From: Escherichia phage LAMP
Sequence record: MG673519.1
Length of the DNA: 64,000 bases
Strand: one strand, 5' to 3'
In this document: piece after piece, positions 1-64,000 of the stretch
Numbering within the stretch: position 1 is the first letter of the stretch
Layout: each line of letters begins with the position of its first letter
Notes under the pieces: generated by a model
What the model was told of the DNA's origin: nothing
The model's database searches: none
The model's input: only the letters and a program-made list of their open reading frames with translations
Translations under genes and position numbers: made by a program

Positions 1-1
1 T

Positions 2-1135
2 AACTATGGTCGATACAAAGCACTCGTTGGTGCATACGATCGTCGCTCTCTGCTTGATAATCGTCCCGGTGGAGTGGTTGAAATGGAACGTCAGGACGCT
101 ATTGACCTGTTCCCATACCATAACCTACCTCAAGGTATTGATGGCCTATTAGGTATGTCTGAGGAGCTTAAAGAGACACGTACTGGTGTAACTAAACTTG
201 GCATGGGTATCAACCCTGACGTGTTTAAGAATGATAACGCTTATGCAACTGTAGGCTTGATGATGAATGCTGCACAGAACCGCCTCCGTATGGTATGTCG
301 TAATATTGCTCACAACGGCATGGTTGAATTGATGCGTGGTATTTACAACCTTGTCAGAGAAAACGGTGAAGTTCCTATTGAGGTACAAACCCCTCGCGGT
401 ATGGTTCAGGTAAATCCGAAACAATTACCAGCTCGTCACAATCTTCAAGTTGTGGTAGCTATCTCTCCTAATGAGAAAGCAGAACGTGCACAGAAATTAA
501 TTAGCTTGAAACAGCTGATTGCAGCAGATGCACAGTTAGCACCTCTCTTTGGTTTGGAGCAAGACCGTTACATGACTGCACAGATCTTTGAGTTGATGGG
601 TATTAAGGACACTCATAAGTACTTACTGCCTCTGGAACAGTATCAGCCTCCTGAGCCGTCTCCGATGGAAATCCTCCAGCTCGAGATGACTAAAGCACAG
701 GTTGAGAATGTACAGGCTTCCTCTCAGAAAATGATTGCTGATGCATTCGACCAACGTGAACGTACTACATTTGAACAGCAGAGAGCTGCGGATGAGTTAA
801 GTCTGCGTCAGGAAGAGTTGCAGTTCAAGCAAGAAAATGCAGCAGATGCTATGACTCTGGAAAACCGTAAAGAAGATAACAATGCAACTCTGGAACAAGC
901 TAAGCACAAGTTAGCTCTTATGCAACAGCAGGTCCGTCAGTATGAGTCTGTACTGAAAGAATTGCAGATGGTTATGGAGCATCAGGTAGACCAAGAGAAG
1001 ATTGTTCAGCAATTTCGTGTTCAGGATAAAACTTTGGAACTCCAAAAGAAAGAAGCTAATGTAACTAAGAAAGAGCAACAAGCCTCTCTCAAAGATTCAC
1101 GGATTCCAGGCAAACGTCTTGGAAGTAAAAAGTAA
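2..1135 (+). CDS. portal protein, C-terminal part (5' end lies outside window; frame open from nt 2)
   Basis: Frame open from window start; sits immediately upstream of scaffold and capsid genes; coiled-coil-rich C-terminus. Confidence 0.5.
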   Translation, partial: NYGRYKALVGAYDRRSLLDNRPGGVVEMERQDAIDLFPYHNLPQGIDGLLGMSEELKETRTGVTKLGMGINPDVFKNDNAYATVGLMMNAAQNRLRMVCRNIAHNGMVELMRGIYNLVRENGEVPIEVQTPRGMVQVNPKQLPARHNLQVVVAISPNEKAERAQKLISLKQLIAADAQLAPLFGLEQDRYMTAQIFELMGIKDTHKYLLPLEQYQPPEPSPMEILQLEMTKAQVENVQASSQKMIADAFDQRERTTFEQQRAADELSLRQEELQFKQENAADAMTLENRKEDNNATLEQAKHKLALMQQQVRQYESVLKELQMVMEHQVDQEKIVQQFRVQDKTLELQKKEANVTKKEQQASLKDSRIPGKRLGSKK

Positions 1136-1144
1136 GGACGTCGA

Positions 1145-1381
1145 ATGAACATTAGGCATCAATTCAATAAAGAGCACGCCGCCGCTTTGGCGGCTCTCAA
1201 CCTTAACGGCAGTCTTGACGCAGCATTAGAGGCATTGAAAGAGAGACTCATGACAGAAATAGTTCAAACTGAACCTCATGAGAATAAGAAACGCGAAGAT
1301 TGTTATCAAAAGTATAAAATGGTGGGTAGCTTAAAAGAGGTCATAAAAGCTGCTATCAATAGTGCAGGAGATGTTTCATAA
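1145..1381 (+). CDS. hypothetical protein
   Basis: 78-aa ORF between portal and scaffold; stop overlaps next start. Confidence 0.4.
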   Translation: MNIRHQFNKEHAAALAALNLNGSLDAALEALKERLMTEIVQTEPHENKKREDCYQKYKMVGSLKEVIKAAINSAGDVS

Positions 1382-2466
1382 TGCCACAAGATAATTATAT
1401 TGACCCGAACGATTTTAAATCTTTCCTCCAACTGGATGACCTGAAGGGTTCTTTCAAAGAAGAACTTGGTCGATTAGAATCTGAACAAGAACCAGAAGTG
1501 GACATTGACGATGAGTTCCCGGAAAAAGACGGTGACGATTTCGACTTTGATACCGACCTTCTCGGTGAAAGCAATGAGCTTAAGTTCGAAGATGAAGATG
1601 GTTGGGAAGATCGTGATGAGGAAGGCGAAGTCGAAGAAGATGGGGACAACTCTGACGAAGGTGATGAAAACGCTGAAGTAGAAGAGGAAGACTCAAGCGA
1701 TGCAGGATATGAAGATGATTCTGCTGACGGTGAAGGTGAAGTCTTTGATGTAGACTATGAAACCGTTATCACCCTTCCTGATGGACGTGAGATGACTATT
1801 GAAGAACTCTCCAATGGCTATCTTACTGGTGCTGATATGGCTGAACGTGAGACTACTCTTCAGCGTCACATGGAAGCATTTGAGGAACGTGTAGTAGGTT
1901 TGAAGGATGTATTAGAATTAGCGTCTTTAGAAGCAGACCGAGTAATTGAAGATTACAACGGTTTTGATTGGGACAAGCTTGCAGTAGAAGATCCTCAAGC
2001 ATATGTTGAAAACAAACGTTTCCTAGAGAAGTATACAGCTCGTCGTAACCAGCTTGAACAGGCTCAGATCCGTATTAAGCAGGAAGCAGCAGCTAAAGAG
2101 CAGGAAGCTTTCCAAGCCAAGAGCATTGAATGTGTTAATATTCTGAAACGTGAGATTCCAAATTGGGATGAAAACTTATATCAAAACTTAATGCAATACG
2201 CAATTGACTTAGGTGCTACTGAAGAAGAAGTATTGAAGGAAAACCGTCCGTCTATTTTCCTAGCCCTTCACAAAGCATACCAATTTGATAAAGGTAAGCA
2301 GCAGGTGATGGCTAAGATTAAACGTCCCGGTGCTCCACGCAAGGTTGTGAAGTCTGATGCTGCAAAGTCTCGCACTTCCAATAAGCCAGACAACGCTAAG
2401 GTTGCCAAGGCATTCGCAGAGGGTCGCGTTAGTCACGAAGACGCATTCAAATTCCTCGTAGATTAA
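1381..2466 (+). CDS. putative scaffolding protein with highly acidic N-terminal region
   Basis: Position directly upstream of capsid gene; long D/E-rich tract followed by helical region. Confidence 0.5.
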   Translation: MPQDNYIDPNDFKSFLQLDDLKGSFKEELGRLESEQEPEVDIDDEFPEKDGDDFDFDTDLLGESNELKFEDEDGWEDRDEEGEVEEDGDNSDEGDENAEVEEEDSSDAGYEDDSADGEGEVFDVDYETVITLPDGREMTIEELSNGYLTGADMAERETTLQRHMEAFEERVVGLKDVLELASLEADRVIEDYNGFDWDKLAVEDPQAYVENKRFLEKYTARRNQLEQAQIRIKQEAAAKEQEAFQAKSIECVNILKREIPNWDENLYQNLMQYAIDLGATEEEVLKENRPSIFLALHKAYQFDKGKQQVMAKIKRPGAPRKVVKSDAAKSRTSNKPDNAKVAKAFAEGRVSHEDAFKFLVD

Positions 2467-2507
2467 TCGACAAATTAATTATTTAATAGTATAGGAGCTA
2501 ACATAAC

Positions 2508-3569
2508 ATGGCTAATCCAACTTTATTTGTATCGTATGACCAGAATGGTAAAAAACTTTCTTTTGCTAACTGGATTTCTGTTCTGTCCCCTCAGGATACC
2601 CCGTTCGTATCTATGACCGGTAAAGAGTCTATCAACCAGACTATCTTTAGCTGGCAGACCGATGCATTGGCAAGCGTTGACGCTAATAACGCACACGTTG
2701 AAGGTTCTCGTGCGGTTGATGGTGAAATGCAACCTACCGTAATTAAATCCAACGTTACTCAGATTCTGCGTAAGGTTGTTAAAGTTTCTGATACCGCTAA
2801 CACCACCGCTAACTACGGTCGTGGTCGTGAACTGATGTATCAGCTGGAGAAGAAAGGTAAAGAGATCAAGCGTGACCTCGAGAAAATCCTTCTGTCCGGT
2901 CAAGCTCGTACCGATGTTCTGGCTGACCAATACCTGACTAACTCCGCAACTGATCCTGCAGCTGTTGGTCTGAACGACACCCACGCAGCTCGTAAGACTG
3001 GTGCTTTCCAGTTCCTGTGTGCACACAACGGTGTTTCTGCTGGTGTTGTTAAGAAAGAAAATGGCCCTGCTGATCCGGATACTGGTGCAGTAACTGTTAA
3101 AGTTGCACAGAATGCTTCTAACCCGACCACTAACGTTGGTTTTGATGAAGCTGATATCTTTGATATGACTCTGCAACTGTACACTGCTGGTTCTGAAGCA
3201 GATATCATCATGATCAACCCTGCTCATGCTAAGATCTTCGCTGGTCTGCAAGAAAACACTCAGGGTTCACGTAAGCGTATCTTTGAGAACACCAAGCAGT
3301 TCATCTACGAAGTTAACAGCATCACTGACCCGCTGGGCCAGAACTACAAAATCATCGTTAACCGTTGGATGCCTACCGATGCAGTTTACTTCTTCCGTAG
3401 CGCTGACTGGACTCAGATGGTCCTGCGTGCTCCGAAACGTACTGAACTGGCAAAAGATGGTTCTTATGAGAAGTGGATGATTGAAATGGAAGTTGGTCTG
3501 CGTCACCGCAACCCTTATGCTTCCGGAGTTCTGTTCACTGCTGCGGGAAAGTTGGATCCGCAACAGTAG
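2508..3569 (+). CDS. major capsid protein
   Basis: 353-aa ORF with strong RBS (aggag) after scaffold gene, followed by a strong terminator; position and composition typical of an HK97-fold capsid. Confidence 0.8.
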   Translation: MANPTLFVSYDQNGKKLSFANWISVLSPQDTPFVSMTGKESINQTIFSWQTDALASVDANNAHVEGSRAVDGEMQPTVIKSNVTQILRKVVKVSDTANTTANYGRGRELMYQLEKKGKEIKRDLEKILLSGQARTDVLADQYLTNSATDPAAVGLNDTHAARKTGAFQFLCAHNGVSAGVVKKENGPADPDTGAVTVKVAQNASNPTTNVGFDEADIFDMTLQLYTAGSEADIIMINPAHAKIFAGLQENTQGSRKRIFENTKQFIYEVNSITDPLGQNYKIIVNRWMPTDAVYFFRSADWTQMVLRAPKRTELAKDGSYEKWMIEMEVGLRHRNPYASGVLFTAAGKLDPQQ

Positions 3570-4087
3570 ACAGTGTGACTGTTAGCCCTGCGTCTGTAGA
3601 AAGTCTAGAGACAGGGGCTACTCAGCAGTTTACTGCAAGCGCTGAGAAGAGTGACGGTTCTACCGAAACAACTGGCTTTACTTGGTCAGTAACAGGAGGC
3701 GGTTCTATCACTCAGTCTGGTTTGTATACTGCTCCGAGTGCGGCTCAATCCACTGATGTATCCATTACTGCGACTTTAGAGGGTGTTTCTGGTACAGCAA
3801 CCATTTCTGAAATTGTTGATCCTACCCCTACTATTGTAGCTAAGGGTCCAATTACAGGTAAAACTGGTGGTTCTTCCACTAACTTCACTACCATGTTTAC
3901 TGTAACTAATTCTACTGCTGCGGATTACACGTTTGTTGTAACCCCTGCAGAAGCTGGTACAGTAAGCGCTGCTGGTGCGTTAACCTTAGATGATGCTGCA
4001 AGTGGCGAAGTTACTGTTCAAGCAAGTTTGACAGCTGACCCGTCCATCAATGCAACATGCACTTTTACTGGTGTAACACCTGCTTAA
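2508..4087 (+). CDS. C-terminally extended capsid protein made by programmed -1 frameshift, carrying an Ig-like (BIG2-type) domain
   Basis: -1 frame is open from 3485 to 4087 with no RBS or ATG; slippery heptamer G_GGA_AAG at 3545-3551 in the capsid frame; extension begins TVSPASVESLETGATQQFTASAEKSDGS. Confidence 0.6.
3545..3551 (+). other. candidate -1 ribosomal frameshift slippery site (G GGA AAG)
   Basis: X_XXY_YYZ heptamer 19 nt upstream of the capsid stop codon, with the -1 frame open on both sides. Confidence 0.55.
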
Positions 4088-4094
4088 AACTAGA

Positions 4095-4118
4095 CCCTGC
4101 CTTCGGGCGGGGTTTTTT
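4095..4118 (+). terminator. rho-independent terminator after capsid gene
   Basis: Hairpin ccctgcc-ttcg-ggcgggg followed by TTTTTT. Confidence 0.75.
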
Positions 4119-4146
4119 CGTTTTAAGACCTATACAAGCCAGTGTG

Positions 4147-4155
4147 TAATGTATA
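4147..4155 (+). promoter_or_regulatory. TAATGTATA motif, candidate phage-specific promoter element
   Basis: Exact 9-mer 34 nt upstream of the 4189 start; same 9-mer recurs upstream of other genes on both strands. Confidence 0.45.
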
Positions 4156-4188
4156 TTCTTTGTCTACATATAACAAGGAGGACAACCT

Positions 4189-4941
4189 ATGGCAATGCCA
4201 GATGTTCAATACCCCATCAATACCTATGGGTGGCTAAAGAAGGCCGTGGCCCTCTGGGCAGATAGGGACGATGACGAATTTGTTAATCAAATTCCAAACT
4301 TTATTAACTTTGCAGAGAAAGAGATTTATCGTAACTTACGCATCCCTCCTCTGGAAAAAGAAGTGTATTTAGATATTAAAGATGGAGTAGCTTACATTCC
4401 TCCTGATTACTTAGAAGCTCAATGGATGATGAGAGCCAAAGATGGTACAATCTTCCAAGTAACATCTCCTGAAGAGATTAGCTATCGTAGACAGCATGGA
4501 ACAATTAATCCATCTCATTGGAATAACCAACCTGTTAACTTTGCTCGTTTCGGCAGTCGTTTCATTTTCTACCCTAGCATCGAAGCAGACACTCCGTACT
4601 ATCCTGATGATGGAAGTCCTTTGATTCCAGCAGAAAACTCAGTGATTCTTAGTTATTATGCAGACCCACCGGAGTTTCATGAAGATACAGACACTAGTGC
4701 TATTCTTACTATCGCACCAGAGCTTCTTCTGTATTTCACCCTACGTCATGCTTGTCTGTTTGTTCAAGATGATAACGGTGTTCAGAAATGGTCAGCATTA
4801 GGAAAAGCTATCCTTGATGAAATGGTAGAACAGAATAAGAAACAAGAGTACTCAGGTTCACCTATCGCAATTCCGAATAACATGACTCGACTTCAGAGCA
4901 GCTTGCCTGATATTTATGGTATTCGTACTTCTCGTGTATAA
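4189..4941 (+). CDS. virion structural protein (putative adaptor or tail protein)
   Basis: 250-aa ORF with strong RBS, between capsid and tail fiber genes. Confidence 0.4.
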   Translation: MAMPDVQYPINTYGWLKKAVALWADRDDDEFVNQIPNFINFAEKEIYRNLRIPPLEKEVYLDIKDGVAYIPPDYLEAQWMMRAKDGTIFQVTSPEEISYRRQHGTINPSHWNNQPVNFARFGSRFIFYPSIEADTPYYPDDGSPLIPAENSVILSYYADPPEFHEDTDTSAILTIAPELLLYFTLRHACLFVQDDNGVQKWSALGKAILDEMVEQNKKQEYSGSPIAIPNNMTRLQSSLPDIYGIRTSRV

Positions 4942-4950
4942 GGAGATAAT

Positions 4951-7900
4951 ATGATCGTTTATAATAACCAAGCACCTGATGCAGTGAATAACGTTGGGCA
5001 GTTTGGTGCTACTGAAGGCTCTATTGGAGCTTATAAGCAAGCAGCAGAGTATGCAGCTGACTCTAAATATTGGGCACTGTTAGCAGAATCTAAGTTTGGT
5101 ACAATTGATGACTTGATCGCTGAAGTAGAGCGTTTGTATCAGCAAGGTGTTCTGATGAAGCAGGATATCGAAGATCTTAAGCAGGACTTTAGAGATCAAG
5201 ATGCTCGTCTGATGAGTTTGATTGCTCAAACTAACGCAGCAGTCTCTGATGCTAACAATGCTGTTGCTTTAATCAATCAGAAACTTATTGAGGTTCAGAA
5301 TCAGCTTGACGTTCTGTTAGGAATGTCCGTTGATGTAACCACACTCCCTCCGGGAACTCCGGCTACTGGCTCTTTTAATCCTAACACTGGTGCAATATCT
5401 CTGGGTATCCCAGAAGGTGATCCCGGAAAGGATGGTTCTGTTAAGGATTTGGATACAGCACCAACTGGTGTTCCTGTTCTTGGTGATGTAGGCTTCTATG
5501 TTGATAAAGATGATAACACCGTTCACAAAACATCTTTAGAGAATATTGCAAACCTTATCCCATCCGTTCGTTCTATCTCTGTAAACGGCGGTCCTTCTGA
5601 GAGTGGTGAAGTTGCTCTAACTCTTGACAAAAGCACTGTTGGGCTAAGTAATGTAGAGAACGTGGCTTCTTATAGTAAAGAAGTTGTTGATAACAAAGTT
5701 GATGGTTTTATTAAAACATACAGCTCTAAAGCTGAAGCGGATGCGGATGCCGTTAATCGTGAGGCTGGAGAAACTGTTCTTGTTTGGGAAGACACTCAGT
5801 ATGTATTCTATAAAGTAGCTGCTGATAAGATTTTAGATTTGGATAAAACTGAACCTCGTGTCATCACTGTTAACTCCCGCATTCCAGATTCCAGCGGTAA
5901 CATCGACATTACCATCCCTACAGGAAACCCCTCTCTGTATCTTGGTGAATTGCTCATGTTCCCATATGACCCATCTCGTCCTATCTCTTATCCGGGGATT
6001 TTACCTGCTGACGGTCGTTTGGTCTCTAAAGACTTAGCTAGTGATTTGGGTGCTTCTTTGGTAAGCGGTCAACTTCCTGTTGTATCAGAGACAGAGTGGC
6101 AGGCAGGTGCTAAGCAATATTATTCTTGGGGTAAATTAGCTGATGGCTTGACCGATGCAGATTCTACCAACTATATTAACATACGTCTTCCTGATTGGAC
6201 TGGTGGTGAAGCTATTAGATCTCCTAGCTTAACTGGAGATACTTCTTATGACGGTAAACCAATAGATCAGAAACCTTATATTGTTACTATTAACGGAATC
6301 TCCCCTAATGATATCACAGGAAACGTCAACATAACAGCTGCAAACATAGGAGCTTTGGCTAAGTCTGGTGGTATCATGGATGGAAACTTGGTCCTTAACA
6401 AAGCCGTAGCTTTACGCAGAATAAAGGACAATGACACTCAAGTTAACATGGTATCAAGGAGTGATTCTGATGATTCTGTGCTTGGTGACCATTTAGCTAA
6501 AACTGTTATTGCCTCCTCAGAGACTCCTATCTTCTCTAAACCGGATGGGGATTATAAATTTTATACAGAGGATAATAAACCTACGAACGTTGATGTTGGT
6601 GCTGCTGGTATTGATGTTAATGGGGTTAACTCCGACATTAAAACTTTTACACAGAAAGTAACATTCCAGCAACCGGTTACAGTAGCAGATGCAGTTGGGG
6701 ATTATGATGCAGTTACCTTACGTCAGCTGAGAAACCAAGGCGGTGGCGGTGGTGGTCCTACGATGAACGGTATCTCCAACTTTAACATTGGTGATTTCCG
6801 TCTTGTTGATAGCCGTGCCTTTATTCAAGCAAATGATGTAGTGTCTGACGGTCAGTTACTGAATCGGGCAGATTGGCCTGAACTTTGGGCTTATGCTCAG
6901 ATGTTGTCTCCGATAACTGATTCCGAGTGGCTGGCGACACCTTCCAAACGTGGTCGGTATTCACTAGGTGATGGGGCTACGACTTTCCGTGTGCCAGACA
7001 GGAACGGCGTTCAGGCAGGCTCTATTAACGAATTATTTGGACGCGGTGATGGTGGGGTATCCTCTGCTGCGGGTGATGTATTCGAAAACGGCGCGCCGAA
7101 TATCACAGGGTCGTTCAGAGGATATACATACGTCAACAACAATCCAAATGGCGCATTTACGTTTGCAGCCACCAGCACAAACGTTGTTAACACGACAAGT
7201 GGAACAGACACAAACACACAATATGGAGTATTCAATTTCGGCGCTGACAAATCAAATGCCGCTTACGGACGCTCGTCAAAGGTGCGGCCAGATTGCTTTG
7301 TCGGTGTTTGGGTGATTCGTGCATCTGGCGGCTTCGTGGCGGCGAATACGCAATGGTCTGTTATTAATAGCGATGACATAAGACCGTCGGACGGTACAAC
7401 CGTTACAGGTGGCAACTTGATATCCGATTATAGGGTTGGCACAGAGTCAGAAGGCTCAGCTGAATTCAAAATGCAAGGCACTGTTGGTGGTTCATACTCT
7501 GCAAGAATTGGAGTTTATAACAAAACTTCTTCAAACGGTACAACTTTTGATTTCACTGAAGCTGGGAATATAGAGACTCCTAGGGGTCGTGTTTTGGTGA
7601 AGGGTGATTATGGTGTTGGTGTTCAGGGTGGTACAGTGCTACCTGCTTCTAACTATAACCAGTTCATAACAGACTCAGATGGTAATTCGCCGTGGGCAGC
7701 TGCAAATGGGGGAGGTTTCCAAACTTCTTATGCCGTAAACAGAATCTGCCAGTTTTGGATAAGCTTGAATGGTTCGGCTTATGTTAGAACTAACACCATA
7801 AACAACAATCCAAAAGAACTCAAAACCAACCTTCCGTGGACAACTCTTCAGAATGCTGGAACCTCTGACGCGAATGTTAAAGATATTGGTGATGATTTGG

Positions 7901-8157
7901 ATTTAAATGTCGCTCTAAGTAATATTAAAGCTCTTGAGTTTAAGAATTTTACATACAAGAGTGATAAGAATAAATCTCCACGTCGAGGAGTTATTGCACA
8001 ACAGGCAGAACAGGTTGACCCTCAGTATGTTCACAGTGCAGAAAAAAGTGGAGTTATGACTCTCGACACTAACCCACTTTTATTAGATGCTCTTGCTGCT
8101 ATCAAGCTTTTGTCTGCAAAAGTGGAGGAGTTAGAAAAACAACTGGCTGCTAAGTAA
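4951..8157 (+). CDS. tail fiber protein 1 with tail-collar-like module and C-terminal intramolecular chaperone (peptidase S74-like) domain
   Basis: 1068 aa; TTFRVPDRNGVQAGS collar-like motif; poly-Gly linker; C-terminal segment typical of the self-cleaving fiber chaperone. Confidence 0.75.
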   Translation: MIVYNNQAPDAVNNVGQFGATEGSIGAYKQAAEYAADSKYWALLAESKFGTIDDLIAEVERLYQQGVLMKQDIEDLKQDFRDQDARLMSLIAQTNAAVSDANNAVALINQKLIEVQNQLDVLLGMSVDVTTLPPGTPATGSFNPNTGAISLGIPEGDPGKDGSVKDLDTAPTGVPVLGDVGFYVDKDDNTVHKTSLENIANLIPSVRSISVNGGPSESGEVALTLDKSTVGLSNVENVASYSKEVVDNKVDGFIKTYSSKAEADADAVNREAGETVLVWEDTQYVFYKVAADKILDLDKTEPRVITVNSRIPDSSGNIDITIPTGNPSLYLGELLMFPYDPSRPISYPGILPADGRLVSKDLASDLGASLVSGQLPVVSETEWQAGAKQYYSWGKLADGLTDADSTNYINIRLPDWTGGEAIRSPSLTGDTSYDGKPIDQKPYIVTINGISPNDITGNVNITAANIGALAKSGGIMDGNLVLNKAVALRRIKDNDTQVNMVSRSDSDDSVLGDHLAKTVIASSETPIFSKPDGDYKFYTEDNKPTNVDVGAAGIDVNGVNSDIKTFTQKVTFQQPVTVADAVGDYDAVTLRQLRNQGGGGGGPTMNGISNFNIGDFRLVDSRAFIQANDVVSDGQLLNRADWPELWAYAQMLSPITDSEWLATPSKRGRYSLGDGATTFRVPDRNGVQAGSINELFGRGDGGVSSAAGDVFENGAPNITGSFRGYTYVNNNPNGAFTFAATSTNVVNTTSGTDTNTQYGVFNFGADKSNAAYGRSSKVRPDCFVGVWVIRASGGFVAANTQWSVINSDDIRPSDGTTVTGGNLISDYRVGTESEGSAEFKMQGTVGGSYSARIGVYNKTSSNGTTFDFTEAGNIETPRGRVLVKGDYGVGVQGGTVLPASNYNQFITDSDGNSPWAAANGGGFQTSYAVNRICQFWISLNGSAYVRTNTINNNPKELKTNLPWTTLQNAGTSDANVKDIGDDLDLNVALSNIKALEFKNFTYKSDKNKSPRRGVIAQQAEQVDPQYVHSAEKSGVMTLDTNPLLLDALAAIKLLSAKVEELEKQLAAK

Positions 8158-8165
8158 TTAACAAC

Positions 8166-8184
8166 GCTCCCTTCGGGGAGCTTT
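8166..8184 (+). terminator. weak terminator or attenuator hairpin between fiber genes
   Basis: gctccc-ttcg-gggagc hairpin followed by only TTT. Confidence 0.35.
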
Positions 8185-8196
8185 AAGGAGAATTTA

Positions 8197-10332
8197 ATGT
8201 CTAGAGAATTAATGCCTAAATCCGGTATAATGATGCCACATGTAGTGGTTAACCGAGATGCTGCGGTAGTAGGTGTCTCCACTGTAGACGGAGTGGCTGG
8301 TGCAATTGATCTTACTGGTAAGTATCTACAGAAAACAGATGCGTCAGCTACCTATCAAACAAAAACTGAAGGTGCTTCTAAGACTTATGTTTTAGATTCT
8401 ATTCAACCTATCATGGAAGGTGCTTTATTTAAAGCTGACCCTTTCGTAGATAACAACGTCCCTTTCCGTTCCGCTGGGGCTAATGGTGTAGAGTCTGTGG
8501 ATATGATGAAAGTCACCACTGATAACTCAATCAAGATTGGTAGTTATGCTTCCTCAGTTCAAGGAGTAGAGATTCATTCTGCTGGTCGTGTTCAGGTTGT
8601 TGACCAGAATGACGGTGGTGTAGAAACTAAATATCCTATCTATTCTAAGCGTTTCCGTCCTGAGATTGAAGATTTACCTTTTGCTGCAATCGGTTCTTAT
8701 GTTAAGGATTCTCAAGGTCGTACCATTGGAGTAAATCGAACTGGTATCAACTCTGATATCAAACAGTTTACTCAGAAAGTAACTTTCTCTGAACCAGTTA
8801 CTGTTCCTGATGCTGTTGGTGATTATGATGCTGTTACACTAAGACAGCTTCGTAACAGTGGTGGAGGTTCTGGTGGTCCTACCATGAGCGGTATCTCCAA
8901 CTTTGGTATTGGTGATTTCCATCTTCGTGATAGTCGTGCTTTTATCCCAGCTTTTGAAGTAACCTCTGATGGACAGCTTCTCAGTCGTTCAGAGTATCCA
9001 GACCTTTGGGCTTATGCTCAACTGTTGACACCTATCTCGGATGCTGATTGGTTGGCTGATCCTCAGAAACGTGGTAAATACTCAACAGGTGATGGTTCTA
9101 CTACTTTCCGTGTCCCTGACCGAAATGGTGTCCAATCAGGTTCAATTAAAGAGTTGTTTGGGAGAGGGGACGGAGGATCTTCCTCTACCGCAGGTACCAT
9201 ATATGAAGCAGCAGCGCCAGACATTGGAGGGGCAGCAGCTGGCGTATCTCAAGGTACTTATGCGCAAATTTTTGGTACAGCAGTAAGAGGTGCGTTTTTC
9301 ACAGATAACGGACTGTATCCTCAAGGAGCTGGTGAAACAATACCGGGTGGTACTGGTGCAACTGAAGGTCGTCAGAATACTCTGAATTTCCTAGCAAGTA
9401 GATCTAATGCTACTTATGGGAGATACGGTGTTTCAGATAACATCCTCCCTCGTAACTTCATCGGTGTTTGGACCATCCGTGCTCATGGTGGGTTCGTAGC
9501 TGCTAATACTTCTTGGTCTGTTATTAACGGCGACACGTCAATGCCACCTTCCGGAGTTTCAGTAGACGGTGGTTACATACGTAGTGTGTACAATGTGGCC
9601 GGTTCTCCGGTAGCAGAGTTCGCTGTCCGAGCGGTTGCAAACTCTAACGGTTATTATGCCAGAGCGTACACGAGAAACCATACTGACAACACGTCGGGGT
9701 ACTTTGATTTCCATGAGAATGGAGAGTTCGCTGCGGCTGAGTTCCGTGGTCAAAGAATTACCTTGAATGATAATAACTGGCCGGGAGTGGTGATGAAGCC
9801 TTTTTCGGCTAACCCATCTGCTCTCGGTGGTGTCACTCTTATCGAATCCAACATTGGAGCCGCTGCTAGTGATGTCTCCCGTGTGAGTCTGATTAGACGG
9901 AGGGTTGACGGTGTTACAGGTTCGATTACCGTTGGTTTTCCGCAGACAGCAGGTACTCTGGCTCTCCAAGGTACTTCTGGCATCAATTTTAAGAAGGATA
10001 TTGTTGATGCTGATGCTAATGAAGCACTCGATAGAATCACCAACCAGCGTTTGGTCAACTTTGTCTATAAAGATGATGAGCAAGAACGTGTTCGATTCGG
10101 TGTTATTGCTGAAGAAGCAGAGTTAATTGCACCGCAATACATCAAACACAATCAGGAATCTTACGAGGACATTCTTGACGAAGAAGGGAATAAGATTGGC
10201 GAGAAGACAAGGGACAGACCTTCCGTCGACGTCAACCCAATCGTCATGGATTTGATGGGGTGTGTTCAGGCGCTGACTAAAAGGATTGAGGCGATGGAAG
10301 CCGAGATTGCTGAACTCAAATCTAACAAGTGA
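8197..10332 (+). CDS. tail fiber protein 2 (paralog of fiber 1) with tail-collar-like module and C-terminal chaperone domain
   Basis: 711 aa; shares a long central module and the C-terminal chaperone-like domain with the 4951-8157 product. Confidence 0.75.
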   Translation: MSRELMPKSGIMMPHVVVNRDAAVVGVSTVDGVAGAIDLTGKYLQKTDASATYQTKTEGASKTYVLDSIQPIMEGALFKADPFVDNNVPFRSAGANGVESVDMMKVTTDNSIKIGSYASSVQGVEIHSAGRVQVVDQNDGGVETKYPIYSKRFRPEIEDLPFAAIGSYVKDSQGRTIGVNRTGINSDIKQFTQKVTFSEPVTVPDAVGDYDAVTLRQLRNSGGGSGGPTMSGISNFGIGDFHLRDSRAFIPAFEVTSDGQLLSRSEYPDLWAYAQLLTPISDADWLADPQKRGKYSTGDGSTTFRVPDRNGVQSGSIKELFGRGDGGSSSTAGTIYEAAAPDIGGAAAGVSQGTYAQIFGTAVRGAFFTDNGLYPQGAGETIPGGTGATEGRQNTLNFLASRSNATYGRYGVSDNILPRNFIGVWTIRAHGGFVAANTSWSVINGDTSMPPSGVSVDGGYIRSVYNVAGSPVAEFAVRAVANSNGYYARAYTRNHTDNTSGYFDFHENGEFAAAEFRGQRITLNDNNWPGVVMKPFSANPSALGGVTLIESNIGAAASDVSRVSLIRRRVDGVTGSITVGFPQTAGTLALQGTSGINFKKDIVDADANEALDRITNQRLVNFVYKDDEQERVRFGVIAEEAELIAPQYIKHNQESYEDILDEEGNKIGEKTRDRPSVDVNPIVMDLMGCVQALTKRIEAMEAEIAELKSNK

Positions 10333-10336
10333 GATA

Positions 10337-10354
10337 AGCCCCTTCGGGGGCTTT
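10337..10354 (+). terminator. weak terminator hairpin
   Basis: agcccc-ttcg-ggggct followed by TTT. Confidence 0.35.
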
Positions 10355-10424
10355 AGTAGTAAGTACCCTTAGTAAGTAATGAAACTAATATATCCCAAGA
10401 GGTTAATATATAGGAGACACTCAA

Positions 10425-10643
10425 ATGAAAATGATGAAACAAGCTGCATATGGTTTAATCTGTTTAGGTGCAGGTGTTGTGGTGTCAACCGCAGTTCCTG
10501 TAGGCGCAGTTCTTCCATTAGTAACTGTCCCTGCTCCAGTAGAGAAACTTAGTTCTCAATGTAAGCAGCGAACCATTCAAAATAATCTAGTTGTTATTTG
10601 TCCTGATGCTGAATCTAACGCTCTGAGAAAGATACTACCTTAA
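10425..10643 (+). CDS. small membrane protein (possible holin)
   Basis: 72 aa with hydrophobic N-terminal segment; immediately upstream of lysozyme gene. Confidence 0.35.
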   Translation: MKMMKQAAYGLICLGAGVVVSTAVPVGAVLPLVTVPAPVEKLSSQCKQRTIQNNLVVICPDAESNALRKILP

Positions 10644-10672
10644 TTTAAAGGGACCACAAAAGGAGGTTAGAA

Positions 10673-11164
10673 ATGGATAACGCCGCATTGCCACCTGTAC
10701 AACTAAACTTAAGCCCAGCTGGAATGGAATTCATCATGAAGCATGAGGGTATGAGAACCAAGGCTTATAAAGATTCCGCAGGTATCTGGACGATATGTGT
10801 AGGGGCTACGCGCGATATGAATGGTTATCCGGTTAGGCAAGGATTAACATATTCTATAGAGGATTGTCTAGCTCTGCTAGATAGAGACACACAAGACTCT
10901 GTTCGTGCTACTCAGAAGAACATAAAGGTTCCTTTACTAGTTCATGAGTTTGATGCACTCGCTTCTTTCAGCTTCAATGTTGGCAGTGGTGCTTTGAGCA
11001 CATCTAAGTTAAGGAAGGTTATCAATGGAGAGGTCAAAGGTGATGTATACTCAGAGTTTCTTCGTTGGGATAAAATTACGGTGAATGGAGAGAAGCATAG
11101 GAGTCAGGGTCTTCATAACAGAAGGGTTGCAGAAGCTGATCTTTATACCGAAGGTAAATATTAA
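10673..11164 (+). CDS. lysozyme, glycoside hydrolase family 24 (T4 lysozyme-like)
   Basis: N-terminal MKHEGMRTKAYKDSAGIWTICVGAT pattern typical of GH24 muramidases. Confidence 0.8.
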   Translation: MDNAALPPVQLNLSPAGMEFIMKHEGMRTKAYKDSAGIWTICVGATRDMNGYPVRQGLTYSIEDCLALLDRDTQDSVRATQKNIKVPLLVHEFDALASFSFNVGSGALSTSKLRKVINGEVKGDVYSEFLRWDKITVNGEKHRSQGLHNRRVAEADLYTEGKY

Positions 11165-11176
11165 TGGAGGTGCCTT

Positions 11177-11980
11177 TTGGCTATCGAAACTAATGCGGTA
11201 GTAGTTACCGACTTGAATCCACTCTATCCTAGAGACAGGGATTATATCTACGAAGGGGCGGCTCAAATCCGCCTCATTAAACAAACACTACAAAACACAT
11301 TCCCCAATGTTACAGAACCAGTTCAGTTGGACTCAGATTCTCTCAATATTCTGGCTAGCAAAGTTACCTTTACTGGTGACTCTATGGATGTTGGTGGGTT
11401 GATGATCAAGAATGCCACTCCGGGTACAGGTGATAGCGATGTTGTCACTAAAGGCCAGATGGAAGCTTTCATGCAGAACTGGATGGCTAATAAACTTTAC
11501 AGGATTGGCTCTTACTATATCACTGAAGAAGATATTAACCCCGGTGATAGTTCTTCTCTTGGTTTTGGCTCTTGGGCTAAAGTGACTGGTGTTATTATGG
11601 GTACTGGTGTAGTAAACCCTGATGGCTCTGTTCCTAATGCTCAGAGGGTTGAATTCCAAGCAGGTGGTACTGGTGGTCGTGTATTCAATACCATTCGAAC
11701 AGAGAACGTACCTTTGATGACAGTTAATGGCTCCAGCTTCTCCTTATCCAGTAACACCCACAGCCACAATATGGTATTTGGTCGTGGAGATGCTAGTGGT
11801 CATAACAGCTCACCAAACTGGTATAGTCCAGGTGGTGGTTACAGTCAGAGAACGGAGAATGACACTCACACTCATACAATCTCTGGTAGTGTAAGTCTTG
11901 GTCGTGATGATATCTCTCGTCAACCTATTAACACTTTGCCACCATTCAGAGCAGCTCACATTTGGAGACGTATTAGCTAA
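11177..11980 (+). CDS. tail protein (TTG start)
   Basis: 267-aa ORF with ggagg RBS; Gly/Ser/Thr-rich, in tail gene block. Confidence 0.4.
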   Translation: MAIETNAVVVTDLNPLYPRDRDYIYEGAAQIRLIKQTLQNTFPNVTEPVQLDSDSLNILASKVTFTGDSMDVGGLMIKNATPGTGDSDVVTKGQMEAFMQNWMANKLYRIGSYYITEEDINPGDSSSLGFGSWAKVTGVIMGTGVVNPDGSVPNAQRVEFQAGGTGGRVFNTIRTENVPLMTVNGSSFSLSSNTHSHNMVFGRGDASGHNSSPNWYSPGGGYSQRTENDTHTHTISGSVSLGRDDISRQPINTLPPFRAAHIWRRIS

Positions 11981-11989
11981 GGAGGAATT

Positions 11990-14900
11990 ATGGCGCTGTA
12001 TCCAATAAAGTCACTAGGTGCTGTAGGCGTTATCGCTGATCAGGCTCCGACAGACTTAGCTCCTAATGCTTTCACTAATGCTATAAATGCTCGATTTGTT
12101 GAGCAGAGAGTGTTTAAGACGGGGGGCAATGCCCCTCTTTCTTATGTAGATGAAGATAAGGATTTAACCCCTCTGTCTTTCGTGTCTATGCCTTTCGATT
12201 ATTATAGCGCAGGTAATAGCTTTCTTGTTGTAGGTACGAATAAGAAGTTATATAAACTGACAGATGAAAGCTTGACTGACATTAGCCGTAAGGTTGCTAC
12301 AGTCACTAAGAAGGCTTCTGCCTCAATTAAGATCTATCCAGTTGTTTCTCAAATCGTTCCTAAAGAATCAACTATTTCAATGAACTTCAATCAGACTAAG
12401 AATCTAGAAGTTTCTCTTCTTCCTGCTGATGCTAACAATACCGACCTTGTTTGGGAGGTTAGTAATTCAACCTATGGAAGTATTGCAGTAGACCCTAATG
12501 ATTCTAAACTTGCTACCCTAACATCTTTTGAGAGAGAGGGGAATCTTGTAGTAACCATCTCTACTGCTGATGATTCTGTAGTGGCTCAGATTGCTGTGAA
12601 CATTATAGATGGTGATTCGGGAATCTTCTTGAGTCAGGACACTGTTACTATCCGTAAAGGAGGAACTACCACTCTTACGGCTGTTACTGGTAAAACCCCT
12701 GTTACTTGGTCTAGCAGTAATGCTTCTATTGTATCCGTAACCCCTAACGCTAATTCTCTAACTGCTGTTATTACTGCTAATGGTGAGGGCAACGTAACAA
12801 TCACTGCCGATAATGGAACGAAGACTGCTTCTTGTGAGGTTGTTTCTATACCTCAGATTGATAGCATCTCTTTAAGCCAGTCGGATGTTATTGTAAGCAG
12901 AGGTTCTCAGTACATCTTAACTGCTACCCTTTCTCCTGCTGATGCCCCTAATCAAAACATTACTTGGACCTCTTCTAATCCAAATATTGCAACAGTATCA
13001 GGGACTAGTACACAAGGGACGATCAATGCCTTACTTGCTGGATTTACTGAGATTACGGCTACCACTGAAGAAGGTAACAGAGTTGCTGTCTGTACTGTAC
13101 GAGTAGATTTAGCTGGAAGGGCGATGAGAACAAGTGCTATGGCATTTGCTGCACCTGCATCAGAACCAATTGAATCACAAGAGGAAGAAGTAGTAACTTC
13201 TCCTGAAAGTGAAGAGACGGTTTATTTTGCTGATCCTGTGTCTGGTATCGATACGTCAGGGATGTATGAAGGTAATAACTTCTACGACTACTCTAACGTG
13301 AACGACATTGAAGGTTTTGCAAGAGCTTCTTTACTAGAAACCCCTTTGTCATCCGTAACCTTGGATGTTGTCAGTGCTTCTCTTGATGTTGGTGAGGAAA
13401 TAGTTATTACAGCTACAGCTTCTCCAGAAGGTGAGTATTCCTATCAGTGGTCTGTCGATAAGACTGGTTATGTTTCTACAACTTCAGTTACTGGTAAATC
13501 TATCAAACTGGTTGCTCTTCGTAAAGGGGAGGTTAACGTAACATGTACTGTTAGTCAGATGACTCAGAAAGATTACGATGCTTTTGATGACTACCCTTGG
13601 TATCACGCTGTTATCTCTAACTGTGCAGTTGCTACAACTCACTATGAAACTCCTCAGGTAAAAGAGTTCGAATCAGAATACTTTGTAGACCTTCCGGGGT
13701 GGGGTGAGCAAACAGTTGTTGACAGTGATGGAAACCCTTCAGTCAAAAAGTTTAACTGGAAATGTGAGAGAGTAAGATCTTTTAACAACCGTCTTTTTGC
13801 TCTGAATATGAGAGAGGCTAATGCTTCTGGTGTTACCACTAACTACCCTCTTCGTCTTCGTTGGTCTAATTTTGCCAACGAGAACAAAGCTCCTACTTTA
13901 TGGGATGACTTTGCCTATGATCGAGTTGTGTCTTCGGACTTGGCTTCTAACATCGTAGGACAGACTCAGGCTTTAGAAAATGGATATGCTGGTTACATCG
14001 ACTTAGCTGACTCTAACGGCAGCTTGATTGATATCCTACCTCTTAAAGATTACTTGTTCGTTTATACAGAGTTTGAAACGTATATTGGTTCTCCAACTAA
14101 TAACACGTACCAACCTCTGATGTTCAAGAAACTCTTTAACGATTCCGGTATCCTTGCTCCTGAGTGTGCGGTTGAAGTAGAAGGTAGTCACTTCGTAGTT
14201 ACTCAGAACGATGTAATCTTACACAATGGTGCAACCAAGAAGTCAATCGCTTCTAACCGTGTTAAGAATATGCTAATTAATGAGATATGTCTGGTTAACC
14301 CTTTAGCTACTCGAGTACATTTGCATCAGGATAAGAAAGAAGTTTGGATTCTGTACGTAGGTCCGGGAGAACCAAAAGAAAGCTTCGCTTGTACTAAAGC
14401 TGCTGTATGGAACTACGAGTTTGATACTTGGTCTTTCCGTACTATCCCATATGCTCAATGTATTGGTCTGGTTGATCCTCCTGTTCTTGAAAGAGGTCCG
14501 ATCTGGGCTGACTTCCAAGAGATCACTTGGGATGACCCTTCAATCAAAGAGCTTGTTTGGAGAAAAGATGCAACTAACTTCCGTCAGAGGGTTACGATAG
14601 TAGGTTCATTCTTACGAGGTTTCTATCAAGTGGATGTTGGTGCTTTGGATTACTTCTATGATAGGCTTAATGATAAGGTTATAGAAAAACCACTGGAGAT
14701 GAGGTTAGAAAGAACTGGTATTGATTTTGATAACGTCACTAACGAATGGAATCAGAAACATATCAACAGGTTCAGACCTCAGACGACAGGTTCTGGTACG
14801 TATACTTTTGAAGCAGGTGGTAGTCAATTCTCTAATGAGTATGGTCATCCACACACATCTAAGACGTATACGATTGGTGTTGATAGGCATGTCTCGGTGA

Positions 14901-15007
14901 GACTGAACCATCCATACCTTTTCTATAATGTTATAGATAATGATGTTAACAGTAATGCTGCTATCAATGGATTAACGATAGAGTTTGCTGTTGGCGGGCG
15001 GAGATAA
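11990..15007 (+). CDS. large tail protein with tandem Ig-like (BIG2-type) domains
   Basis: 1005 aa; repeated segments of the form SVTP..A.....VTA..EG; strong RBS. Confidence 0.5.
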   Translation: MALYPIKSLGAVGVIADQAPTDLAPNAFTNAINARFVEQRVFKTGGNAPLSYVDEDKDLTPLSFVSMPFDYYSAGNSFLVVGTNKKLYKLTDESLTDISRKVATVTKKASASIKIYPVVSQIVPKESTISMNFNQTKNLEVSLLPADANNTDLVWEVSNSTYGSIAVDPNDSKLATLTSFEREGNLVVTISTADDSVVAQIAVNIIDGDSGIFLSQDTVTIRKGGTTTLTAVTGKTPVTWSSSNASIVSVTPNANSLTAVITANGEGNVTITADNGTKTASCEVVSIPQIDSISLSQSDVIVSRGSQYILTATLSPADAPNQNITWTSSNPNIATVSGTSTQGTINALLAGFTEITATTEEGNRVAVCTVRVDLAGRAMRTSAMAFAAPASEPIESQEEEVVTSPESEETVYFADPVSGIDTSGMYEGNNFYDYSNVNDIEGFARASLLETPLSSVTLDVVSASLDVGEEIVITATASPEGEYSYQWSVDKTGYVSTTSVTGKSIKLVALRKGEVNVTCTVSQMTQKDYDAFDDYPWYHAVISNCAVATTHYETPQVKEFESEYFVDLPGWGEQTVVDSDGNPSVKKFNWKCERVRSFNNRLFALNMREANASGVTTNYPLRLRWSNFANENKAPTLWDDFAYDRVVSSDLASNIVGQTQALENGYAGYIDLADSNGSLIDILPLKDYLFVYTEFETYIGSPTNNTYQPLMFKKLFNDSGILAPECAVEVEGSHFVVTQNDVILHNGATKKSIASNRVKNMLINEICLVNPLATRVHLHQDKKEVWILYVGPGEPKESFACTKAAVWNYEFDTWSFRTIPYAQCIGLVDPPVLERGPIWADFQEITWDDPSIKELVWRKDATNFRQRVTIVGSFLRGFYQVDVGALDYFYDRLNDKVIEKPLEMRLERTGIDFDNVTNEWNQKHINRFRPQTTGSGTYTFEAGGSQFSNEYGHPHTSKTYTIGVDRHVSVRLNHPYLFYNVIDNDVNSNAAINGLTIEFAVGGRR

Positions 15008-15011
15008 CAAC

Positions 15012-15040
15012 AAGGGGCTTCGTGCCCCTTTTATTGTTTT
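15012..15040 (+). terminator. rho-independent terminator
   Basis: aaggggc-ttcgt-gcccctt hairpin followed by T-rich tract. Confidence 0.6.
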
Positions 15041-15050
15041 GGAGGAACTT

Positions 15051-16064
15051 ATGGGTGCAGGTGGTTTTCGTAAGAACACTGGTCGCAATAACACCACACT
15101 CCCGTACAACGTTGGGTTTCTCAATAATGTACAGGACACAGAAACTTATAACGTAGCCGTGTATGATGAGTTACAGAAAGTCAGTACAGCTACTAACCAA
15201 ATGTTCCAAGCTATTGATGAGATTCACGATGAGATTGATGTTCGTATCAAAGCTCTTAATGCGATGAACTTACAATTTGATGAGCTTGAGAACAGAATTA
15301 CTACAGAGATAGAAACAGCTATTGCAGATATTCAAACACAGATGGGGAACCTCTCCACTGACGATATTTGGGATAACTCAGTACAACCTCCGGTTAAACT
15401 AGAAAGCTCTATCTCTGGTATTAAAACAAGTATTGAAGGTAATGATCTTAAGATACAAACTGTTCAAGGTATTGTTAACCAGCAGGGAGAAGAGATTGCA
15501 TTAGTCCAGACAGAACTCACTTCTCAAGGACAGCAAATTACTGATGTTGATGGGAAGGTCACTACCGTGCAGAACTCCCTTTCTCAGTATATGAAATTAA
15601 CTTCGTATGAAGCAACTTGGGGTGTTAACTCTTCTGTTAATGGTCAGTATGCTGGGGTTAAATTAACCAACAACGGAACGAACAGTCAATTCCAAGTAAC
15701 AGCTAACAAGTTCATCGTTGGTAATGGCACGACAGGTAATACTCCTTTTGTGTTTGAGAACGGAAGAGCTAGAATGGAATTCGCTGATATAAAGAACGTC
15801 AACATTACAACTGCTATGATTGCTAATGCTAGGATTCAGTGGGCACAGATTGATAATGTTAGCATAACAAATGCACAAATAACGAGTTTATCCGCTGATA
15901 AAATTACAGCTGGGGCTATGAGTGGTTCAAACTGGAGACTTACTGTTGGTGGTGATTTCCAATTAGGTTCTGGTTCTGGTGGTAACCGGTTGTGGATGAA
16001 TGGTAGTCGTATCGACTTCTATGACGGAAGTGGCACGCTTCGTATTAGAATAGGGACTTGGTAA
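15051..16064 (+). CDS. tail fiber or tail-associated protein (coiled-coil N-terminus, beta-rich C-terminus)
   Basis: ATG at 15051 preceded by ggagg and located after the terminator; the track's earlier start at 14985 overlaps the upstream gene. Confidence 0.45.
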   Translation: MGAGGFRKNTGRNNTTLPYNVGFLNNVQDTETYNVAVYDELQKVSTATNQMFQAIDEIHDEIDVRIKALNAMNLQFDELENRITTEIETAIADIQTQMGNLSTDDIWDNSVQPPVKLESSISGIKTSIEGNDLKIQTVQGIVNQQGEEIALVQTELTSQGQQITDVDGKVTTVQNSLSQYMKLTSYEATWGVNSSVNGQYAGVKLTNNGTNSQFQVTANKFIVGNGTTGNTPFVFENGRARMEFADIKNVNITTAMIANARIQWAQIDNVSITNAQITSLSADKITAGAMSGSNWRLTVGGDFQLGSGSGGNRLWMNGSRIDFYDGSGTLRIRIGTW

Positions 16065-16065
16065 T

Positions 16066-17100
16066 ATGGCATATGGAATATGGACAACACCAGTCGGACC
16101 GGGACCAGCTTCTCCGGCTGAACTTTTTATCGACAGCAACACAACTTTCCCACAACTTAAGAATAGAGTCAGTGGCAATTTTGCATTTAACGGCAAAACT
16201 TGTGATCTCCCAATAAATGGGTGGGACGGAAGTGGTCAAATAGTTATTGTACCAACAGGGTCTGTTGTGTGGGAGAGATATATACCACCTAACGTAACTT
16301 CGGATGTATATTGGATAGATAATATCTCAGTTATCAATAACTCCACTTTCAGAGTTACTATGGACTATAATGTTAATGGGTGGATATTTGACATGGCTTT
16401 TAATGTGTATCAAATATGGCCTAGAGCTAATAGAAACTACGGGATTACTTTTTCTAACACAGCTGATTACTTCTCTATCTCTGACTCAGGTACTGTCGGT
16501 CAGTGCATTTGGGCTTGGGAGGGTACTATAAATAGCTCTATGCAGATACCTGCTATTAGTGGATTTGATATGAGTAGGGCCACTGTATTTGCGAACTGGA
16601 GTAATGGGAGTGCTGGATTGCTTTATAACCCCTCCAACAGAACTGTGTATGTGTATCAGAATAGGTCTCACAATAATGGAAACACAAACCAGACAGGCTC
16701 TATTAGTGGTGTTAGGATTGCGGTATTTTGTGATGGGTCTAGTGTCCCTACTCATAATGGGGGTTTAAATATTTACTCTCCTAATGGGTCTCAGTGTGTA
16801 TTCTCTACTTACAGAACCCCGTTTATGGTAGATCGTTTTATGCCTATGAGTGGTGGGAATACATCTCTGACGTATCCAATGATACCTCTTTCTTATGGAG
16901 CTGGTGCTATACGGGGGAGCGCTAGTGGTTGGTATTTTCAGCACACAAGATCTCACACAATGAACGGGTCTTCTTTTGGAACAGGATATGGAAGAATGAT
17001 ATATTCGTGGTCTAATCAGTACGATCTCGGTGGTGGGGGTTCTCTAGGGTTAAGTATTCCGGTATTAGACGCCAAGAAGATTTTTAGAAGCATACAATAA
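16066..17100 (+). CDS. virion structural protein
   Basis: 344-aa ORF coupled to upstream gene; Asn/Ser/Thr/Gly-rich. Confidence 0.4.
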   Translation: MAYGIWTTPVGPGPASPAELFIDSNTTFPQLKNRVSGNFAFNGKTCDLPINGWDGSGQIVIVPTGSVVWERYIPPNVTSDVYWIDNISVINNSTFRVTMDYNVNGWIFDMAFNVYQIWPRANRNYGITFSNTADYFSISDSGTVGQCIWAWEGTINSSMQIPAISGFDMSRATVFANWSNGSAGLLYNPSNRTVYVYQNRSHNNGNTNQTGSISGVRIAVFCDGSSVPTHNGGLNIYSPNGSQCVFSTYRTPFMVDRFMPMSGGNTSLTYPMIPLSYGAGAIRGSASGWYFQHTRSHTMNGSSFGTGYGRMIYSWSNQYDLGGGGSLGLSIPVLDAKKIFRSIQ

Positions 17101-17109
17101 GGAGAGCTT

Positions 17110-17892
17110 ATGGCAATTAGAATGGGTATAGAAGAGCTAGACCCGATGGTTCAACAGGCTTCAAAGAAGTATGGAATACCAGCTGCTTTGATTCATGCTG
17201 TAATCCAAAGGGAGTCTAGTGGTCGTCCTAAGGTGGCTTCCGGAACTGGTCCTGTTGGTTTAATGCAGATCAGTAAAGGGTTAGCCAAAGATTATGGTTA
17301 CAAACTAGAAGACAGACTTGACCCAGCAAAGAATATTGATATGGGTGCTCGTTACATCAGAGACAATCTGAAAGCTTTCAACGGTGATGTTAAGAAAGCA
17401 ATGGTTGGTTACTCAGAAGGAACTGGTGGTGCTAAACAAATGTTCGCTGGTAAGAAAGGGTTTACTCCTCAGGCTCTTGATTCAATGAACAACAAACACT
17501 TTCTCCCTTTTTATGGTGATGCAGCTTCTCAGATAGCTAACCCAATTGGAGCTTTGCAAGCTGTTCAACCAGTCAACCAGTTTAATCCAGACTTGTTAGA
17601 CAGAGAGAAGGCTGCACAAGCTCCCACTCAGGCAGATATTGCTGCTTCTAAGACAGGTGCTTTAGGTGGTAATCCGGTAGAGTTTTACTCTGACGAAGTG
17701 CAGGAAGGTGAAGACCAGAAGCCCCAACAGAACTTTGGTAATGCAGTATTAGGGGTGGCTGCTATGCTTGCTGGTAAACCTCCTACCTCTCAAACAGTTC
17801 AGAGGGCAAGTGCACCTCATGCAGCAGGTTCTCAGTACAGCCCACAAACACAAGCAGTGCTTAGACGTCTGGCTAGCATTGGTGTTAAGTAA
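17110..17892 (+). CDS. internal virion protein with lytic transglycosylase (SLT) domain
   Basis: QRESSGRP and GLMQI motifs characteristic of SLT domains. Confidence 0.75.
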   Translation: MAIRMGIEELDPMVQQASKKYGIPAALIHAVIQRESSGRPKVASGTGPVGLMQISKGLAKDYGYKLEDRLDPAKNIDMGARYIRDNLKAFNGDVKKAMVGYSEGTGGAKQMFAGKKGFTPQALDSMNNKHFLPFYGDAASQIANPIGALQAVQPVNQFNPDLLDREKAAQAPTQADIAASKTGALGGNPVEFYSDEVQEGEDQKPQQNFGNAVLGVAAMLAGKPPTSQTVQRASAPHAAGSQYSPQTQAVLRRLASIGVK

Positions 17893-17911
17893 TAATCGTT
17901 AAGGAGGACTT

Positions 17912-18964
17912 ATGTCTTTATTTGGAAAATCAGCTTCTAGCAAAACCACAGTGGCTCCTTCCTCTCAGGTTGATGCCCTGCTGAAGCAGATTGTTGCTAA
18001 TGCTCAGAATATGCAGAACAACGATCAGGGATTCATTTCCCAACAGCTGGCTGGGTTTAATGGCAACCAACAAGGTGCTCTGAACAACTTAGCAGCTTCT
18101 ACTACTCAAAAGCAATTGGCTGATATGTACACACCTCGTACACAGCAAGGGCTAGACCAACTGAATTCTCTTGCCCAGCAGTATCAGAATATTGTTAATG
18201 GTGGTGGCCTGACTGCTGACGGTGTTAATAACTTTAGTAGAGGTTTAAACAACTCAGCTCTTGCTCAAGCTACCAGTAAAGCAGCTTCCAATGTATCTCT
18301 TGGAAATGGTTCTGACTCAGGCTCTCTTCGTAGAGCTGCTGCTCAGGGTGCTGCTCTTAATGGTGCTAATACAAACCTCTCTCGTACCATCAATGGTAAG
18401 AACATGGGAATTAGTGCTCTTCAACAAGATCAAAACTTCCAGAGGGGTTTGCTTGGTGCTCAGTCTGGTTTAGCTGGACAGAACCTTAACCTTGGTGCGC
18501 AAGGTGTTCAGGCAACTCAACAGGCTATCCAGAATCAGCTCATGGCTGGTAATCTACAACAGCAACAAGCTCAAGCTCAAGCGGATATCAATTGGCAGAA
18601 TGCTATTGGTTCTCAGCAGTATGGATGGAATCAGCTTAACAACCAACTTAATGTATTAAACAGTGTAAGCCCTATGGCTGGATATACAATTAAGAATGCC
18701 GCTCCGGGTGTTAATACAGGACAACAGATTCTTGGTGCTGGTATTACTGGTTTAGGTATTGCGGGTCGTATGGGTGCTTTCTCTCCTAACCAACAGACTC
18801 AGAATGCTTGGAGTTCCTACAACAACTCAGGTGGGCAATCTGGAATGGCTGGTCCTATGATTGGAGGTTCTAATCTTTCTCAACAGAAAGGTCAGTCTAA
18901 CTGGTTATCCACAATGGGTAATAATATCTTAGGTGGTGTCTTAGGGGCATTCGGAGCAAACTAA
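17912..18964 (+). CDS. internal virion protein, Gln/Asn/Gly-rich
   Basis: 350-aa ORF with strong RBS in a coupled series. Confidence 0.4.
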   Translation: MSLFGKSASSKTTVAPSSQVDALLKQIVANAQNMQNNDQGFISQQLAGFNGNQQGALNNLAASTTQKQLADMYTPRTQQGLDQLNSLAQQYQNIVNGGGLTADGVNNFSRGLNNSALAQATSKAASNVSLGNGSDSGSLRRAAAQGAALNGANTNLSRTINGKNMGISALQQDQNFQRGLLGAQSGLAGQNLNLGAQGVQATQQAIQNQLMAGNLQQQQAQAQADINWQNAIGSQQYGWNQLNNQLNVLNSVSPMAGYTIKNAAPGVNTGQQILGAGITGLGIAGRMGAFSPNQQTQNAWSSYNNSGGQSGMAGPMIGGSNLSQQKGQSNWLSTMGNNILGGVLGAFGAN

Positions 18965-18976
18965 AGGAGATTTAAT

Positions 18977-19945
18977 ATGGCACTTTTCGGAGGCGGGGGT
19001 AGTAAAACTACTTCCCAAATGATTCGCCCTGAATATATTCAACAGTATATTGACCAGCTTAACCAGCAGATTGGTAATACTAGTTCAGGGGATTATGTCT
19101 ATCGTGACAACGTAGGATTTAATAACAACCAGACAGAGGCACTTAATAACTTAGCTCAATCTGGTGCTCTAGGGACTCTCTCACAACAATATATGGATGC
19201 AGCAGGTCAGGGATTGGGTTATCTCGATAACGCCTATAAAGGTTATCAGAGCCTCTCTGGACAAGGCGGGATTACTGGAGAGCAGATTGGTGCTCTTGCT
19301 GGTCAACTGTATGACGACGATGCTGTTCAGGCAGCTATTACAGCTAATAATGAGCAGGTTCAACAGAACTTGGCACGTAACGCTCTTCCTCAGTTAGCTC
19401 AACAGTTTGCTGGTCAACAAGGTTCAGGTGCTCGTATGGCTAAATCTTTTGCTCAAGGCGATGCTCTGAATCAGATGCAAGGACAAGCAACAGATATTAC
19501 CAACAGTGCCTATAATTCGGCTATCAGTCAAGCTGAAAGCATTCTCTCTGGTAATAGACAGAATCAGGCAGCTGCTCTCTCAGGTCTTTCCAATATTGGT
19601 TCTAACCTTTCTAACTTAGGTCAGCAAGGTGCTAATTTGTCTCAACAGCAAATGTTGAATCAATGGAATGCAGGGTTGCAGCAACAACAGCAACAACAGA
19701 ATGAATATGATAATGCCTACCAGAATGCCCAGAATGCAGCTAACTGGGGATGGCAGGATATCAATAACCAACTCGGTGCAGCAGGTGTACTTAACGGCGC
19801 TCTTGGACAAACTACAACTACCAAAACATCTGGTGGTGGCGGTGGCTTCTTAGGTGGAGCTATGAGTGGTGCAGCGGCAGGTTCTTCCTTTGGACCTTGG
19901 GGTGCATTGGCAGGGGGCGTAATCGGTGGGTTGGCTAGTAATTAA
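18977..19945 (+). CDS. internal virion protein, Gln/Asn/Gly-rich
   Basis: 322-aa ORF with strong RBS; compositionally similar to preceding gene. Confidence 0.4.
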   Translation: MALFGGGGSKTTSQMIRPEYIQQYIDQLNQQIGNTSSGDYVYRDNVGFNNNQTEALNNLAQSGALGTLSQQYMDAAGQGLGYLDNAYKGYQSLSGQGGITGEQIGALAGQLYDDDAVQAAITANNEQVQQNLARNALPQLAQQFAGQQGSGARMAKSFAQGDALNQMQGQATDITNSAYNSAISQAESILSGNRQNQAAALSGLSNIGSNLSNLGQQGANLSQQQMLNQWNAGLQQQQQQQNEYDNAYQNAQNAANWGWQDINNQLGAAGVLNGALGQTTTTKTSGGGGGFLGGAMSGAAAGSSFGPWGALAGGVIGGLASN

Positions 19946-19958
19946 TTAGGAGACAAAT

Positions 19959-21614
19959 ATGCAACAGACAACTTACGCTCAGGTCAGAAGTCGTGACCCG
20001 AGAAATACTTTCTATGGTGTTAATCCGGGAGCGGCTTCGGCCTCTCCTTATATGGCTAGACCTATTCAGACAGCAGATGTTTCTATGTACCGACGTCCTT
20101 CTGTACCTCCATCTCTCGCAGGTCTTATCTCTCAGGCAGAAGAAGATCAGAATGCTATGGTGAATCCGGGATTCCAGCAACGTCTTATGGAACAACAGAA
20201 TCGAGGAACCCCAACAAGTCTTCAGGGTATTGATATTGGAGCACCAGCCCCTGTAGCAGCTAATCCTGATTTATCCACTGATCAGGGTTTACAAGACGCT
20301 GGACTTATGCCTAGCGACCCTCTTCCGGTAACGCCTCCTACTAAACCGCTAGAAGATGGCCCTATGGAGTTTACTCCTTCTCAAGTGGAACAGGCACAAG
20401 GTGTTGTTACTACTCTTGCTCAAGGTCAGGACACTGGAGACGGAATGGCTGGGGCTACTCGTATTAAAGATCAGGAACGTGTTAATAATGATATCATGCA
20501 AATTGCTAAAGCTAAAGACCCTTCCGAAGCTTGGAATAAACTACAGAAAGAACCTTTCTATCAGAACTCCAGTTTCTATACAGGTTTGATGGGTGTAGGT
20601 CTTTCTATCATGTCAGGTAAATCTCCTATCGAAGCATTCCAAATTGGTCAGGGAATGGCTAATCAAGATGAGACTAAGAAGCAACTAGAAGCTAACCGTG
20701 ATGCTCTGATTGAACAAGGTTTCTCTCAAGATTCAATTGCAGCTGCTATTGCTAACGGAGATCCATCTCTTCTGAAGATGAAAACTATAGACCCTGCTCA
20801 AAAAGAAGCATGGTATGAGGAGCGTGAAAGACGTCAGAATGCGGAGTGGGATAGACGTCAACAGATTCAAGAGAAATCTATGCGTGAGCGTGCTGAGGAA
20901 ACTCGTCGTGCTGCTGAAGAGAGGACTAACATGAACCTTGAACGTCAGAAAAAGTTGATTGACTATCGTGATAAGGTTAAGGCTGAACGTGCCGAACAAG
21001 CTGCTCAGAGTTTTAACTTCTCCCCTAAAGAGACTCGTAACGCTCAGAATACAGCTGAAGGTAAAGTTGCCACTCAGTGGGCAGAGAAAGGTGGCCTGTT
21101 TAACCAATCCAATAAAGACTTGGACTTGGCTGATAAAGCTATTAAGGACAAGGATTACCAGACGGCCCGTTCTGCTTACATGCAGGCTATCATGAACTCC
21201 GCAAGGGCTGAAATCGGTTCTACTCGTTCTCTTACTGAAGAAGACTTGGGACATTTTGCAGAAGATCCATCAATCTTCATCCGTGTAGGTAACAAGTTCG
21301 CTCTGAAGTCGGGATGGCGTCCTACTGATTCTGCTCTTGCTTATGCTCGTAAACAAGCGAACGTCGGTTACACCTCTGCTATGAAGGGTGTTGCTGATGC
21401 TAAGAAAGCTGTTATCGAAGCGTACATCGGCTCTAAGATGGATAAGAAGAGAGCTACTGCATTGGTTAACCGTGCAATCCCTTCTGGCGGTTTCTATGAT
21501 CCTCTCGGTGTTTTCTCTGAGGAAGCAGAAGAGGCAGTTGGTGGTGCAGCAACCAATCCTAAACTGAATGGTGCTTTATCTGGTTCTTCAGATACTAGCT
21601 GGTTCACTGAGTAA
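19959..21614 (+). CDS. internal virion protein with a hydrophobic segment
   Basis: 551-aa ORF with strong RBS; putative membrane-spanning stretch FYTGLMGVGLSIMSG. Confidence 0.4.
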   Translation: MQQTTYAQVRSRDPRNTFYGVNPGAASASPYMARPIQTADVSMYRRPSVPPSLAGLISQAEEDQNAMVNPGFQQRLMEQQNRGTPTSLQGIDIGAPAPVAANPDLSTDQGLQDAGLMPSDPLPVTPPTKPLEDGPMEFTPSQVEQAQGVVTTLAQGQDTGDGMAGATRIKDQERVNNDIMQIAKAKDPSEAWNKLQKEPFYQNSSFYTGLMGVGLSIMSGKSPIEAFQIGQGMANQDETKKQLEANRDALIEQGFSQDSIAAAIANGDPSLLKMKTIDPAQKEAWYEERERRQNAEWDRRQQIQEKSMRERAEETRRAAEERTNMNLERQKKLIDYRDKVKAERAEQAAQSFNFSPKETRNAQNTAEGKVATQWAEKGGLFNQSNKDLDLADKAIKDKDYQTARSAYMQAIMNSARAEIGSTRSLTEEDLGHFAEDPSIFIRVGNKFALKSGWRPTDSALAYARKQANVGYTSAMKGVADAKKAVIEAYIGSKMDKKRATALVNRAIPSGGFYDPLGVFSEEAEEAVGGAATNPKLNGALSGSSDTSWFTE

Positions 21615-21635
21615 GACCTAAGTCCTGCCTTCCAT

Positions 21636-21644
21636 AATGTATAT
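21636..21644 (+). promoter_or_regulatory. TAATGTATA motif, candidate phage-specific promoter element
   Basis: Exact 9-mer 38 nt upstream of the ATG at 21682. Confidence 0.45.
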
Positions 21645-21681
21645 AGGAGGTAGGACATTTTTATTTATAAAAGGAGACGTT

Positions 21682-24600
21682 ATGGCTAACATTAAACCGT
21701 GGGAAGAAGCTTCCAAAGCTCCTGCGTATCTGAATGCCTCTCCGGAGCAACAGGCTCAAATGAGAGAACAATATAAGGCAGCAGGTGGCTTTATTCCTGA
21801 GGAACAACCAGTAGCACAACCACAACAAGAAGAACGTGGTGTTATAGGTGAGTTTGCTCAAGGTGTGTCAAATGCTCTTCAATCTGGTGGTGCAAACATT
21901 GCAGCTAGTGCTGCTAAAGGTATTGGTGGTTTAGTTGAGATTGGTGAAGATCTAATTGGAGCACAAACTAGTTATGGTAAGCGTATCCAAGAGAACTCTC
22001 AGAACCTTCTGAAAGAACGTATGGATAAGATTGAGGATGGGATTGGTAAAACTGCTGGTCAGTATGCTGGCGTTGTTGGTGATATTGGTTTGACAGTTAC
22101 TAACCCGTTAGCTGCCGCTGCTATCATCGCAGGTCGTGAGACAGGTCGTGCATATGCAGACCAAACCCCTAAAGAGGGAGAAGACAAGTCTGTTCTGGAT
22201 GCAGCCTTAGTTGGTGGTGCTAACTATGCAGCTCAGAGAATCCTTCCGGGTGCTGTTGGTACAGCTGAATCTACACTTGGTCGTATCGGTCAGAACATTG
22301 CTAGTAACGCAGTGGCTGGTGCTAAAGGTGGTGCTCTTGTAGGTGCTGCTGAAGCTCAGAACAAACATGGTGATGACACAACCTTTGCTAATGTCTTAGA
22401 AGGCGCTATTGAAGAAGGTGCTATTGGTGCTGCATTCGGTGGTGCAGTTGGTGGCGTTCATGGCTTAATTAGCCGTCCAGATTCTGCTGTCTTCAAGAAT
22501 ACTCCAGAATATGCAAAGACTGACATTGCTGCTGACGATGAGCTGATTCGTAGTGCTAAGACTGTTGATGAACTGAAAGAAGCCTACTCTAAAGCTGAAA
22601 CTGCTAACGCCGCTTCCGCTCTTAATCTTCTGGATGAGAATGGATTCCGTATTACTGATGCTGTTGCTTTAGATTCTCCTGCTGCTCAGCGTATTCTTAA
22701 TACAGACCAAGCCAGTGCTGAGAAAGCTGCTTCTGCTCAGAAAGAGCATTCTAACATTCCGGGCCTCAATCCTTTGGCTCCTCCTGCTAAGACTCGTGGT
22801 AAAGCATTCGCTGATAACGAGCACAACCAGAAGAAAGCTGTCGCTATGAAAGATGCAATGGCTGACTACACCAAGGATAACACGAAAGCTCTTACAGATG
22901 TTCTAGATAACCTAGACCGTGAATTAACTGCTTACCGAGCTGCTGATGATTTTACTGGCAATCCACTTGATGTCAAGAATCGCACACAAGCTGACCGTGA
23001 CTTCGTTGATGCTTATAAGACTTTCTATAATGAAGCAAATCGATTCAAAGCTCGTGATGGTGAAGACTTTAACAACTTTGTAGAGAAAGCTACTGAGCTA
23101 CGGAAGATGGCTGATAACGTTTCTCCAGAGATGAAGAAAGCTATTAGTGGGTTGAAGAAACTGAAAGGTATGCCTGAAGGTTTTAACCCTATTCAAGATG
23201 CTTATACTCTGAACAATGCAGCTAAGTTCATGAGCAACCAAGACCGTGGTTGGACTTCCCTGACCGATGATGGATTCCGTGAGGCTTCTTCTCCTAGTCT
23301 GGTTATGAACACACTCGGTGCTGCTAAGTATGCTCTGAATCGCTTCTCTTCTCAGCGTGCTCGCTCTCAACGTGTTAAGCAACAAGAAGCTAACAGCGAA
23401 GCTATCCGCTCTCTGGCTCGTGGTGATTTGGAAGTTGCTCGTGCTAAATCTACTGCTGATGAAGCTCGTGCTAAAATGGAAGAAGAACCAGTTGTTGATG
23501 ACATTAAATTTAAGACGCAAAATGACGTGGAAACCGAACCGGTTCGGGAGCCTTCTTCTAGTACTGTGACGGAAGAAAATCTTCCTTCTTCCACTCCTCA
23601 AGAAGCCCCTCTTACAGCTCGCGATTTAGTTGCTCAAAGACGTGCAGTTAAGCAGGCAGAACAGCGTCGTGCTCAAGAAGAGGCCGCACAGGCTCCAGAA
23701 CCCACTGTAGAGGAACCAACAGTCAAAGCCGAGCCATTACCTGCCCGTGCTCCTAAAGCTCCTAAGGAGTCTATACAGGACGTTAAACCGGCAAGTGGTG
23801 TAGAACGTTTAGCTGCCATGTCTAGTGCTGCTCGTCAGGCTACTATAGATCGTGCAGAACGTTTTGCTCGTTCTCTGTACTCTCAGACTGCTAAGGCTAA
23901 GGCCACTGCTGAAAACTTCTTGGCTTACAAGGGAAGTTATAGGGAGTTGATGCGTCGGATTCGTCAGGAAGATAATGCTATCAACACTGAGCGTCATGAA
24001 GAGATGGCTCGTAATCAGCTAGCTTCTCAGCAAGGTATTGCTACTGCTAAGAACAACACTGTACGAACTAACTTTGCTGAATGGGTTAAGGAACGTGGTC
24101 TGCCAGAAGACATTGCTACTAAGGCATTACGTGCTGAAGAGAAGGGTTTAGGTGGGAACGTGACTAACTTAGATAGTCTGAAACGTCGTGCTGAAAGGTT
24201 GTATCAGAAGCAGCGTGAGGACGAGTTTGACAGACTGTATCAACAGGCTCTGGAAGAGAATAAAGCTTTTGATAAGAAGAATGCTCCTAAACTGGCTGAC
24301 CAGAAGAAAGAGCTTCAATCTGAGATTGACACTTTGATTGATTCAGAACCTTTACGTCCTGCTCAGAAAGATGCTATGCGTAAACTGATGAATGACTTTG
24401 TAGATGAGAAGTTTAAATCTTCAGAGAAGGCTGGTAGGGAAGAAGCTTTGGAAGTAGGTCAGATGAAGGATATTTGGGATGGGTTTATTAACACCTATAA
24501 CAGAGAAGTGAATGCCTTCAACAAAGCTAACAAGAACTCTCAGTATGAGGCTGCTGCTAAACACTTGCAGGCTCGTGAGGAGCGTCTTATCTCTTTACGT

Positions 24601-25989
24601 AACAGAGCAGAAGCTCGTGCTCAAGCGAAAGCTACAGCAGAAGCTGAACGTAAGTTACTCGAAGCTATTGCTGGTCAGAAGACTGAGATAGAGAAGATGT
24701 TTGATGAGTTACCTAAACCTGTCCGCGAGGCTCAGGAAAGCCGTACTCTGAAACAGCTTGCAGCTCACCATGATAAGAACTCCCCTGTTCCTCCAGAACG
24801 TTTCCGTAGTATTATCGAACGTATCCACAACGCCGAGTCAGATTACCTTGATCGTCAGCGTCGTTTAACTGATGCAGAAGAAGATGCTCGTCAGGCTAAG
24901 TGGAACAAAATGTATGAGCAAGCGGAAGAGATGGACCGTAAGTTTGAGATAGACAAAAGGGTTAAGCGCAGTGAAGAGCTTAAAGCGGCTCAGAAGCGTG
25001 AGAATGACCTTATGGCGGTACAACGTCAACGTGACGACATCCATCGTCGCCTGATGCATACTTTGGAGGATAGGGGCATATCTAAAGAGGATGCTGAAGC
25101 ATTTGCTGGTTCCTACATGGATAACCGTTATGCACTTCTTGATAAGCCTATGACTCCTACTGAACATCAGAATGCTCGTTCTCGTATTGAGGCTGATGTT
25201 GAGAAGTTTGCTAAGAAGTACGAATCAATGACTCCTATTGAGAAAGAGATTGTTAAGGTTACTGGAGATACTGAAGGTAAGCTTGATAACTTGGATTCGG
25301 ATACTAGGAAGGCTATTGAGGAGGCTCGGAAGGTAGACTCTGATATTAAGAAACTGCAAGAGGAAGAGATGGAGATGGAGAAGATTCGTTCTGCTCTGCC
25401 TGATGATGAAAGATCTCAAGCAAATTCTGATATCTTGGAAAGCATTAAACAGCAGGAAGAAGCCTTTGCTGATAAAGCAGAGAAAGCTTTCTTGAATGGG
25501 AAGAGCTTGGATGAGTTGGCTAGTGTGGCTGAAGTTTTAGACAGGGTTCATGGTGCAGACAAGGCTGGTAACAACCGTCGCTTTGTACGTGCATTGCAGA
25601 CTGCTGCTGAAAACAAGAAGAAGTATGGTGATAATCCGGTAGCTTGGTTTAGTGCTGATGATTATTCTGCTATTGCTAAACTTGGTGCTTCTTCCGCAGG
25701 TGGTAACAAATCTAGAGCACTGGAGAAAATCTTTGGTTCTACAGCTGAACAAGCTAAGAGTAAGTTGCTTGGCAGGGATGATGTAGCGAAGATGAGACGT
25801 GTAATTGAAGAGAACCCTGATATTAAGATTCCTTCTTACAAGACAACGAATCGTACTGAGTACTTGCAGTTCTTGGAGAAGTTTAATGACGAAGGGAAGC
25901 CGAAGATTAAACGTGGCTCATTGTCAGAGAAGCTTGAACGCAGTAAGCGTCAATCGAGACTCCGTGTAAGAGTTCGATCTAAGGAGTGA
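21682..25989 (+). CDS. large internal virion (ejection-type) protein
   Basis: About 1435 aa from the ATG at 21682 preceded by aaggag; Ala/Glu/Lys-rich with long helical regions; last gene of the structural block. Confidence 0.5.
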   Translation: MANIKPWEEASKAPAYLNASPEQQAQMREQYKAAGGFIPEEQPVAQPQQEERGVIGEFAQGVSNALQSGGANIAASAAKGIGGLVEIGEDLIGAQTSYGKRIQENSQNLLKERMDKIEDGIGKTAGQYAGVVGDIGLTVTNPLAAAAIIAGRETGRAYADQTPKEGEDKSVLDAALVGGANYAAQRILPGAVGTAESTLGRIGQNIASNAVAGAKGGALVGAAEAQNKHGDDTTFANVLEGAIEEGAIGAAFGGAVGGVHGLISRPDSAVFKNTPEYAKTDIAADDELIRSAKTVDELKEAYSKAETANAASALNLLDENGFRITDAVALDSPAAQRILNTDQASAEKAASAQKEHSNIPGLNPLAPPAKTRGKAFADNEHNQKKAVAMKDAMADYTKDNTKALTDVLDNLDRELTAYRAADDFTGNPLDVKNRTQADRDFVDAYKTFYNEANRFKARDGEDFNNFVEKATELRKMADNVSPEMKKAISGLKKLKGMPEGFNPIQDAYTLNNAAKFMSNQDRGWTSLTDDGFREASSPSLVMNTLGAAKYALNRFSSQRARSQRVKQQEANSEAIRSLARGDLEVARAKSTADEARAKMEEEPVVDDIKFKTQNDVETEPVREPSSSTVTEENLPSSTPQEAPLTARDLVAQRRAVKQAEQRRAQEEAAQAPEPTVEEPTVKAEPLPARAPKAPKESIQDVKPASGVERLAAMSSAARQATIDRAERFARSLYSQTAKAKATAENFLAYKGSYRELMRRIRQEDNAINTERHEEMARNQLASQQGIATAKNNTVRTNFAEWVKERGLPEDIATKALRAEEKGLGGNVTNLDSLKRRAERLYQKQREDEFDRLYQQALEENKAFDKKNAPKLADQKKELQSEIDTLIDSEPLRPAQKDAMRKLMNDFVDEKFKSSEKAGREEALEVGQMKDIWDGFINTYNREVNAFNKANKNSQYEAAAKHLQAREERLISLRNRAEARAQAKATAEAERKLLEAIAGQKTEIEKMFDELPKPVREAQESRTLKQLAAHHDKNSPVPPERFRSIIERIHNAESDYLDRQRRLTDAEEDARQAKWNKMYEQAEEMDRKFEIDKRVKRSEELKAAQKRENDLMAVQRQRDDIHRRLMHTLEDRGISKEDAEAFAGSYMDNRYALLDKPMTPTEHQNARSRIEADVEKFAKKYESMTPIEKEIVKVTGDTEGKLDNLDSDTRKAIEEARKVDSDIKKLQEEEMEMEKIRSALPDDERSQANSDILESIKQQEEAFADKAEKAFLNGKSLDELASVAEVLDRVHGADKAGNNRRFVRALQTAAENKKKYGDNPVAWFSADDYSAIAKLGASSAGGNKSRALEKIFGSTAEQAKSKLLGRDDVAKMRRVIEENPDIKIPSYKTTNRTEYLQFLEKFNDEGKPKIKRGSLSEKLERSKRQSRLRVRVRSKE

Positions 25990-25996
25990 TAAAAGA

Positions 25997-26036
25997 AAAG
26001 CCCTCAAGGAGAAAATCTCTTTGAGGGCTTTATTTG
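25997..26036. terminator. bidirectional terminator between convergent transcription units
   Basis: agccctcaa / ttgagggct inverted repeat flanked by A-run on one side and T-run on the other. Confidence 0.7.
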
Positions 26037-26209
26037 TTTCTAGAGGTTATTGATGAAATTAATCAGACGTTCTTCACTATCATCAAAAGCTTTTCCAGCT
26101 GCTTCCATGTCCCAAGTATTGGCATTGTCAATAAAGCTCTGAGCTTCTAATAGATCGTGGATTAAGTCGAAGAGTTTATTTTTATCTGATTGTGTGATCA
26201 TGTAAGTTC

Positions 26210-26470
26210 CTAGATTAAATCGTAATATTGAATAATGTCAGAGAGTTTGAACTCTCGAATCTCGTCTTTCTCTACATCTATCGCTGTCATAATCCAACAA
26301 GGTTTGCCACCGTTATGAAAACGGGAGCTAGCAACGGAGGTTCGGAGTGGAATAACGGACCGGTCAGCAACCTCGCCTCTCCAATTGCGATAGCGAAAGC
26401 GAAGCACTTGTTGCGTAGATTTTTGATCATCGCTCATTTCCTTTTTTGAATTGTTTTCTTGCATCATTCT
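26210..26470 (-). CDS. hypothetical protein
   Basis: Distal part of ORF 26210-26578; likely start at internal Met so as not to overlap the HNH gene extensively. Confidence 0.35.
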   Translation of the reverse strand, partial: RMMQENNSKKEMSDDQKSTQQVLRFRYRNWRGEVADRSVIPLRTSVASSRFHNGGKPCWIMTAIDVEKDEIREFKLSDIIQYYDLI

Positions 26471-26831
26471 CTTCTTTTGTTTTAATCTTATGACAAGGAT
26501 CTTTACACAGAACCTGAAAACCTTCTTTCTCACACAGAGCACGAGAGATGATTTCATCCCAAGTAGCTTCATGGTCAAGAGGTACTATAGGCTCTATGTG
26601 GTCAATAGCCATATCCTTTACAGGGTGGTCAGAACCACACATGGCACACTTAAAGTGCATTGCCAGTCTACCTGTCTTTGGATTAATCTTCTGTTCTGTC
26701 TTGGCTTCTGCTAGTGCATCGAACATGGGCTTCCACTTTCTAGTCAGAGAACGAATCCCTGACTTGATGAAAGAGTTGTAACGAGCTTCAGTCCAAGTTC
26801 CACTACATCGTGTCTTCTCAGACTTCGCCAT
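26427..26831 (-). CDS. HNH endonuclease
   Basis: CxxC pair, AIDHIEPI and a downstream Cys/His pair. Confidence 0.65.
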   Translation of the reverse strand: MAKSEKTRCSGTWTEARYNSFIKSGIRSLTRKWKPMFDALAEAKTEQKINPKTGRLAMHFKCAMCGSDHPVKDMAIDHIEPIVPLDHEATWDEIISRALCEKEGFQVLCKDPCHKIKTKEENDARKQFKKGNER

Positions 26832-27010
26832 AATCAGCTTCTTCCCAAACTCGTTTGTTTACACGATGACTCACTTTGCCCTCACGAGGAATACGACCTG
26901 TCCGCTGATCAAACAGTTGATGTTTAATCTTTTGATCTTTACGAGATTCACGATTGGAGGAGTTTTCATCATATGAACGATAATCAAATTTACCCATTAT
27001 AATATCCTTA

Positions 27011-27829
27011 TTACCAAGATTTATCTAACCATGTCCAGTCGAACAGGTCTTCCGGAGCCTGACCAACAAAGAGAAGCCGAGCATTCTCAAGCATTTTCTC
27101 TTCATCTTCAGTATCGAACTTCTTATAATATTCCATTCGTACTATATGATACATGGTCCACTTATCTGTAACCCCAGCCAACAACTTAGCTGCTGCTTTC
27201 TTCCCTATTCCTTGACGTCGAAGCTGAAGCTTACCGCCCCACATAACTTCTTTACGTTCTCCACATCCGGGGATATTATCTGTACCATCTCCAATCAACA
27301 TCTGATAGAAGAAGTTTTGCCATGAAACTAAATCAGATACATAGTGAGGAGGAACTTCTTTCTGTCTTTCTCCACAAGCCCAACGGTAGTGCCATCCGGG
27401 AGTTATCAACAAATCCTTGTCTCTAGTACAGATGATAGTGTTTTTATCCCTACGTTGCCTTTCAGCTAGTGCATCATCAGCCTCTCTCCCAAATACATCT
27501 ATGTATTCATATTTACCTTTAATGTAATCACCGACATTTTGCCAGTGAAAAGGTCTTTCTCCGGGAGGTCTATTTGCTTTGTAGTCTTGCTGCTTAGCAA
27601 CATCGAAACGGAAGTTACCGCCTTCGCTGAAGTAGAACACAACCTTACTGCAACCTGAGCGAGCAATGATAGTATCTATCTTGTACTGAAGTCGTTCAAT
27701 CATGAAATTATAATCAACTGGAACACGTCCTGTGTCAAGAAAGGGATGCTCCTGAGTAAGAGCACCCACTTCATATCGAAGAACGTCAGCATCCACTATA
27801 GCTACTTCAGGGAGCTTAACGTCTTCCAT
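27011..27829 (-). CDS. 5'-3' exonuclease (T7 gp6-like, FEN family)
   Basis: YKANRP, ICTRDKDLLITP and LIGDGTDNIPGCG motifs parallel those of T7 gene 6 exonuclease. Confidence 0.8.
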   Translation of the reverse strand: MEDVKLPEVAIVDADVLRYEVGALTQEHPFLDTGRVPVDYNFMIERLQYKIDTIIARSGCSKVVFYFSEGGNFRFDVAKQQDYKANRPPGERPFHWQNVGDYIKGKYEYIDVFGREADDALAERQRRDKNTIICTRDKDLLITPGWHYRWACGERQKEVPPHYVSDLVSWQNFFYQMLIGDGTDNIPGCGERKEVMWGGKLQLRRQGIGKKAAAKLLAGVTDKWTMYHIVRMEYYKKFDTEDEEKMLENARLLFVGQAPEDLFDWTWLDKSW

Positions 27830-27830
27830 A

Positions 27831-29001
<1,171 letters not shown>

Positions 29002-29248
29002 AATGCATCTCTTTATAAATAGTTTCCGTGTTCTTCTTCCAGTTAGATAAACCGGTAAGAACCCTCTGAGCAACTTCATCAGCTGCCTTGCTTCTTTCAA
29101 TCTCTAACTCTTGTTGATGCTTTTCTTTATCCAGATTGTTACTATCTGTTCTGTACTCATTAAACTTCATTCCGCCAAAGAACACCAGAGCAGAGAAGAT
29201 AACAAATCCTAGATTATCACTTAAAGTGCTTTGCATATTGACCCCAAC

Positions 29249-29273
29249 GAAAAAAGCCACCCGAAGGTGGCTA
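29249..29273 (-). terminator. rho-independent terminator after SSB-like gene
   Basis: agccacc-ttcg-ggtggct hairpin followed by TTTTTT on the minus strand. Confidence 0.7.
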
Positions 29274-29293
29274 AGCTATAACAAGGAGAGTTA

Positions 29294-30040
29294 TCAGAAA
29301 GGCGAATCGTTATCGTCTTCATAAGTAGAAGCAGGTTCTTTATCAATCGTAGGGATCGAAGGGGTAGCTTCTTTCTGTTCTGTTTCAGAAGCACGAGTAA
29401 TTTCACGACCAGCCAGAGGTATGTTCTTAGCGTCATTAGCTTGAGTAAGCAGGTTGCGCTGGAACGGGAACATCAGTTGATAAGATGCTACGTTCTCATC
29501 GGTTTCGGCATACGGTTCGAAGAATACCAGAGGACTACGAGCTTCACCAACTGCTGCACGATATTTGGTTGGGATTGGAGAAATGGTTTTGATGGAGTTT
29601 TTAACTTCACCAGCTTTGTTAGTGTAGGAGTTAACCAGAATGTTAACAGGCTGACCTAACAGCACATCCTTAAACCAAGACAGATCACCTTTCAGTGCTT
29701 GAATGCTTGGGTCAATCATCTTGCAAAGATCAAGGATACCAGAGTTCTTAGCTCGTGGGTTTACATCATAACTCTTGAACTGGCAAGCAGGACGTGGTTC
29801 TAATGCCTTACCATCGGAATCTTTACCCGTAGCATCAACACCAATCAGCTCGAAAGCCAAATCCATACGGAAAGCTGGATTCTTAGGAGTTACTGCTTTG
29901 GTCTTCGGGTCAATCCAAGGGTCACGATTGTGAACACCCAAACCTACTACACGAACAATACGTGCTTCGTATTCACCATCAGGGATTACATCGTAGTTGG
30001 ATTTACGAGAAGAAGTTGCGATAGTTGGAATCATAGACAT
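29294..30040 (-). CDS. putative single-stranded DNA-binding protein
   Basis: First gene after a promoter-containing intergenic region; acidic C-terminal tail YEDDNDSPF resembling the SSB C-terminal D-D-D-I-P-F tail. Confidence 0.5.
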   Translation of the reverse strand: MSMIPTIATSSRKSNYDVIPDGEYEARIVRVVGLGVHNRDPWIDPKTKAVTPKNPAFRMDLAFELIGVDATGKDSDGKALEPRPACQFKSYDVNPRAKNSGILDLCKMIDPSIQALKGDLSWFKDVLLGQPVNILVNSYTNKAGEVKNSIKTISPIPTKYRAAVGEARSPLVFFEPYAETDENVASYQLMFPFQRNLLTQANDAKNIPLAGREITRASETEQKEATPSIPTIDKEPASTYEDDNDSPF

Positions 30041-30099
30041 ATTTTAATTTCCTTATTTAATTTGAAAGATTGTTGCTCTCTTTGAGCGGTTATGTATAG

Positions 30100-30108
30100 T
30101 ATACATTA
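30100..30108 (-). promoter_or_regulatory. TAATGTATA motif (minus strand), candidate promoter
   Basis: Reverse complement of 9-mer, about 60 nt upstream of the SSB-like gene start. Confidence 0.45.
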
Positions 30109-30171
30109 CGCTTATACCGATAAGAGTACTATATAATATAAGTATCTTTGGTAGTAGATATAACACACTAG

Positions 30172-30180
30172 TAATGTATA
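30172..30180 (+). promoter_or_regulatory. TAATGTATA motif on plus strand within a minus-strand gene block
   Basis: Exact 9-mer; no plus-strand gene downstream. Confidence 0.3.
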
Positions 30181-30461
30181 TATTGTATAGCTAATAAAGT
30201 TATTGCAGGCTTGTACATTGGGCAATTCATAGAATCCCTTGCAAGTACCGAAGGGCAGGAGCCACCTGCGAGATAAAAATAGAGAATTAAGGAATCCTTG
30301 ATTTAGGTTGTAGGGACTCCTAGGGACTTTGATTCTCTATTTAAAAGAATAAATAATTACTATATCTAATACTAAACAGACTGAAACAAAGATAAGAAAC
30401 TTCTTATAAATACTCATTACTTATCATCTAAATAGTTAACTAATCTCTGATATAAAGAAGT

Positions 30462-30650
30462 TTAAATCAAGCATCCATCACAAACATAGTCTCCACTAAG
30501 AGACTCTTGTAACAAACGATTTTGTTCCTCTGAATATAGAGAATTTACTAATTCTTTTAACTCTGAAAGAGTGATGAAATCAATAGTATTTCCATTATCT
30601 AAAATAGAAGAGTTAAGTAAATATTCATTGTCTTTAATTTTATTAATCAT
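30462..30650 (-). CDS. hypothetical protein
   Basis: 62-aa ORF, start overlaps stop of an upstream 45-aa ORF. Confidence 0.35.
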   Translation of the reverse strand: MINKIKDNEYLLNSSILDNGNTIDFITLSELKELVNSLYSEEQNRLLQESLSGDYVCDGCLI

Positions 30651-30947
30651 TCTTCATTTCCTTTTACTTCAGCGTAGACTTTGATAACGCCCTTAAGAAC
30701 TTCCTTAGAAGCAATAGCACTTTCTTCAGAGGTGTGAATAGTAGAAAACTCTTTCTTTCCAATCTTGTAAGTGTGAACCCAAATCATACTTATTCCTCGT
30801 ATTCCCAATTTCTTTCATAATATCCAGAGTTATAATTTAGAGCGCATCTCTCAGCCTCTTCTATGTCATCAGTGTTTAGGATATTTACCCACCCACCAAC
30901 TTCATCAAAACCTTCTTCTACTTCATTAAACCATACACTATACTTTT

Positions 30948-31340
30948 TCATCGAATCACCAAAGGCTCTTCAGAGTACACAGGAGCGGCTATTTCTACAG
31001 GAGGTGCTGCCCTAAGGTCATTAAGTCTTACTCCCTTCAGCATCCCATCTAGGTGGTCCTTTTTGGGTATTCCAACAGGGAAGTCGTCAATCCAGATATC
31101 TACAAAGAAACCTAACTGGCGACATACGTCATCTTTCTGAACACCATTGCAAAAGATGATAGGAATCTGCAAACGCTCTGCATCAATCTTAATGTCATGA
31201 TTATCATACCCATTAGGCTCTGCAAAGCGGTAAGTTACAAAACGTACATCATAACCTTTGGCTTGCATTAATGCCACCACAGATCGCCACAGCTCTTTAT
31301 CTGAGGTGTAAGTATCATCGTAATCTAAACCAATATTCAT
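30948..31340 (-). CDS. HAD-like hydrolase (possible nucleotidase or phosphatase)
   Basis: N-terminal LDYDDTYT resembling HAD motif I DxDxT and later IWIDD. Confidence 0.4.
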   Translation of the reverse strand: MNIGLDYDDTYTSDKELWRSVVALMQAKGYDVRFVTYRFAEPNGYDNHDIKIDAERLQIPIIFCNGVQKDDVCRQLGFFVDIWIDDFPVGIPKKDHLDGMLKGVRLNDLRAAPPVEIAAPVYSEEPLVIR

Positions 31341-31361
31341 GTTGAATCCTTTTAGACAAGA

Positions 31362-31390
31362 AAAGCCGCCCTAAGGCAGCTTCTTATTTA
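31362..31390 (-). terminator. candidate terminator
   Basis: Imperfect hairpin aagccgcc/ggcagctt followed by T-rich tract on the minus strand. Confidence 0.4.
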
Positions 31391-31578
31391 ACTATTCACT
31401 TTAGCTTCAAGTGTTTCATTTTCAATACTCAAGTCAATCACTACGCCAGTAAGCTCAACGACTGCTTGGCGAAGGGCGTCTTTACCCATAGAATGTACTT
31501 GAGATAAGAAGAAAGCTTTACCTTCTTCTGTGGATAGGGTTTCTTTTAATTCAGAAGCAGTCATTGATGTTCCTTATT

Positions 31579-31746
31579 TTACATTGTATAAATTCGCATG
31601 ATTGTACCACCATCAGCTTCAATAGCAGAAACAACTTCATCTCGTTCTTCATCCGTGTACACTAGTACGCTTTTAAACGAGCCAGTCACATCTGTGTACA
31701 AAATGTTGTACTTGGGAGGTGGTTTACGGTAAATACCTTCCATCAT
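31579..31746 (-). CDS. hypothetical protein
   Basis: Start moved to MMEGIYRK Met preceded by gaggag. Confidence 0.35.
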   Translation of the reverse strand: MMEGIYRKPPPKYNILYTDVTGSFKSVLVYTDEERDEVVSAIEADGGTIMRIYTM

Positions 31747-31940
31747 TCTTTCTCCTCTCGTTCTTTCCACAGTTCAGCAAGCTCTAGGTAGAACTCAGCT
31801 TCATCAGGACGTCCTTGTTCATTACAGATGGCGCTTTGACGATAACACCAATCTGATGGCATCTCTTCCACTTCAATCTCCTTATTATGAACTAATCAAT
31901 AAGACTAGTTCATTTGTATTTCAATCTTTCAGTTCTGAAT

Positions 31941-32422
31941 TTAGTGTGTATGCATCCAGTTTAACCCAATCTGACAATCAGAAGCCAGAGGACATTCCAT
32001 GTTCAAGTACTCACCAGCCTTCTTAACACAAAGCTCGGTGTACTCTTTGAGTTTCTGTACATCATTACGGTTCACTGAGAACTGGCCCTCATCGTGCATA
32101 TCAATTACCTTAGCACAACGAACTCCATCTTTCTCAATCCACTTGTTAAGGAACATCATAGCATATTTCATAACAACAGCACCAGCACATTGTAGGAGTG
32201 TGTTAAGGGCTTTATGAACCATAACCTTACCAGTGGCATCCCGTCTCATTGTAATCTTACGACCATCAACGCCAATCAAATACCCTTGAGCAGCTTTCTC
32301 TGTCATACGATCAATGAGGATTGCAATACAAGGATTCTCTGCCAAGAAGCGTGCTCGCATCACTGAACCTTCGTCAGCTCCACCACCTACGATTGAACCA
32401 AGCTTAGCATCACCTGCCCCAT
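31941..32422 (-). CDS. DNA polymerase (family A, T7 gp5-like), exon 2
   Basis: Frame open upstream of the annotated Met and encodes GAGDAKLG (motif B continuation); contains motif C VIDMHDE. Confidence 0.8.
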
Positions 32423-32726
32423 CAATAGTTCAAGCAAAGGCGCTACTCTTTGCTCCGTTCTCTTATGAACTGCTTACAGTTTCCTGTAAGATCGGACTAT
32501 ATCTTCATCTCCACCTTTACGTGCTGAGAGACAGGCGCTTCCGTAACACTTGTTACGTACTCCCTTCCGGGATAGTCTCTGAACTTTCCGTGACACAAAC
32601 TTTTCTACATAGATCATTGATGTTTATGTCACGGCTTAGCTGCTGATTGGCATATCTTTCGACTTAGCTTTCCAGCAATTCACCTGTTTTGCTTCTGCAC
32701 ATTTCTATGCAGTGAACCAATTATTT
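32423..32726 (-). mobile_element. group I intron (about 304 nt, no ORF) interrupting the DNA polymerase gene
   Basis: Exon 1 stops one codon after TFIYAFN; joining 32727 to 32422 restores NYGAGDAKLG; 5' exon ends in U, intron ends in G, GGUU near intron 5' end can pair with exon AACU. Confidence 0.7.
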
Positions 32727-34089
32727 AGTTAAAGGCATATATAAACGTCTTCGCATTATCACGAGTAGGAAGACCAGCAAGTTTCTGGTTGTGGGAGTGG
32801 ATATCACCTTCAAGAAGGATATCACGATACATAATAGCAGAAGCTAAACCACGTTCTGCCAGAGCTTTCTTAGCTGGATTATTCTCTTCGATTGCTTCAG
32901 CAAGCATATCCCTACACTCTTTAATGAGGTAGTGAGCGAGCATACGAAGTTCAAGTCCAGAACCATCATACCCTAAGAATACTTCTTTACCAGCGGGTAT
33001 GTAATATTTGTAAGCACCTACAGGCTTATCTTTCTTCCCCGGCTTACCTTTCTCGTAAATTACGTTAGTACCTTTTCGTATATAACAACCATCAGGAACA
33101 ACGTTAGTAATAACGAAAGGACGAGAGTGATCACTGTCTGAATTATAGTCAGACTCAAACAAACTGCGACACTCATGACCAAACAAACCACGGGAGGGAA
33201 TATTAACCACGATACGATGTTTGAATCGAAAAGTTGGCGTAGCGCAGCTGTTAGCTTCTGCCGAAAGTTTACCATCTTCGCGTTCCTTTGCTATGAGTCC
33301 ACTGATAAGACCTAGCCTGTGAGCCGCTACAACGCGCCTCTTAAGCAAACTTCCAACACTCCCTAGCTCGCCCCCTAACCCTTCTTCAAGAGTCTCCTCG
33401 AGGTTTGTAGGAGCTGTAGGCCACTTGTTTGAGGTAGCTAGTGCTATCTTAATCTCATCAAACGTGATAGGTCTACGTCGGTTAGGGTTTAAACCTAAAC
33501 CAAACACATAAGCCTTCATATAGTTCTTAGTCTTAAACCTAAAATGCTTCTCTAAGAACCTCCTAATATCTGCGTCAACCATCTCGGCTGTCTGCTTCTG
33601 TTTAGCATTACCTCGCATCCAAGCTGAATACCACGCTTGGTATGTTCCATACTTTCGTATATCTTTCTTGATTTCAAAAGTATTCCAAGGTTTCTTTGAT
33701 ACGTTAAACTCTGGAGGAAGAAAACCCTCATCCATAAGGGCTTCTTTAACTCGTGCATCTTTCGATGGGTCAAAGTCCACGTATTCAACACAGGTGAATG
33801 CTCCACCAATGTCTTCTCTCTTAAGGCCAACTCTATCACAATAGGCTTGAGGCCACTTCTGTAAAGCTCCAGACTTCTTAAATGGCTTCATATAAGTAGA
33901 GCCATCTAGTCTCATCTTAGGTAAGAGAGGGATCAGTTCTTTGTCGATATTAACAATAATCTCTTTAAGGAGGTGAACATACCACCGAGCATTTCTTCGG
34001 TTGAAACTCACTCCGTGCTTCGCTTGCTTAGAGATTATATCAGCGACAGTCATCTCTGTCAAAAATGGGAGAGCGTCCGGGTTGCTCAC
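32727..34089 (-). CDS. DNA polymerase (family A, T7 gp5-like), exon 1 (polymerase domain)
   Basis: Motif A GYDGSGLELRMLAH and motif B RDNAKTFIYAFN; colinear with T7 DNA polymerase from the end of its exonuclease domain. Confidence 0.85.
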
Positions 34090-34105
34090 TTTATACTCCT
34101 TTAAA

Positions 34106-34528
34106 TTATTGGTAAAGTAAATCTGTAAATGCTTGGTTGTCTTCTACTACATCTAGCAAGGTTGCTTCGTTACTATAAGACCTAACTGTCCCGTTGACAA
34201 CTGTCCGAGTAGGAGAGGGAGGTGGTGTATGGTTAGCTCTAGCTTCACGAGGTTGCTCTCGTACTAAATGAGCCATAGCCATTTGGTTAGCGACTTCTTC
34301 TCTTTCTCGAATAGCTCTCTGAATATAAGCTAGCTTCATGCCCCAAGCTTCTTCAAATTCTTGAGGATGTTTGTCACTGATAACCACATATTGACGTTCA
34401 GGGATACCAGAGCGAATCTCTGATAAGAGTTCACAGAACAAATCCAGTTCGTGTTCAGTGAGATTCATTTCGATATCATCCCACTTGAGAACTAGGAAAC
34501 GGTTTTGATATCTAGTCGGTAATGGCAT
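34106..34528 (-). CDS. hypothetical protein
   Basis: 140-aa ORF. Confidence 0.35.
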   Translation of the reverse strand: MPLPTRYQNRFLVLKWDDIEMNLTEHELDLFCELLSEIRSGIPERQYVVISDKHPQEFEEAWGMKLAYIQRAIREREEVANQMAMAHLVREQPREARANHTPPPSPTRTVVNGTVRSYSNEATLLDVVEDNQAFTDLLYQ

Positions 34529-34531
34529 AGC

Positions 34532-34786
34532 TTAACCTTTAGGGAATGGGATGAGGTTTTCTACTGCAACACGGAATTCTTTCTCTACATCTTTATTCTT
34601 ATAAGAAATAAATTTCCCATCAGCACCACGGAGGATTACGTTAGTACGAGCTGTTTTTGGGTTATGACTGATTTGGTTTGCAATGAGACTAATGTTGAGT
34701 TTAGTGTTGTGGTTATTGGTGAATTTCCACTTAGCCAGACGGTTAGTCATTACATCAATGATAGTTACAGTTTTTACAATAGACAT
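34532..34786 (-). CDS. hypothetical protein
   Basis: 84-aa ORF. Confidence 0.35.
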   Translation of the reverse strand: MSIVKTVTIIDVMTNRLAKWKFTNNHNTKLNISLIANQISHNPKTARTNVILRGADGKFISYKNKDVEKEFRVAVENLIPFPKG

Positions 34787-34854
34787 AGTTATTCCCTAAG
34801 AAGTTTAGTTTGGTTTATATAAAAGAAAAGGCCACCCATTTGGGTAGCCTTATA

Positions 34855-35172
34855 TTACGATGAGCTTAAAGCTCCTTTGCGTGCTCCAGCTGCTTTTCCA
34901 GCTCGATCACCACTTTTGCCGCCGTTTGAACGGTTTGAGCTGACTGATTCAACACGTAAGTTGCTTGACGCATTAGAGCCTCCAGACTTGACAGCTCGTT
35001 TGTGTCCAACGTCTTTACCTCTGACAGCAGCTTTTCCATCGCGCTTTTCAACGATGCGACGTGCACGGTGGCGCTGAGCATCTCCGCTCTTGCTCCCAAT
35101 GCCTGTCTCACCACGGGCAATTGCGGTACGTCTTTCTTGTGCATAATCTCTCTTTCCTACATGGTCTGCCAT
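34855..35172 (-). CDS. highly basic Arg/Lys/Gly-rich protein
   Basis: ATG preceded by AAGGAG and by a TAATGTATA motif; a second long ORF (34866-35144) overlaps it in another frame. Confidence 0.4.
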   Translation of the reverse strand: MADHVGKRDYAQERRTAIARGETGIGSKSGDAQRHRARRIVEKRDGKAAVRGKDVGHKRAVKSGGSNASSNLRVESVSSNRSNGGKSGDRAGKAAGARKGALSSS

Positions 35173-35208
35173 TTAGAACTCCTTAATATATCAGTGTACA
35201 CTAAGGAG

Positions 35209-35217
35209 TATACATTA
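35209..35217 (-). promoter_or_regulatory. TAATGTATA motif (minus strand), candidate promoter
   Basis: Reverse complement of 9-mer 37 nt upstream of the 35172 start. Confidence 0.45.
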
Positions 35218-35583
35218 TGAATGATGTTAAAACTCTGCTAAGTATTTAATATCAGAGGCATATACCTCATCAAAGGAAATAACTTCTCCATTGTAAAGAA
35301 GTTCTATCTTCAATATACCAGAGCATTTGGTGTCTTTAGAATCAACCCTGATAGAGAGTTTATCAATTATCTGAGCTTTAATCTCTTCTATCATTAACTC
35401 TTGAGTGTTATTCACTCCACCCTCCCGGTGGTACAAAATCATCAGGAACGTCAATGATAGTAGGTTCTCCATTATTCATGCAGGTGTCTTCATTGAACTC
35501 TTCACACTCAAAGCATGCTCGTTCGATATTTTTGTAGAAGTCGATGATTGCTGAACCATCACCACAATCTCGGATAACTAGAG

Positions 35584-36333
35584 CTACTTGCACTTCTCTT
35601 GTCCTTTTTCCATTGCTTTAACAATAGCTTTACAGAAACCAGAACGAACAATGTCATCTGATTCACCATCTACAATCTCAGCGAACTCATACAGATCATG
35701 TTCATCAATAAAGTTAGTAGCCCAAGTAAGACCACTCTCACGACCACGCATGTCATGCTGGTTAGTATCACCCATGCAGAACAGTTGAGAGGTTTCTCCC
35801 AATCGAGTCATGATTGAGAAGGCTTCATCTTTAGTGGTGTTCTGGAATTCATCAACAATAACAACAGCATCATTGAAAGAACGACCACGGAGATATTCCA
35901 GAGGTACGAACTCAATATTACTGTTACCAAGCTGGCATTCATAGAACCCCTTACCATATCGCTGAGTAATAACATCGATGATAGGCATCAGGTATGGTTC
36001 AAACTTCTCACGCATCCCTCCCGGAAGTAACCCAAGAGAGTTGCCCATACCAACTGAAGGACGGCTAAGAATGATCTTCTGAATCTTACCACTCTTCAGA
36101 GCATCGATAACTGTAGAAGTGATTACATAGGTCTTACCACAGCCCGCAGGAGCGTCTGTGAACACAACTTGCTTAGTCTTAATGGCATTTAGCAGCTCAG
36201 ACTGAAACTGGTTCTGAGGGACTACAGGCTTTGCTAAAACCACCTCTTCATACTCTCGTTTACCCTTACGAGTGACAAGTGCTTCCCGACGAAGGTCTTT
36301 CCGTGATTCTTTCCGTGATTGACGACGACTCAT
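35584..36333 (-). CDS. phoH: PhoH-like ATPase
   Basis: Walker A APAGCGKTY, ILSRPSVGMGNSLGLLPG, PLEYLRGRSF, DEFQNTT. Confidence 0.8.
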   Translation of the reverse strand: MSRRQSRKESRKDLRREALVTRKGKREYEEVVLAKPVVPQNQFQSELLNAIKTKQVVFTDAPAGCGKTYVITSTVIDALKSGKIQKIILSRPSVGMGNSLGLLPGGMREKFEPYLMPIIDVITQRYGKGFYECQLGNSNIEFVPLEYLRGRSFNDAVVIVDEFQNTTKDEAFSIMTRLGETSQLFCMGDTNQHDMRGRESGLTWATNFIDEHDLYEFAEIVDGESDDIVRSGFCKAIVKAMEKGQEKCK

Positions 36334-36515
36334 TTACGCTCTCCAATTTCTTCGTAATGACACTCAGTGGTTAAACAATCTTTACAGATTGCTGTATAAA
36401 CCCTGACGTTAGTAAATCGTTTGTTCTTCCCTTTGGTTGGAGAGCCTTTAGCAAGCTCTCTGATAACCTTGTTACTTAAGTGAAGGTTTGTGCCTTCGCA
36501 TTTAGAGCACTTCAC
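36330..36515 (-). CDS. small zinc-ribbon protein
   Basis: CxxC near N-terminus and CxxC(L)xxxC near C-terminus. Confidence 0.35.
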   Translation of the reverse strand: MKCSKCEGTNLHLSNKVIRELAKGSPTKGKNKRFTNVRVYTAICKDCLTTECHYEEIGERK

Positions 36516-36736
36516 TCAGGCTCACCAACAGTAACTTCCCATACAACTTGAGAGATGATATTGTTGATCTGTTTGATTTGCTCGTAAGTCAGTTGCATAC
36601 CTTTCATCTTCCGAGAGGCATTGCTTCGTGCTCTTCGCTGACGGTAGAAGTTATTCTTTTTAGTAGAGTGTAATCTACTCATTTCACAATCTCCACTTCT
36701 TCAATACTGTACCCTTCAAAATACTCACCATCTTGA

Positions 36737-37093
36737 TCACACTGGTTGATTGCTCTTGTTAGTGCCCACACTTTCATTATTCTTCTCTTTATGAAGTCTA
36801 TAAACAGCTGTCGCCATGCAAGCAACAGCTTCATTGTGTGGGAGATGCATCCCTGTAGAACCATCCCAATCTTTGAACTCATTGTCAAAGACTCCAGTAG
36901 GTTCTGGATATAGAGCTTGCAACTCAACCAAATCATTAGCAACTTGTTGCCATTTATCATCAGACCAGATAGGGTCATCCAACCAGTAATACAAATAGGA
37001 ATGGATGATCAATTGCCTTCTGTGCCGATTAATTACTTCAGCGGGACTTATCTCACTTCCATTTGAAGTCCTAAATGTATTACTGTCAATCAT
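36737..37093 (-). CDS. small protein resembling NAD-dependent DNA ligase domain Ia
   Basis: RHRRQLIIHSYLYYWLDDPIWSDDKWQQVANDLVELQALYPE parallels the LigA N-terminal [31 protein letters not shown] segment. Confidence 0.35.
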   Translation of the reverse strand: MIDSNTFRTSNGSEISPAEVINRHRRQLIIHSYLYYWLDDPIWSDDKWQQVANDLVELQALYPEPTGVFDNEFKDWDGSTGMHLPHNEAVACMATAVYRLHKEKNNESVGTNKSNQPV

Positions 37094-37095
37094 GA

Positions 37096-37752
37096 TTAAT
37101 TATTCCAAGTAGTTGATAAGGCTTTCCAAGAGATAGGATAAAGTTTCTTCATTTCTTCATCAATAGTTTGTGCAAACAGTCGGACCTCATACTGAGCGTG
37201 CTCTGACAGACGTTGACGGCACACATCTGACCAGCCATATAGAGAGCCAGTCCACACCCACTCAGTGATCATCCCCTGAGGAAGAACAAATCGAGCTTGC
37301 TCTGGTGCAACAAATTCAATCAACTTATCATATGCTGCTAGAGAGGATTCATATGCATCGTTAATCAGCATTAATGCTTCAGCTCGTTCTCCATCGATGA
37401 GTTGAATCCCTGAACCTGCATGGAGGTCCGAAGGTCTCGCAAAAATCTCTTTAGGGATGAAGACTTCAACTGCTCCATCTTTATACCGACGGGACATTTC
37501 GTTCCACGAGAATCCAACCTGATGCTTGCCCAGCTGTCTCGCAATTGCGATAGGTGCTTTGCATCGGAAACTAACTTGTGGATGTCGGAATGGAGTAACA
37601 TGCTTTTCTCTTGCGAGGAAGTTGATGAGACGTTCATCACGTTCATTTAAATCACCTTCACGGGTTACGCCAAAGGAAACTCGAGCTGCGTTTACTACGC
37701 TACGATCACTTCCCATAGCTTCGATTAATGTTGCTTGTAGTTGTTCATTCAT
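37096..37752 (-). CDS. thyX: flavin-dependent thymidylate synthase
   Basis: AARVSFG, TPFRH, KAPIAIARQ and SWNEMSRRY match ThyX signature regions. Confidence 0.8.
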   Translation of the reverse strand: MNEQLQATLIEAMGSDRSVVNAARVSFGVTREGDLNERDERLINFLAREKHVTPFRHPQVSFRCKAPIAIARQLGKHQVGFSWNEMSRRYKDGAVEVFIPKEIFARPSDLHAGSGIQLIDGERAEALMLINDAYESSLAAYDKLIEFVAPEQARFVLPQGMITEWVWTGSLYGWSDVCRQRLSEHAQYEVRLFAQTIDEEMKKLYPISWKALSTTWNN

Positions 37753-37767
37753 CCGTGAATTTCCTTA

Positions 37768-38043
37768 TTACTTATTATTTAGGGCTGTGTCCAAAAATGC
37801 TTTCAGGTTTGCTTCAGTCTGCATACCAGAGAGGCTGTAATGTGCGCCACTATTACGATCAGGTACAACGAAAGCAGGAATGCTTCGTACACCATACTTA
37901 ACAGCTTGTTCACGACCATCACCTTCAAGGATGTTAATCTCTTCCACTTCTACATCAAACTCCTTAACAACCTTCTCAAAGGTAGGAGCCATTGCTTTAC
38001 ATGGAGCACACTGATCACTATAAAACTTAATTACTTTAGACAT
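37768..38043 (-). CDS. thioredoxin/glutaredoxin-like protein
   Basis: CAPC redox motif near N-terminus, about 90 aa. Confidence 0.6.
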   Translation of the reverse strand: MSKVIKFYSDQCAPCKAMAPTFEKVVKEFDVEVEEINILEGDGREQAVKYGVRSIPAFVVPDRNSGAHYSLSGMQTEANLKAFLDTALNNK

Positions 38044-38051
38044 GTAAATCC

Positions 38052-38231
38052 TTATGCAGTCAGGAGGTGAAGCAGGAATGGGATAACAACAGCTGCGATA
38101 ACCATGATAGTTGATGCTGTTTGAATCTCACCTTTCTGATCAGGAGTTTCTTCAATAAGCTTACCAGAAGCCCAATAAATACCACCACCAATAAAGATAG
38201 CCCAAATACCCCATACGATTGCTGATAACAT
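38052..38231 (-). CDS. small two-TM membrane protein (59 aa, below ORF-track cutoff)
   Basis: Hand translation MLSAIVWGIWAIFIGGGIYWASGK...TIMVIAAVVIPFLLHLLTA. Confidence 0.35.
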   Translation of the reverse strand: MLSAIVWGIWAIFIGGGIYWASGKLIEETPDQKGEIQTASTIMVIAAVVIPFLLHLLTA

Positions 38232-38289
38232 ATATTCATATCCTTATAAAGAGAAAACCCCGTCTATTCCTAGACAGGGCTTGAGTTTT

Positions 38290-38853
38290 TTAGTAAGACA
38301 CATCACCACTTGAGTGGGACATGTTGCTCTTGACGAAGTAGCAATACTTGCCAAGACCTTCATTGATTTCTTGAAGCATACTTTGATCGACTGGATAAGT
38401 GGCTAAATCGCCATCAAACTCATCCATCTTCTCAATAATACACATCAAGGTCATGCACATATCAGAGAGCATACCGTCCATGTCTAGATCAGCGTTACCC
38501 TCTGAGAACCAAGCATGAGAGAGGTAGTTAGCTGCTGTAGCATCCACTTTAACACAGTGGTAACGCATACGTTCAGCAATACGATCTCCTACTTGTCGTG
38601 CGTAATCTTCCAGCTCGTCAAACATACCATGAACACCCTGAAATCCTGCACCAGAGACGTTCCAGTGGTAGTTTTTAGCTTTGATGTGCAAGAGTTCCAT
38701 ATTAGCTTGTAAGCAGCTCAGGATGTGTTCTAGGCTGTTTCCGCTAATCATGCCTTGCATTGTTTCAAGGCGAGAGATTGAAAGCTCAGACCGGTCTAAC
38801 ATGCTGTAGCTGTCACGACCAATCTCAGGTAAATCAAAGACATTCTTATGCAT
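38290..38853 (-). CDS. Dps-like ferritin-fold protein
   Basis: NYHWNVSGAGFQGVHGMFDEL...DRIAERM and C-terminal YFVKSN resemble Dps family. Confidence 0.6.
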   Translation of the reverse strand: MHKNVFDLPEIGRDSYSMLDRSELSISRLETMQGMISGNSLEHILSCLQANMELLHIKAKNYHWNVSGAGFQGVHGMFDELEDYARQVGDRIAERMRYHCVKVDATAANYLSHAWFSEGNADLDMDGMLSDMCMTLMCIIEKMDEFDGDLATYPVDQSMLQEINEGLGKYCYFVKSNMSHSSGDVSY

Positions 38854-39175
38854 TTGGGTTTTCTCCATCAAGTTCAACTGAGTTAGCAACGTTACGTGCA
38901 ATATTGTCCATTACCTGCTGGGTAATTACGATGCAGTTCTGTGGGTCTACTGACTTAGAACGCCCCATTTCTGGGTCATACACCTTAACACGCTTAGCAG
39001 TTGAACCTGTAACCTGAAGAACCTTCAACAGATATCCCTGATTACCGATAGACCAAGCAACAACATCACGATTCTTGATAAAGCGACCAAGCATATCACG
39101 ATGATAAAACTGTTGCATCACCTTGGATTTTGTAATCTCTTCAGTGGGCGGGGCCACTTTACTCAAATCTAACAT
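38846..39175 (-). CDS. hypothetical protein
   Basis: 109-aa ORF; TATACATTT promoter-like motif 40 nt upstream. Confidence 0.4.
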   Translation of the reverse strand: MLDLSKVAPPTEEITKSKVMQQFYHRDMLGRFIKNRDVVAWSIGNQGYLLKVLQVTGSTAKRVKVYDPEMGRSKSVDPQNCIVITQQVMDNIARNVANSVELDGENPNA

Positions 39176-39215
39176 AACTCTCTCCTGTAAAATACAAATT
39201 CTTATTGTACTCTAT

Positions 39216-39224
39216 ATACATTTG
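39216..39224 (-). promoter_or_regulatory. AAATGTATA variant of the TAATGTATA motif
   Basis: One mismatch from the 9-mer, about 40 nt upstream of the 39175 start. Confidence 0.3.
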
Positions 39225-39247
39225 AGAGTTACCATATCTACTACCAA

Positions 39248-39457
39248 TCAGTAGTGAACTTTTCCACTAATATAAACACGACCAGAGGAATACTCTCTGG
39301 CCTTATGAATACTGATACTCTTAGTTAAATCTGTATTGAACATAGACTTTTTAAAATCTCGAGCCTGTTGACGAGTAGGAAGTGCAGTCATGGTCATACC
39401 ACCTGATGCCCACTTAATCTTTGCTAACCAAAACTGTCTCATAATGATTGGCCTCAT
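39248..39457 (-). CDS. hypothetical protein
   Basis: 69-aa ORF coupled to dcd-like gene. Confidence 0.3.
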   Translation of the reverse strand: MRPIIMRQFWLAKIKWASGGMTMTALPTRQQARDFKKSMFNTDLTKSISIHKAREYSSGRVYISGKVHY

Positions 39458-39991
39458 TTACACACCTTTAGATGCAACTACACCTTCAGAATTATTATAA
39501 CGACCTTTCACTGCATAGGAATGCTCCCCTGCATGAGAGTGCTCAAACATGACCATCTGACCAACACGCATACCAGCACGAACTCGTAAGCTGTGATGTT
39601 TGGTCACATTATGGAATTCAAACGTCAACTTACTGTTATTAAACCCGCCGTCTGCCCACCCGGCGTGAAGATGGTTCAAACCACAACGAGCCATAGATGA
39701 ACGCAGGACAAACAGGCTTGAAATGTTATCTGGAAGGTTAAACTCCTCCATAGAGTGAGCCAAGAAGAACTGACCCGGAGTGATAACCAAACCCTCTTCA
39801 GGAATTTTTACTTCCTTCCACTGAAGATTCTCTTTCGCATCAATATCAACGATGCCATCAGCCTGTTCTTCAACAAGGATAGTATCACCAATACGGATAT
39901 CCACACTAGCAGCGTTAACATACTTATGCTCCGCATCCAGATAGCCATTGTCAATTACATCATGCAGTTCAATACTTCCTAGTAAACTCAT
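39458..39991 (-). CDS. dcd: dCTP deaminase family protein
   Basis: VDIRIGD, LRSSMARCGL, AGWADGGF, RAGMRVGQMVMFE match the Dcd/dUTPase-fold family. Confidence 0.75.
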   Translation of the reverse strand: MSLLGSIELHDVIDNGYLDAEHKYVNAASVDIRIGDTILVEEQADGIVDIDAKENLQWKEVKIPEEGLVITPGQFFLAHSMEEFNLPDNISSLFVLRSSMARCGLNHLHAGWADGGFNNSKLTFEFHNVTKHHSLRVRAGMRVGQMVMFEHSHAGEHSYAVKGRYNNSEGVVASKGV

Positions 39992-40000
39992 TCTTATTCC

Positions 40001-50181: not shown

Positions 50182-50795
50182 AACGAATCCACCAACGTAA
50201 TATTATAATTGCTAAGATTTTCAGAGATGTGATGAAAATATTCCAGAAGTCGCATCGGTTGCTGACCATAAGAGTCACGAGATGCTTCCAGATCTACTTG
50301 TCCTACCAGTGCACCTTTATAATGCACTTTACCATCTGTAGGGTTGATGTAAATGTAACGAGTGACCAATCCATCAAACTCTGGATTGAACAAACTGTAA
50401 ACCATCTCCCCAGAGATAGAACGACCAATCCCAGGAGCATTTCGAATCTTATTACCCATTAAACCCTTTGCTCTCTGACGAACAGGGTTAATATGAGTCC
50501 AGCTCACAGTGTTACCGTTATGGAACAGATAACCAACATCAGGTGATTCAAGAATCAAGGTTGGGTCGAACACTGGAATATTCATCACAATGTTTCGAAG
50601 ATTCCCATGCTCGTTCTTGTACCACTGCTCTACAACAAAATACAGAGCCTGCTCTGCTTCGTGAGAGAAGTCATCGCTGCGGAAGTTACCGCTCTGCTCA
50701 ACACCAATCACAAAACATGGAAGGTTGATATTACCTGCTCGTTTAGCAATCCATGTACCGTTATAGTAATGAGAAAAATCAGATACTAAGCTCAC
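50178..50795 (-). CDS. hypothetical protein
   Basis: 205-aa ORF, start and stop overlap neighbours. Confidence 0.4.
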   Translation of the reverse strand: MSLVSDFSHYYNGTWIAKRAGNINLPCFVIGVEQSGNFRSDDFSHEAEQALYFVVEQWYKNEHGNLRNIVMNIPVFDPTLILESPDVGYLFHNGNTVSWTHINPVRQRAKGLMGNKIRNAPGIGRSISGEMVYSLFNPEFDGLVTRYIYINPTDGKVHYKGALVGQVDLEASRDSYGQQPMRLLEYFHHISENLSNYNITLVDSL

Positions 50796-50804
50796 GATAA
50801 CCTC

Positions 50805-51611
50805 TTATGCTACCTGAAGGCGTTTAATCTGCTGGTCCGCTTCTTTAACGTTATTACCGTTAATGATTTCATGAAGCTTCTCAATCGGAAGGCGAGAGTG
50901 CAATGCCATCAGAGTGGACATGTCACACTGCTGAACAACCTTGTCAACCTGATCATAAACAAACTTACGGTTTTCACGATCACTAATCCAGAAGTTAGAC
51001 AGGGAACGATATTCAATACCATAGTCCTTGTAGCGGATTGCAGATGCTTTACCGTAGAGTTCTTTACGGCGAGTGTCTTTATCCATAATAACTGCTGGGA
51101 GGGATAGGAAGTAGTCACACAGCACACCCAGCATCATCTGAGTTTGCAGGGTGATATCCAAAGCACCAACTACGCCAAGATGTACGTGACCACCGGCAGT
51201 ACGAAGCCCCTTATTTTGAGAAGTCGGGGATGGGTTCTTCTGACCAGTGAAAGCGTTGAAATCAGGAGTACATCCAAAGATGAACGCTGATTCATTGAAA
51301 GTCTTCATCTCTTCTTCAGTGAAGATGTGAGAGCTAACACCCGGAGCTGTTTCCATGTCCAGTTTGTTCAGGACATTATTGGTGAGATCGATACCACGTT
51401 GCATGTTGTCATTAAACGCTTCAAAACCGCTCTGTGGGTCAATATCAAACTCAGCCAGTACGTTGTCCTCTTGAAGACGAACATCCTTAGCCAGAGCGAT
51501 CTTATCGTCCTTAGAACAACCTAACAGACCAGCTACAGAGGTGATGATTCCTTTGCTGGTACGAACGAACATTTCCGGATCCGATCCTATTAAGAATTTG
51601 CGCTTAGTCAT
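50805..51611 (-). CDS. hypothetical protein, possibly second amidoligase-like enzyme
   Basis: GSDPEMFV and GGHVHLG motifs loosely parallel the neighbouring amidoligase. Confidence 0.35.
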   Translation of the reverse strand: MTKRKFLIGSDPEMFVRTSKGIITSVAGLLGCSKDDKIALAKDVRLQEDNVLAEFDIDPQSGFEAFNDNMQRGIDLTNNVLNKLDMETAPGVSSHIFTEEEMKTFNESAFIFGCTPDFNAFTGQKNPSPTSQNKGLRTAGGHVHLGVVGALDITLQTQMMLGVLCDYFLSLPAVIMDKDTRRKELYGKASAIRYKDYGIEYRSLSNFWISDRENRKFVYDQVDKVVQQCDMSTLMALHSRLPIEKLHEIINGNNVKEADQQIKRLQVA

Positions 51612-52575
51612 TGTAATACTCCACTAGTTCAGAAAAGAGAGATGAGATTGTGTTACCGATTTCTTCAGGATTAAGACCAGAATCGATTCCAGTACGCTGA
51701 ATTATTCGTGCTGTAAAGTTTTGTACTGTAATGTTTTCCAACTTATTGTCTATTGCTTCACGTTTGTGACCATAACAGTTGGACCAGAGTTTTAACCACT
51801 CTGACATTGTTTCATACTCATCCGGATCTTGATCTTTAGCACGAGCAAATCTTCGTAAGACATCTGTGTTGTGGTTACGAACATAACCATTCTCGTTGTC
51901 ACCAACACCGAAGGGGTTTTGAACCCATACTTGCTTCGTGTATTCATCAGAGTCAACAACCAAAGGAAGGAATGCTGCTGCTGACATATTGTTGTCAATA
52001 ACAACAGACGTGCTTTCACTACTCCCATTGGAAGCTCCTCGTTGAGACCACCTACCAAAGAAGTCACGACCCAACCCAGCTAACAATAGAGCGATGCCAA
52101 TGCGTTTACGCTTCAGCCACTCTTCCCTGTCTTCAATTCCTTCTGCTAGGAAATCCATTCCACGATACTGCCCTTCCAAAATGCTACGGAAGAGCATAAG
52201 TCCTGTGAAGATTTGATCTGCTGGATGCTCACGGAGGTTGACAGCTACGCTATTCGCTGAAGTGATTGTGAATACATCGCGATAGCAAGACATGGAGTTC
52301 ATAATATCTGCTGTTTCAACCAAGTTCTTTTCAATATAAGATGCATCATGACCGTGAAAAGAGTGAGTCCAGTAATTCAGCATCTCCAGTTGCAAGTTGA
52401 TATCACGGTTGAAGCGTCTATAACGCCCCTCTTCCATGATAACTTCGCCATTAATATCGCTTACACATTGGCCTTGCATGTAGTTGTGAATACCGAAGCA
52501 CCCACGACCTAAGAACTTCTGTTCCCCTAAATCTTGTTGAAGATTCAGAGGTACGATCGTTGTGGAGATTGACAT
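51604..52575 (-). CDS. hypothetical protein
   Basis: 323-aa ORF in coupled operon. Confidence 0.4.
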   Translation of the reverse strand: MSISTTIVPLNLQQDLGEQKFLGRGCFGIHNYMQGQCVSDINGEVIMEEGRYRRFNRDINLQLEMLNYWTHSFHGHDASYIEKNLVETADIMNSMSCYRDVFTITSANSVAVNLREHPADQIFTGLMLFRSILEGQYRGMDFLAEGIEDREEWLKRKRIGIALLLAGLGRDFFGRWSQRGASNGSSESTSVVIDNNMSAAAFLPLVVDSDEYTKQVWVQNPFGVGDNENGYVRNHNTDVLRRFARAKDQDPDEYETMSEWLKLWSNCYGHKREAIDNKLENITVQNFTARIIQRTGIDSGLNPEEIGNTISSLFSELVEYYND

Positions 52576-52585
52576 AACTAACCTT

Positions 52586-53785
52586 TTATTTTCCTAAAAA
52601 TAATCCGCTCATAATACCATCCCACTCAGAGGATGGAATCACTGAATACTCCGAACTTTGGTCCAGAGTTCCACTACTAAATCGCTGAACAATGTTATAG
52701 ATGTTGAACAGGTCTTTAGCCTCAGTACGGATACCGTAGACTAATTTATCAAATGTTCTTTCATCTTTAGATACCCGACGAGCAAAATTAACCAGAAGGT
52801 TGTCACATTTAAGCGTTTCTGACCCACTCTCTACCAAATCAGGGTGCATCACAGGCAAGAACATCGAGTTGTTAACTCGCAATTCTGCTGTTTCATCATT
52901 CTCATAATGAATCCACTTAAAATCTTCATCACGAAAGTGACCGCATCCATCTCTGTATGACTGTTGACGCCAAGGCACTTGAAATGCTTCAGCGTATTTA
53001 TCAGCCATGCCGACTGTAAACAGCGACGCTGGGAAGATACAAGCATCCCAATCATTACCGACCAGAGTTGCTTTCGTTTCACCCAAGAGGTTAGTATAAG
53101 TGCTAACCATTCGGGAATAAATATAAGCCTGAAGGATTGTCCAACCTTCAATCAACCATTTATGAAGGAAGGTTTCAACTTGACTCTCTTCGTCTTCGCA
53201 ATAGAAGGTTCGGTCTAGCATTAAATAGAACAGACAACGATCAGCAGGGATGTTCTCAGTTGCTACACCCATAAAACCTTTCTCGTGCCAGCGTAAACAG
53301 GAGGGACGATCTTTGTCCACAAATGCTTCCATAGCTTCCAGTACAGCACGAGGTGAGGTTTGGTATTCAGGGTTTTTACTATTCCAACGATCAATGTTGT
53401 TCTTAGGAGGTGTGTCTTCATCTTCATACGAACACCAACTTAAAGCTTCAGATACGTGCTTTTCATCACACCAATGCCTAAAACCTAACATCTTCATGTG
53501 AGTTCCGGAGTTCCAGATATGCTTGATTTTACACATATCCATCTCTCGGCTTAACAGGAACTCTTCCCCATCAGCACTACGAACGTTAGCTTCTTCATTC
53601 CACACTCGAACGTGCATATTCCACCCATAAGTTGCCTCATACGTGTTAGGGTCGAAGTAGTCGTCGTATTCGTCATCATCTTCATCAACGCCACCGTTAT
53701 AGTTTCGGAGCTGAAGGAATCCATAGCAAGGAGGATAGACCGTTAAAACTCTACCTTCAATATCTTCTAATGTTACTGGAAACAT
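52586..53785 (-). CDS. hypothetical protein (Trp/Cys/His-rich)
   Basis: 399-aa ORF in coupled operon. Confidence 0.4.
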   Translation of the reverse strand: MFPVTLEDIEGRVLTVYPPCYGFLQLRNYNGGVDEDDDEYDDYFDPNTYEATYGWNMHVRVWNEEANVRSADGEEFLLSREMDMCKIKHIWNSGTHMKMLGFRHWCDEKHVSEALSWCSYEDEDTPPKNNIDRWNSKNPEYQTSPRAVLEAMEAFVDKDRPSCLRWHEKGFMGVATENIPADRCLFYLMLDRTFYCEDEESQVETFLHKWLIEGWTILQAYIYSRMVSTYTNLLGETKATLVGNDWDACIFPASLFTVGMADKYAEAFQVPWRQQSYRDGCGHFRDEDFKWIHYENDETAELRVNNSMFLPVMHPDLVESGSETLKCDNLLVNFARRVSKDERTFDKLVYGIRTEAKDLFNIYNIVQRFSSGTLDQSSEYSVIPSSEWDGIMSGLFLGK

Positions 53786-53796
53786 TATACCAACCT

Positions 53797-54159
53797 CTAT
53801 TGGTTTTTAATCAACTCAATAGACTTACGGATATAAAGAATATCTCGGAAGTTTCTGTAGTTGTTCATAAATTGATGCTTCTGGAACTCAGCTTCTTCCA
53901 GAGCTTTCTTTGCGTCTGCGTAGTTTTTACGGGCAAGATATACAACCCGCTCTGGTAACATGTTTGCACGATGGATTAGATACTTGTGAGCTTTCATATT
54001 GCTTTGCTCACGAGCAATCTTACCTTTAGCAACTTTGATACCATTTGCAATCCAAGCAAGTTCTTGCTCAAGCTCATCGTTGGACATTCCACCGAGGTTT
54101 GATGCAACCTTGTTCAGAGTTTCAATATTAACGTTGCCCTTGATGGGACGTGTATTCAT
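53797..54159 (-). CDS. hypothetical protein
   Basis: 120-aa ORF. Confidence 0.4.
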   Translation of the reverse strand: MNTRPIKGNVNIETLNKVASNLGGMSNDELEQELAWIANGIKVAKGKIAREQSNMKAHKYLIHRANMLPERVVYLARKNYADAKKALEEAEFQKHQFMNNYRNFRDILYIRKSIELIKNQ

Positions 54160-54161
54160 AC

Positions 54162-54314
54162 TTACTCCTGTTGTTTACACTCGTCAATAACCCACTGATA
54201 AGTGGATTGCCCAGAAAAGAAACACTGAATAAATCCAGACGTTCTCTGCGTTACCAGTGCTAGTGCACAAATCACTACCGCTGCTGCTAGCAGTTTTAAA
54301 TCTAATTTAGACAT
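54162..54314 (-). CDS. small secreted or membrane protein
   Basis: ATG at 54314 preceded by gagagga; signal-peptide-like LLAAAVVICALALV. Confidence 0.35.
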   Translation of the reverse strand: MSKLDLKLLAAAVVICALALVTQRTSGFIQCFFSGQSTYQWVIDECKQQE

Positions 54315-54544
54315 ATTTCCTCTCATTGAATTTAAAAAAGGACTCTCCGAAAAGAGCCAAGCTTTAAATCCAAAAAAGATATTACCCAATATCTGTGGAT
54401 AACCTGCTCTTAAAATATCTATCCGACGGATGTTTGAGGAACACTCCTCGCCCTAGCATCGGCCCCATACGGGAAATAAATTAAGATTAGGTTAGTTGAG
54501 TCAGAATAACTCACATAGCCTTCTCCGGAAGAAGGCTATAGATG

Positions 54545-54778
54545 TTACTCGCCTTTCTTAGCACGATCTTTGGCAGTTTTGCCAGTGCGGATGCGGTGTG
54601 AAACGTTAACCAGAGTGCCACCATCAACTACGGTAACGCTCTTGTTTTTAGCCAGATCAAACACAGCCTTCTCTGTGCCACCCAAGCGAATTTGCTTAGG
54701 TTCACTGAAGGTTTGGGTTGATTTAGATTGGAACTGGAACGGTTGACGGATTGCATCAATTGCACTTACTTTAGACAT
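54545..54778 (-). CDS. hypothetical protein
   Basis: 77-aa ORF followed by a 9-bp-stem hairpin. Confidence 0.35.
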   Translation of the reverse strand: MSKVSAIDAIRQPFQFQSKSTQTFSEPKQIRLGGTEKAVFDLAKNKSVTVVDGGTLVNVSHRIRTGKTAKDRAKKGE

Positions 54779-55008
54779 AGGGGAAATTCCTTAAAAATCA
54801 TGGCTGCGTAGAGGGAATTCCCTACGCAAATTAGGCCGCCTAAAAAGAGGCGTCATAGTACTAAAAGGAGGAGAGAAGAGGACTTATTTAGCTACCTTTT
54901 TCTGTCCGTTTACGAACCAGATAATTGAACCATCAGACTGTCGTTGACCGAAGCCTTTCTGGTTGATCATATCGTCATAAGAATATGCTTTAGGTCTCAT
55001 TTGTTTTC

Positions 55009-55257
55009 CTACGGAGTTAAGATAATTTCAGCCTTACTAAACTTCTCACCAACAACCGTGTCACCAGATACGACACGAACTTCGCCCGTACCTAGATTAA
55101 CAGCTACAGCAGGTTGACAACCACTGCTCTTAGCTGTCAGCATATAAATCTTTTGATTCTGGCACTCTTGGAGTGTGAACACGTCCGTCACATTTAGATC
55201 TCTTACTCGGAGGATTTTTTCCTCTTTGCCTTTAACTTTAATGTTAATAATGCTCAT
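55009..55257 (-). CDS. hypothetical small protein (paralog of 55260-55502)
   Basis: Shares VNL(G/M)TG(E/V) and basic N-terminus with neighbour. Confidence 0.35.
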   Translation of the reverse strand: MSIINIKVKGKEEKILRVRDLNVTDVFTLQECQNQKIYMLTAKSSGCQPAVAVNLGTGEVRVVSGDTVVGEKFSKAEIILTP

Positions 55258-55259
55258 GA

Positions 55260-55502
55260 TTACTCCTGAACCACTGACATACGAATCATTTCAACCTGAG
55301 TATCACTCTTCATAACACCCAAAACACCAGTCATAAGATTAACTGTAGTAATCCAGTCTTTTTCTACAGAGATTTTGCTGGATACATTGGCAACACGCAT
55401 ATAATACTGAGGTGCTGAACCTTGTTGGATTACGAAAGGATTTCCGGGAATAATTGTAGCCAGTGAAACAGTGTTATCCTTTTTCTTTGGGATGATCTTC
55501 AT
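55260..55502 (-). CDS. hypothetical small protein (paralog of 55009-55257)
   Basis: Tandem arrangement with similar length and motifs. Confidence 0.35.
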   Translation of the reverse strand: MKIIPKKKDNTVSLATIIPGNPFVIQQGSAPQYYMRVANVSSKISVEKDWITTVNLMTGVLGVMKSDTQVEMIRMSVVQE

Positions 55503-55510
55503 ATTGATTC

Positions 55511-55822
55511 CTATTTAAGTTTGAGGCTAATATTAAGGTGCATACATGCCCTGTTCTGTACAGCAGCATAACTTCTACCGAGCATTTCAGCCATTCTCTG
55601 AATAGGCATAAACCCAGCATTACGGATAAGGAACTGATCTTCTTCTTTAGACCACTTAACTCGGAGTACAGCTCTTGATATACCGAACTTAGTGCAGGCT
55701 GTATTAACTGCATTCTCCGTTACATTCATAATCTGAGCAACCTCTTGAACCGAGTACTCTTTGATTAGTCTCCGAAGATTTTCAATCTGCATCGGAGTCC
55801 ATATAGTTCTTCGTGCTTTCAT
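55511..55822 (-). CDS. DNA-binding protein with two Myb/SANT-like helix-turn-helix repeats
   Basis: Two repeats starting W(T/S)...; HTH-like segments VQEVAQIMNVTENAV and IQRMAEMLGRSYAAVQNR. Confidence 0.4.
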   Translation of the reverse strand: MKARRTIWTPMQIENLRRLIKEYSVQEVAQIMNVTENAVNTACTKFGISRAVLRVKWSKEEDQFLIRNAGFMPIQRMAEMLGRSYAAVQNRACMHLNISLKLK

Positions 55823-55887
55823 ATACCCTCCAATTAAACATTTATATAAGACTTGCTTAGATAAAGATTCAATAAAATAGGGGGAGG

Positions 55888-55923
55888 GGACGAATCCTCC
55901 CTTATCCTATTAATTAGTATTGC
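55888..55923 (-). terminator. terminator-like imperfect hairpin
   Basis: aatagggggagg...cctcccttatcctatt with T-rich tract on minus strand. Confidence 0.45.
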
Positions 55924-56118
55924 ATGTAAGATCTAACAATCGGTTTCCTTTGTAGGAATAAGCGTTATGCTCATCCAGCACTAAACTCCCGCCCCCTTAG
56001 TGGGCTGGGTTATTAAAGGGTAACGCCCTTATGGGCTAGTTACGTGAATGTTAGTTTGATAGGAGATCTGAAGTCCTATCTCAAAGGACTCTCGTAAGAA
56101 TCCTTCACGATAAGCTCT

Positions 56119-56340
56119 TTAGTAAACTAAGCCTACAACCTTTGCATCAGGCTGAGGCACTACTTGTGCATTAGGGCGATAACCGTCTACCGAACCATTC
56201 CAAAGATTGACGCAGGTGATATACCCGTCATTTAAGAAATCTGTTTTAATCCAGAAATGTTTATCATGCCCAAAAACATCCCCGTTAGAGAGGGAGGAGA
56301 GCTCAACAGTTTTAAGTGACTGCTTAGAGTCTAGTTTCAT
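56119..56340 (-). CDS. hypothetical protein
   Basis: 73-aa ORF. Confidence 0.35.
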   Translation of the reverse strand: MKLDSKQSLKTVELSSLSNGDVFGHDKHFWIKTDFLNDGYITCVNLWNGSVDGYRPNAQVVPQPDAKVVGLVY

Positions 56341-56349
56341 ATAAGTTCC

Positions 56350-56547
56350 TTAATATACCAAACCCTGTAAGAGAAACACCCTCTTTGTAAGCTCTGCTTT
56401 AGCTCTGTAATAAGCCTTAGAACCTAACAAGCGGTCCTTAACAAAGAACTTAATGTCATTGCTAACATCTTGTATTAAACGCTCCTGCACAGCTTCTGAG
56501 GAGTTATTAATCGAATCAATTAACACCTTTGTAGATGTGTAATTCAT
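56350..56547 (-). CDS. hypothetical protein
   Basis: 65-aa ORF. Confidence 0.3.
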   Translation of the reverse strand: MNYTSTKVLIDSINNSSEAVQERLIQDVSNDIKFFVKDRLLGSKAYYRAKAELTKRVFLLQGLVY

Positions 56548-56548
56548 A

Positions 56549-56830
56549 CTACCACTCCTTACCAGACGTTGTTACAGAACCGCTACACCACTGTGCATTC
56601 GACAGTGTTTTAGTTTCTTCATCAACAGCTGCACCATTAAGGCAAGAGATCCCATTATAGCGCATATCAATCTCACCAGAAGGAACCTTGTTCCCTGAAT
56701 GCCAGCGAGATACGCACACACCTTCAACAGCTACTGCACACCATCCATCAGGACGGCTCTGTACGCAGCCTGTAAGGGCCACACAGACAATGAAGATACA
56801 GATTAAGGATATTACACCACCCCAACTCAT
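56549..56830 (-). CDS. lipoprotein with Cys-rich mature domain
   Basis: Signal peptide with lipobox LTGC (LICIFIVCVALTGC). Confidence 0.5.
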   Translation of the reverse strand: MSWGGVISLICIFIVCVALTGCVQSRPDGWCAVAVEGVCVSRWHSGNKVPSGEIDMRYNGISCLNGAAVDEETKTLSNAQWCSGSVTTSGKEW

Positions 56831-56849
56831 AACTATCTCCTAATTAATT

Positions 56850-56925
56850 TGGTGCGCCCTACAGGATTTGAACCTGTAACCAATAGCTTAGAAGGCTACT
56901 GCTCTATCCATTGAGCTAAGAGCGC
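56850..56925 (-). tRNA. tRNA-Arg(UCU): tRNA-Arg, anticodon UCU, CCA encoded
   Basis: Hand-folded cloverleaf: 7-bp acceptor stem, D-arm GCTC/GAGC, anticodon loop CTTCTAA, 5-nt variable loop, T-arm ACAGG-TTCAAAT-CCTGT, discriminator A, CCA. Confidence 0.9.
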
Positions 56926-56988
56926 TTAATTTATTTAGATCATATCTCGCTTGGTGATAGGACCACACACTTTACATTCATACCAACC

Positions 56989-57240
56989 TCAAGCACATGC
57001 AGGGAGTGTGATGATTTCAGGTTTACCTTCGAACTCTTCAAACAAACCCAAGAATGTAGGACTGTAAGTACCAGTACAAACAAACTCATCAAACAGTTCG
57101 TTATAGCTAGGCTTAATCTTCCAAGCCCATACATAACCCATCTTGTCAATTGCAATGTAACGAGTGTTTAGAGGAACAGTCATCATCACACCATCAACTT
57201 CGACCACTTTAGTGATTGGTGCAGCTTGGAAGTTTTTCAT
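56989..57240 (-). CDS. hypothetical protein
   Basis: 83-aa ORF. Confidence 0.35.
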   Translation of the reverse strand: MKNFQAAPITKVVEVDGVMMTVPLNTRYIAIDKMGYVWAWKIKPSYNELFDEFVCTGTYSPTFLGLFEEFEGKPEIITLPACA

Positions 57241-57292
57241 ACTTTACCTTTAATTAAAACAACAAAGGCCACCCAATCGGGCAGCCTTTCTT

Positions 57293-57544
57293 TTATTGAC
57301 TCACACCACGAATCAAATGATTCTGTAGCATTTCATCTTCTGCATTATAAAGGAATGCGAACATCAATTCCTTAGCCACATCTCTTGAGCAGTTAAGACA
57401 CTTAGAGATTTGAGCTAGTTGCATATTACGTTCGGTGTGCTCCACTAAGGCAATGCGAATGATCTCTCGCATACCTATTACATGGGCTGTTTTAACCGGC
57501 ATAGGTCCAATTACCTTGCTTGTCACGGATAGTGGACATTGCAT
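57293..57544 (-). CDS. hypothetical protein
   Basis: 83-aa ORF; an alternative 46-aa ORF upstream in another frame makes the start uncertain. Confidence 0.3.
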   Translation of the reverse strand: MQCPLSVTSKVIGPMPVKTAHVIGMREIIRIALVEHTERNMQLAQISKCLNCSRDVAKELMFAFLYNAEDEMLQNHLIRGVSQ

Positions 57545-57932
57545 GAAGCCAGAATCCTTCCAGTTTCAGAGCACCATTAGTTACTGCATCCATACGTTCA
57601 GGGCGGTTCATACGTTTGGTTGATACTTTCATACCTATCTCTCTTTGTTAGTGGAGGCATTATTGCCAGTTGATATAGCAGATAGCCCTATTAAAAAGGA
57701 CTACCGACTATCTAAACTGGTGAAGACTCCCTACCCCTAGGAAGTCTCCTGAATCCCAAACCAATATGTACCCCTACATATCAGAAAGTCTACCGAAAAT
57801 TAACAGGTTTTAGTCTAACACCGGATGTTCGAGCAAGCTCTCCCTAGCGGTGTGGCATATGCCTGATTTAATAAGTTAATGAGGAACACCCTCACATAGC
57901 CCTCTGATAAGCACAAGGGCTATAAGTCGGTG

Positions 57933-58229
57933 TTACTTGTCGGCTTCAATCTCTTGATGCTTAGCTATAGCTACTCGCAAGTCCTCATTAGCACGAGTAA
58001 GGCGTAATACTTCATGGTTGAGATTCTTAAGACGCTTGTTTCTATCTTCAACTTGCGTAATAAGATCATTAAGAGTTGCTTTAACTTTCTCATTATACAT
58101 CTCATCCACTCGGACTAGAGATTTGTACATTCTCTCCCAGCTTGCTGCTTTGTTCCTAAGGATAATAAATCCTATAACGCTGATAGTTAAACAGCTTACA
58201 AAAAGGAATTTATATATCTCTAAAGTCAT
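57933..58229 (-). CDS. membrane-anchored coiled-coil protein (holin- or spanin-like)
   Basis: N-terminal TM FLFVSCLTISVIGFIIL followed by charged helical region. Confidence 0.4.
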   Translation of the reverse strand: MTLEIYKFLFVSCLTISVIGFIILRNKAASWERMYKSLVRVDEMYNEKVKATLNDLITQVEDRNKRLKNLNHEVLRLTRANEDLRVAIAKHQEIEADK

Positions 58230-58428
58230 ATTATTTACCCTTTATCAGAGATTAAAAGTAATATTATTTAAGTAAGTTATATTTAGTAAACTTATTTTCT
58301 AAGAAATTTTCAAAGGGTCTATATACAGAGCATTACCCATAGTCCCAGAACACTACCATCTTTTTCAATAAATTTACTAAGTGGTTGGTTTATAAAGGAA
58401 TTTAGTTTGTCAAATCTGGCACTAGTGA

Positions 58429-58818
58429 TTATTCCCTAGAGCTATTATCGAACACTAAATCACCACAATACATAGGATTGGCATACCATTTTGGCACCCC
58501 TTCGCTCTTACTTTGAAAGTAAGTCCCACTGTACAGCGGAACATAATTCTTCTTAAGGGCACGTTTAGCAAGTCGCTCGCTTTCTCCAATGGCTTGCTTA
58601 GTCATCGGATTTTTATCACGAATCAGCTTTACATAACGTTTATAAGGTTTCTCCTGTTTTAATAGTACCGGAATCCACTCAAACTGGTTATTTTGTCTTA
58701 TCACCTGTTCAGCGGTCAGTTTTCGTTGAGCCATTCTGTTTATTACGGTATCCGCAACCATAGCTTTACATGCGGTTGGCTGATTCCCTGCCTCATAATA
58801 AATAGTCAATGTCAACAT
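58429..58818 (-). CDS. cell wall hydrolase (SleB / Hydrolase_2-like)
   Basis: N-terminal IYYEAGNQP...VADTVINRM resembles the EARGE...V.NR motif of SleB-type hydrolases. Confidence 0.5.
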   Translation of the reverse strand: MLTLTIYYEAGNQPTACKAMVADTVINRMAQRKLTAEQVIRQNNQFEWIPVLLKQEKPYKRYVKLIRDKNPMTKQAIGESERLAKRALKKNYVPLYSGTYFQSKSEGVPKWYANPMYCGDLVFDNSSRE

Positions 58819-58866
58819 TAGCTGGGCCGTTGTTATCAGAACTTGCTACCTCCTGTTTTACGGGCA

Positions 58867-58893
58867 TAAAAAAGCCCCAGCCGTAGCCGGGGC
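58867..58893 (-). terminator. rho-independent terminator
   Basis: gcccc...ggggc hairpin followed by TTTTTT on the minus strand. Confidence 0.6.
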
Positions 58894-58954
58894 AAACCTG
58901 AAAGCAACGCATGACCGTTGCTATAAATACACTCGCAAATGCACTTACAGCAAC

Positions 58955-58978
58955 GCAAAAAGCCGCTCAAAGGCGGCT
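58955..58978 (-). terminator. rho-independent terminator
   Basis: agccgc-ctttga-gcggct hairpin followed by TTTTTG on the minus strand. Confidence 0.6.
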
Positions 58979-59028
58979 ATGCGGAAGCTTCAAATGGGGA
59001 GGGCACGACGCTACAGAAAGAGCGTCAT

Positions 59029-59206
59029 AGTACTAAAAAGAGAGGCTATTGGAGAGGTTACTTATTGCCTTCTTTAATGCCTTGTTTTCTTGTTTAACCA
59101 ATTCGTTTTCTTCTTGCAAGGATGCTACCAGATGGACCAGAACATCAACTACTGAATCACCTTGCCGCATCTCTCTGACTTTATTTAGAATCTCTGAATA
59201 AATCAT
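59029..59206 (-). CDS. small coiled-coil protein (59 aa, below ORF-track cutoff)
   Basis: ATGA start/stop overlap with upstream gene; hand translation MIYSEILNKVREMRQGDSVVDV... Confidence 0.3.
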
Positions 59207-59646
59207 TTTACCCTCGCTTCTTTGATGGGGTCAATGTATTTTTCAACTCCCCACTTGCGTTTACTGTCTGCGTAGAAAACATCAGGTGCGCACTGGCTAG
59301 TCTTAGGGAATGCTTGCGGGTCTTTCGTGCTACCTTTAAACTTCTGTTTACCACGGGTCCGACCATTACAGAAGATCTCTAGCTTCTTCTCCTCTTCTGT
59401 TTTAGCTCCACCGCTACGTAATAAAGAGCGTTTATGATCGGCTAACAATAACGCATCAGCACGATGGACACGATGGCCTAAACGTTTTGCCACACTGGAA
59501 GGAATATGAGATTCAGCCTCAGCCCTTGCAGCACGACGCTTTAAACTACGCTTGCTAACGTGATTAGTTGCCTTTGGTTTCTCTTTCTCCAATTCAGAAA
59601 TAGAAAAACAACGCCCGCCCTTCATGCTGATTTTAGATTTAGCCAC
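59203..59646 (-). CDS. basic early protein
   Basis: 147-aa Lys/Arg-rich ORF. Confidence 0.4.
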   Translation of the reverse strand: MAKSKISMKGGRCFSISELEKEKPKATNHVSKRSLKRRAARAEAESHIPSSVAKRLGHRVHRADALLLADHKRSLLRSGGAKTEEEKKLEIFCNGRTRGKQKFKGSTKDPQAFPKTSQCAPDVFYADSKRKWGVEKYIDPIKEARVK

Positions 59647-59715
59647 TATCTTATTCCTTTCAGTGATAAGTTATATCGGGCAAGCCCATCAAGGCGATAG
59701 GCTTGAACAAATAAT

Positions 59716-59925
59716 TCAATCAAGTAAACCAAATGATTTCCAACTACGCAGTAAGATCGTACCATCATCCATAGTTACGCATAATTTTAGTAGTCGCTTA
59801 CTGGTACTGCTCACCGTTGTGATTCGTCCGGTTGTGCATTTACCTTTATTGCTATAAAGATATATAACACGATGGCCTAACAAACGAGATGGCGCTTTCT
59901 TAAATTCTGAAATGTTAGTGATCAT
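59716..59925 (-). CDS. hypothetical protein
   Basis: 69-aa ORF. Confidence 0.3.
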   Translation of the reverse strand: MITNISEFKKAPSRLLGHRVIYLYSNKGKCTTGRITTVSSTSKRLLKLCVTMDDGTILLRSWKSFGLLD

Positions 59926-60143
59926 TATCCATATACCTTAACATGATTGATTCGACGTGAATGATGATAAGAAGACTCAACAGCCATTGCCTTTAATTCT
60001 TCTTTTCGTTGGTTAGTGTGTACAATATCCCAATGATTATGATCGTGTTGGCGCTGTAATATCTTACTACATTTGCGATGGTTTCCCGTGCTGCGACGTT
60101 TCTCACAAATAGGACACTTGCCAAAATTATTACTGAATATCAT
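59925..60143 (-). CDS. small Cys/His-rich protein
   Basis: CPICEK...C...HDHNH pattern. Confidence 0.3.
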   Translation of the reverse strand: MIFSNNFGKCPICEKRRSTGNHRKCSKILQRQHDHNHWDIVHTNQRKEELKAMAVESSYHHSRRINHVKVYG

Positions 60144-60367
60144 TTTCTCAATCCTAACTTTCTTAAGACACGGCCTAACGTTGTTTCTTGAGTAATAATA
60201 TATCTGACCGCTTCACGTTCCAACGTTTCAATCTTCATTGGCGACGGATACCATTCACCGGTAAGCATACACCTATACTCAACGCCATACTTTTTAGATA
60301 GGCGGTAATGTTGACCGTTGACAAGGTTCCTATAAATCGTGGTATGCGTCGTTAACATAATCGTCAC
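60140..60367 (-). CDS. hypothetical protein
   Basis: 75-aa ORF. Confidence 0.3.
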   Translation of the reverse strand: MTIMLTTHTTIYRNLVNGQHYRLSKKYGVEYRCMLTGEWYPSPMKIETLEREAVRYIITQETTLGRVLRKLGLRK

Positions 60368-60410
60368 CTTTGATTAGATTCTTTGATTAGTCCACTGAAT
60401 CAATGCACTG

Positions 60411-60446
60411 ATAAAAGAAAAGGCGCTACCCGTTAAGATAGCGCCT
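60411..60446 (-). terminator. rho-independent terminator after first early gene
   Basis: Perfect 8-bp inverted repeat aggcgcta/tagcgcct followed by TTTCTTTTAT on the minus strand. Confidence 0.7.
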
Positions 60447-60469
60447 TATGTTTATTTAGATTGTCTTAC

Positions 60470-61378
60470 TTATGCCGCCTGACGTGCCGCCATAATTTCA
60501 GCCGCTTTGCGCAATACTTCTTCCTCTTCTGCTTTCGCCGCTTGTTCGGTACGGGTAGCAACCGTTGAAGAGATACGACCGCGCAGACTTTCTAACTTCT
60601 CCTGCATAGCTGCAATAGTCTTTTCCATTTCATCAGCGTATGAATCCAGTGACTCAAGTTCCTTGCTTGATGCGTTCATCAGATAATCATCCGAGATCGC
60701 TACCGTCGAGGCCGTGACTTTCTTAATGAGTGAATCAAAGGATTTTTTAACTTTGCCGACTTCCTCGCTTAAGGCAATGGTGTTATCACTAGTAGCGCCG
60801 TTACGTTCATCGGCCAACAATTTTGCTTCAATACGGATTGCATTCAAGCGTTCAACTAAAGCGTAAATATCCTGATTAAAATCTTCCTTGTTTTTCGCCG
60901 GTATTTGAAGGTGTGCCGCTACGTTGTCATTGCAGCCTTTGAAGAAGTTAGGATTATCTACTTCAATTGCACGACCTAAAGCAAAATTCTCGAAAGCATT
61001 CGACCAGCGAGCGCGGTTTTGTTCCATTTTGGCCTTAATCTGCGCTTCTTTCGCGTCTTCTTTCGCTTTCGCCTCACCTTCCAGATTAATCCACTTTTTA
61101 CGACCGTTTGCCGCCTCGGTGTTAAACTTGATTGGAGTTAAGAAAGTAATTGCAGTGGCAATAACATCCATATCGCGGAAACGTTCAGTTAACAGAAAAT
61201 CGACCGCCGCTTGCAATACATCTAACTTCTTCCCGTTGCTACGGAAATGCTGCAAATGCCCTAAAAGGAAGTTAGAAACATCTTGTTTAATCGCCGCGTT
61301 ATTTTTGCGGATGTTGTTTGCCAGCGCGTTAAAACCGGATTCTTTTACCAGATTAAAAACTTTAGCCATGATATTCAC
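60470..61378 (-). CDS. early protein of unknown function (Ala/Lys/Glu-rich, helical)
   Basis: First sizeable ORF downstream of the sigma70-type promoter array; visibly higher GC than neighbours; isolated by its own terminator. Confidence 0.5.
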   Translation of the reverse strand: MNIMAKVFNLVKESGFNALANNIRKNNAAIKQDVSNFLLGHLQHFRSNGKKLDVLQAAVDFLLTERFRDMDVIATAITFLTPIKFNTEAANGRKKWINLEGEAKAKEDAKEAQIKAKMEQNRARWSNAFENFALGRAIEVDNPNFFKGCNDNVAAHLQIPAKNKEDFNQDIYALVERLNAIRIEAKLLADERNGATSDNTIALSEEVGKVKKSFDSLIKKVTASTVAISDDYLMNASSKELESLDSYADEMEKTIAAMQEKLESLRGRISSTVATRTEQAAKAEEEEVLRKAAEIMAARQAA

Positions 61379-62322
61379 CTTTCAATTGTAAGGGCACTAT
61401 TGCCCCGCTCGCTATGAGCTTTTTAAGTCACTATTAACTTAACTATAAACGCTCACTGTAAACGCTTATAGGTAAGCGGAGCGGTCTTATCAGGAGTTAA
61501 CCTTGCCGCTCCCTTATCCGTGGTCTTTCATCTGGTATCTTCAACTAGTCGCTATAAAGAAAGCCGACCTGATAGCGATGATCAATCACCACAATAAGGC
61601 TAGTGTGTCCGACTCTAATTAGTTACTTTTATAGTAACCGTCGGCAATATCGCTCCCGTCGCTTTCGCTCCAGCTTACTTTCATTGATCAACTCTTTTCC
61701 TCCAATATCGCCCACTACGGGAATTGGCACTTTTAATCTTGCGTGTTTAATATTTCATTTTCACAAATGTAATACTTCAAAGAAAAAGTCATATAATCAA
61801 CTATTTTCGGCTAGTTTACTACATAAACCGGCTATGTACTTTCATCTTATGACGAATATCAAGCCGTTCACGCCGTAAACGTTCACACTAAAACCTTATT
61901 GTTAAATAGCAATTTGCCACTTTTTAACCATACCCCGCCGCCCTCAATTGAGCGTTAATTCGTCGGACTTGCCTACCCTGATCAACTTCTTTCACCGTAG
62001 CGCCTTTTTAGCTAGGCCGCCGCTACCCATTAACCGTGGGCGATTAGTTTTAGCCTTGCGTGCACTCGATGGATCCATTTTATCAGTGGTGACGTTTCCA
62101 GTTAAGGGATTGTAAAGCTGTTTACCCTGATAATTTAGGGAGCTTTACGCCGTTTTATCTGGTATGTTTTCCGATGGTCATTATCGTCCAACATATTCAA
62201 CCGATATAGAAGTATGTTTAAATTATTAAAGAGCGGTAAATCTATCAGTGTGCTTTCTCACACTATGCAACTGTTAGCCGTTGTGTCGCTTTCCTTAAGC
62301 GGTGATTTGCTTAAGTGTGCTC

Positions 62323-62351
62323 ATTATGAATCATTTTGCTTCCGCCGTCAA
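62323..62351 (-). promoter_or_regulatory. sigma70-type promoter (TTGACG-N17-CATAAT)
   Basis: Read on the minus strand; lies within a repeated unit. Confidence 0.6.
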
Positions 62352-62628
62352 TCACTTTTTTAATCTTTTTTCATCGTTCCCGTTATTGGGAAGATATATC
62401 AATCAGCTATATTTGATTGAAGATTAAGCGATCAGGCTTGAACTTATGATTCATATTTTTAAAGAGCGGTGAAGCATTTACAGCTTAACACATCGTGTTA
62501 GCTTGTCAATCTCTTTTTTATCATCTTCTTTCATTCCGTTCCCTTATCTCGCGTGAATCTATGCGAAAGGGCAAGATGATAAATTTTTAAAGAGCAGGAT
62601 ATTTTGATTCATCGCTGAATATGTGCTC

Positions 62629-62657
62629 ATTATGCATCAGGCTTTTTCCGGTGTCAA
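62629..62657 (-). promoter_or_regulatory. sigma70-type promoter (TTGACA-N17-CATAAT)
   Basis: Read on the minus strand; A-tract-rich upstream region. Confidence 0.65.
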
Positions 62658-62849
62658 TACTCTTTTTAAGAATATTTTCACTTTCTAGCCTGATTTTTAA
62701 AGAGCGTTTAAAGTTGTATGGCTCCCATAACACCATTTGATAATCAGCTAACCCGCGATTATTTGGGGGCATAGTATCCGCTTGCCTACGTCTGACTTGC
62801 TTCACTCACTAGGGAGTTACTTGAGCGGTCAACTTGTCTTTCTAAGCTC

Positions 62850-62877
62850 ATTATAGGTTAGGCTTTTCAGTTGTCAA
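62850..62877 (-). promoter_or_regulatory. sigma70-type promoter (TTGACA-N16-TATAAT)
   Basis: Consensus hexamers on the minus strand with A-tract UP-like element upstream. Confidence 0.7.
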
Positions 62878-63156
62878 ATACTTTTTCAAGTATTTTTCAC
62901 TTTCTAGCCTACTTTTTAAAGAGCGGGGCAATTTCTTGCCTTGTATGTTTTACATCGTACCCGATGGAAATGAGTATACGCGAGCCTTCAGAAAGTGCAA
63001 TAGGGGAAAGCAAATTATTTTAAACTTTTTCACTATAGGGAAGATAGAAGAGCGAGCGAACGTGATACACCATAGAAAACGGCTTGTAAAGCGATAAGAA
63101 ACGGCCTAAAACGCGCTACAGCGAGCTAAAAGGGGATAAGGTATACAATCACCTTA

Positions 63157-63186
63157 GAAAAGAAAAAAGCGCCTTTATTGGCGCTT
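63157..63186 (-). terminator. rho-independent terminator
   Basis: aagcgcc-tttatt-ggcgctt hairpin followed by TTTTTTCTTTT on the minus strand. Confidence 0.65.
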
Positions 63187-63207
63187 ATAGGGATGATTTA
63201 AAGTTTT

Positions 63208-63459
63208 TCACCATTTAGGCAAATCTGCATCAAGTAGGCCAGCAAGTGACAATTCACCGTTAACATATATCGATCTAAAGTCTTCTCGATTGATATCGAT
63301 GCGCACCATTTGCAGCCATTTTTTGGCCTCGTTAAAGCTCATTGAGCAAAAAGAAACCGTGGGTAAAATGACGTCACCATTTTGCAAGCTGAACGCTATA
63401 AAAGTATCGCACACGCAGCAAGAAAGACCGTTCGACAATTTAATCACTTTGATACTCAT
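63208..63459 (-). CDS. hypothetical Cys-containing protein
   Basis: 83-aa ORF with GGGAG RBS, followed by a terminator. Confidence 0.4.
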   Translation of the reverse strand: MSIKVIKLSNGLSCCVCDTFIAFSLQNGDVILPTVSFCSMSFNEAKKWLQMVRIDINREDFRSIYVNGELSLAGLLDADLPKW

Positions 63460-64000
63460 GTTTTTACACTCCCAAAGATAGGTTATTTATTTGCTGAATT
63501 TAGCGCCATAAAACTTACTAATCTTGTTTTTCGGGCTTAACTTACTATCAGTGAATGACTCGATCACTTCACAAACGATCAGAACAAGTAAAGGAAAGAC
63601 TACAGCCAGAAACATCATTACCAGAACTATCATTTCTATTACTCCAATCACTCAATTCATAGGCTTCAATTTACTACTACTTAATAAGGAAAGCAATCAC
63701 CACGGGCAAAATACTACCCGCAGAACAGACCACGGGAAACATCGCCAGATAATGCGGTATTAATATTCCACTAAACCAGATCATCAACTCATAAAAGAAA
63801 AAGACCAACAGAACGCTGAAAAAAGAAAGGAATAAACATCAATTATTAAAAGAAATATAATCATCCACTTGATTAATGCATATATCATTATTGCACTCAT
63901 AATCATTACTATTGAAACTATTTACATTCAAACTACGGGGCGGTGCGATAGTTGCTATCCGGTATTAATAGCCTCGATATAATCAAGCATTAACAGCGCT

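Follow-up and report, generated by a model that had tools for sequence, protein, structure and literature searches.

How is the open reading frame (ORF) behind the major capsid gene translated, given that it begins in another frame and seems to lack a start of its own? The 64-kb stretch of DNA analysed here (the window) carries this locus in a region of a phiEco32-like (Kuravirus-like, Gordonclarkvirinae) E. coli podophage, with identities over 1.8 kb of 99.4% to Bas92 and 94.9% to phiEco32. As in phiEco32 and SU10, the gene order is portal, small ORF, scaffold, capsid, Ig ORF and adaptor, and SU10_portal and SU10_adaptor Pfam matches lie on either side of the capsid/Ig region. The capsid protein matches the Pfam family SU10_MCP (PF17236; 263 bits, E 5e-78, model positions 7-289 of 292, gathering cutoff 24.1) and the solved SU10 capsid structure 7z45 (E 8e-225). 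An earlier note on this DNA had proposed a programmed -1 ribosomal frameshift, and an in-register heptamer, an open -1 frame without a start signal, conservation and an Ig-like fold all support that reading. Hence, we consider it very probable that a programmed -1 ribosomal frameshift in the capsid gene appends Ig-like domains to a minority of the subunits. The features involved are listed in Table 1.

Table 1. Features of the capsid and Ig region, in window coordinates.
Feature	Position	Strand	Basis or detail
Capsid-gene Shine-Dalgarno sequence, AGGAG	2493..2497	+	Anti-SD duplex of -6.5 kcal/mol upstream of ATG 2508
Major capsid protein, zero-frame product (HK97 fold, SU10 type)	2508..3569	+	ATG 2508 to TAG 3567-3569; 353 aa, 38.9 kDa
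Slippery heptamer G_GGA_AAG	3545..3551	+	Zero-frame codons GCG GGA AAG
-1 frame extension	3551..4087	+	178 codons plus TAA; G3551 read twice
Candidate hairpin 1, ACAGU...ACUGU, holding the zero-frame TAG	3563..3582	+	RNAalifold consensus
Ig-like domain 1 (Big_2-like)	3563..3808	+	AlphaFold2; approximately residues 5-86 of the extension
Candidate hairpin 2, UAGCCCU...GGGGCUA enclosing GUCUG...GAGAC	3583..3620	+	RNAalifold and covariation
Ig-like domain 2 (second beta-sandwich)	3824..4084	+	Model and structure search; approximately residues 92-178 of the extension
Intrinsic terminator, directly 3' of the extension	4092..4125	+	10-pair stem with 6 G-C pairs, then a T run

The Ig ORF lies in the -1 frame of the capsid gene, as the earlier note had it: this frame is open from 3485, directly after a TGA, to 4084, ends with the stop codon at 4085-4087, overlaps the last 28 capsid codons and continues for 172 codons beyond the capsid stop. 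GGGAAAG is likewise present where it had been reported, and the zero-frame codons GCG GGA AAG place it in the register G_GGA_AAG, a site that is highly shift-prone in E. coli [PMC5009743]. The distance to the capsid stop had been given as 19 nt and has to be corrected, as 15 nt (five codons, TTG GAT CCG CAA CAG) separate the heptamer from TAG. Only three copies of GGGAAAG occur on the two strands of the window, and neither the copy at 63004 (+), which is overlapped only by short ORFs of 50-53 aa, nor the one at 16151 (-) is among the in-register X_XXY_YYZ heptamers found by scanning window ORFs of at least 100 aa. Among the 46 heptamers of that scan, the one at 3545-3551 alone opens a long -1 ORF (178 codons; the next best opens 30). 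The predicted fused CDS, join(2508..3551,3551..4087), encodes 526 aa with a mass of 55.7 kDa, and a predicted tryptic peptide of the fusion, VGSATVDSVTVSPASVESLETGATQQFTASAEK, begins right after the lysine of the slip site and upstream of GTG 3575.

We propose that most ribosomes would read 2508-3569 and release the 353-aa capsid protein, while a minority, with GGA and AAG of the heptamer in the P and A sites, would slip back by one base as tRNA-Gly and tRNA-Lys re-pair with GGG instead of GGA and with AAA instead of AAG. The slipped ribosomes would read the -1 frame to 4087 and yield a 526-aa protein composed of capsid residues 1-348, then a short linker and two Ig-like domains in tandem. This extended form would co-assemble with the short form, so that a fraction of the subunits would show Ig-like domains outside the prolate head, where these domains might have a weak adhesive role. 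The AGGAG sequence upstream of the capsid gene is the only ribosome entry site for both products. On the + strand, no promoter-like site was found between the capsid ORF and the Ig ORF, and the intrinsic terminator follows only after the extension, so that the capsid gene and the extension end one transcription unit; terminators are annotated at the equivalent place in SU10 and Paul. The SU10 head contains 715 capsid subunits. By analogy, the slippage efficiency may lie between about 3.5%, as in the lambda G-T system with its identical heptamer (Xu et al. 2004), and about 10%, as in T7 and T3, both values as cited in [PMC9965538], which would amount to some 25-70 extended subunits in each head.

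The extension had been described as having the character of a single BIG2 Ig-like domain. The Ig-like fold stands, as an AlphaFold2 model of high confidence (pLDDT 96.9) and a structural match to LigA show, but the model contains two such domains rather than one. In Foldseek searches, the best PDB match of the extension is the tandem Big_2 region of Leptospira LigA (8gyr, E 1.9e-11, 24% identity), with further matches to the phi29 capsid protein (8f2n_E, 28% identity over 100 columns) and to the 585-aa head protein of Salmonella phage 7-11. Among viral proteins, its closest structural match is the frameshifted capsid protein of phage Paul (894 aa). At the sequence level, the extension itself scores below the gathering threshold of Pfam Big_2 (PF02368; 17.7 bits vs 22.8, E 0.0035), with no hit at E <= 0.001. 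In total, 32 homologues of the extension were found; in a homologue alignment with 25 members, 17 match Big_2 at E <= 0.001, the best of them at E 6.5e-31. Relatives hold one to several further domains at the position of domain 2.

The GTG codon present at 3575 invites a different reading, namely that 3575-4087 is a separate gene encoding a free 170-aa Ig-like protein, perhaps a non-covalent decoration of the capsid. The ORF has its own CDS in the GenBank records of Bas92, phiEco32 and SU10, and in the SU10 cryo-EM paper gp10 is considered a minor capsid protein that may be loosely bound [PMC9509320]. We nevertheless regard a separate gene as highly improbable. As claimed in the earlier note, neither an ATG nor a Shine-Dalgarno sequence was found for this ORF; early in the -1 ORF, GTG 3575 and TTG 3722 are the sole start codons, with anti-SD energies of -0.5 and +0.8 kcal/mol, whereas the neighbouring late-module ORFs on the + strand reach -6.5 to -12.9 kcal/mol at their best in-frame starts. 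The GTG is not conserved (relatives have ATA or GTA there), and gene callers place scattered, artificial starts across the homologues, up to about 25 codons further in, which would truncate the first beta-strands. Even at the annotated GTG, the first strand of Ig domain 1 (extension residues 6-12, VDSVTVS) would be cut, since it begins upstream of that codon. The stretch between the heptamer and the GTG remains open in the -1 frame in relatives, with indels of 3 nt only (multiples of three between heptamer and Ig domain), and the heptamer is invariant in register, both of which speak against independent initiation. Also, mass-spectrometry reports of fused products exist for relatives [PMC4281155,PMC7881722].

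A coincidental heptamer in front of a decaying, unexpressed Ig remnant, as apparently found in the deposited SU10 sequence, deserves even less credence. There, a 1-nt insertion closes the -1 frame seven codons beyond the stop, so that the extension appears dispensable, at least in the laboratory; SU10 is viable despite this indel [PMC9965538], its capsid map lacks Ig density [PMC9509320], and neither the cryo-EM map nor SDS-PAGE revealed the extended form ([PMC9509320], as discussed in [PMC9965538]), the insertion and the missing form also counting against the frameshift reading. If real, the insertion, at about 8,400-8,450 of SU10, would account for the disagreement between the 2014 mass-spectrometry and 2022 cryo-EM results. 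However, GGGAAAG together with a -1 ORF of 172-267 codons past the capsid stop is kept in all Kuravirus-like loci examined except SU10, with the ORF intact in each, and the heptamer is identical in register in every Kuravirus-like relative examined as well as in Proteus phage Privateer. The well-folded model of both domains also argues against a remnant, as does the diversification of the extension by whole extra domains rather than by decay. Distant lineages retain the arrangement with different heptamers, C_CCA_AAA in PJNS034 and L024 and G_GTA_AAG in Aeromonas-type contigs, each at the equivalent position and leading into Ig-type domains, or have, in its place, another capsid paralog that carries Ig domains as an in-frame fusion. 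The least probable route to a fusion is another form of recoding, either slippage of RNA polymerase during transcription or ribosomes that read through or bypass the TAG, for which nothing specific speaks, the two-product outcome alone fitting any of these mechanisms. No homopolymer at the site is longer than A3/G3, which is too short for known transcriptional slippage, and read-through of the TAG cannot reach the Ig ORF, which lies in the -1 frame and not in the zero frame. The site itself, in contrast, is one of the most shift-prone heptamers of E. coli [PMC5009743], in keeping with a ribosomal frameshift.

If ribosomes do shift at this site, the RNA downstream of it may contribute. The two candidate hairpins begin 11 nt 3' of the heptamer, the usual spacing being 5-9 nt. 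The arms of hairpin 1 are invariant in 18 relatives while its loop varies. For hairpin 2, the pair 3595/3609 (alignment positions 60-74) is U-A in nine sequences, A-U in five and G-C in four; because its 3' base falls on the second position of a codon, these changes alter the amino acid (E/Q/L/P), and the inner stem stays paired through such substitutions. In this hairpin, 98.9% of cells are paired, compared with 25-46% when the partner is slid. Covariation across 3563-3620 is limited, with three pairs showing double changes, and none of 500 shuffles matched the observed covariation score. As a stable element, the segment 3552-3600, which holds hairpin 1, was rejected, its fold being no better than that of shuffles (z -0.09); the 101-nt context folds at z -3.46, and only this context and the comparative data give a signal. 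Three other candidates were also dismissed. GGAG at 3525-3528, considered as an SD-like stimulator, is located 16 nt 5' of the heptamer and reads GGCG or GGTG in relatives. A long-range stem predicted by RNAalifold, which would pair the heptamer itself (3540-3547 with approximately 3621-3629), is unsupported because its columns are almost all invariant and two sequences break the pairing. The stem-loop proposed for SU10, with the heptamer in its loop [PMC4281155], needs GGCGGCGG after the heptamer, where the window has TTGGATCC instead.

From these comparisons, we hypothesize that the two hairpins may stimulate the shift and thereby set its rate in Kuravirus-like phages, and the pair has possibly not been described previously. 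Taken more widely, the SU10-type capsid family may form a natural series of answers to a single requirement, a constant minority of Ig-bearing capsid subunits, which would be satisfied in three interchangeable ways, by different slippery sites with their own downstream hairpins, by a duplicated capsid gene with in-frame Ig domains, or by loss of the extension. The joint reading, with the hairpins as stimulator and the capsids as a three-way series, is tentative and perhaps rather doubtful as a whole.

Ig-like domains added by frameshifting are known from the capsid proteins of phage T3, phage A2 and Listeria phages. Ig-like extensions produced by frameshifting are a recurring theme in phages [PMC5009743]. 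For the group considered here, SU10 has been reported to use slippage at GGGAAAG to produce forms of 38.5 and 55.4 kDa, both found by mass spectrometry [PMC4281155], two bands were seen on SDS-PAGE for Privateer and supported by mass spectrometry [PMC7881722], and the frameshift has been described for YF01 and the whole Kuravirus-like group [PMC9965538]. The fused product of phiEco32 appears as a citation in [PMC4281155,PMC7881722] and in the GenBank entry of Paul, which gives a joined CDS with the note 'Frameshift at GGGAAAG; Frameshift in PhiEco32 major capsid protein product as well'. Published accounts of the frameshift thus already exist for phiEco32, SU10, Paul, Privateer and YF01, and the present case is a re-discovery; a literature search on Bas92 returned nothing relevant. 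The separate 'Ig domain' CDS in the records of Bas92, phiEco32 and SU10 is almost certainly out of date, with no free-standing protein behind it, and the joined CDS given above is the correct annotation in the window. This is relevant to capsid proteomics, to the reading of cryo-EM maps and to the engineering of capsid display on E. coli phages that are therapeutic candidates, as the natural extension at the C-terminus identifies a site that is permissive for low-copy display. A comparison of frameshift, paralog and loss across lineages could also provide a small model of stoichiometry control for minor capsid subunits in phages.

The closest known systems are the capsid isoforms of other Kuravirus-like phages (phiEco32 gp11-gp12, Paul, YF01 and SU10), in which GGGAAAG is found at homologous codons, the shift is in the -1 direction, the Ig-like extension is homologous (62-92% identity) and the terminator position is the same as here. 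In the Bas92-94 lineage, which includes the window, the five codons after the heptamer are TTGGATCCGCAACAG, compared with GGTGGCGGCG, so that the zero-frame C-terminus is KLDPQQ and not KVAA. The extension has two domains in the window, whereas Paul and YF01 have about 540 extra residues, and the -1 frame is closed only in the deposited SU10 sequence and not in the window. Proteus phage Privateer (Grimontviridae) likewise combines an SU10-type capsid protein with GGGAAAG and a -1 Ig extension (I-set plus Big_2), is annotated as a joined CDS, and had its minor capsid form detected by mass spectrometry [PMC7881722]. However, its capsid identity is 57%, its heptamer lies directly against the stop codon and its Ig domains belong to other Pfam families. 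In T3 and T7, a -1 shift near the 3' end of the capsid gene (10A-10B) similarly gives a minor, longer subunit that co-assembles, and the extension of T3 gene 10 is Ig-like, as in the present case [PMC5009743,PMC9965538]. T3 and T7 differ in their unrelated capsid sequence family and their shift site (G_GUU_UUC in T7); T7 also needs a distant 3' element, and its extension is short and not Ig-like. The lambda G/G-T system uses the identical G_GGA_AAG on E. coli ribosomes at a low, fixed product ratio, given as about 3.5% where it is cited in [PMC9965538], but this is a tail chaperone gene whose long product is not in the virion and has no Ig domain. Finally, gp8 of phi29 and, in Salmonella phages 7-11 and SE131, the long capsid paralog resemble the predicted fusion in carrying a C-terminal Big_2-type domain on an HK97-fold capsid protein, with SE131 encoding short and long SU10-type capsid paralogs that are 73% identical. 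In contrast to the window, none of the three uses recoding; the phi29 domain is present on every subunit, and in 7-11 and SE131 the ratio is set by two genes and not by one slippery site.

Megablast of positions 2400-4200 matched 125 phage records, led by Escherichia phage JacquesWildberger_Bas92 (99.4%), with Bas93 and Bas94 ranking next; phiEco32, SU10 and further Kuravirus-like podophages came after them at ~95%. Proteins encoded around the capsid region match the Pfam families SU10_portal, SU10_MCP and SU10_adaptor and hence, together with the megablast result, show that the site is part of the late structural module of an E. coli phage that is phiEco32-like and has a prolate head. The earlier note had read the end of the major capsid gene as a programmed -1 frameshift, and this reading is correct, as indicated by an in-register heptamer, an open -1 ORF, the lack of an initiation signal and conservation among relatives. 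Its account of the open -1 frame and the heptamer was confirmed from the sequence, the zero-frame codons placing G_GGA_AAG in the canonical register; the distance to the capsid stop, given as 19 nt, is actually 15 nt. GGGAAAG occurs three times in the window, counting both strands. A scan of all window ORFs of at least 100 aa returned 46 in-register X_XXY_YYZ heptamers. The one in the capsid gene opens a 178-codon -1 ORF reaching 172 codons beyond the zero-frame stop, and the runner-up opens 30 codons, terminating within its own gene. A crude uniform-composition estimate for the same ORFs predicts ~73 heptamers, and the lower count may reflect selection against slippery sites that arise by accident.

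Features of the LAMP window and of capsid gene pairs in relatives
Feature	Position	Strand	Remarks
Major capsid ORF	ATG 2508 to TAG 3567-3569	+	353 aa, 38.9 kDa
-1 frame ORF	3575-4087	+	capsid gene's -1 frame; open from 3485, directly after TGA
Slippery heptamer GGGAAAG	3545-3551	+	zero-frame codons GCG GGA AAG
Fused CDS	join(2508..3551,3551..4087)	+	526 aa, 55.7 kDa, predicted from slip at heptamer
Hairpin 1	3563-3582		predicted
Hairpin 2	3583-3620		predicted
Strong intrinsic terminator	4092-4115 plus T run	+	directly 3' of extension
Group I intron, complete	32473-32736	-	Rfam RF00028, 100.8 bits
Intron-flanking ORFs	32725-34089 and 31941-32363	-	intron between them
tRNA-Arg (anticodon TCT), single	56850-56925	-	ARAGORN and Rfam
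SE131 (L016) capsid genes	1985-2923 and 3001-4761		73% identical paralogs
A24 (L017) capsid genes	2992-3930 and 4011-5096

The closest records annotate the extension separately as an 'Ig domain containing protein', which needs correcting. As the earlier note had stated, the -1 ORF has neither an ATG nor an RBS: its only early start codons, GTG 3575 and TTG 3722, have anti-SD duplex energies of -0.5 and +0.8 kcal/mol, compared with -6.5 to -12.9 kcal/mol for the best in-frame starts of neighbouring + strand late-module ORFs, and no promoter-like site was found on the + strand between the capsid ORF and the -1 ORF. The GTG is not conserved, being ATA or GTA in relatives, and gene callers scatter the homologues' starts, some ~25 codons further in. 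In the structural model the annotated GTG falls inside the first beta-strand, VDSVTVS, which starts three residues before it.

Among relatives from IMG/VR, GenBank and metagenomes, the identical heptamer is found in the same register at every Kuravirus-like locus, including phiEco32, NJ01-like phages, KBNP1711, Paul, TH42, Bas88, E20-1, EK010, SU7 and several Logan/ENA contigs. From heptamer to Ig domain, lengths differ by multiples of three, as expected for translation of this segment in the -1 frame, and the -1 ORF continues 172-267 codons past the capsid stop in all of these loci except SU10. In SU10 (KM044272, 2672-2690), a 1-nt insertion (GACACTGTCTACTG versus GACAGTGT-GACTG in all other relatives) shuts the -1 frame 7 codons past the stop, as also noted in [PMC9965538], and makes hairpin 1 a near-perfect 11-bp palindrome. 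The insertion may explain why a 55.4-kDa form was found by mass spectrometry (2014) and none by cryo-EM (2022); it may just as well have arisen by mutation of the stock or through an error in sequencing. More distantly, GGGAAAG abuts the stop codon in Proteus phage Privateer (57% capsid identity), where a joined CDS is annotated. In Escherichia phage PJNS034 (41%; 3885-3891) and a 100-kb metagenome contig (L024, 50%; 2016-2022), the corresponding position, a few codons short of the stop, is occupied by C_CCA_AAA, followed by -1 ORFs of 130 codons with Ig-type Pfam matches and 197 codons with sub-threshold Pfam matches only, respectively. The metagenome contig carries another capsid paralog further downstream. 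Capsid genes of the IMG/VR Aeromonas-type contigs L009-L011 end in the non-canonical G_GTA_AAG GCG TAA (~3912-3945), with a -1 ORF of 167-169 codons encoding two Big_2 domains; a G+C-rich hairpin, GCGCCC-CUAC-GGGCGU, begins 6 nt past AAG, and another long hairpin (z -4.9) lies beyond it. These contigs probably use a variant shift site aided by a classic stimulator.

In LAMP, two adjacent downstream hairpins were predicted by RNAalifold with 14 and then 18 relatives. Their cells are paired in 98.9% of cases versus 25-46% with slid partners, none of 500 shuffles reaches the observed covariation score, and the inner pair 3595/3609 is U-A, A-U or G-C among relatives, its 3' base being a second codon position at which the exchange alters the amino acid. 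This evidence is limited: hairpin columns are mostly invariant, and the double changes go back to a small number of events. The spacer from the heptamer is 11 nt, shuffled sequences fold as well as the short segment 3552-3600, and phiEco32-type sequences can form a longer version of hairpin 1, spacer included, at the expense of the outer stem of hairpin 2. The hairpins may therefore stimulate frameshifting, as a possibility.

The extension was described in the earlier note as one BIG2 Ig-like domain; its Ig-like character holds, but there are two domains. It scores 17.7 bits against Pfam Big_2, below the 22.8 cutoff, and 17 of the 25 members of its homologue alignment match at E <= 0.001. An AlphaFold2 model built on this alignment (mean pLDDT 96.9) shows two domains, both all-beta, that span roughly residues 5-86 and 92-178. 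By Foldseek, Leptospira LigA has the closest fold, in its tandem Big_2 segment (E 1.9e-11), and the phi29 capsid protein, which bears a Big_2 domain, is also matched. Of the viral models, the frameshifted capsid protein of phage Paul (894 aa) comes nearest, and the head protein of phage 7-11 (585 aa) is matched as well. Relatives carry extra domains at the middle or end, indicating that the extension is modular, and the Ig-type Pfam families vary between distant lineages (Big_2, I-set/Ig_3). In the Kuravirus-like Logan/ENA contigs L020-L022, two genes (2773-3492 and 3594-4106) lie between extension and adaptor gene, a 239-aa ORF with a sub-threshold collagen-repeat match and an HNH_3 endonuclease gene.

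Salmonella phage SE131, Cronobacter phage A24 and locus L013 lack a slippery site and have adjacent short and long SU10-type capsid genes, with Big_2 domains fused in-frame on the long one. Here, gene duplication serves in place of frameshifting, an alternative of which we found no mention in the cited papers. That differing molecular routes lead to one end product argues, from sequence comparison, for selection of the extended subunit. A 124-kb IMG/VR contig (L014, 413-3931) has three SU10-type capsid paralogs in tandem, the last ending in A_AAA_AAG with a -1 ORF of merely 40 codons.

Elsewhere in the window, the DNA polymerase gene seems to be split by a group I intron, since the intron lies between two ORFs of which the downstream one matches the Pfam family DNA_pol_A at the family's C-terminal end; no Pfam match was obtained for the upstream one. 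The Bas92 polymerase is a single uninterrupted 1845-nt CDS, so LAMP is unlike Bas92 at this locus.

Of the mechanism, the sequence itself demonstrates the slippery site, its frame and that initiation signals are lacking. The lambda G-T site is also G_GGA_AAG, a heptamer among the most shift-prone on E. coli ribosomes [PMC5009743]. Efficiencies of ~3.5% for lambda G-T and ~10% for T7/T3 have been cited [PMC9965538], and we infer by analogy that slippage in LAMP is similar; if the head holds 715 capsid subunits, as that of SU10 does [PMC9509320], tens of subunits per virion would bear Ig domains. The downstream hairpins may be a minor undescribed lead, and so may the way SU10-type capsid genes alternate between frameshift, paralog and loss; the capsid frameshift itself has been described before. 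GGGAAAG slippage 'as in phage phiEco32' and capsid forms of 38.5 and 55.4 kDa were reported with the SU10 genome [PMC4281155], and in the GenBank record of phage Paul the CDS is joined and carries the note 'Frameshift at GGGAAAG'. For Privateer, two capsid bands and mass-spectrometry detection were reported, and both products were stated to be seen in phiEco32 and SU10 [PMC7881722]. The YF01 paper treats the Kuravirus-like group as a whole, describing the shift site and an Ig-like -1 extension, and also accounts for the missing long form in SU10 [PMC9965538], and frameshift-appended Ig-like domains on phage structural proteins have been reviewed as a general theme [PMC5009743].

Follow-up and report, generated by a model that had tools for sequence, protein, structure and literature searches.

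The window analysed here, 64,000 nt of the genome of LAMP (MG673519.1), a Kuravirus (Gordonclarkvirinae) podophage of E. coli with a backbone 97.7% identical to that of Bas94, contains two tail fibre genes whose products, F1 and F2, share a central module and a C-terminal chaperone, raising the question of what the two proteins build together and how they came to be alike. A first-pass annotation of the DNA read them as two separate fibres that arose by duplication and then diversified in their receptor-binding regions. From homology and comparison with related phages, we consider it about 75% probable that F1 and F2 together form a single branched long fibre as its two subunits, carrying exchanged cassettes and with no duplication in the lineage. 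Neither ORF is truncated or interrupted, and they lie adjacent on the same strand with a spacer of ~38–39 nt (Table 1). F2 is of the SU10 gp13/EP335 gp13/LtfB type, and the LAMP entry deposited as 'putative fiber protein' is 100% identical to it. The tail adaptor gene is included in the table as context; its product is the attachment site of the long fibre on the virion and it lies outside the repeat.

Table 1. Features of the long tail fibre locus of LAMP (nucleotide positions in the window).
Feature	Position	Strand	Basis
Tail adaptor protein, SU10 gp11 homologue	4189..4941	+	Pfam PF24175 SU10_adaptor, E 3.2e-29
F1, long tail fibre subunit anchored to the virion, 1068 aa	4951..8157	+	ORF; phrog_10305 tail fibre, 1565 bits
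F1 aa 1-206, N-terminal adaptor-binding part with coiled coil	4951..5568	+	96.6% identity to SU10 gp12 1-206
F1 aa 207-474, putative F2 docking region/branch point	5569..6372	+	Homology, conservation
F1 aa 475-552, linker/shaft peculiar to LAMP-type F1	6373..6606	+	Matches only SDYTW1 (96%), EK010 (69%)
F1 aa 553-810, shared module copy 1, putative collar-type domain ('Gp12-like RBD1')	6607..7380	+	
F1 aa 811-972, distal tip 'T5-like RBD2', up to predicted cleavage serine S972	7381..7866	+	
F1 aa 973-1068, Peptidase_S74 intramolecular chaperone	7867..8154	+	Pfam PF13884, 40.4 bits
F2, second subunit of the long tail fibre, 711 aa	8197..10332	+	ORF; phrog_6921, 985 bits
F2 aa 1-45, conserved N-terminal peptide, putative F1 docking	8197..8331	+	75.6% identity to DT57C LtfB 1-45
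F2 aa 46-177, proximal shaft	8332..8727	+	
F2 aa 178-448, shared module copy 2	8728..9540	+	95% identity to Bas93 F2 module
F2 aa 449-594, distal tip 'T5-like RBD2', up to predicted cleavage serine S594	9541..9978	+	
F2 aa 595-711, intramolecular chaperone	9979..10329	+	

BLASTP aligned F1 553–1066 with F2 178–705 at 43% identity (E 7e-120), and the strongest block within this alignment, ~260 aa at 60–62% amino acid identity, comprises the two copies of the shared module. The corresponding DNA repeats, at 6621–6920/8742–9041 and 7296–7373/9456–9533 (each 74% identical), agree with the ~250-aa module that had been placed at 6622–7375 and 8743–9530 in the two fibre genes. The pairwise alignment extends past the Gly-rich linker, which accounts for only 6–7 residues, and an alignment of 11 modules from 6 phages contains 86 invariant columns. 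The invariant collar residues are kept in both LAMP copies, and the core of the F2 module was modelled by AF2 with a pLDDT of 86–96. With SSF88874 and PF07484 as the collar domain reference, PF07484 matched all 11 modules, below its 24-bit cut-off and at model positions 38–54 only (best E 3.1e-5); comparison of the module profile with T4 gp12 in hhalign gave a probability of 0.14, and a PDB profile search returned LtfA as the sole match. The central module is real and homologous between the fibres, and it is not a neutral scaffold: the domain has been published as a Gp12-like receptor-binding domain.

Both proteins also end in a chaperone-like domain, as the HMM check confirmed: Peptidase_S74 scored above the PF13884 gathering cut-off of 22 in F1 (residues 972–1027, 40.4 bits) and in F2 (residues 596–647, 35.7 bits). 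To call the two domains related is correct at the level of the family, but they are only 34% identical to one another, whereas that of F2 is 87% identical to the chaperone of DT57C LtfA, and they represent different subtypes. The cleavage-site motifs are GTS972-DANVK977 in F1 (GTS↓D, aa 970–973) and GTS594-GINFK599 in F2, with the Ser and the Lys five residues downstream each conserved in 90% or more of 130 homologues; we take this pair to be the Ser/Lys dyad equivalent to Ser911/Lys916 of endoNF. Autoproteolytic release of the chaperones is predicted to occur after S972 and S594. In EP335 gp13, cleavage after the Ser removes the chaperone (PMC8217332). The Peptidase_S74 domains of endosialidases and fibres (K1F endoNF 3GW6, GA-1 3GUD, T5 pb1 4UW8) are a good match in fold, sharing with the LAMP copies both the above-threshold Pfam assignment and the Ser/Lys spacing, and nothing notable differs.

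Upstream of the module, F1 and F2 are unrelated. The ~550 extra N-terminal residues attributed to F1 correspond to the 552 that precede its module, but F2 has 177 unrelated residues of its own in this position and the difference is therefore 375. F1 1–474 matches SU10 gp12 (7z47_D, E 1e-252; 82% identity over F1 1–474) and is the only stretch of F1 common to every F1 variant compared, while F1 207–1066 matches DT57C LtfA (8hqz_d, E 4e-157). In the SU10 structure, gp12 residues 1–90 are resolved bound to the adaptor, on which gp12 trimers have six sites to dock (PMC9509320); F1 has the homologous adaptor-binding N-terminus, and its gene follows the adaptor gene immediately. The similarity to SU10 gp12 ends at F1 aa 473, so that the break from SU10-type F1 coincides with the 5′ edge of the linker, and Pfam did not find in F1 the Phage_tail_C_2 domain (PF25670) that it found in SU10 gp12, Bas93 F1 and Bas94 F1. 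On these two grounds F1 is, as judged from its sequence, a C-terminal variant of the SU10 gp12 family. It is also a minority variant, one that corresponds to DT57C LtfA end to end: the C-terminus of F1 is a Phage_tail_C_2 domain in ~95% of deposited relatives, and the junction of LAMP-type F1 occurs in only five other deposited phages (SDYTW1-F1-2-2_3, PAS59, EK010, E20-1 and the more distant pEC-N1203-2Af.1).

The second part of the conserved stretch, F1 aa 207–474, is 70–97% identical within the Gordonclarkvirinae, and F1 213–461 aligns with LtfA 200–442 at 44% identity (E 9e-57). F1 hence contains a counterpart of LtfA 223–471 and phiEco32 gp14 239–508, the regions proposed to hold LtfB and gp15 (PMC4728585). 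A degenerate collar-like motif is also present at F1 aa ~340–425. F2, for its part, opens with the ~45 aa conserved at the N-terminus of LtfB and gp15 (34 of the 45 residues identical to DT57C LtfB 1–45, ~76%); its N-terminus is 89% identical to that of SU10 gp13 (65% for the module), and F2 1–177 is 85–91% conserved in all Gordonclarkvirinae compared, whichever F1 C-terminus they carry. Because the F2 N-terminus is conserved despite unrelated F1 C-termini, the F2 docking site should lie within F1 1–474, leaving the rest of F1 as a free arm. One N-terminus is thus the adaptor-binding part of SU10 type and the other a docking peptide of LtfB/gp15 type, which argues that the supposed two separate fibres are probably one, with each subunit carrying its own distal receptor-binding region and chaperone. 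The LAMP virion would then bear six long tail fibres, each built from both subunits. F1 trimers would be held on the tail adaptor by residues 1–~90, as in the 97%-identical SU10 gp12, and F2 trimers would dock by their N-terminal ~45 residues onto F1 207–474, as homology and the comparative argument suggest, to give a forked fibre. Each arm would consist of the collar-type 'Gp12-like' module with its hypervariable insert, then the divergent 'T5-like' tip and finally the S74 chaperone, which would drive trimer folding before cleaving itself off.

The closest known parallel is the LtfA/LtfB branched fibre of DT57C and DT571/2 (Golomidova et al. 2016, PMC4728585; Ayala et al. 2023, PMC10713586), also encoded by a two-gene locus with a ~38–39 nt spacer, with module, tip and S74 chaperone on each subunit and a direct repeat between the genes. 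DT57C LtfA 200–1070 is collinear with F1 213–1066 (38.7%, E 3e-178) and LtfB with F2 (42% over 1–511, 68% over the chaperone). The systems differ in their anchor, the first ~200 residues of F1 fitting a podovirus adaptor of SU10 type whereas the T5-like LtfA uses the LtfC collar; in the 19-aa tandem repeats of LtfA, which are absent from F1; and in the intragenomic module repeat, 62% identical at the amino acid level in LAMP and 68% in DT57C. The LAMP genes occupy the same genomic position as SU10 gp12+gp13, phiEco32 gp14+gp15 and EP335 gp12+gp13 (PMC9509320, PMC8217332), and the order adaptor, F1, F2, holin, endolysin, short fibre, nozzle is common to LAMP and its Kuravirus relatives. However, F1 of the SU10/phiEco32/EP335 type has 786–882 aa and ends in PF25670 without a chaperone, whereas LAMP F1 continues past aa 474 with module, tip and chaperone. 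The 'T-shaped' fibres of the BASEL completion paper (10.1101/2024.09.12.612763) likewise combine Gp12-like RBD1, T5-like RBD2 and IMC, but there one T-shaped protein sits on a 'proximal' protein, whereas the proximal protein of LAMP itself bears a second T-shaped cassette.

The distal regions diverge, as had been proposed, with 22–26% identity between the copies in the hypervariable insert of the module (F1 ~aa 725–775, F2 ~aa 350–425) and ~22% between the tips. The F1 tip is 95.5% identical (94–99% at the nucleotide level) to that of F1 from the Suseptimavirus EK010. For the F2 tip, none of the Gordonclarkvirinae compared gave a nucleotide match; the best deposited-phage protein match to a query of tip plus chaperone (aa 441–711) is DT57C LtfA (58.5%), and one protein from a metagenome shares 84% identity with the F2 tip. 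In DT57C, genetics showed that LtfA and LtfB each bind a different O-antigen and that LtfB attaches via LtfA (PMC4728585), and EP335 gp13 is a proven O-antigen binder (PMC8217332). Two receptor-binding tips with dual specificity are therefore plausible in LAMP. As insert and tip differ almost completely between the arms, each fibre probably presents two (possibly up to four) non-enzymatic glycan-binding surfaces, through which the phage would attach reversibly to different O-antigens, ahead of the stage at which the short tail fibres and nozzle act.

The published description of SU10, in which a 700 Å fibre has a single elbow and gp12 and gp13 are named 'proximal' and 'distal' (PMC9509320), reads instead as an end-to-end arrangement. 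Transferred to LAMP, F2 would continue from the distal end of F1, and the F1 module would be a structural joint and not a receptor-binding tip, in line with the finding that the EP335 GFP-gp12 fusion (SU10-type F1) showed no binding to cells. We regard such a linear fibre as unlikely: the self-cleaving chaperone of F1 and a tip 95% like that of EK010 F1 are what a normal free distal end would have, genetics has assigned a receptor specificity of its own to the homologous LtfA (PMC4728585), and an F2 N-terminus that is the same beside a Phage_tail_C_2 or a cassette-type F1 cannot dock on the F1 C-terminus. That one of the two cassettes is decaying or redundant, leaving effectively a single specificity, is less probable still. 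Cassettes can erode, as in Bas93, whose F2 has a truncated chaperone (10.1101/2024.09.12.612763) and, at 625 aa, gave no S74 match, but both LAMP ORFs are intact and have lost neither the Ser/Lys dyad nor the invariant collar residues, and the near-identity of the F1 tip to that of a phage of another genus indicates recent acquisition and selection.

A tandem duplication within the lineage, after which the receptor-binding parts diverged and the copies served as independent fibres, would account for two adjacent genes on the same strand that are collinear from the module to the C-terminus, and in an NJ tree the F1-type modules nest within the diversity of the F2 type. The nesting makes it likely that an F2-type cassette was copied onto an F1 gene anciently, somewhere in the history of the family; for LAMP's own lineage, however, duplication is improbable. 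The two modules, at 62% identity, are no more alike than either is to those of unrelated phages: 78 of the 128 homologues taken from other phages lie nearer to the F2 module than the F1 module does (rank 79 of 128), and the clade descending from the common ancestor of both LAMP copies takes in 75 of the 134 tips in the NJ tree. Identical residues are encoded by different codons in 85 of 163 cases, the chaperones diverge as described above although that of F2 has a close counterpart in LtfA, and the N-termini are unrelated and distinct in role. The locus is moreover a mosaic, in which the nearest relative differs by segment with sharp breakpoints at domain borders. The likeness of F1 and F2 would thus reflect membership of a widely exchanged cassette family, with no duplication in this lineage. 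Members of the family are also present in T5-like siphoviruses, Wifcevirus myoviruses and other phages.

The two-subunit branched design was already known in related phages, and the LAMP locus reveals no new mechanism. It does represent a natural plug-and-play receptor-binding design, with a conserved anchor and branch point and two exchangeable cassettes, in which the conserved module flanks, …DAVGDYDAVTLRQLRN… and …GVWxIRAxGGFVAANTxWSVIN, are natural splice points; this should be useful for host-range prediction and for engineering in Kuravirus, a genus whose phages are employed against pathogenic E. coli. As a minority of Gordonclarkvirinae bear a full second cassette on the 'proximal' fibre protein, this protein should not be assumed to lack a receptor-binding function. 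A bolder reading, which we offer tentatively and hold to be somewhat doubtful, is that the fibres are four-headed adhesins, each of the two arms bearing a Gp12-like lateral domain and a T5-like tip and no two heads being alike, and that the two-gene cassette (F1 from ~207 onward plus F2) is mobile between podoviruses and T5-like siphoviruses. As many as four surface glycans could in that case be recognised by one podovirus, a transfer would exchange no more than the N-terminal ~200 residues of F1 to suit the recipient tail, and among podoviruses the LAMP-type phages would come closest to the DT57C branched fibre and might represent its donor type.

Finally, the module had been put forward as a potential recombination hotspot, a role to which the DNA is poorly suited: the repeats are 74% identical, with a longest exact match of 17 nt, and are a weak substrate for which intragenomic homologous recombination should be inefficient. 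Fusions between ltfA and ltfB of the kind that such recombination would generate have been seen in DT530(1) and DT571/2-ABF (PMC4728585), where the repeats are more alike than those of LAMP.

BLASTP aligned residues 553-1066 of F1 with residues 178-705 of F2, the two probable long tail fiber subunits of phage LAMP (MG673519; source given in a review table as animal feces, Russia, PMC9965538), at 43% identity (E 7e-120). The strongest block, hereafter the shared module, spans F1 553-810 and F2 178-448 (60-62% amino acid identity), and the DNA carries direct repeats at 6621-6920/8742-9041 and 7296-7373/9456-9533, each 74% identical. The coordinates and motifs quoted for these fibers in the first-pass annotation are correct, as is its claim that both proteins end in a chaperone-like domain: F1 and F2 both score above the Pfam threshold for the Peptidase_S74 intramolecular chaperone. 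The observation is confirmed; the interpretation placed on it is supported in part only. The similarity extends beyond any Gly-rich linker, with 86 invariant columns across 11 modules of six phages, and a low-complexity origin was rejected because the Gly run in the module is only 6-7 residues long. Between the two genes of one genome, identity is 69-80% over the N-terminal ∼170 columns of the module, only 22-26% over an insert of ∼70 columns, and ∼22% between the F1 and F2 tips, a pattern that would suit a conserved scaffold displaying variable binding surfaces.

In papers on close homologs, the shared module is described as a receptor-binding domain (RBD1) similar to T4 Gp12; a T5-like tip (RBD2) and then the chaperone come after it, giving a ‘T-shaped’ fiber (10.1101/2024.09.12.612763; HHpred was used for EP335 gp13 in PMC8217332). 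Our own tests lend the Gp12-like label no more than moderate support. Pfam Collar matched all 11 modules, but each hit was below threshold and confined to the G-x-G-x-TTFRVPD-x-NG motif; an hhalign comparison between the module profile and T4 gp12 was negative, and a PDB sequence profile search with the module alignment returned DT57C LtfA only, with neither T4 gp12 nor T5 pb1 found. AlphaFold2 modeled F2 178-711 with a mean pLDDT of 76.6 (alignment of 130 homologs), for which Foldseek against the PDB supported the chaperone domain alone, and the F1 module (20-sequence alignment) with a pLDDT of 44, an unusable model. Cleavage is predicted between GTS972 and D in F1 and between GTS594 and G in F2, with a Lys five residues downstream in each; this Ser and Lys are each at least 90% conserved among the 130 homologs, and EP335 gp13 is cut after the equivalent Ser (PMC8217332).

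Residues 1-474 of F1 match SU10 gp12 (7z47_D, E 1e-252), a long-tail-fiber protein resolved in contact with the adaptor over residues 1-90 in the solved structure (PMC9509320), and from residue ∼207 to its end F1 is collinear with LtfA of DT57C, a T5-like siphovirus (E 3e-178). F2 is of the SU10 gp13/phiEco32 gp15/EP335 gp13 type (first 177 residues 85-91% identical); over residues 1-45 its identity to DT57C LtfB is 76%, and beyond them it is collinear with both LtfB and LtfA. Genetic work by Golomidova et al. established that LtfB is present on the virion only via LtfA and that the two recognize different O-antigens; the authors proposed that LtfA 223-471, homologous to phiEco32 gp14 239-508, holds the LtfB N-terminus to form a branched fiber (PMC4728585). 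Our comparison supplies an argument independent of that work. The F2 N-terminus is essentially the same across phages with unrelated F1 C-termini, which consist of PF25670 (Phage_tail_C_2) in SU10, Bas93 and Bas94, and of the module, tip and chaperone cassette in LAMP, SDYTW1 and EK010. Because the F2 N-terminus is kept whatever the F1 C-terminus, F2 would be expected to dock within F1 1-474, the sole stretch that every F1 variant shares, in which case F1 downstream of residue 474 would form a free second arm. Overall, we consider it probable (roughly 75%) that LAMP carries a branched, two-subunit long tail fiber with two different, non-enzymatic glycan-binding ends.

Upstream of the module, within the proposed branch region, F1 residues ∼340-425 (window ∼5968-6225) resemble a collar motif in degenerate form, YPGILPADGR…INIRLPDWTGGE. 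The motif can be aligned with LtfA 341-405, and in LtfA a search with the module profile picks up an upstream collar (346-462, E 2e-10); searched with the same profile, F1 itself gave no upstream second collar, so that the motif is tied to the collar solely via the LtfA alignment. It may be the node at which F2 docks.

The first-pass annotation had explained the two fibers by duplication followed by diversification. Because module-only homolog searches returned short or fragmentary proteins unsuitable for phylogeny, F2 178-711 was used as the query instead. Identity between the two LAMP modules (62%) is no higher than their identity to the modules of other phages (50-72%), which argues against duplication and divergence in the LAMP lineage: 78 of 128 homologs are closer to the F2 module than the F1 module is, and the best match of the F1 module (75%) is an F2-type fiber from another ∼77-kb contig. 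In a neighbor-joining tree of 134 modules, F1 falls with SDYTW1 F1, EK010 F1 and several F2-type proteins and F2 groups with Bas93 F2, the clade of their common ancestor taking in 75 of the 134 tips. The two chaperones share 34% identity, and that of F2 is 87% identical to the DT57C LtfA chaperone. Sliding nucleotide identity to Bas93/Bas94 is 98-100% as far as ∼5050 and regains that level at ∼10300, and the patchwork of nearest relatives between (see table) indicates that repeated horizontal exchange, with joins at domain borders, put the locus together; somewhere in the family, an F2-type cassette was likely copied onto an F1 gene long ago. The annotation's further idea, that the module is a potential recombination hotspot, has precedent in DT530(1) and DT571/2-ABF, where recombination between ltfA/ltfB repeats fused both genes (PMC4728585), but the LAMP repeats are only 74% identical, no identical run in them exceeds 17 nt, and of the 163 codons that specify identical residues 85 differ, so intragenomic homologous recombination between them should be rare. 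The conserved module flanks are more plausibly the joints at which sequence is exchanged with other phages.

Features of the long tail fiber locus and nearest relatives of its segments
Coordinates	Feature	Match or nearest relative	Identity, E value or note
4189-4941	adaptor	Pfam SU10_adaptor	
4951-8157	F1		ORF, 1068 aa; same strand as F2
8197-10332	F2		ORF, 711 aa; same strand as F1
11177-11980	short tail fiber	7z47_I	E 1e-171
11990-15007	nozzle	7z47_G	
4951-5350	segment	SU10	97-99% nt
5500-5800	segment	SDYTW1	95% nt
7450-8050	segment	EK010 (different genus)	94-99% nt
8950-9250	segment	Bas93	95-100% nt
9550-10300	segment	no kuravirus match	none
9961-10325	segment	DT57C ltfA	83% nt

The F2 module (window 8728-9540) is 95% identical to that of Bas93 F2 (8602-10479 of the Bas93 sequence), a protein with a truncated chaperone, and the resemblance breaks off sharply at WSVIN (window ∼9527). 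Bas93 depends on the O16 O-antigen; if RBD1 sets specificity, LAMP F2 might also bind an O16-type glycan, although this is pure speculation.

The contiguous junction of branch region, linker and module occurs in six of 88 matching records and in no others, representing five phages: SDYTW1-F1-2-2_3, PAS59, EK010, E20-1 and, more distantly, pEC-N1203-2Af.1. A related-locus search of IMG/VR returned three known kuraviruses only, adding nothing. The long F1 already has a PHROG family (phrog_10305), and the literature on PAS59, Kuravirus taxonomy and BASEL does not comment on a proximal protein bearing its own cassette. The F1-type architecture is already fully described for DT57C; the LAMP locus is a known design, and its fiber was built through modular horizontal exchange.

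On either side of the locus, the backbone shares 97.7% identity with the BASEL kuraviruses Bas94, Bas93 and Bas92, and the genes around F1 and F2 match SU10 virion proteins of solved structure. Exactly at the F2 stop codon, identity to Bas94 returns to 99-100%. Genes for a holin (72 aa) and an endolysin (163 aa), at 10425-11164, lie between the long-fiber genes and the short tail fiber and nozzle genes, as they do in SU10 and the BASEL kuraviruses. No terminator was located from the adaptor gene through F1 to F2, so these three genes are probably co-transcribed. The 39-nt F1-F2 spacer contains a Shine-Dalgarno sequence (AAGGAG) and, just 5′ of it, a short GC-rich hairpin (8166-8181, GCTCCC-TTCG-GGGAGC), possibly with a role in RNA stability or translational coupling; a terminator here was rejected, as the + strand shows only this short hairpin and no proper T-tract. 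A strong hairpin that resembles an intrinsic terminator (T-run and a stem of 10 bp) is present at window 4092-4115, between the adaptor gene and the Ig-like domain ORF (3575-4087) that it directly follows; in SU10, a terminator is annotated at the corresponding position. The Ig-like ORF, whose only start is GTG, begins 5 nt after the major capsid ORF (2508-3569). A canonical −1 slippery heptamer in the capsid frame (G GGA AAG, window 3545-3551), from which a −1 shift reads stop-free into the Ig-like ORF, fits the two capsid isoforms reported to arise by ribosomal slippage in kuraviruses (PMC9965538). Across the whole window, the sign of the GC skew switches near 26 kb, consistent with two genome arms transcribed divergently or convergently, as in other kuraviruses.

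Follow-up and report, generated by a model that had tools for sequence, protein, structure and literature searches.

A group I intron in the gene for the DNA polymerase of Escherichia phage LAMP that has probably lost its homing endonuclease gene

The family-A DNA polymerase gene of Escherichia phage LAMP, a phiEco32-like coliphage, is interrupted by a 304-nt insert (32726..32423, minus strand) that is a group I intron of subgroup IA2, and that we infer to splice. In the reading that we favor, with a probability of about 0.9, this intron was acquired by homing and has been stripped of the cassette that carried its endonuclease gene; its anatomy suggests that it is removed from the transcript. 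The polymerase gene, the intron and all features described here lie on the minus strand (34089..31941) of the 64-kb stretch of DNA that was analyzed, which we call the window.

A group I intron in motif B of the polymerase gene

Exon 1 of the polymerase gene (32727..34089), as given in the list of open reading frames, has a GTG start and comprises 454 codons and one further base, which opens the codon for Tyr455. It ends in ...RDNAKTFIYAFN, and the Asn codon is followed at once by TAA (32727-32725), which is made of the final U of exon 1 and the first two bases of the intron. A preliminary description of this DNA had rightly ended exon 1 with this TAA, but had placed it one codon further on. 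Exon 2 (31941..32422), which could be followed to the C-terminus by alignment with T7 DNA polymerase, starts with the two remaining bases of the Tyr455 codon and includes the stop. Its frame is open from 32429, reads ..GAGDAKLGSIVGGG.. and stops at 31941. Joining 34089..32727 to 32422..31941 gives an ORF of 1845 nt, or 614 amino acids plus stop (615 codons), in which T/AT remakes the Tyr455 codon, the junction reads ...TFIYAFNYGAGDAKLG and the motif RDNAKTFIYAFNYGAG is restored once the intron is removed. The spliced ORF has the same length in Bas92, Bas89 and KBNP1711, and the gene is also this long in eight phages without this intron. It is colinear with the Bas92 coding sequence, from which it is 21 nt and one amino acid apart, and the 304-nt insert is an exact indel relative to this intron-less, 98.9%-identical gene. 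Comparison with an intron-less homologue, which had been suggested as a check, thus displays the exact junction. The boundaries 32423-32726 that had been proposed, with the strand left unstated, are exact to the base, and both the downstream frame opening at 32429 and the continuous frame expected from removal of the 304 nt are found in the sequence.

The product of this joined frame is recognizable as a polymerase over both exons. It matches the Pfam family DNA_pol_A (PF00476) with 82.1 bits (cut-off 34.3) and T7 DNA polymerase with an E value of 3e-33, exon 1 and exon 2 both being aligned. Around the junction, LPTRDNAKTFIYAFNYGAGD aligns without gaps to T7 L515-D533, with R518, K522, Y526 and Y530 all conserved, and motif B as a whole aligns to T7 residues 516-531 with no gap. 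The split codon is the equivalent of T7 Y530, the O-helix tyrosine, which we take to correspond to Y766 of E. coli Pol I, where the O-helix of motif B ends. The intron had been assigned to motif B before, with the downstream frame as its continuation, and the alignment agrees. Otherwise, the polymerase is under purifying selection, with one or no amino-acid differences from the proteins of Bas92-94.

The identity of the insert was examined with the Rfam covariance model RF00028, for which the gathering score is 50. This search, also put forward in the preliminary description, was passed strongly: the model matched in full (1-253) at 32736..32473 with 100.8 bits (E 6e-25), and this was the sole intron match in the window. 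The Rfam consensus splice-site U.G pair falls on U32727, the terminal base of the 5' exon, and G32718. The terminal base of the intron is G (32423), and the 3' end reads ..UUG, with an invariant terminal G (omega-G), in all five of the intron copies that we aligned (see below). An alternative junction, shifted by 1 nt and yielding the same product, would make the intron end in A.

Folded in isolation, the intron reaches -95.3 kcal/mol (MFE z-score -5.7), and the predicted fold recovers P2, P3, P4/P5, a 13-bp P6a, P7.1, P7.2, P8, P9 and two 3' hairpins. P1 (32713..32732), placed by the Rfam alignment, pairs exon UUUAACU with the internal guide GGUUCA (32718..32713) and contains the splice pair U32727.G32718. 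The P2 hairpin (32695..32712) and P3 (32531..32687; 32687..32681 with 32537..32531) are found both by folding and by Rfam, and within P3 lie P4-P6a, P7.1, P7.2 and the 5' strand of P7. Of these, the P4/P5 domain (32641..32677) comes from the Rfam alignment, and P6a (32588..32634), in which a 13-bp stem carries a loop of 21 nt (32621..32601), from the fold. P7, which is the guanosine-binding site in group I introns, is a pseudoknot (32495..32577; 32577..32573 with 32499..32495) that follows the Rfam consensus GACUA...UAGUC. The P8 hairpin (32508..32529) is supported by fold and Rfam, and the 3' region (32434..32490) is predicted to fold into P9 (32490..32473), P9.1 (32470..32457) and P9.2 (32453..32434), the last two of which fall past the end of the Rfam model. 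Between P7 and P3', positions 32572..32542 read UCCCGGAAGGGA-GUA-CGUAACAAGUGUUACG, which corresponds to P7.1 (32572..32561), a GUA linker and P7.2 (32557..32542). Subgroup IA2 is distinguished by extra P7.1 and P7.2 helices, linked by GUA, between P7 and P3' (PMC3428280), and we therefore assign the intron to this subgroup. Manual inspection turned up no convincing P10 with the 3' exon, where at most 1-2 bp are possible; the guide sequence can instead pair with UGAACU at 32432..32427, inside the intron.

We then asked how this structure fares in diverged copies of the intron (94%, about 90% and 75% identical), which were recovered from ENA and Logan assemblies using endonuclease proteins as handles. 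Their ORFs were excised in silico, five distinct sequences were aligned (alignment A2) and pairs were counted on a P1-P9.2 structure that was drawn by hand and treats P7 as a pseudoknot. Standard pairs occupy 98.7% of 395 cells in the five copies, compared to 30-44% after sliding of the partners by 1-3 columns, a count in which the unshifted register is favored because the structure was drawn from LAMP's own sequence. Double substitutions are independent of that choice. With n = 5 sequences, 17 of the 80 pairs have changed on both sides, compared to 0-2 in the slid controls and a shuffle mean of 7.8, and none of 500 shuffles reached the observed 17. These compensatory changes are located in P1, P2 (two pairs), P3 (one pair, C-G to U-A in two copies), P6a, P7.2 (four pairs), P8 (two pairs), P9 (three pairs) and P9.2 (three pairs).

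Individual helices follow the same pattern. The splice-site U.G pair is invariant in 5/5 copies, and the A-U pair beside it becomes C-G in three of them. In one copy, L026, the P6a stem has a wholly different sequence that is still complementary. Throughout the catalytic core, P3-P8 with the P3/P7 pseudoknot, all pairs are standard, and P3, P8 and P6a covary. The pairs of P4/P5 and of P7, where 5/5 are intact, are invariant, which is consistent with the structure but uninformative. The preliminary description had pointed to a U at the exon end, a G at the intron end and a P1 between GGUU (intron nt 9-12) and AACU; the Rfam placement of the splice pair and its invariance in the five copies bear this out. 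Taken together, the Rfam match, P1, the terminal G and the homologues support its reading of the insert as a group I intron, and the Bas92 indel and the covariation support the limits and the fold given here.

Apart from one 47-codon ORF (32617..32474), the intron has stops in all frames. The ATG of this ORF is made by the deletion junction described below, and it has neither a Shine-Dalgarno sequence nor a family match. The earlier statement that the intron has no ORF of its own is accordingly correct for a homing endonuclease gene, but not for this short frame.

Endonuclease-bearing relatives and the origin of the short form

A BLAST search with the 304 nt matched only two phages, KBNP1711 (Nieuwekanaalvirus) and KarlSchell_Bas89 (Bas89), in two pieces and with 99.7% identity: intron nt 1-110 and 107-304 border an insert of 477/476 nt in KBNP1711/Bas89. 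The introns of these phages occupy the same site as in LAMP (T/AT of the Tyr codon after ...AFN), have the same immediate exon flanks and share 303-304 of the 304 ribozyme nucleotides. In contrast to LAMP, however, they are 780-781 nt long, the 476 nt of the cassette being gone in LAMP, and they reside in polymerase genes from which the LAMP gene is ~19% divergent. When nt 3034-3509 are excised from the Bas89 locus, the LAMP intron and 16 flanking exon bases result, with 320/320 positions identical. The cassette sits in the terminal loop of P6a, and 32617 and 32616 are the bases on either side of the deletion junction in LAMP. With the cassette come AAGGAGG, an ATG and an ORF that continues into the ribozyme core and terminates at a TAA in P7.2. 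This ORF has 174 codons in Bas89 and is frameshifted by one extra A in KBNP1711. The Bas89 protein belongs to PHROG 1035 ('endonuclease VII', related to HNH-type endonucleases) with an E value of 1e-43; a Pfam search with it returned no family. At the gathering threshold Rfam found nothing in these relatives, because the ORF inserts break the model, and a permissive scan recovers their introns at 28-48 bits. In the GenBank record of Bas89, the polymerase is entered as a joined CDS, and its lengths (2625 - 780 = 1845) fit our splice sites, while the KBNP1711 record annotates three separate proteins.

The exons of LAMP have other relatives. The polymerase region shares 99% identity with Bas92, Bas93 and Bas94 and about 95% with many Kuravirus phages, compared to about 84% by BLAST, or 81% by direct CDS count, for KBNP1711/Bas89. 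Bas92-94 are also the best matches of the window (94-99% identity, partial coverage). The BASEL paper, in which introns go unmentioned, treats them as the 67-69 kb Kuravirus clade. Bas92 and five other phages have an uninterrupted polymerase gene of 1845 nt. Over the 1845 exon positions, LAMP differs from Bas93 and Bas94 at 15 each, from Bas92 at 21, from Bas89 at 348 and from KBNP1711 at 354. Alleles of the Bas89/KBNP1711 type, which we call donor-type, are present in LAMP at 10 of 328 informative sites, and seven of these are near the intron, at -29, -26, -23, -14, -8, +4 and +7. All seven are synonymous third positions. Phages without this intron have non-donor alleles in 8/8 cases at -26, -14, +4 and +7 and in 7/8 at -29, and differences between LAMP and Bas92-94 are over-represented within the 41 bp that surround the junction (Fisher p about 1e-10).

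Co-conversion is an expected by-product of endonuclease-initiated homing (PMC3984707), and donor alleles that flank an intron in a recipient-type gene point to such a footprint. The laterally acquired block (32416..32755) would then consist of the intron with flanks -29..-1 (32755..32727) and +1..+7 (32422..32416), for a donor tract of at least 37 bp that extends at most over -56..+21. The tract is irregular, with a recipient-type allele at -20 and one unique to LAMP at -32, and donor-type alleles recur at +88, +91 and +229, past 11 recipient-type sites. These irregularities suggest either that the true donor was slightly unlike Bas89 and KBNP1711 or that heteroduplex repair was patchy. We also considered RNA pairing as a constraint behind the flank alleles and rejected it, since P1 uses only exon positions -1 to -6, where there are no differences.

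In LAMP, all that is left of the endonuclease frame is a C-terminal remnant of its last ~21 codons (DLCRKVCVTESSETIPEGST) with the TAA (32553..32616; tblastn match 32630..32556), and an intact homing endonuclease ORF is absent from the intron. The remnant shares its sequence with the 3' part of the loop of P6a, with the 3' strand of that stem, and with P7 and P7.1. Codons D155 to V160 (GAT CTA TGT AGA AAA GTT, encoding D-L-C-R-K-V) are kept on the 3' side of the deletion junction. Most of them fall in the loop of P6a, which is unpaired, and the RNA structure does not require them. To place these residues, we aligned ten homologues of the endonuclease. The three most distant ones examined (30-38% identity) are free-standing genes, one in a tRNA cluster (P0007) and two between unrelated genes (P0009 and P0010), with no group I signal near any of the three. 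F153-I154-x-L-C157-x-x-V160 is conserved in the free-standing homologues, the tails beyond it diverging completely, and across the family C157 and V160 are invariant and F153/I154 conserved. That the kept residues are invariant in the family argues that the LAMP intron holds endonuclease coding sequence and is a deletion derivative rather than an ancestor from before the invasion.

The sequence comparison thus indicates that endonuclease-driven homing carried the intron from a KBNP1711/Bas89-like donor into a Bas92-94-like genome, together with ~37 bp of donor exon, and that the 476-nt P6a cassette was lost after or during this transfer. The lost part comprised the Shine-Dalgarno sequence and, from its ATG on, the first ~153 codons of a gene for an HNH-type homing endonuclease. 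Without its ORF an intron cannot home alone, which makes transfer of the full element followed by deletion the simplest order. An ancestral ORF-less form, into whose P6a loop the cassette came later, in the KBNP1711/Bas89 lineage, to form a 'composite element', appears improbable to us; the LAMP copy would then never have had the gene. Invasion of ORF-less introns by endonuclease genes is an accepted route (PMC3984707), yet an ORF-less intron could not have homed unaided into the Bas92-like genome, whereas the co-conversion tract attests to a transfer, and the ribozyme parts of the two forms show 100% identity, which allows no time for an ORF-less lineage of greater age. The cassette is indeed self-contained, with its own Shine-Dalgarno sequence and ATG, and sits in a terminal loop, but the ORF is present in 8/8 other independent copies recovered, down to 75% identity. 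A 22-codon read-through into the core could be due to chance; against this, the sequence 3' of the junction encodes C157 and V160, the very residues that distant free-standing homologues hold invariant.

At the junction itself (CATCAA/TGATC) there is no clean microhomology. A microhomology-mediated deletion was tried as an explanation and rejected: beyond an imperfect TCA(A/T) the flanks share nothing, and the junction is not reproduced by any arrangement of repeats. A search of IMG/VR with a 31-mer across the junction yielded no ORF-less copy, and a 33-mer from the core gave only a contig of KBNP1711 length in IMG/VR and none in the JGI metagenomes. Exact protein matching likewise found neither the 454-aa product of exon 1 nor the 47-aa ORF at the junction. 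The loss of the cassette could thus be artefactual, caused by mis-assembly or by a deletion selected during laboratory propagation, given that the ORF-less junction is in no public collection searched. We give this even less credence than an ancestral ORF-less form. The ~19% divergence of the LAMP exons from Bas89/KBNP1711 and their Bas92-94 type exclude the simple assembly collapse of a known genome, and the clean junction is part of a hairpin that is still well formed.

Predicted splicing and mobility

From the anatomy of the intron and the established chemistry of group I introns, we infer how a deletion derivative of this kind would be processed. The pre-mRNA of the polymerase would fold into the P1-P9.2 ribozyme, and free guanosine would attack after U32727, held in the U.G pair of P1. 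The released exon 1 would in turn attack after the terminal G (32423), and ligation of the exons would rebuild the Tyr455 codon (U/AU) and lead to the 614-aa polymerase. Unspliced RNA, on the other hand, would meet the UAA stop immediately and give rise to a truncated protein without half of the O-helix and without the C-terminal palm.

The view that the insert is a dead intron or a plain insertion, with the polymerase made as two polypeptides from a split gene or reduced to a pseudogene, is very hard to sustain, even though the halves are annotated as separate proteins in KBNP1711 and in metagenomic gene calls: the break falls inside one O-helix codon, at the junction exon 2 lacks both a start codon and a ribosome-binding site, its frame being open from just 7 nt upstream, all ribozyme helices are intact and show compensatory evolution, the protein is under the purifying selection noted above, and the cultured phages Bas89 and KBNP1711 have the same core in their only polymerase gene. 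Because these two phages depend on an identical core, and because the polymerase has 0-1 amino-acid differences from its sisters, the LAMP intron is very probably functional in splicing. The LAMP polymerase should accordingly be annotated as one joined CDS and not as two fragments or a pseudogene, and the polymerase annotation of KBNP1711 and of several metagenomic gene calls is wrong.

Mobility is another matter. A tblastn search of the window with four endonuclease families found the remnant alone and no trans-acting enzyme. As judged from its sequence, the intron would be able to splice but would be immobile unless a co-infecting phage supplied an endonuclease in trans. ORF-less phage introns are known to be mobilized in this way, by 'collaborative homing' (PMC3984707). 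In comparison with those systems, mobilization of the LAMP intron during co-infection is conceivable, but the window encodes no free-standing endonuclease of the relevant families, and a Bas89-like phage in the same cell would have to provide the helper. We speculate that the intron, by disrupting the presumed target of the endonuclease, protects LAMP from the enzyme of co-infecting relatives.

Related introns and other inserts in the polymerase gene

According to PMC3428280 (with Bonocora and Shub 2004 as reported there), the polymerase introns of the T7-like phages PhiI and W31 and of cyanophage Pf-WMP3 belong to IA2, with GUA-linked P7.1/P7.2 as in LAMP, and similarly reside in the family-A polymerase gene of a podovirus. 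They are described there as carrying an HNH ORF in P6a that runs into P7-P7.2, whereas the LAMP copy has no such ORF. Pf-WMP3 also resembles LAMP in having UAA at the exon 1/intron boundary (PMC3428280). The intron sites listed in PMC3428280 for phage family-A polymerases, in E. coli numbering, are 674 (SPO1, SP82, Bastille and Pf-WMP3), 676 (phiL7) and 881 (PhiI and W31). The LAMP site, at the T7 Y530 codon in motif B, differs from all of these. Our literature search, made for the most part outside subscription journals, retrieved no paper describing introns in KBNP1711, in Kuravirus or in the Gordonclarkvirinae of the BASEL collection. IA2 introns of phage polymerase genes are a well-known class, and the ORF-bearing form of this intron is already public, with an implicit annotation in the Bas89 record. 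LAMP adds to this a derivative that has no ORF but has kept its homing footprint; the motif-B site, when set against the published list, and the crowding of introns in this part of the gene are also new. The general understanding of group I introns is unchanged by this finding.

A parallel case is the nrdB intron of T4. Its truncated I-TevIII was reportedly recognized by Eddy and Gold in 1991 as a deletion derivative of the full version in RB3. Like the LAMP element, it is presumably a splicing phage intron whose endonuclease gene has been crippled by an internal deletion and is intact in a relative; we take it to keep a large part of the ORF, compared to only about 21 codons in LAMP. Because the LAMP and ORF-bearing versions are otherwise identical, the deletion in LAMP would be very recent. 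An intron-less gene (Bas92), the intron with its endonuclease (Bas89 and KBNP1711) and the same intron without the endonuclease but with a footprint together form a natural triplet. This triplet provides material for studying homing, trans-mobilization, marker exclusion and the cost of an endonuclease in tractable E. coli phages (BASEL collection).

The intron is not alone in this gene. Group I-type inserts occur at four polymerase sites in this phage group (numbered by the LAMP CDS). The insert at 1346/1347, found in L018-L020 and L026, contains a 161/166-codon HNH-like ORF. That at 1351/1352, in Bas93 and Bas94, is 706 nt long, scores 43.3 bits with Rfam and has an ORF in Pfam Endonuclease_7. 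The intron described here is at 1363/1364, and the remaining insert, at about 1692 in PE006 and L013, scores 26-29 bits with Rfam and has an ORF in HNH_3. Three of the four sites fall within 18 nt. It is possible, if rather doubtful, that the O-helix coding stretch of the Gordonclarkvirinae is a contested landing pad for unrelated intron/endonuclease elements, that the LAMP intron is kept as a target-destroying and cost-free immunity to cleavage and marker exclusion by co-infecting Bas89-like phages, and that it offers a zero-divergence snapshot of endonuclease loss in the Goddard-Burt cycle of invasion and decay.

Some genomes, L018 and L026 among them, have two inserts in tandem, with an exon of 17 nt between them; in L018 these are the 1346/1347 and 1363/1364 inserts. 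The upstream insert by itself is a weak Rfam match (17.8 bits), and it has a P1 of its own, GACGUU/GGCGUC, that covaries in L026 (AUCGUU/GGCGAU). When both inserts are removed from L018, a polymerase of 613 amino acids results, with motif B intact.

Other insertions in the polymerase gene

The closest sister phages of the window, Bas93 and Bas94, carry a 706-nt group I intron in their polymerase genes that is distinct from the window's own (nt 2913-3618 of L002, the Bas94 polymerase locus, and also in L011, its Bas93 counterpart; Rfam, 43.3 bits). The protein encoded by this intron belongs to the Endonuclease_7 family. Its insertion site divides a Tyr codon as T/AT and precedes that of the window by exactly 12 nt. 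Because this codon is the equivalent of T7 Y526, these sister phages have a further intron within the same O-helix. About 330 nt downstream, the polymerase gene can contain an insert of a third kind, which encodes an HNH_3 endonuclease and whose group I signal is weak (26-29 bits). We identified it in PE006 (L004, about nt 3249-3856) and in L013 (about nt 3506-4088), and the 75.9-kb contig containing L013 has both the PE006-type insert and an intron of the window's type.

Two intron-like inserts also occur in tandem in the polymerase gene of L018, a locus from a Logan SRR25400274 contig (nt 1673-3153), as well as in L019, L020 and L026 (about nt 985-2465 in the last). Between the two inserts lies a 17-nt mini-exon, TATCTACGCATTTAACT. 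The upstream insert is 685 nt long, contains a 161-codon HNH-like ORF and has a P1 of its own that includes a U.G pair; this P1 shows covariation between L018 and L026. The downstream insert belongs to the intron family of the window, with the endonuclease present. Excising both yields a 613-aa polymerase in which motif B is intact.

Intron relatives and the endonuclease gene

The J8/7-P7-P9-P9.2 part of the window's intron (intron nt 220-303; window 32423-32506, minus strand) has approximately 80% identity to introns in the region of lysK, the endolysin gene, in Staphylococcus phage K-like viruses, and similarly to intron sequences of Bacillus SPbeta-like phages. These sequence matches point to an IA2 intron lineage shared widely among phages of unrelated hosts. 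Within the endonuclease gene of KBNP1711, an A-run contains one extra A compared to Bas89 (L003, the KBNP1711 locus, about nt 3135-3142, versus L005). The extra A shifts the reading frame, so the RefSeq annotation gives a shorter protein with a downstream start. This is either the onset of decay in the endonuclease gene or an error in sequencing.

Pairing and a small ORF within the intron

In the predicted fold of the isolated intron, the guide sequence GGUUCA (32713-32718, minus strand) pairs with UGAACU (32427-32432, minus strand), located 4 nt ahead of the terminal G. In this 6-bp P1 mimic the guide sequence pairs more strongly than it does with the actual exon, and diverged copies of the intron retain a GAAY core.

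A 47-codon ORF spans the ribozyme core (32474-32617, minus strand), and its ATG arises from the deletion junction (CAA/TGATC). The product would be a very basic peptide. The ORF lacks a Shine-Dalgarno sequence, a PHROG search returned no match and the protein collection has no record of the peptide; the ORF is probably without significance.

Further features of the window

The polymerase gene begins with GTG (34087-34089, minus strand), a start (VSNPDA...) common to the window and all its Kuravirus relatives; in KBNP1711 and Bas89 the polymerase begins with ATG (MENPDV...). A tRNA-Arg gene with anticodon UCU was detected at 56850-56925 (minus strand) by both Rfam (73.6 bits) and ARAGORN.

Follow-up and report, generated by a model that had tools for sequence, protein, structure and literature searches.

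In the stretch of 64,000 nucleotides of Escherichia phage LAMP analysed here (MG673519.1, hereafter the window), two open reading frames, ORF1 and ORF2, occupy the same DNA in different frames. The question raised by this locus is whether one of them is an artefact of composition or whether the two form an overprinted gene pair, that is, a gene that has arisen within the sequence of another one. The comparative data described below favour a true overprinted pair in the clade to which the window belongs, with ORF2 as a candidate gene and a probability that we put at about 0.7. No description of this overlap was found in a literature search, the coverage of which was incomplete, so that absence from the literature is not proven.

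Organization of the locus

Both ORFs are found where the original prediction had placed them, on one and the same strand, which is the minus strand (Table 1). ORF2 starts 28 nt 3' of the start of ORF1, and is consequently in the +1 frame relative to it. ORF1 encloses ORF2 entirely, with an overlap of 279 of its 318 nt (88%).

Table 1. Features of the locus (positions refer to the whole window)
Feature	Position	Strand	Description
Predicted intrinsic terminator	34818..34851	(-)	From a consensus scan and the sequence itself
ORF1	34855..35172	(-)	105 aa, pI 11.5; very basic, mini HNH-like protein
ORF2	34866..35144	(-)	92 aa, pI 6.8; near-neutral; candidate overprinted gene
HNH-like core of ORF1	34927..35016	(-)	Residues 53-82: predicted strand, strand, helix
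47-nt block	35045..35091	(.)	Invariant among 14 Kuravirus-like genomes
AAGGAG Shine-Dalgarno of ORF1	35179..35184	(-)	6 nt before the ORF1 ATG; read from sequence
TAATGTATA, -10-like motif of phage sigma factor promoters (phiEco32 gp36)	35209..35217	(-)	Exact match

The AAGGAG ribosome-binding site and the TAATGTATA motif upstream of it, both of which had also been pointed out originally, are present, and comparable Shine-Dalgarno (SD) sequences precede the start of ORF1 in related lineages. The motif TAATGTATA is present in only five exact copies in the 64-kb window. In phiEco32, three middle and three late promoters dependent on gp36 have the common motif tAATGTATAtA (PMC4281155), which is expected 6-8 nt upstream of the transcription start. 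In phage SU10, one middle promoter has been placed between CDS 56 and CDS 57 (PMC4281155), the gap to which the position of TAATGTATA in the window corresponds. Judged from its sequence and position, TAATGTATA is likely to be the middle promoter of a one-gene transcription unit. The predicted terminator, which begins 4 nt past the stop codon of ORF1, has a 10-bp stem with six G-C pairs, closed by a loop of 4 nt and followed by a tail rich in T. In an Escherichia coli podophage of the phiEco32-like (Kuravirus) type, the segment would thus form a middle transcription unit with a single gene, in which a promoter motif of the phage sigma type is followed by a strong ribosome-binding site and, at the end, by an intrinsic terminator. 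The original prediction was silent on the minus strand, on the HNH-likeness of ORF1, and on the identity of TAATGTATA as a phage sigma promoter motif.

The enclosing gene

ORF1 is a real gene, which encodes a very basic protein of approximately 100 amino acids holding an HNH-like motif. It is a full-length member of phrog_4590 (PHROG match, E 1.2e-40), and its homologues phiEco32 gp58, SU10 gp56, and Bas92_0041 are annotated CDSs in all three genomes, although phrog_4590, gp58, and gp56 are carried as hypothetical proteins without an assigned function. The identity of the 85 homologues goes down to 45%, while the sequences extracted from close relatives are 95-100% identical to ORF1, and residues 1-83 show 96-99% identity by tblastn. 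The pN/pS of ORF1 is about 0.2. Moreover, SU10 gp56 has been detected by mass spectrometry with two peptides and a reported size of 10.8 kDa (PMC4281155), and the mass computed for the product of this frame is 10,827 Da.

An alignment of 37 diverse homologues shows no variation at H57 and N80 and almost none at N71-L72, and G64-G65 are invariant as well. The His/Asn/Asn residues map to the elements E53-57, E72-76, and H77-82 of the ORF1 structure model, and their arrangement agrees with that of an HNH motif, in which a catalytic His at the end of strand 1 is accompanied by a structural Asn and by a metal-binding Asn or His in the helix. The acidic residue of the "DH" pair is absent from the window and from all E. 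coli Kuraviruses, which hold V-G-H at this site, whereas most other homologues hold V-D-H. The ORF1 of the window has no HNH match in Pfam or NCBIfam (PF01844 or PF13392); at E<=0.1, 15 of the 37 homologues match HNH in Pfam and 13 match HNH_3 (best E 2e-5), and one homologue has a precomputed PF13392 match. Nothing was found when the family profile was compared with PDB sequences. When the ORF1 model was compared with known structures, 4h9d (Gme HNH nicking endonuclease), 5h0o (HNH protein of phage GVE2), and 1u3e (catalytic domain of I-HmuI) were among the best matches. What they have in common with the ORF1 model is a size of around 100 aa, the lack of a Cys4 zinc site, and a strand-strand-helix core, predicted in the case of ORF1, that holds His...Asn...Asn.

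In many phages, the gene for ORF1 adjoins those for PhoH and the DNA polymerase, and it keeps a fixed syntenic place just upstream of the latter across distant phage groups. From this conserved position we infer that the most likely role of ORF1 in the replication module is to bind or nick DNA. The same fixed place beside the DNA polymerase in distant groups disfavours the view of ORF1 as a free-standing homing endonuclease. ORF1 would represent the ancestral gene of the pair, and its product of ~11 kDa would contain a nuclease motif of the HNH (beta-beta-alpha metal finger) type in degenerate form.

Base composition and openness of the +1 frame

As had been noticed originally, the segment is richer in GC than its surroundings (0.50-0.53 versus 0.31-0.42). 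However, GC content by codon position in ORF1 is 0.61, 0.58, and 0.34 for positions 1, 2, and 3, respectively. The excess is confined to the first two positions (Gly/Ala/Arg codons), which indicates that it originates from the amino-acid composition of the protein and rules out a foreign GC island. Since GC richness is explained by the codons of ORF1, it does not constitute independent evidence for a gene pair.

The composition of ORF1 also affects the +1 frame. Only 12% of its codons have T at position 2, which is required by every +1-frame stop, and for this reason the openness of this frame is just mildly unusual in a single sequence. Thus, at least 92 open +1 codons appear in 6.8% of codon-order shuffles and in 10.8% of synonymous recodings of the window's ORF1. 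Openness in one sequence proves little, and the significance of ORF2 is a matter of comparative data only. Taken by themselves, these shuffles, the breakage of the frame across the wider family, and a naive pN/pS above 1 would suggest that ORF2 is due to chance, a reading that was rejected on the basis of the clade-level tests.

The version of this idea that has to be weighed is that ORF2 is an untranslated by-product of ORF1 composition, kept open in relatives by shared ancestry and by a gene-specific preference for T- or C-ending Val and Ile codons. The richness of ORF1 in Gly, Ala, Arg, Lys, and Ser, its shortage of T at position 2, and the chance of 6.8-10.8% obtained from the single sequence are in agreement with it. 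In addition, each +1 codon takes its middle base from the third position of an ORF1 codon, so an amphipathic, helix-rich product could arise cheaply.

Stop avoidance and codon conservation in the clade

A tree of ORF1 proteins reveals that the open +1 frame is a character of the clade formed by Kuravirus and its relatives. This clade was sampled as 12 near-independent (not strictly independent) lineages with 64-88% ORF1 identity. The ORF2 span is free of stops in 10 of the 12, and its start and stop are found at the same positions, the ATG being formed from GAT TAT G and the stop from GCT TTA A. Under neutral recoding, each lineage would be free of stops with a probability of 0.03-0.16, and multiplying these values gives 1.6e-11 for lineages that are not strictly independent. 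Synonymous sites in the neighbouring genes are close to saturation, with a codon identity of 0.33-0.43.

The window's lineage was excluded from the stop-codon test because it had been picked for being open. Without it, only 1 of 70 at-risk ORF1 sites has a stop-making codon, compared with 330 of 971 (34%) in neighbouring genes (Fisher p 2.7e-11), and the binomial probability of at least 9 of 11 lineages being stop-free, given 0.10 for each, is 4.6e-8. Of 99 codons for Val, Ile, Leu, or Phe (T at position 2) located before a purine, 97 have T or C as their last base. The one safe site is L72|CGT, where A-ending Leu codons account for 11 of 12 cases and yield a conserved +1-frame Tyr, all 11 of these A-ending codons in a safe context corresponding to one alignment column.

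Codon-level conservation across related phages, which the original prediction had proposed as a check, is also observed in the clade. At conserved residues, codon identity to the window is 0.45-0.56 in the ORF1 gene versus 0.33-0.43 in the neighbours for the eight non-Kuravirus open lineages with adequate neighbour data, although synonymous constraint is modest outside the 47-nt block. Amino-acid identity in the +1 frame is 0.46 for pairs of open lineages against a null of 0.32 (mean z 3.3), while for open-broken pairs it equals the null (0.27 versus 0.27, z 0). The two lineages with a broken ORF2, L161 and L163, carry 4 stops each against neutral expectations of 2.0 and 2.55, and codon identity in L161 is 0.34 in the ORF1 gene and 0.32 in the neighbours.

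Homologues in which one frame alone stays open had been named as the observation that would speak against an overprinted pair. They are found in most of the wider family, where the ORF2 frame is broken in 44 of 53 lineages, a distribution that indicates a clade-specific addition and does not refute the pair within the clade. At the whole-family level, nine clusters with an open +1 frame are observed versus 5.4 expected, a figure that fits an untranslated by-product. Within the clade, however, a by-product does not account for 9 of 11 further lineages remaining stop-free despite near-saturated neighbouring genes (p about 5e-8), nor for A-ending codons not being generally avoided (TTA or CTA in 11 of 12 at the safe site), nor for broken lineages with a neutral number of stops in which codon conservation is gone. 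Codon bias, moreover, fails to predict the conserved start and stop of ORF2 or the helix-favouring choice in 12 of 12 lineages. We consider this explanation unlikely.

Between the two options originally posed, artefact or overprinted pair, the latter is favoured in the window's clade by stop avoidance, conserved boundaries, synonymous conservation, and the relaxation of all of them in two broken lineages, with GC content no longer part of the case. Judged from these sequence comparisons, ORF2 carries a signature of selection, whereas the functions of both proteins are what we infer.

The 47-nt invariant block

The 47-nt block corresponds to the overlap between the most conserved parts of ORF1 (KSGDAQRHRARRIVEK) and ORF2 (RAEMLSATVHVASLK). 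No other stretch of 25 nt or more is invariant in a multi-genome alignment of ~3 kb, and the block has 4% of varying columns versus 25-35% in PhoH and DNA polymerase, and pS across ORF1 codons 27-50 is 0/17. The codons of this stretch vary freely in distant relatives, the invariance being Kuravirus-specific.

A block that is invariant in 14 genomes and unique in about 3 kb could also be attributed to a nucleic-acid element in ORF1 (an RNA structure, a site of protein binding or of cleavage, or a signal for replication or packaging), which would cause the synonymous constraint and make the openness of the +1 frame incidental. The block holds an 8-nt palindrome (CGTGCACG), and homing-endonuclease genes are inserted beside the ORF1 gene in several relatives, which makes a conserved DNA target conceivable. 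Nevertheless, the block shows no significant fold (z -0.52) and no match in Rfam at E<=1, where only noise at the terminator was obtained, and an RNA element was rejected on these grounds. Furthermore, stop avoidance spans all 276 nt of ORF2, including lineages with different codons in the block, and a local element leaves unexplained why precisely the codons that make +1 stops are avoided. Such an element is very unlikely to be the origin of the constraint.

Predicted product and start of ORF2

The AF2 single-sequence model of ORF2 is a two-helix hairpin (helices 9-45 and 48-91) with a pLDDT of 83.6. Helix-forming residues in the +1 frame exceed the synonymous-recoding null in all 12 open lineages, and Gly+Pro are under it in 11 of the 12; both measures are clearly reversed in the broken L163 and weakly in L161. 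No stand-alone homologue of ORF2 appears among 5.8e9 proteins, in which only two alternative-frame calls at the same locus were found. ORF2 has no match in Pfam, PHROG, NCBIfam, or PDB, and Foldseek against viral models retrieved generic helical hairpins only. This lack of homologues is compatible with a by-product of ORF1, as is a naive pN/pS above 1 (1.2-2.6), a measure which is confounded in overlapping frames. The N- and C-terminal parts of ORF2 vary radically among Kuraviruses (66-75% identity versus 86-90% for ORF1).

Regarding initiation, an ATG is found at the same position in 11 of 12 open lineages, which requires a Tyr encoded by TAT and followed by a codon starting with G. This ATG is preceded by a weakly SD-like AAAGAG with 3-nt spacing, and in the ECBP2-type Kuraviruses no SD-like sequence is found before it (AAACGTGATT). 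The want of a convincing SD, and of any in ECBP2-type phages, is again as expected for a by-product. A weak SD would also suit a different mechanism, programmed +1 frameshifting from ORF1, which would generate a fusion of a short ORF1 N-terminus with the body of ORF2. In several relatives, the +1 frame is indeed open from the ORF1 start or from upstream of ORF1, and a run of purines and AGA, a rare Arg codon, are located ahead of the ORF2 ATG. On the contrary, the conserved position of the ATG in 11 of 12 open lineages speaks against frameshifting, and in five open lineages, the window's included, a +1-frame stop just upstream of it would confine any shift to about 4 codons. As no known shifty motif is present either, frameshifting appears barely credible.

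The embedded ORF is unannotated in the three Kuravirus records inspected (Bas92, phiEco32, and SU10), and the proteomics search carried out for SU10 covered annotated CDSs only (PMC4281155). The predicted tryptic peptides of ORF2 are AEMLSATVHVASLK, TLDTNELSSLEALMR, QATYVLNQSAQTVQTAAK, and VVIELEK.

Proposed origin of the overprinted pair

According to the overprinting model, the few T at codon position 2 of ORF1 would by themselves leave its +1 frame nearly stop-free. An ancestor of the Kuravirus-like phages would have gained a start codon in this frame (ATG from the Tyr-Ala of ORF1, TAT G), originating ORF2, whose product, presumably translated from the ATG at 35144, would be a near-neutral two-helix hairpin protein of 92 aa. 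Selection would then have kept ORF2 open and helix-prone by limiting the synonymous codons available to ORF1, and the coincidence of the most conserved parts of both proteins would have frozen the DNA of the 47-nt invariant block.

Should ORF2 prove to be real, the Kuravirus records inspected lack a conserved protein, and the locus provides a clean case of de novo gene birth, with a datable origin and with gene-loss lineages as internal controls. The compositional reason for the permissiveness of the host gene is part of the value of the case.

Pseudomonas phages and nicking

It is tentatively proposed, with somewhat less than even odds, that two independent overprinting events have affected the ancestral mini-HNH gene, both of them in the +1 frame, giving rise to a soluble two-helix hairpin in Kuravirus-like phages and to a small membrane protein in the LUZ24/tf/Bjorn/UFV-P2-like Pseudomonas phages. 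In these Pseudomonas phages, 54% of the third positions of ORF1 residues 57-92 are T versus a background of 25%, and these T-rich positions generate a hydrophobic +1 segment of ~30 residues. Of 229 at-risk sites, 11 have a stop-making codon, compared with 29% in neighbouring genes. The +1 ORF is labelled "membrane protein" in Ka1, UFV-P2, and tf, and the HNH frame is unannotated in UFV-P2 and C1-14_Or. This second protein is annotated inconsistently in LUZ24-like phages, which include therapeutic candidates. If double overprinting is true, the HNH gene, poor in T at position 2, would be a recurrent cradle for de novo genes, and the nuclease might be the partner or the target of the embedded proteins.

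The finding that the replication module contains HNH-like proteins, namely gp58 and its relatives, offers a concrete candidate nickase for the nicked genomes of Pseudomonas phages (PMC3517423, PMC11780129). In the window, the nick motif of LUZ24/tf-like phages, TACTRTGMC, is not enriched or strand-exclusive (4 copies versus 2.05 expected), and nicking of this type finds no support there, a result that says nothing about Pseudomonas phages. In a k-mer scan of the window, no other 8-10-mer was both over-represented and strand-asymmetric. The window has fewer copies of the core hexamer ACTRTG than expected (31 versus 72.6).

Comparison with known overlapping genes

To our knowledge, long same-strand overlaps other than those of spanin genes have rarely been reported in tailed dsDNA phages, and, as far as we know, genome annotation pipelines discard embedded ORFs. 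In lambda Rz/Rz1 and T7 18.5/18.7, one spanin gene is wholly embedded in another, whose strand it shares and relative to which it is in the +1 frame, and their products are unrelated. ORF1 and ORF2 exhibit the same embedding, strand, and frame, and their products are likewise unrelated. Rz1 has its own documented start and a lipoprotein signal, and its translation and function have been proven. Unlike the spanins, ORF1 and ORF2 are not lysis proteins, ORF2 is a candidate gene, and its host is an HNH-like gene of the replication module, 88% of which is overlapped.

Overprinting in small viruses is exemplified by A/B/K and D/E of phiX174 and by the lysis gene of MS2. The overprinted genes of small phages and other viruses have been reviewed (PMC8227390). 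As in the small phages, the new ORF described here would be located in an older and widespread gene, is restricted to a clade, has no homologues elsewhere, and would constrain synonymous sites of its host. However, those cases belong to tiny genomes under strong size pressure, while ORF1 and ORF2 are found in a dsDNA podophage of ~70-77 kb.

Locus and probable transcription unit

The window belongs to an E. coli podophage of the phiEco32 type. Over the 1 kb that surrounds the ORF pair, it shares 97% identity with BASEL phages Bas92-94 and 90-96% with phiEco32, SU10 and other Kuravirus genomes. The original prediction had placed two ORFs on one strand, in different frames of the same DNA; both are present, on the minus strand. 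The AAGGAG ribosome-binding site and upstream motif that it gave ORF1 were likewise recovered, the latter as an exact copy of TAATGTATA, the motif that marks promoters dependent on the phage sigma factor gp36. The sequence tAATGTATAtA is common to the three middle and three late phiEco32 promoters, and the SU10 paper puts a middle promoter at exactly the corresponding intergenic position (PMC4281155). Exact copies of TAATGTATA occur only five times in the window, at 4147(+), 21635(+), 30100(-), 30172(+) and 35209(-). The two near 30.1 kb are divergent and separated by 72 nt, and this pair probably sits at the border between minus-strand middle and plus-strand late genes. Since a gp36-type motif, AAGGAG and a hairpin with a T-rich tail flank ORF1, the segment looks like a self-contained middle transcription unit.

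The segment is indeed richer in GC than its surroundings, as first noticed (0.50-0.53 vs 0.31-0.42). GC at ORF1 codon positions 1, 2 and 3 is 0.61, 0.58 and 0.34; because the first two are rich and the third is phage-like, the excess is traced to Gly, Ala and Arg codons, and foreign DNA was ruled out as its source, third-position GC being like that of the rest of the phage.

Elsewhere in the window, a group I intron (Rfam RF00028, 100.8 bits, E 6e-25) interrupts the DNA polymerase gene, whose exons appear as ORFs. Bas92 has no polymerase insert; in Bas93/94, PE006 and KBNP1711, this site is occupied by one that includes an endonuclease gene. A tRNA gene was also found.

Features of the window and of fetched loci carrying ORF1 homologues (L numbers)
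Feature	Sequence	Coordinates	Strand	Remarks
ORF1	window	34855..35172	-	105 aa
ORF2	window	34866..35144	-	92 aa; start 28 nt 3' of ORF1 start; +1 frame, wholly within ORF1
AAGGAG ahead of ORF1	window	35184..35179	-	
TAATGTATA ahead of ORF1	window	35217..35209	-	exact match
10-bp hairpin + T-rich tail	window	34851..34818	-	4 nt past ORF1 stop codon
Invariant block	window	35045-35091		
DNA polymerase gene	window	31941-34089		
DNA polymerase exons	window	32725..34089 and 31941..32363		
Group I intron	window	32473-32736	-	
tRNA gene	window	56853-56925	-	Rfam RF00005, 73.6 bits
Inserted endonuclease gene	L011	2131-2511		Bas86_0049
Inserted endonuclease gene	L013	2041-2475		GAP52 gp060
Inserted endonuclease gene	L161	2830-3321		
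Inserted endonuclease gene	L156	2841-3248		
+1 ORF	L014	2501-2783		
+1 ORF	L015	2514-2783		Ka1_36
+1 ORF	L020	2517-2768		UFV-P2 gp33
+1 ORF	L100			tf-like
+1 ORF	~20 further loci			

ORF1, an HNH-like protein

ORF1 is a real gene. It is an annotated CDS in Bas92, phiEco32 (gp58) and SU10 (gp56), matches phrog_4590 (E 1e-40) and shows a pN/pS of ~0.2 among Kuraviruses. SU10 gp56 has been seen by mass spectrometry (2 peptides, 10.8 kDa; PMC4281155), and the computed mass of the gp56-frame product is 10,827 Da. A search of 5.8 billion proteins returned 85 homologues of ~100 aa, with identity down to 45%, and tblastn detected the gene in 253 phage records, among them Kuravirus, LUZ24-like Bruynogheviruses, Bjorn, UFV-P2, Grimontviridae, Lahexavirus, Vibrio and Photobacterium phages and a cyanophage. 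The homologue belongs to the replication module, upstream of the DNA polymerase, in most of the annotated contexts that were inspected; in LUZ24-like Bruynogheviruses, it sits between the two DNA polymerase parts.

Across 37 aligned homologues, H57, G65 and N80 are invariant and G64 and N71-L72 nearly so, and the family pattern V-D-H...GG..N...NL......N is an HNH motif without the zinc-binding cysteines. Pfam matches at E<=0.1 were obtained to HNH in 15 of the 37 and to HNH_3 in 13 (best E 2e-5); the window's own ORF1 protein gave no HNH match in Pfam. In all E. coli Kuraviruses, Gly replaces the Asp of the 'DH' pair (window 35001-35006, ORF1 codons 56-57, G-H), a loss from which the nuclease may be altered or inactive. 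The same change converts a Thr of ORF2 to Asp. Because it falls below Pfam thresholds and lacks this Asp, ORF1 is classed, by sequence, as a previously uncharacterised, HNH-like member of phrog_4590 and not filed as a verified HNH nuclease.

Ka1, Pra-JY27 and Pecta name the gp58 homologue an HNH-type protein or endonuclease, while 'cytidyltransferase' (SeKF_80) and 'putative restriction endonuclease' (pSal-SNUABM-01) are unlikely names. Unlikely names also occur in the 1-kb region, where the features called 'autotransporter adhesin' (EcoN5, CHD5UKE1, pEC-N1203-2Af.1) or 'Cas8 protein' (Ptacy1532, Ptacy1479) may or may not be the gp58 homologue.

The ORF1 protein family is a candidate for the nickase of the nicked LUZ24/tf-like genomes (PMC3517423, PMC11780129). 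The full 9-mer LUZ24/tf nick motif is not enriched in the 64-kb window, nor is any other strand-biased motif; its core hexamer, ACTRTG, is strongly under-represented there (31 vs 72.6 +/- 8.8 expected from dinucleotide shuffles).

ORF2: chance or overprinting

The original prediction allowed that one of the two ORFs might be a compositional artefact, and ORF2 was initially read in this way. Every +1-frame stop needs a T at codon position 2, which only 12% of ORF1 codons have, and at least 92 open +1 codons arise in 6.8% of codon-order shuffles of the single sequence and in 10.8% of synonymous recodings with the window's codon usage. Homologues with only one frame open are common in the wider family, the +1 frame being broken in 44 of 53 clusters (drawn from 128 distinct homologous genes from phage genomes, IMG/VR and metagenomes), and within the Kuraviruses a naive pN/pS of 1.2-2.6 was obtained for ORF2. 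ORF2 gave no match in Pfam or PHROG, no relatives were found beyond this locus, and its termini are fast-evolving. The artefact reading, based on the shuffles, the family-wide breakage and the naive pN/pS, was dropped after clade-level tests.

Instead of being scattered over the ORF1 protein tree, the open frame is characteristic of two clades: Kuraviruses plus relatives, and a Pseudomonas-phage group. After nine further metagenomic lineages (67-81% ORF1 identity) were added, the ORF2 span has no stop in 10 of the 12 lineages of the window's clade, Kuraviruses counted once. The start (ATG from ORF1 codons Tyr-Ala/Asp, TAT G) and stop (from Ala-Leu-Ser, GCT TTA A) positions are common to lineages. 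Synonymous sites in neighbouring genes are near saturation (at conserved residues, codon identity with the window is 0.33-0.43 vs ~0.32-0.34 for clearly saturated pairs), so that the lineages are nearly, if not perfectly, independent samples of codon choice. Under a null that keeps each lineage's protein and takes codon usage from its neighbour genes, individual lineages would lack a +1 stop with probabilities of 0.03-0.16 (product 1.6e-11). With the window's lineage left out, 9 or more stop-free lineages out of 11 have a binomial probability of 4.6e-8 at p = 0.10.

At sites where synonymous choice could create a +1 stop (Val, Leu or Ile codons before a purine-starting codon), stop-making codons occupy 1/70 vs 330/971 in neighbouring genes (Fisher p 2.7e-11), a count that excludes the window's own lineage, noticed for being open. 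An overprinted pair is favoured in the window's clade by codon choice, and not by the open frame alone. Of 99 codons with T at position 2 ahead of a purine, 97 end in T or C. At Leu72 before CGT, the sole site ahead of a pyrimidine-starting codon, TTA or CTA is used in 11 of 12 lineages, yielding a conserved Tyr in ORF2; all 11 A-ending codons in safe context stem from this one alignment column.

The two broken lineages, L161 and L163, behave as internal controls, with four stops each vs neutral expectations of 2.0 and 2.55. Codon identity to the window is 0.34 in L161 (vs 0.32 in its own neighbouring genes) and 0.27 in L163, which has no neighbour genes to compare. The L161 DNA polymerase is 76% identical to that of the window, as close as in several open lineages, so the difference is not accounted for by distance. 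Homing-type endonuclease genes (HNH, HNH_3, Endonuclease_7) adjoin the gp58 homologue in several relatives, sometimes with overlapping ends; in L161, one of these sits beside an ORF1 whose C-terminus is altered.

Synonymous-site conservation is also raised: codon identity in ORF1 exceeds that in its neighbours in eight non-Kuravirus open lineages (0.45-0.56 vs 0.33-0.43; lineage L095 was excluded for too few neighbour data) and in two Kuravirus sub-lineages (0.67-0.72 vs 0.50-0.51). Compared with a null in which synonymous codons were permuted among sites within each gene, +1-frame amino acid identity was 0.46 vs 0.32 for open-open pairs (mean z 3.3) and 0.27 vs 0.27 for open-broken pairs. The +2 frame gains too (z 2.4), so this test shows general site-specific synonymous conservation, and only the stop-codon evidence is +1-specific.

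The predicted ORF2 product looks like a protein. Compared with synonymous recoding, helix-forming residues are in excess in 12/12 open lineages and Gly+Pro are depleted in 11/12, trends reversed clearly in L163 and weakly in L161. In a confident single-sequence AlphaFold model (pLDDT 83.6), residues 9-45 and 48-91 form long helices that run antiparallel. Apart from the invariant block, no run of 25 nt or longer is unchanged across 14 Kuravirus-like genomes within ~3 kb; column variation in its region is 4% vs 25-35% in PhoH and DNA polymerase. It showed no significant RNA fold or Rfam match, and it is the overlap of the best-conserved parts of ORF1 (KSGDAQRHRARRIVEK) and ORF2 (RAEMLSATVHVASLK); dual coding would freeze such a doubly conserved stretch.

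Upstream of the ORF2 ATG there is only an AAAGAG-like sequence with 3-nt spacing, lost in ECBP2-type Kuraviruses. Entry from an internal ATG (Met22, within the invariant block) is possible, whereas entry by +1 frameshift is unlikely, as the ORF2 ATG is conserved.

A possible parallel case in Pseudomonas phages

In the clade of LUZ24-like phages, tf, Bjorn and UFV-P2, the +1 frame of the HNH gene homologue is also kept open, with stop-making codons at 11/229 at-risk sites vs 29% in neighbouring genes and synonymous sites saturated. Third positions of ORF1 residues 57-92 are 54% T and 7% A there (background 25% and 15%), so that the +1 product carries a hydrophobic stretch of ~30 residues with basic residues after it. 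No conserved start codon was found for this frame. The +1 ORF is annotated as 'membrane protein' in tf (gp29), UFV-P2 (gp33) and Ka1 (Ka1_36); Ka1 annotates both frames, some other records only the +1 frame. This host gene appears to have been overprinted a second time, independently.

Proposed mechanism and known systems

The probability of genuine dual coding in the window's ORF1/ORF2 region is put at about 0.7-0.75, ORF2 probably being a real, clade-specific overprinted gene; its production as a stand-alone 92-aa protein starting at the ATG at 35144 is somewhat less probable. The gp36-type promoter would drive middle-phase transcription of the unit, and AAGGAG would direct efficient translation of ORF1, an HNH-like protein that is very basic (pI 11.5). 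Motif, fold matches and synteny suggest that this protein binds DNA, and perhaps nicks it, within the replication module. ORF2 (pI 6.8) would be translated at a lower level from its downstream ATG and, speculatively and by analogy with other embedded pairs, may act with or on ORF1. No description of this overlap was found in the literature searched. The closest known architecture is that of Rz/Rz1, likewise an embedded, same-strand, +1-frame gene, and in evolutionary terms ORF2 resembles the overprinted genes of small viruses.

Follow-up and report, generated by a model that had tools for sequence, protein, structure and literature searches.

Escherichia phage LAMP encodes a stand-alone protein of 118 amino acids that belongs to the solo Nlig-Ia family, is homologous to the N-terminal domain Ia of the bacterial NAD+-dependent DNA ligase LigA, and cannot ligate DNA. 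Its gene (positions 36737..37093, minus strand, stop codon included) lies in the window, i.e., the whole stretch of 64,000 nucleotides that was analysed, and was defined on basis of the ORF list, a match to Pfam family PF22745, identity to ECBP2_0056, and dN/dS; it is the equivalent of Bas92_0047 and ECBP2_0056. The protein is a typical and routine member of an already described family, published in 2022. Sequence and structural modelling give good confidence that this small helical domain keeps the LigA domain Ia hairpin together with the NMN-holding residues, and that NAD+, NMN, or a closely related compound is its probable ligand. The best explanation as a whole, namely a non-catalytic stand-alone nicotinamide-nucleotide-binding domain Ia that is linked to the replisome, is given an even chance of being correct.

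The solo Nlig-Ia domain was detected by computation in 81 phages by Iyer, Burroughs, Anantharaman & Aravind (2022; Viruses 14:1977; PMC9503650, section 3.5.1), who presented ECBP2_0056 as its exemplar, noted that the ligand-binding residues are conserved, and proposed that the proteins "likely function as NAD+ sensors" or "shield NAD+" from NADase effectors. Of these 81 phages, one has a separate catalytic module of a ligase and 80 have none (PMC9503650). Many ligase-less phages carry the Nlig-Ia domain. No experimental study of the family was found in the literature searched. The terminal peptides, the clamp and clamp-loader contexts, and the helicase fusion that are described below are not in Iyer et al. 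2022, and the words 'clamp' and 'DnaN' are absent from its text (PMC9503650); these features provide a basis for separating the soluble-sensor idea from a replisome-linked role. Moreover, databases routinely mislabel the domain as 'DNA ligase', and recognition of a putative non-catalytic NAD+/NMN-binding module would correct such annotations. An established function would join NAD+-depleting anti-phage immunity and the dependence of phages on host replication enzymes.

Family assignment and predicted structure

The ORF at 36737..37093 has an ATG start and comprises 118 codons plus the stop codon. A preliminary description of this DNA quoted a peptide corresponding to residues 23-64 of the protein, and the resemblance to LigA domain Ia that it proposed greatly exceeds chance expectation and is borne out by profile, structure, and genome context. 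The protein matched PF22745 ("Nlig-Ia: DNA ligase-like, N-terminal NAD+-binding domain", which shares its family name with Iyer et al. 2022) with E=2.5e-35 and 121.4 bits, above the curated cutoff of 27 bits, over residues 16-103 and essentially the full model (positions 1-91 of 92), and it matched PHROG 6466 with E=4e-43. Searches of PDB sequences with the single sequence gave marginal matches to LigA N-termini (E about 0.08), and a profile of 119 homologs, used for the profile search against LigA domain Ia that had been suggested as a check, detected E. coli LigA (5tt5, 4glx, 2owo) at E=5e-4 to 1.6e-3, with LigA residues 3-53 aligned. Pfam families of ligase adenylation and OB-fold domains gave zero matches to the 118-aa protein even at E<=10. 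LigA identity, as implied by the GenBank label 'DNA ligase' on many phage copies, was therefore rejected, since there is no KxDG NTase, no OB, and the LigA alignment ends at approximately residue 53; 118 amino acids are too short for NTase plus OB domains, which makes the label a misnomer.

The AlphaFold2 model obtained with the 119-sequence alignment (mean pLDDT 86.8, pTM 0.76) contains helices at residues 17-36, 45-61, 70-73, and 88-109. The first 21 PDB matches of this model in Foldseek were all LigA, with probabilities of 0.80-1.00 (at least 0.98 in 19 of the 21), and a predicted helical hairpin of 47-48 residues superposed on LigA domain Ia at 0.6-0.9 Å, e.g., in 1dgs and 5tt5; structure prediction and superposition had been suggested as a further check. 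Owing to the shortness of the shared unit, the Foldseek E-values of these matches are poor (>=0.17). The correspondence with LigA is limited to the first half of the protein, whereas residues ~65-110 are specific for the solo family.

Three elements can be distinguished on the minus strand. The first is the two-helix hairpin (residues 17-61, positions 36911..37045), which is the homolog of LigA domain Ia according to the AlphaFold2 helices, Foldseek, and the profile alignment, and which contains the putative nicotinamide-nucleotide site. The second is a conserved block, F73-x2-W76-x-G78-S-T-G-M-H83-L-P85 (residues 70-85, positions 36839..36886), in which F73, W76, G78, T80, G81, H83, L84, and P85 do not vary among the 119 closest homologs; the block is not covered by the Foldseek and profile alignments with LigA, and has no sequence-detectable LigA counterpart. 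Distant members keep only the T-G-x-x-L-P core, with variation of M82 and H83 (GNTGMGLP in Dp-1, SSTGYDLP in Arthrobacter phage Cassia), and this variation makes a catalytic role of His83 unlikely. The third is a solo-family-specific C-terminal helix (residues 88-109, positions 36767..36832), recognized by AlphaFold2 secondary structure and pLDDT. It is followed by a tail (residues 110-118) that is poorly conserved and has low pLDDT. Separately, a sub-threshold match to Imm41, a Pfam immunity protein of polymorphic toxins, was observed for the hairpin only (residues 32-67, E=3.5e-4, 21 bits against a cutoff of 26.9 bits), and the homolog P0010 displays an Imm41 match as well.

Conservation of the nicotinamide-nucleotide pocket

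Profile alignment of the solo family with E. coli LigA placed R25, H31, Y33, and L34 at LigA R12, H18, Y20, and L21, respectively; Y35, Y36, D39, and P41 at Y22, H23, D26, and P28; and D45, W48, and Q49 at D32, Y35, and D36. Sriskanda and Shuman reportedly found in 2002 that LigA Y22, H23, D32, Y35, and D36 are required for the reaction with NAD+. Of the five LigA NMN-site positions, four are retained or conservatively substituted in the 118-aa protein (Y35, Y36, D45, and W48), and Asp36 is replaced by Q49; all five residues are invariant among the 119 homologs. A tyrosine at the position of LigA His23 also occurs in Thermus LigA. Among 197 alignable representatives, the first two pocket positions are Tyr in all 197 and the third is Asp in 196, while the fourth and fifth are Trp-Gln in 168 and a LigA-like aromatic-Asp pair (WD, FD, or YD) in 16. 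As judged from these alignments, the aromatic sandwich and the equivalent of Asp32 are kept, and Asp36 is systematically Gln.

The NAD+ pocket of LigA is built jointly by domain Ia and the NTase domain, with the nicotinamide stacked on a tyrosine pair (PMC7470946). Binding of NAD+ or NMN by the 118-aa protein would be consistent with the conserved pocket residues, and the kept aromatic pair (Y35, W48) together with Asp45 makes it probable. The replacements of Asp36 by Gln and of Tyr35 by Trp suggest that the ligand or the affinity may differ from that of LigA.

Distribution and purifying selection

The gene evolves under purifying selection (dN/dS about 0.1). The dN/dS ratio was 0.11 in comparison with ECBP2_0056 (76% amino-acid identity) and 0.17 in comparison with a metagenomic relative (61% identity), with dS close to saturation in both comparisons. 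A 99-aa ORF that overlaps the gene in another frame was rejected as spurious.

An exhaustive profile search retrieved 1,123 clusters (50% identity) at E<=1e-3, of which 638 at E<=1e-10; all but five of the best 150 of these 1,123 clusters encode 60-190 amino acids, and those five encode 213-318. A word-indexed search retrieved 140 clusters, with lengths of 69-189 amino acids among the 120 matches listed. By tblastn with a homolog, the gene was found in the genomes of 192 cultured phages of widely differing types, including phages of Escherichia (87), Arthrobacter (60), and Rhodococcus (10), Erwinia jumbo phages (15), phages of Clostridium, Streptococcus, Salmonella, and Shigella, and one match each in Bacillus and Enterococcus phages. 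In bacterial genomes the solo domain is almost absent, with 7 loci in 185,579 species; the three that were examined encode solo proteins and the other four match the hairpin region only.

These data refute the suggestion in the preliminary description that the ORF could be a relic of a degraded full-length ligase, and likewise a chance ORF; the probability left to either is practically nil. The truncated architecture is the sole point in favor of a relic, and it is opposed by purifying selection, the spread over phages, family lengths that are mostly 60-190 amino acids, 17 invariant columns among the 119 homologs, the family-specific second motif and helix that are absent from LigA, and flanking DNA that contains no ligase remnants. 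Purifying selection and membership in a phage family with no fewer than 1,100 sequence clusters thus establish that the gene is not a relic.

Genome context and absence of a phage ligase

The window spans about 64 of the roughly 68 kb of a phiEco32-like Escherichia phage, and is 97% identical to JacquesWildberger_Bas92, in which the Nlig-Ia gene (Bas92_0047) is annotated as 'DNA ligase', and ~94% identical to many phiEco32-like (Gordonclarkvirinae) phages. The gene is part of a minus-strand early/middle module with the order dCTP deaminase, ferritin-like protein, thioredoxin, ThyX, Nlig-Ia, two small ORFs, PhoH, and DNA polymerase. The stop codon of the upstream neighbor thyX (37096..37752, minus strand; ORF coordinates and the thymidylate synthase annotation in Bas92) is located 2 nt before the Nlig-Ia ATG, a spacing that suggests that both genes are probably co-transcribed and translationally coupled. 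A terminator-like hairpin with a 12-bp stem and a T-rich tail (38255..38282, minus strand), detected by a consensus scan only, probably represents the upstream end of a thioredoxin-ThyX-Nlig-Ia-PhoH transcription unit. Synteny of DCD, ferritin, Trx, ThyX, Nlig-Ia, and PhoH is kept in the 61%-identical relative (L011, 10296-10763). ThyX uses NAD(P)H, and a functional link with ThyX was considered and rejected as a general clue, because the adjacency is confined to the phiEco32-like lineage and is absent in the contexts of large uncultured phages and of lambdoid, Arthrobacter, Bacillus, Clostridium, and Streptococcus phages.

Several other features of the genome were noted. The ferritin/Dps-like protein encoded at 38290-38901 on the minus strand (PF00210, E=2.9e-7) is labelled 'DNA binding protein' in Bas92, and its gene lies beside thioredoxin and ThyX in the distant relative as well. 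A group I intron at 32473-32736, minus strand (Rfam RF00028, 100.8 bits, E=6e-25) splits the gene for the family-A DNA polymerase into the ORFs 32725-34089 and 31941-32363; the corresponding Bas92 gene is contiguous (1,845 nt). A homing endonuclease ORF of 173 amino acids with HNH_3 and AP2-like domains (43895-44416, minus strand), situated between the genes for primase-helicase and gamma-glutamyl cyclotransferase, looks like a mobile insertion, since Bas92 has just a 204-nt ORF at this position. Genes for an ATP-grasp (RimK-like) protein, glutamine amidotransferase, Amidoligase_2, and COOH-NH2 ligase (45329-51611, minus strand) form a cluster that is typical of phiEco32-like phages. Finally, a tRNA gene is located at 56853-56925 on the minus strand (Rfam, 73.6 bits), to which an annotated tRNA-Arg corresponds in Bas92.

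When 38 window ORFs, comprising the main non-structural genes and several small ORFs, were scanned against Pfam and PHROG, no ligase module was detected, and these scans did find PolA pieces, an exonuclease subunit, primase-helicase, 5'-3' exonuclease, ATP-grasp, and amidoligase enzymes, among others. Moreover, the annotation of the Bas92 genome, which is 97% identical, lists no full-length ligase. The two small ORFs that precede PhoH have no Pfam match, which agrees with the earlier reading that no adenylation domain follows, and the reading of the product as stand-alone also held: it is a phage-encoded, single-domain protein of 118 amino acids that has no catalytic domain on the same polypeptide.

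The possibility that a separate Ia subunit pairs in trans with a phage-encoded, Ia-less adenylyltransferase, together constituting a split phage ligase, would find its precedent in the single phage, among the 81 of Iyer et al. 2022 (PMC9503650), that has a separate catalytic module of a ligase besides the solo domain. Neither the scanned window ORFs nor the Bas92 annotation yielded a ligase-type NTase. The sole 'nucleotidyltransferase' (phrog_12715; 472 amino acids; 40001-41419, minus strand), which is encoded between dCTP deaminase and the PolA exonuclease subunit and has no Pfam match and no PDB sequence match, was rejected as a hidden ligase: in sequence it carries a pol-beta-type (CCA-adding or poly(A)-polymerase-like) GGAIRD...DIDIF signature instead of a ligase signature. 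For this phage the split-ligase reading is largely refuted and is considered highly improbable.

As no phage ligase was found, the phage, which has lagging-strand machinery, must by implication depend on host LigA for the sealing of its Okazaki fragments. This dependence bears on the possibility that the protein is a decoy inhibitor that contributes to host shut-off, in which free domain Ia would displace the Ia domain of LigA itself from the LigA NTase domain or compete for the clamp, thereby blocking adenylylation and leaving host DNA nicked. The predicted structural equivalence of the hairpin to LigA domain Ia would suit a decoy, and clamp-binding-type tails such as those of homologs (see below) would position it where LigA works. 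However, the phage encodes a primase-helicase, PolA, and a 5'-3' exonuclease without a ligase, its own lagging strand therefore depends on host LigA, and conservation of ligand-binding residues would be unnecessary for a purely steric decoy. A decoy role is therefore judged very unlikely.

Clamp-type terminal peptides and replisome contexts of homologs

The beta-clamp-binding motif is QL(S/D)LF or QLxLF and is usually C-terminal, and the clamp of E. coli makes contact with ligase and accelerates ligation (PMC4549789, PMC9690074). QxxLF constitutes the exact C-terminus of 26 of 265 representatives of the solo Nlig-Ia family, and 39 of the 265 end in LF (mean 0.72 and maximum 5 in 2,000 shuffles of the tails). 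Among the first 120 homologs, 19 end exactly in Q-[MALGS]-[SGAC]-L-F. Grouped at 70% core identity, the QxxLF forms give at least 6 clusters, and in these forms the pentapeptide is conserved while the Pro/Ala-rich linker of 8-79 amino acids is not. Moreover, LF occurs within the first 8 residues of 21 of the 265 representatives, versus 3.2 expected (MALF, MSLF, MKQRSLF, and similar), and is then followed by a Lys-rich linker. Five of the 265 have LF at both ends, and 57, about a fifth, at either end, on a linker of low complexity. QGSLF is the C-terminus of a prophage copy in Janthinobacterium and QMALF that of one in Massilia, and loci included in the terminal-LF observation, which is based on the sequence of the termini, are L018 (5992-6333) and L019 (5980-6426). 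The window protein has no QxxLF or other clamp-binding motif in its tail, which ends in ...NKSNQPV, and tails are unconserved within the phiEco32-like group. Its N-terminal NTF, which aligns with NLF/ELF of relatives, was rejected as a clamp motif since it is modelled as folded.

Gene contexts of several homologs also point to replication, and homologs in Firmicute phages are located between clamp and clamp-loader genes of the phage. In Streptococcus phage Dp-1, gp16 (L012, 3812-4225) is part of a replisome operon with the order dnaN, recB-like, recU, gp13, dUTPase, recA, gp16, and the clamp-loader genes gp17-19. The annotated N-terminal extension of gp16 contains M-Q-K-S-L-F followed by a basic linker; the annotated start is probably too far upstream, and the internal Met would give MQKSLFG.... 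In Clostridium phage phiCTP1, gp60 is located between dnaN and Pol III subunit genes, and in Arthrobacter phage Cassia the homolog comes after DNA Pol I. In a lambdoid prophage, the QMALF-tailed form is encoded in the early-left operon, with a 3'-5' exonuclease gene one ORF downstream. On a large uncultured phage contig, in contrast, the homolog is found among small early genes. Furthermore, gp102 of Rhodococcus phage ReqiPoco6 (541 amino acids; L013, 3917-5542), labelled 'DNA ligase' in GenBank, combines Nlig-Ia (residues 16-101, E=1e-32) with an SF2 DNA helicase (phrog_62, E=9e-66). Ten longer homologs contained no second Pfam domain, and two metagenomic proteins, P0180 (290 amino acids) and P0194 (315 amino acids), are fusions of Nlig-Ia with a phrog_13900 'minor head protein'-like region (E=7.5e-24 and 1.4e-14, respectively), which does not fit a replisome role. 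The only interaction datum comes from a Dp-1 yeast two-hybrid screen, in which the orf16 product pairs with RuvB and not with LigA or DnaN; RuvB was a recurrent prey of this screen, shared by several phage proteins.

The observations on homologs are relevant to the proposal, published by Iyer et al. 2022 for exactly this solo family (PMC9503650), that the protein is a soluble sensor or shield, which would bind free cytoplasmic NAD+ and either report to the phage the firing of host NADase defence effectors or protect a pool of NAD+ from them, with no direct link to replication or LigA. The conserved pocket residues and the missing clamp motif of the window protein are in line with this proposal, as are the lineage-variable neighborhoods, which are expected of an accessory counter-defence gene, and a weak Macro-domain (ADP-ribose-binding) gene that lies 2 kb downstream in the 61%-identical relative and has no equivalent in the window. 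However, the output that a sensor would require is not apparent in a single-domain protein of 118 amino acids, while a shield that works stoichiometrically could protect the abundant cellular NAD+ only at very high expression. Moreover, domain Ia by itself holds just the NMN half of NAD+, and the QxxLF/LF peptides, the helicase fusion, and the clamp-loader operon positions are left unexplained. Altogether, a free sensor or shield is considered possible, albeit rather unlikely, and the tails, operons, and fusion of the homologs favor a role that is physically tied to the replisome over a free-floating sensor.

Proposed role

The replisome-linked explanation proposes a site of action at the replication fork or in its vicinity, where the protein would handle a nicotinamide nucleotide; this part of the explanation is put forward tentatively, at somewhat below an even chance. 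The protein would be expressed alongside the nucleotide-metabolism and replication genes of the phage, and would work at or near a fork at which host LigA seals the Okazaki fragments of the phage. Near LigA, it might sense, buffer, or hand over the nicotinamide nucleotide; capture of the NMN product, which otherwise reverses LigA adenylylation, would be one example, and keeping LigA charged under NAD+ scarcity another. Modulation of host LigA, an option raised in the preliminary description, would gain indirect support from the clamp-binding-type motifs and the replisome-gene contexts of homologs. Involvement of host LigA, the one enzyme of replication that uses up NAD+ and gives off NMN, is likely by this reasoning, and it is plausible that local NMN capture or NAD+ delivery would keep LigA adenylylated at low NAD+. 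The link with the fork would be physical in many homologs, through clamp-binding-type peptides, a helicase fusion, or a clamp/clamp-loader operon, and is inferred for the window protein.

Several observations count against the replisome-linked explanation. The AMP half of NAD+ is held in LigA by the NTase domain, which the solo protein does not have, and the non-Q 'xLF' termini are non-canonical clamp motifs. Neighborhoods differ by lineage (ThyX/PhoH, small early genes, or the lambdoid early-left operon), and this variation, together with the missing clamp motif of the window protein, the unconserved tails, the two 'minor head protein'-like fusions, and the RuvB datum, weakens the extrapolation to the window protein. 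A more specific version, in which solo Nlig-Ia proteins are replisome-attached handlers that stay beside LigA at lagging-strand nicks, tethered in many phages by the terminal clamp-binding peptides, and that keep LigA adenylylated when defences drain NAD+, through either NMN trapping or NAD+ delivery, is speculative and unlikely to be correct as it stands. If true, it would represent a new kind of counter-defence, guarding one essential NAD+-consuming step instead of the whole NAD+ pool.

Comparison with known systems

Compared to LigA domain Ia (E. coli LigA ~1-69; 5tt5, 4glx, 1dgs, 1ta8), the hairpin of the window protein overlays at 0.6-0.9 Å, and equivalents of R12, H18, Y20, L21, Y22, D26, P28, D32, and L42 are present, while Tyr35 is replaced by Trp and the position is thereby still aromatic. 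Unlike LigA, the solo protein lacks fused NTase, OB, Zn-finger, HhH, and BRCT domains as well as the catalytic lysine, and residues 65-110 add a loop (F..W.GSTGMHLP) and a long additional helix, both specific for the family.

Compared to beta-clamp clients with a QL(S/D)LF peptide (Pol II, Pol IV, UmuC, Hda, and IS transposases), the tails of the 26 QxxLF-ending representatives have Q-x-x-L-F after a disordered-looking Pro/Ala- or Lys-rich linker. Hda carries its clamp motif at the N-terminal end, and QKSLF of Dp-1 gp16 is located near that same end. In contrast, the window protein is without such a peptide, and many homolog termini are just 'xLF' without the Gln.

The nearest described system is ECBP2_0056, which belongs to the same family and phage group, is 76% identical, and occupies the same genomic position, i.e., the thyX-phoH interval in both phages. 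It is the positional ortholog of the window gene, and neither genome contains a ligase module. The unconserved C-terminal tail of the window protein is 12 residues longer, and in ECBP2 an extra 159-aa ORF separates thyX from the Nlig-Ia gene; otherwise there is no substantial difference between the two.
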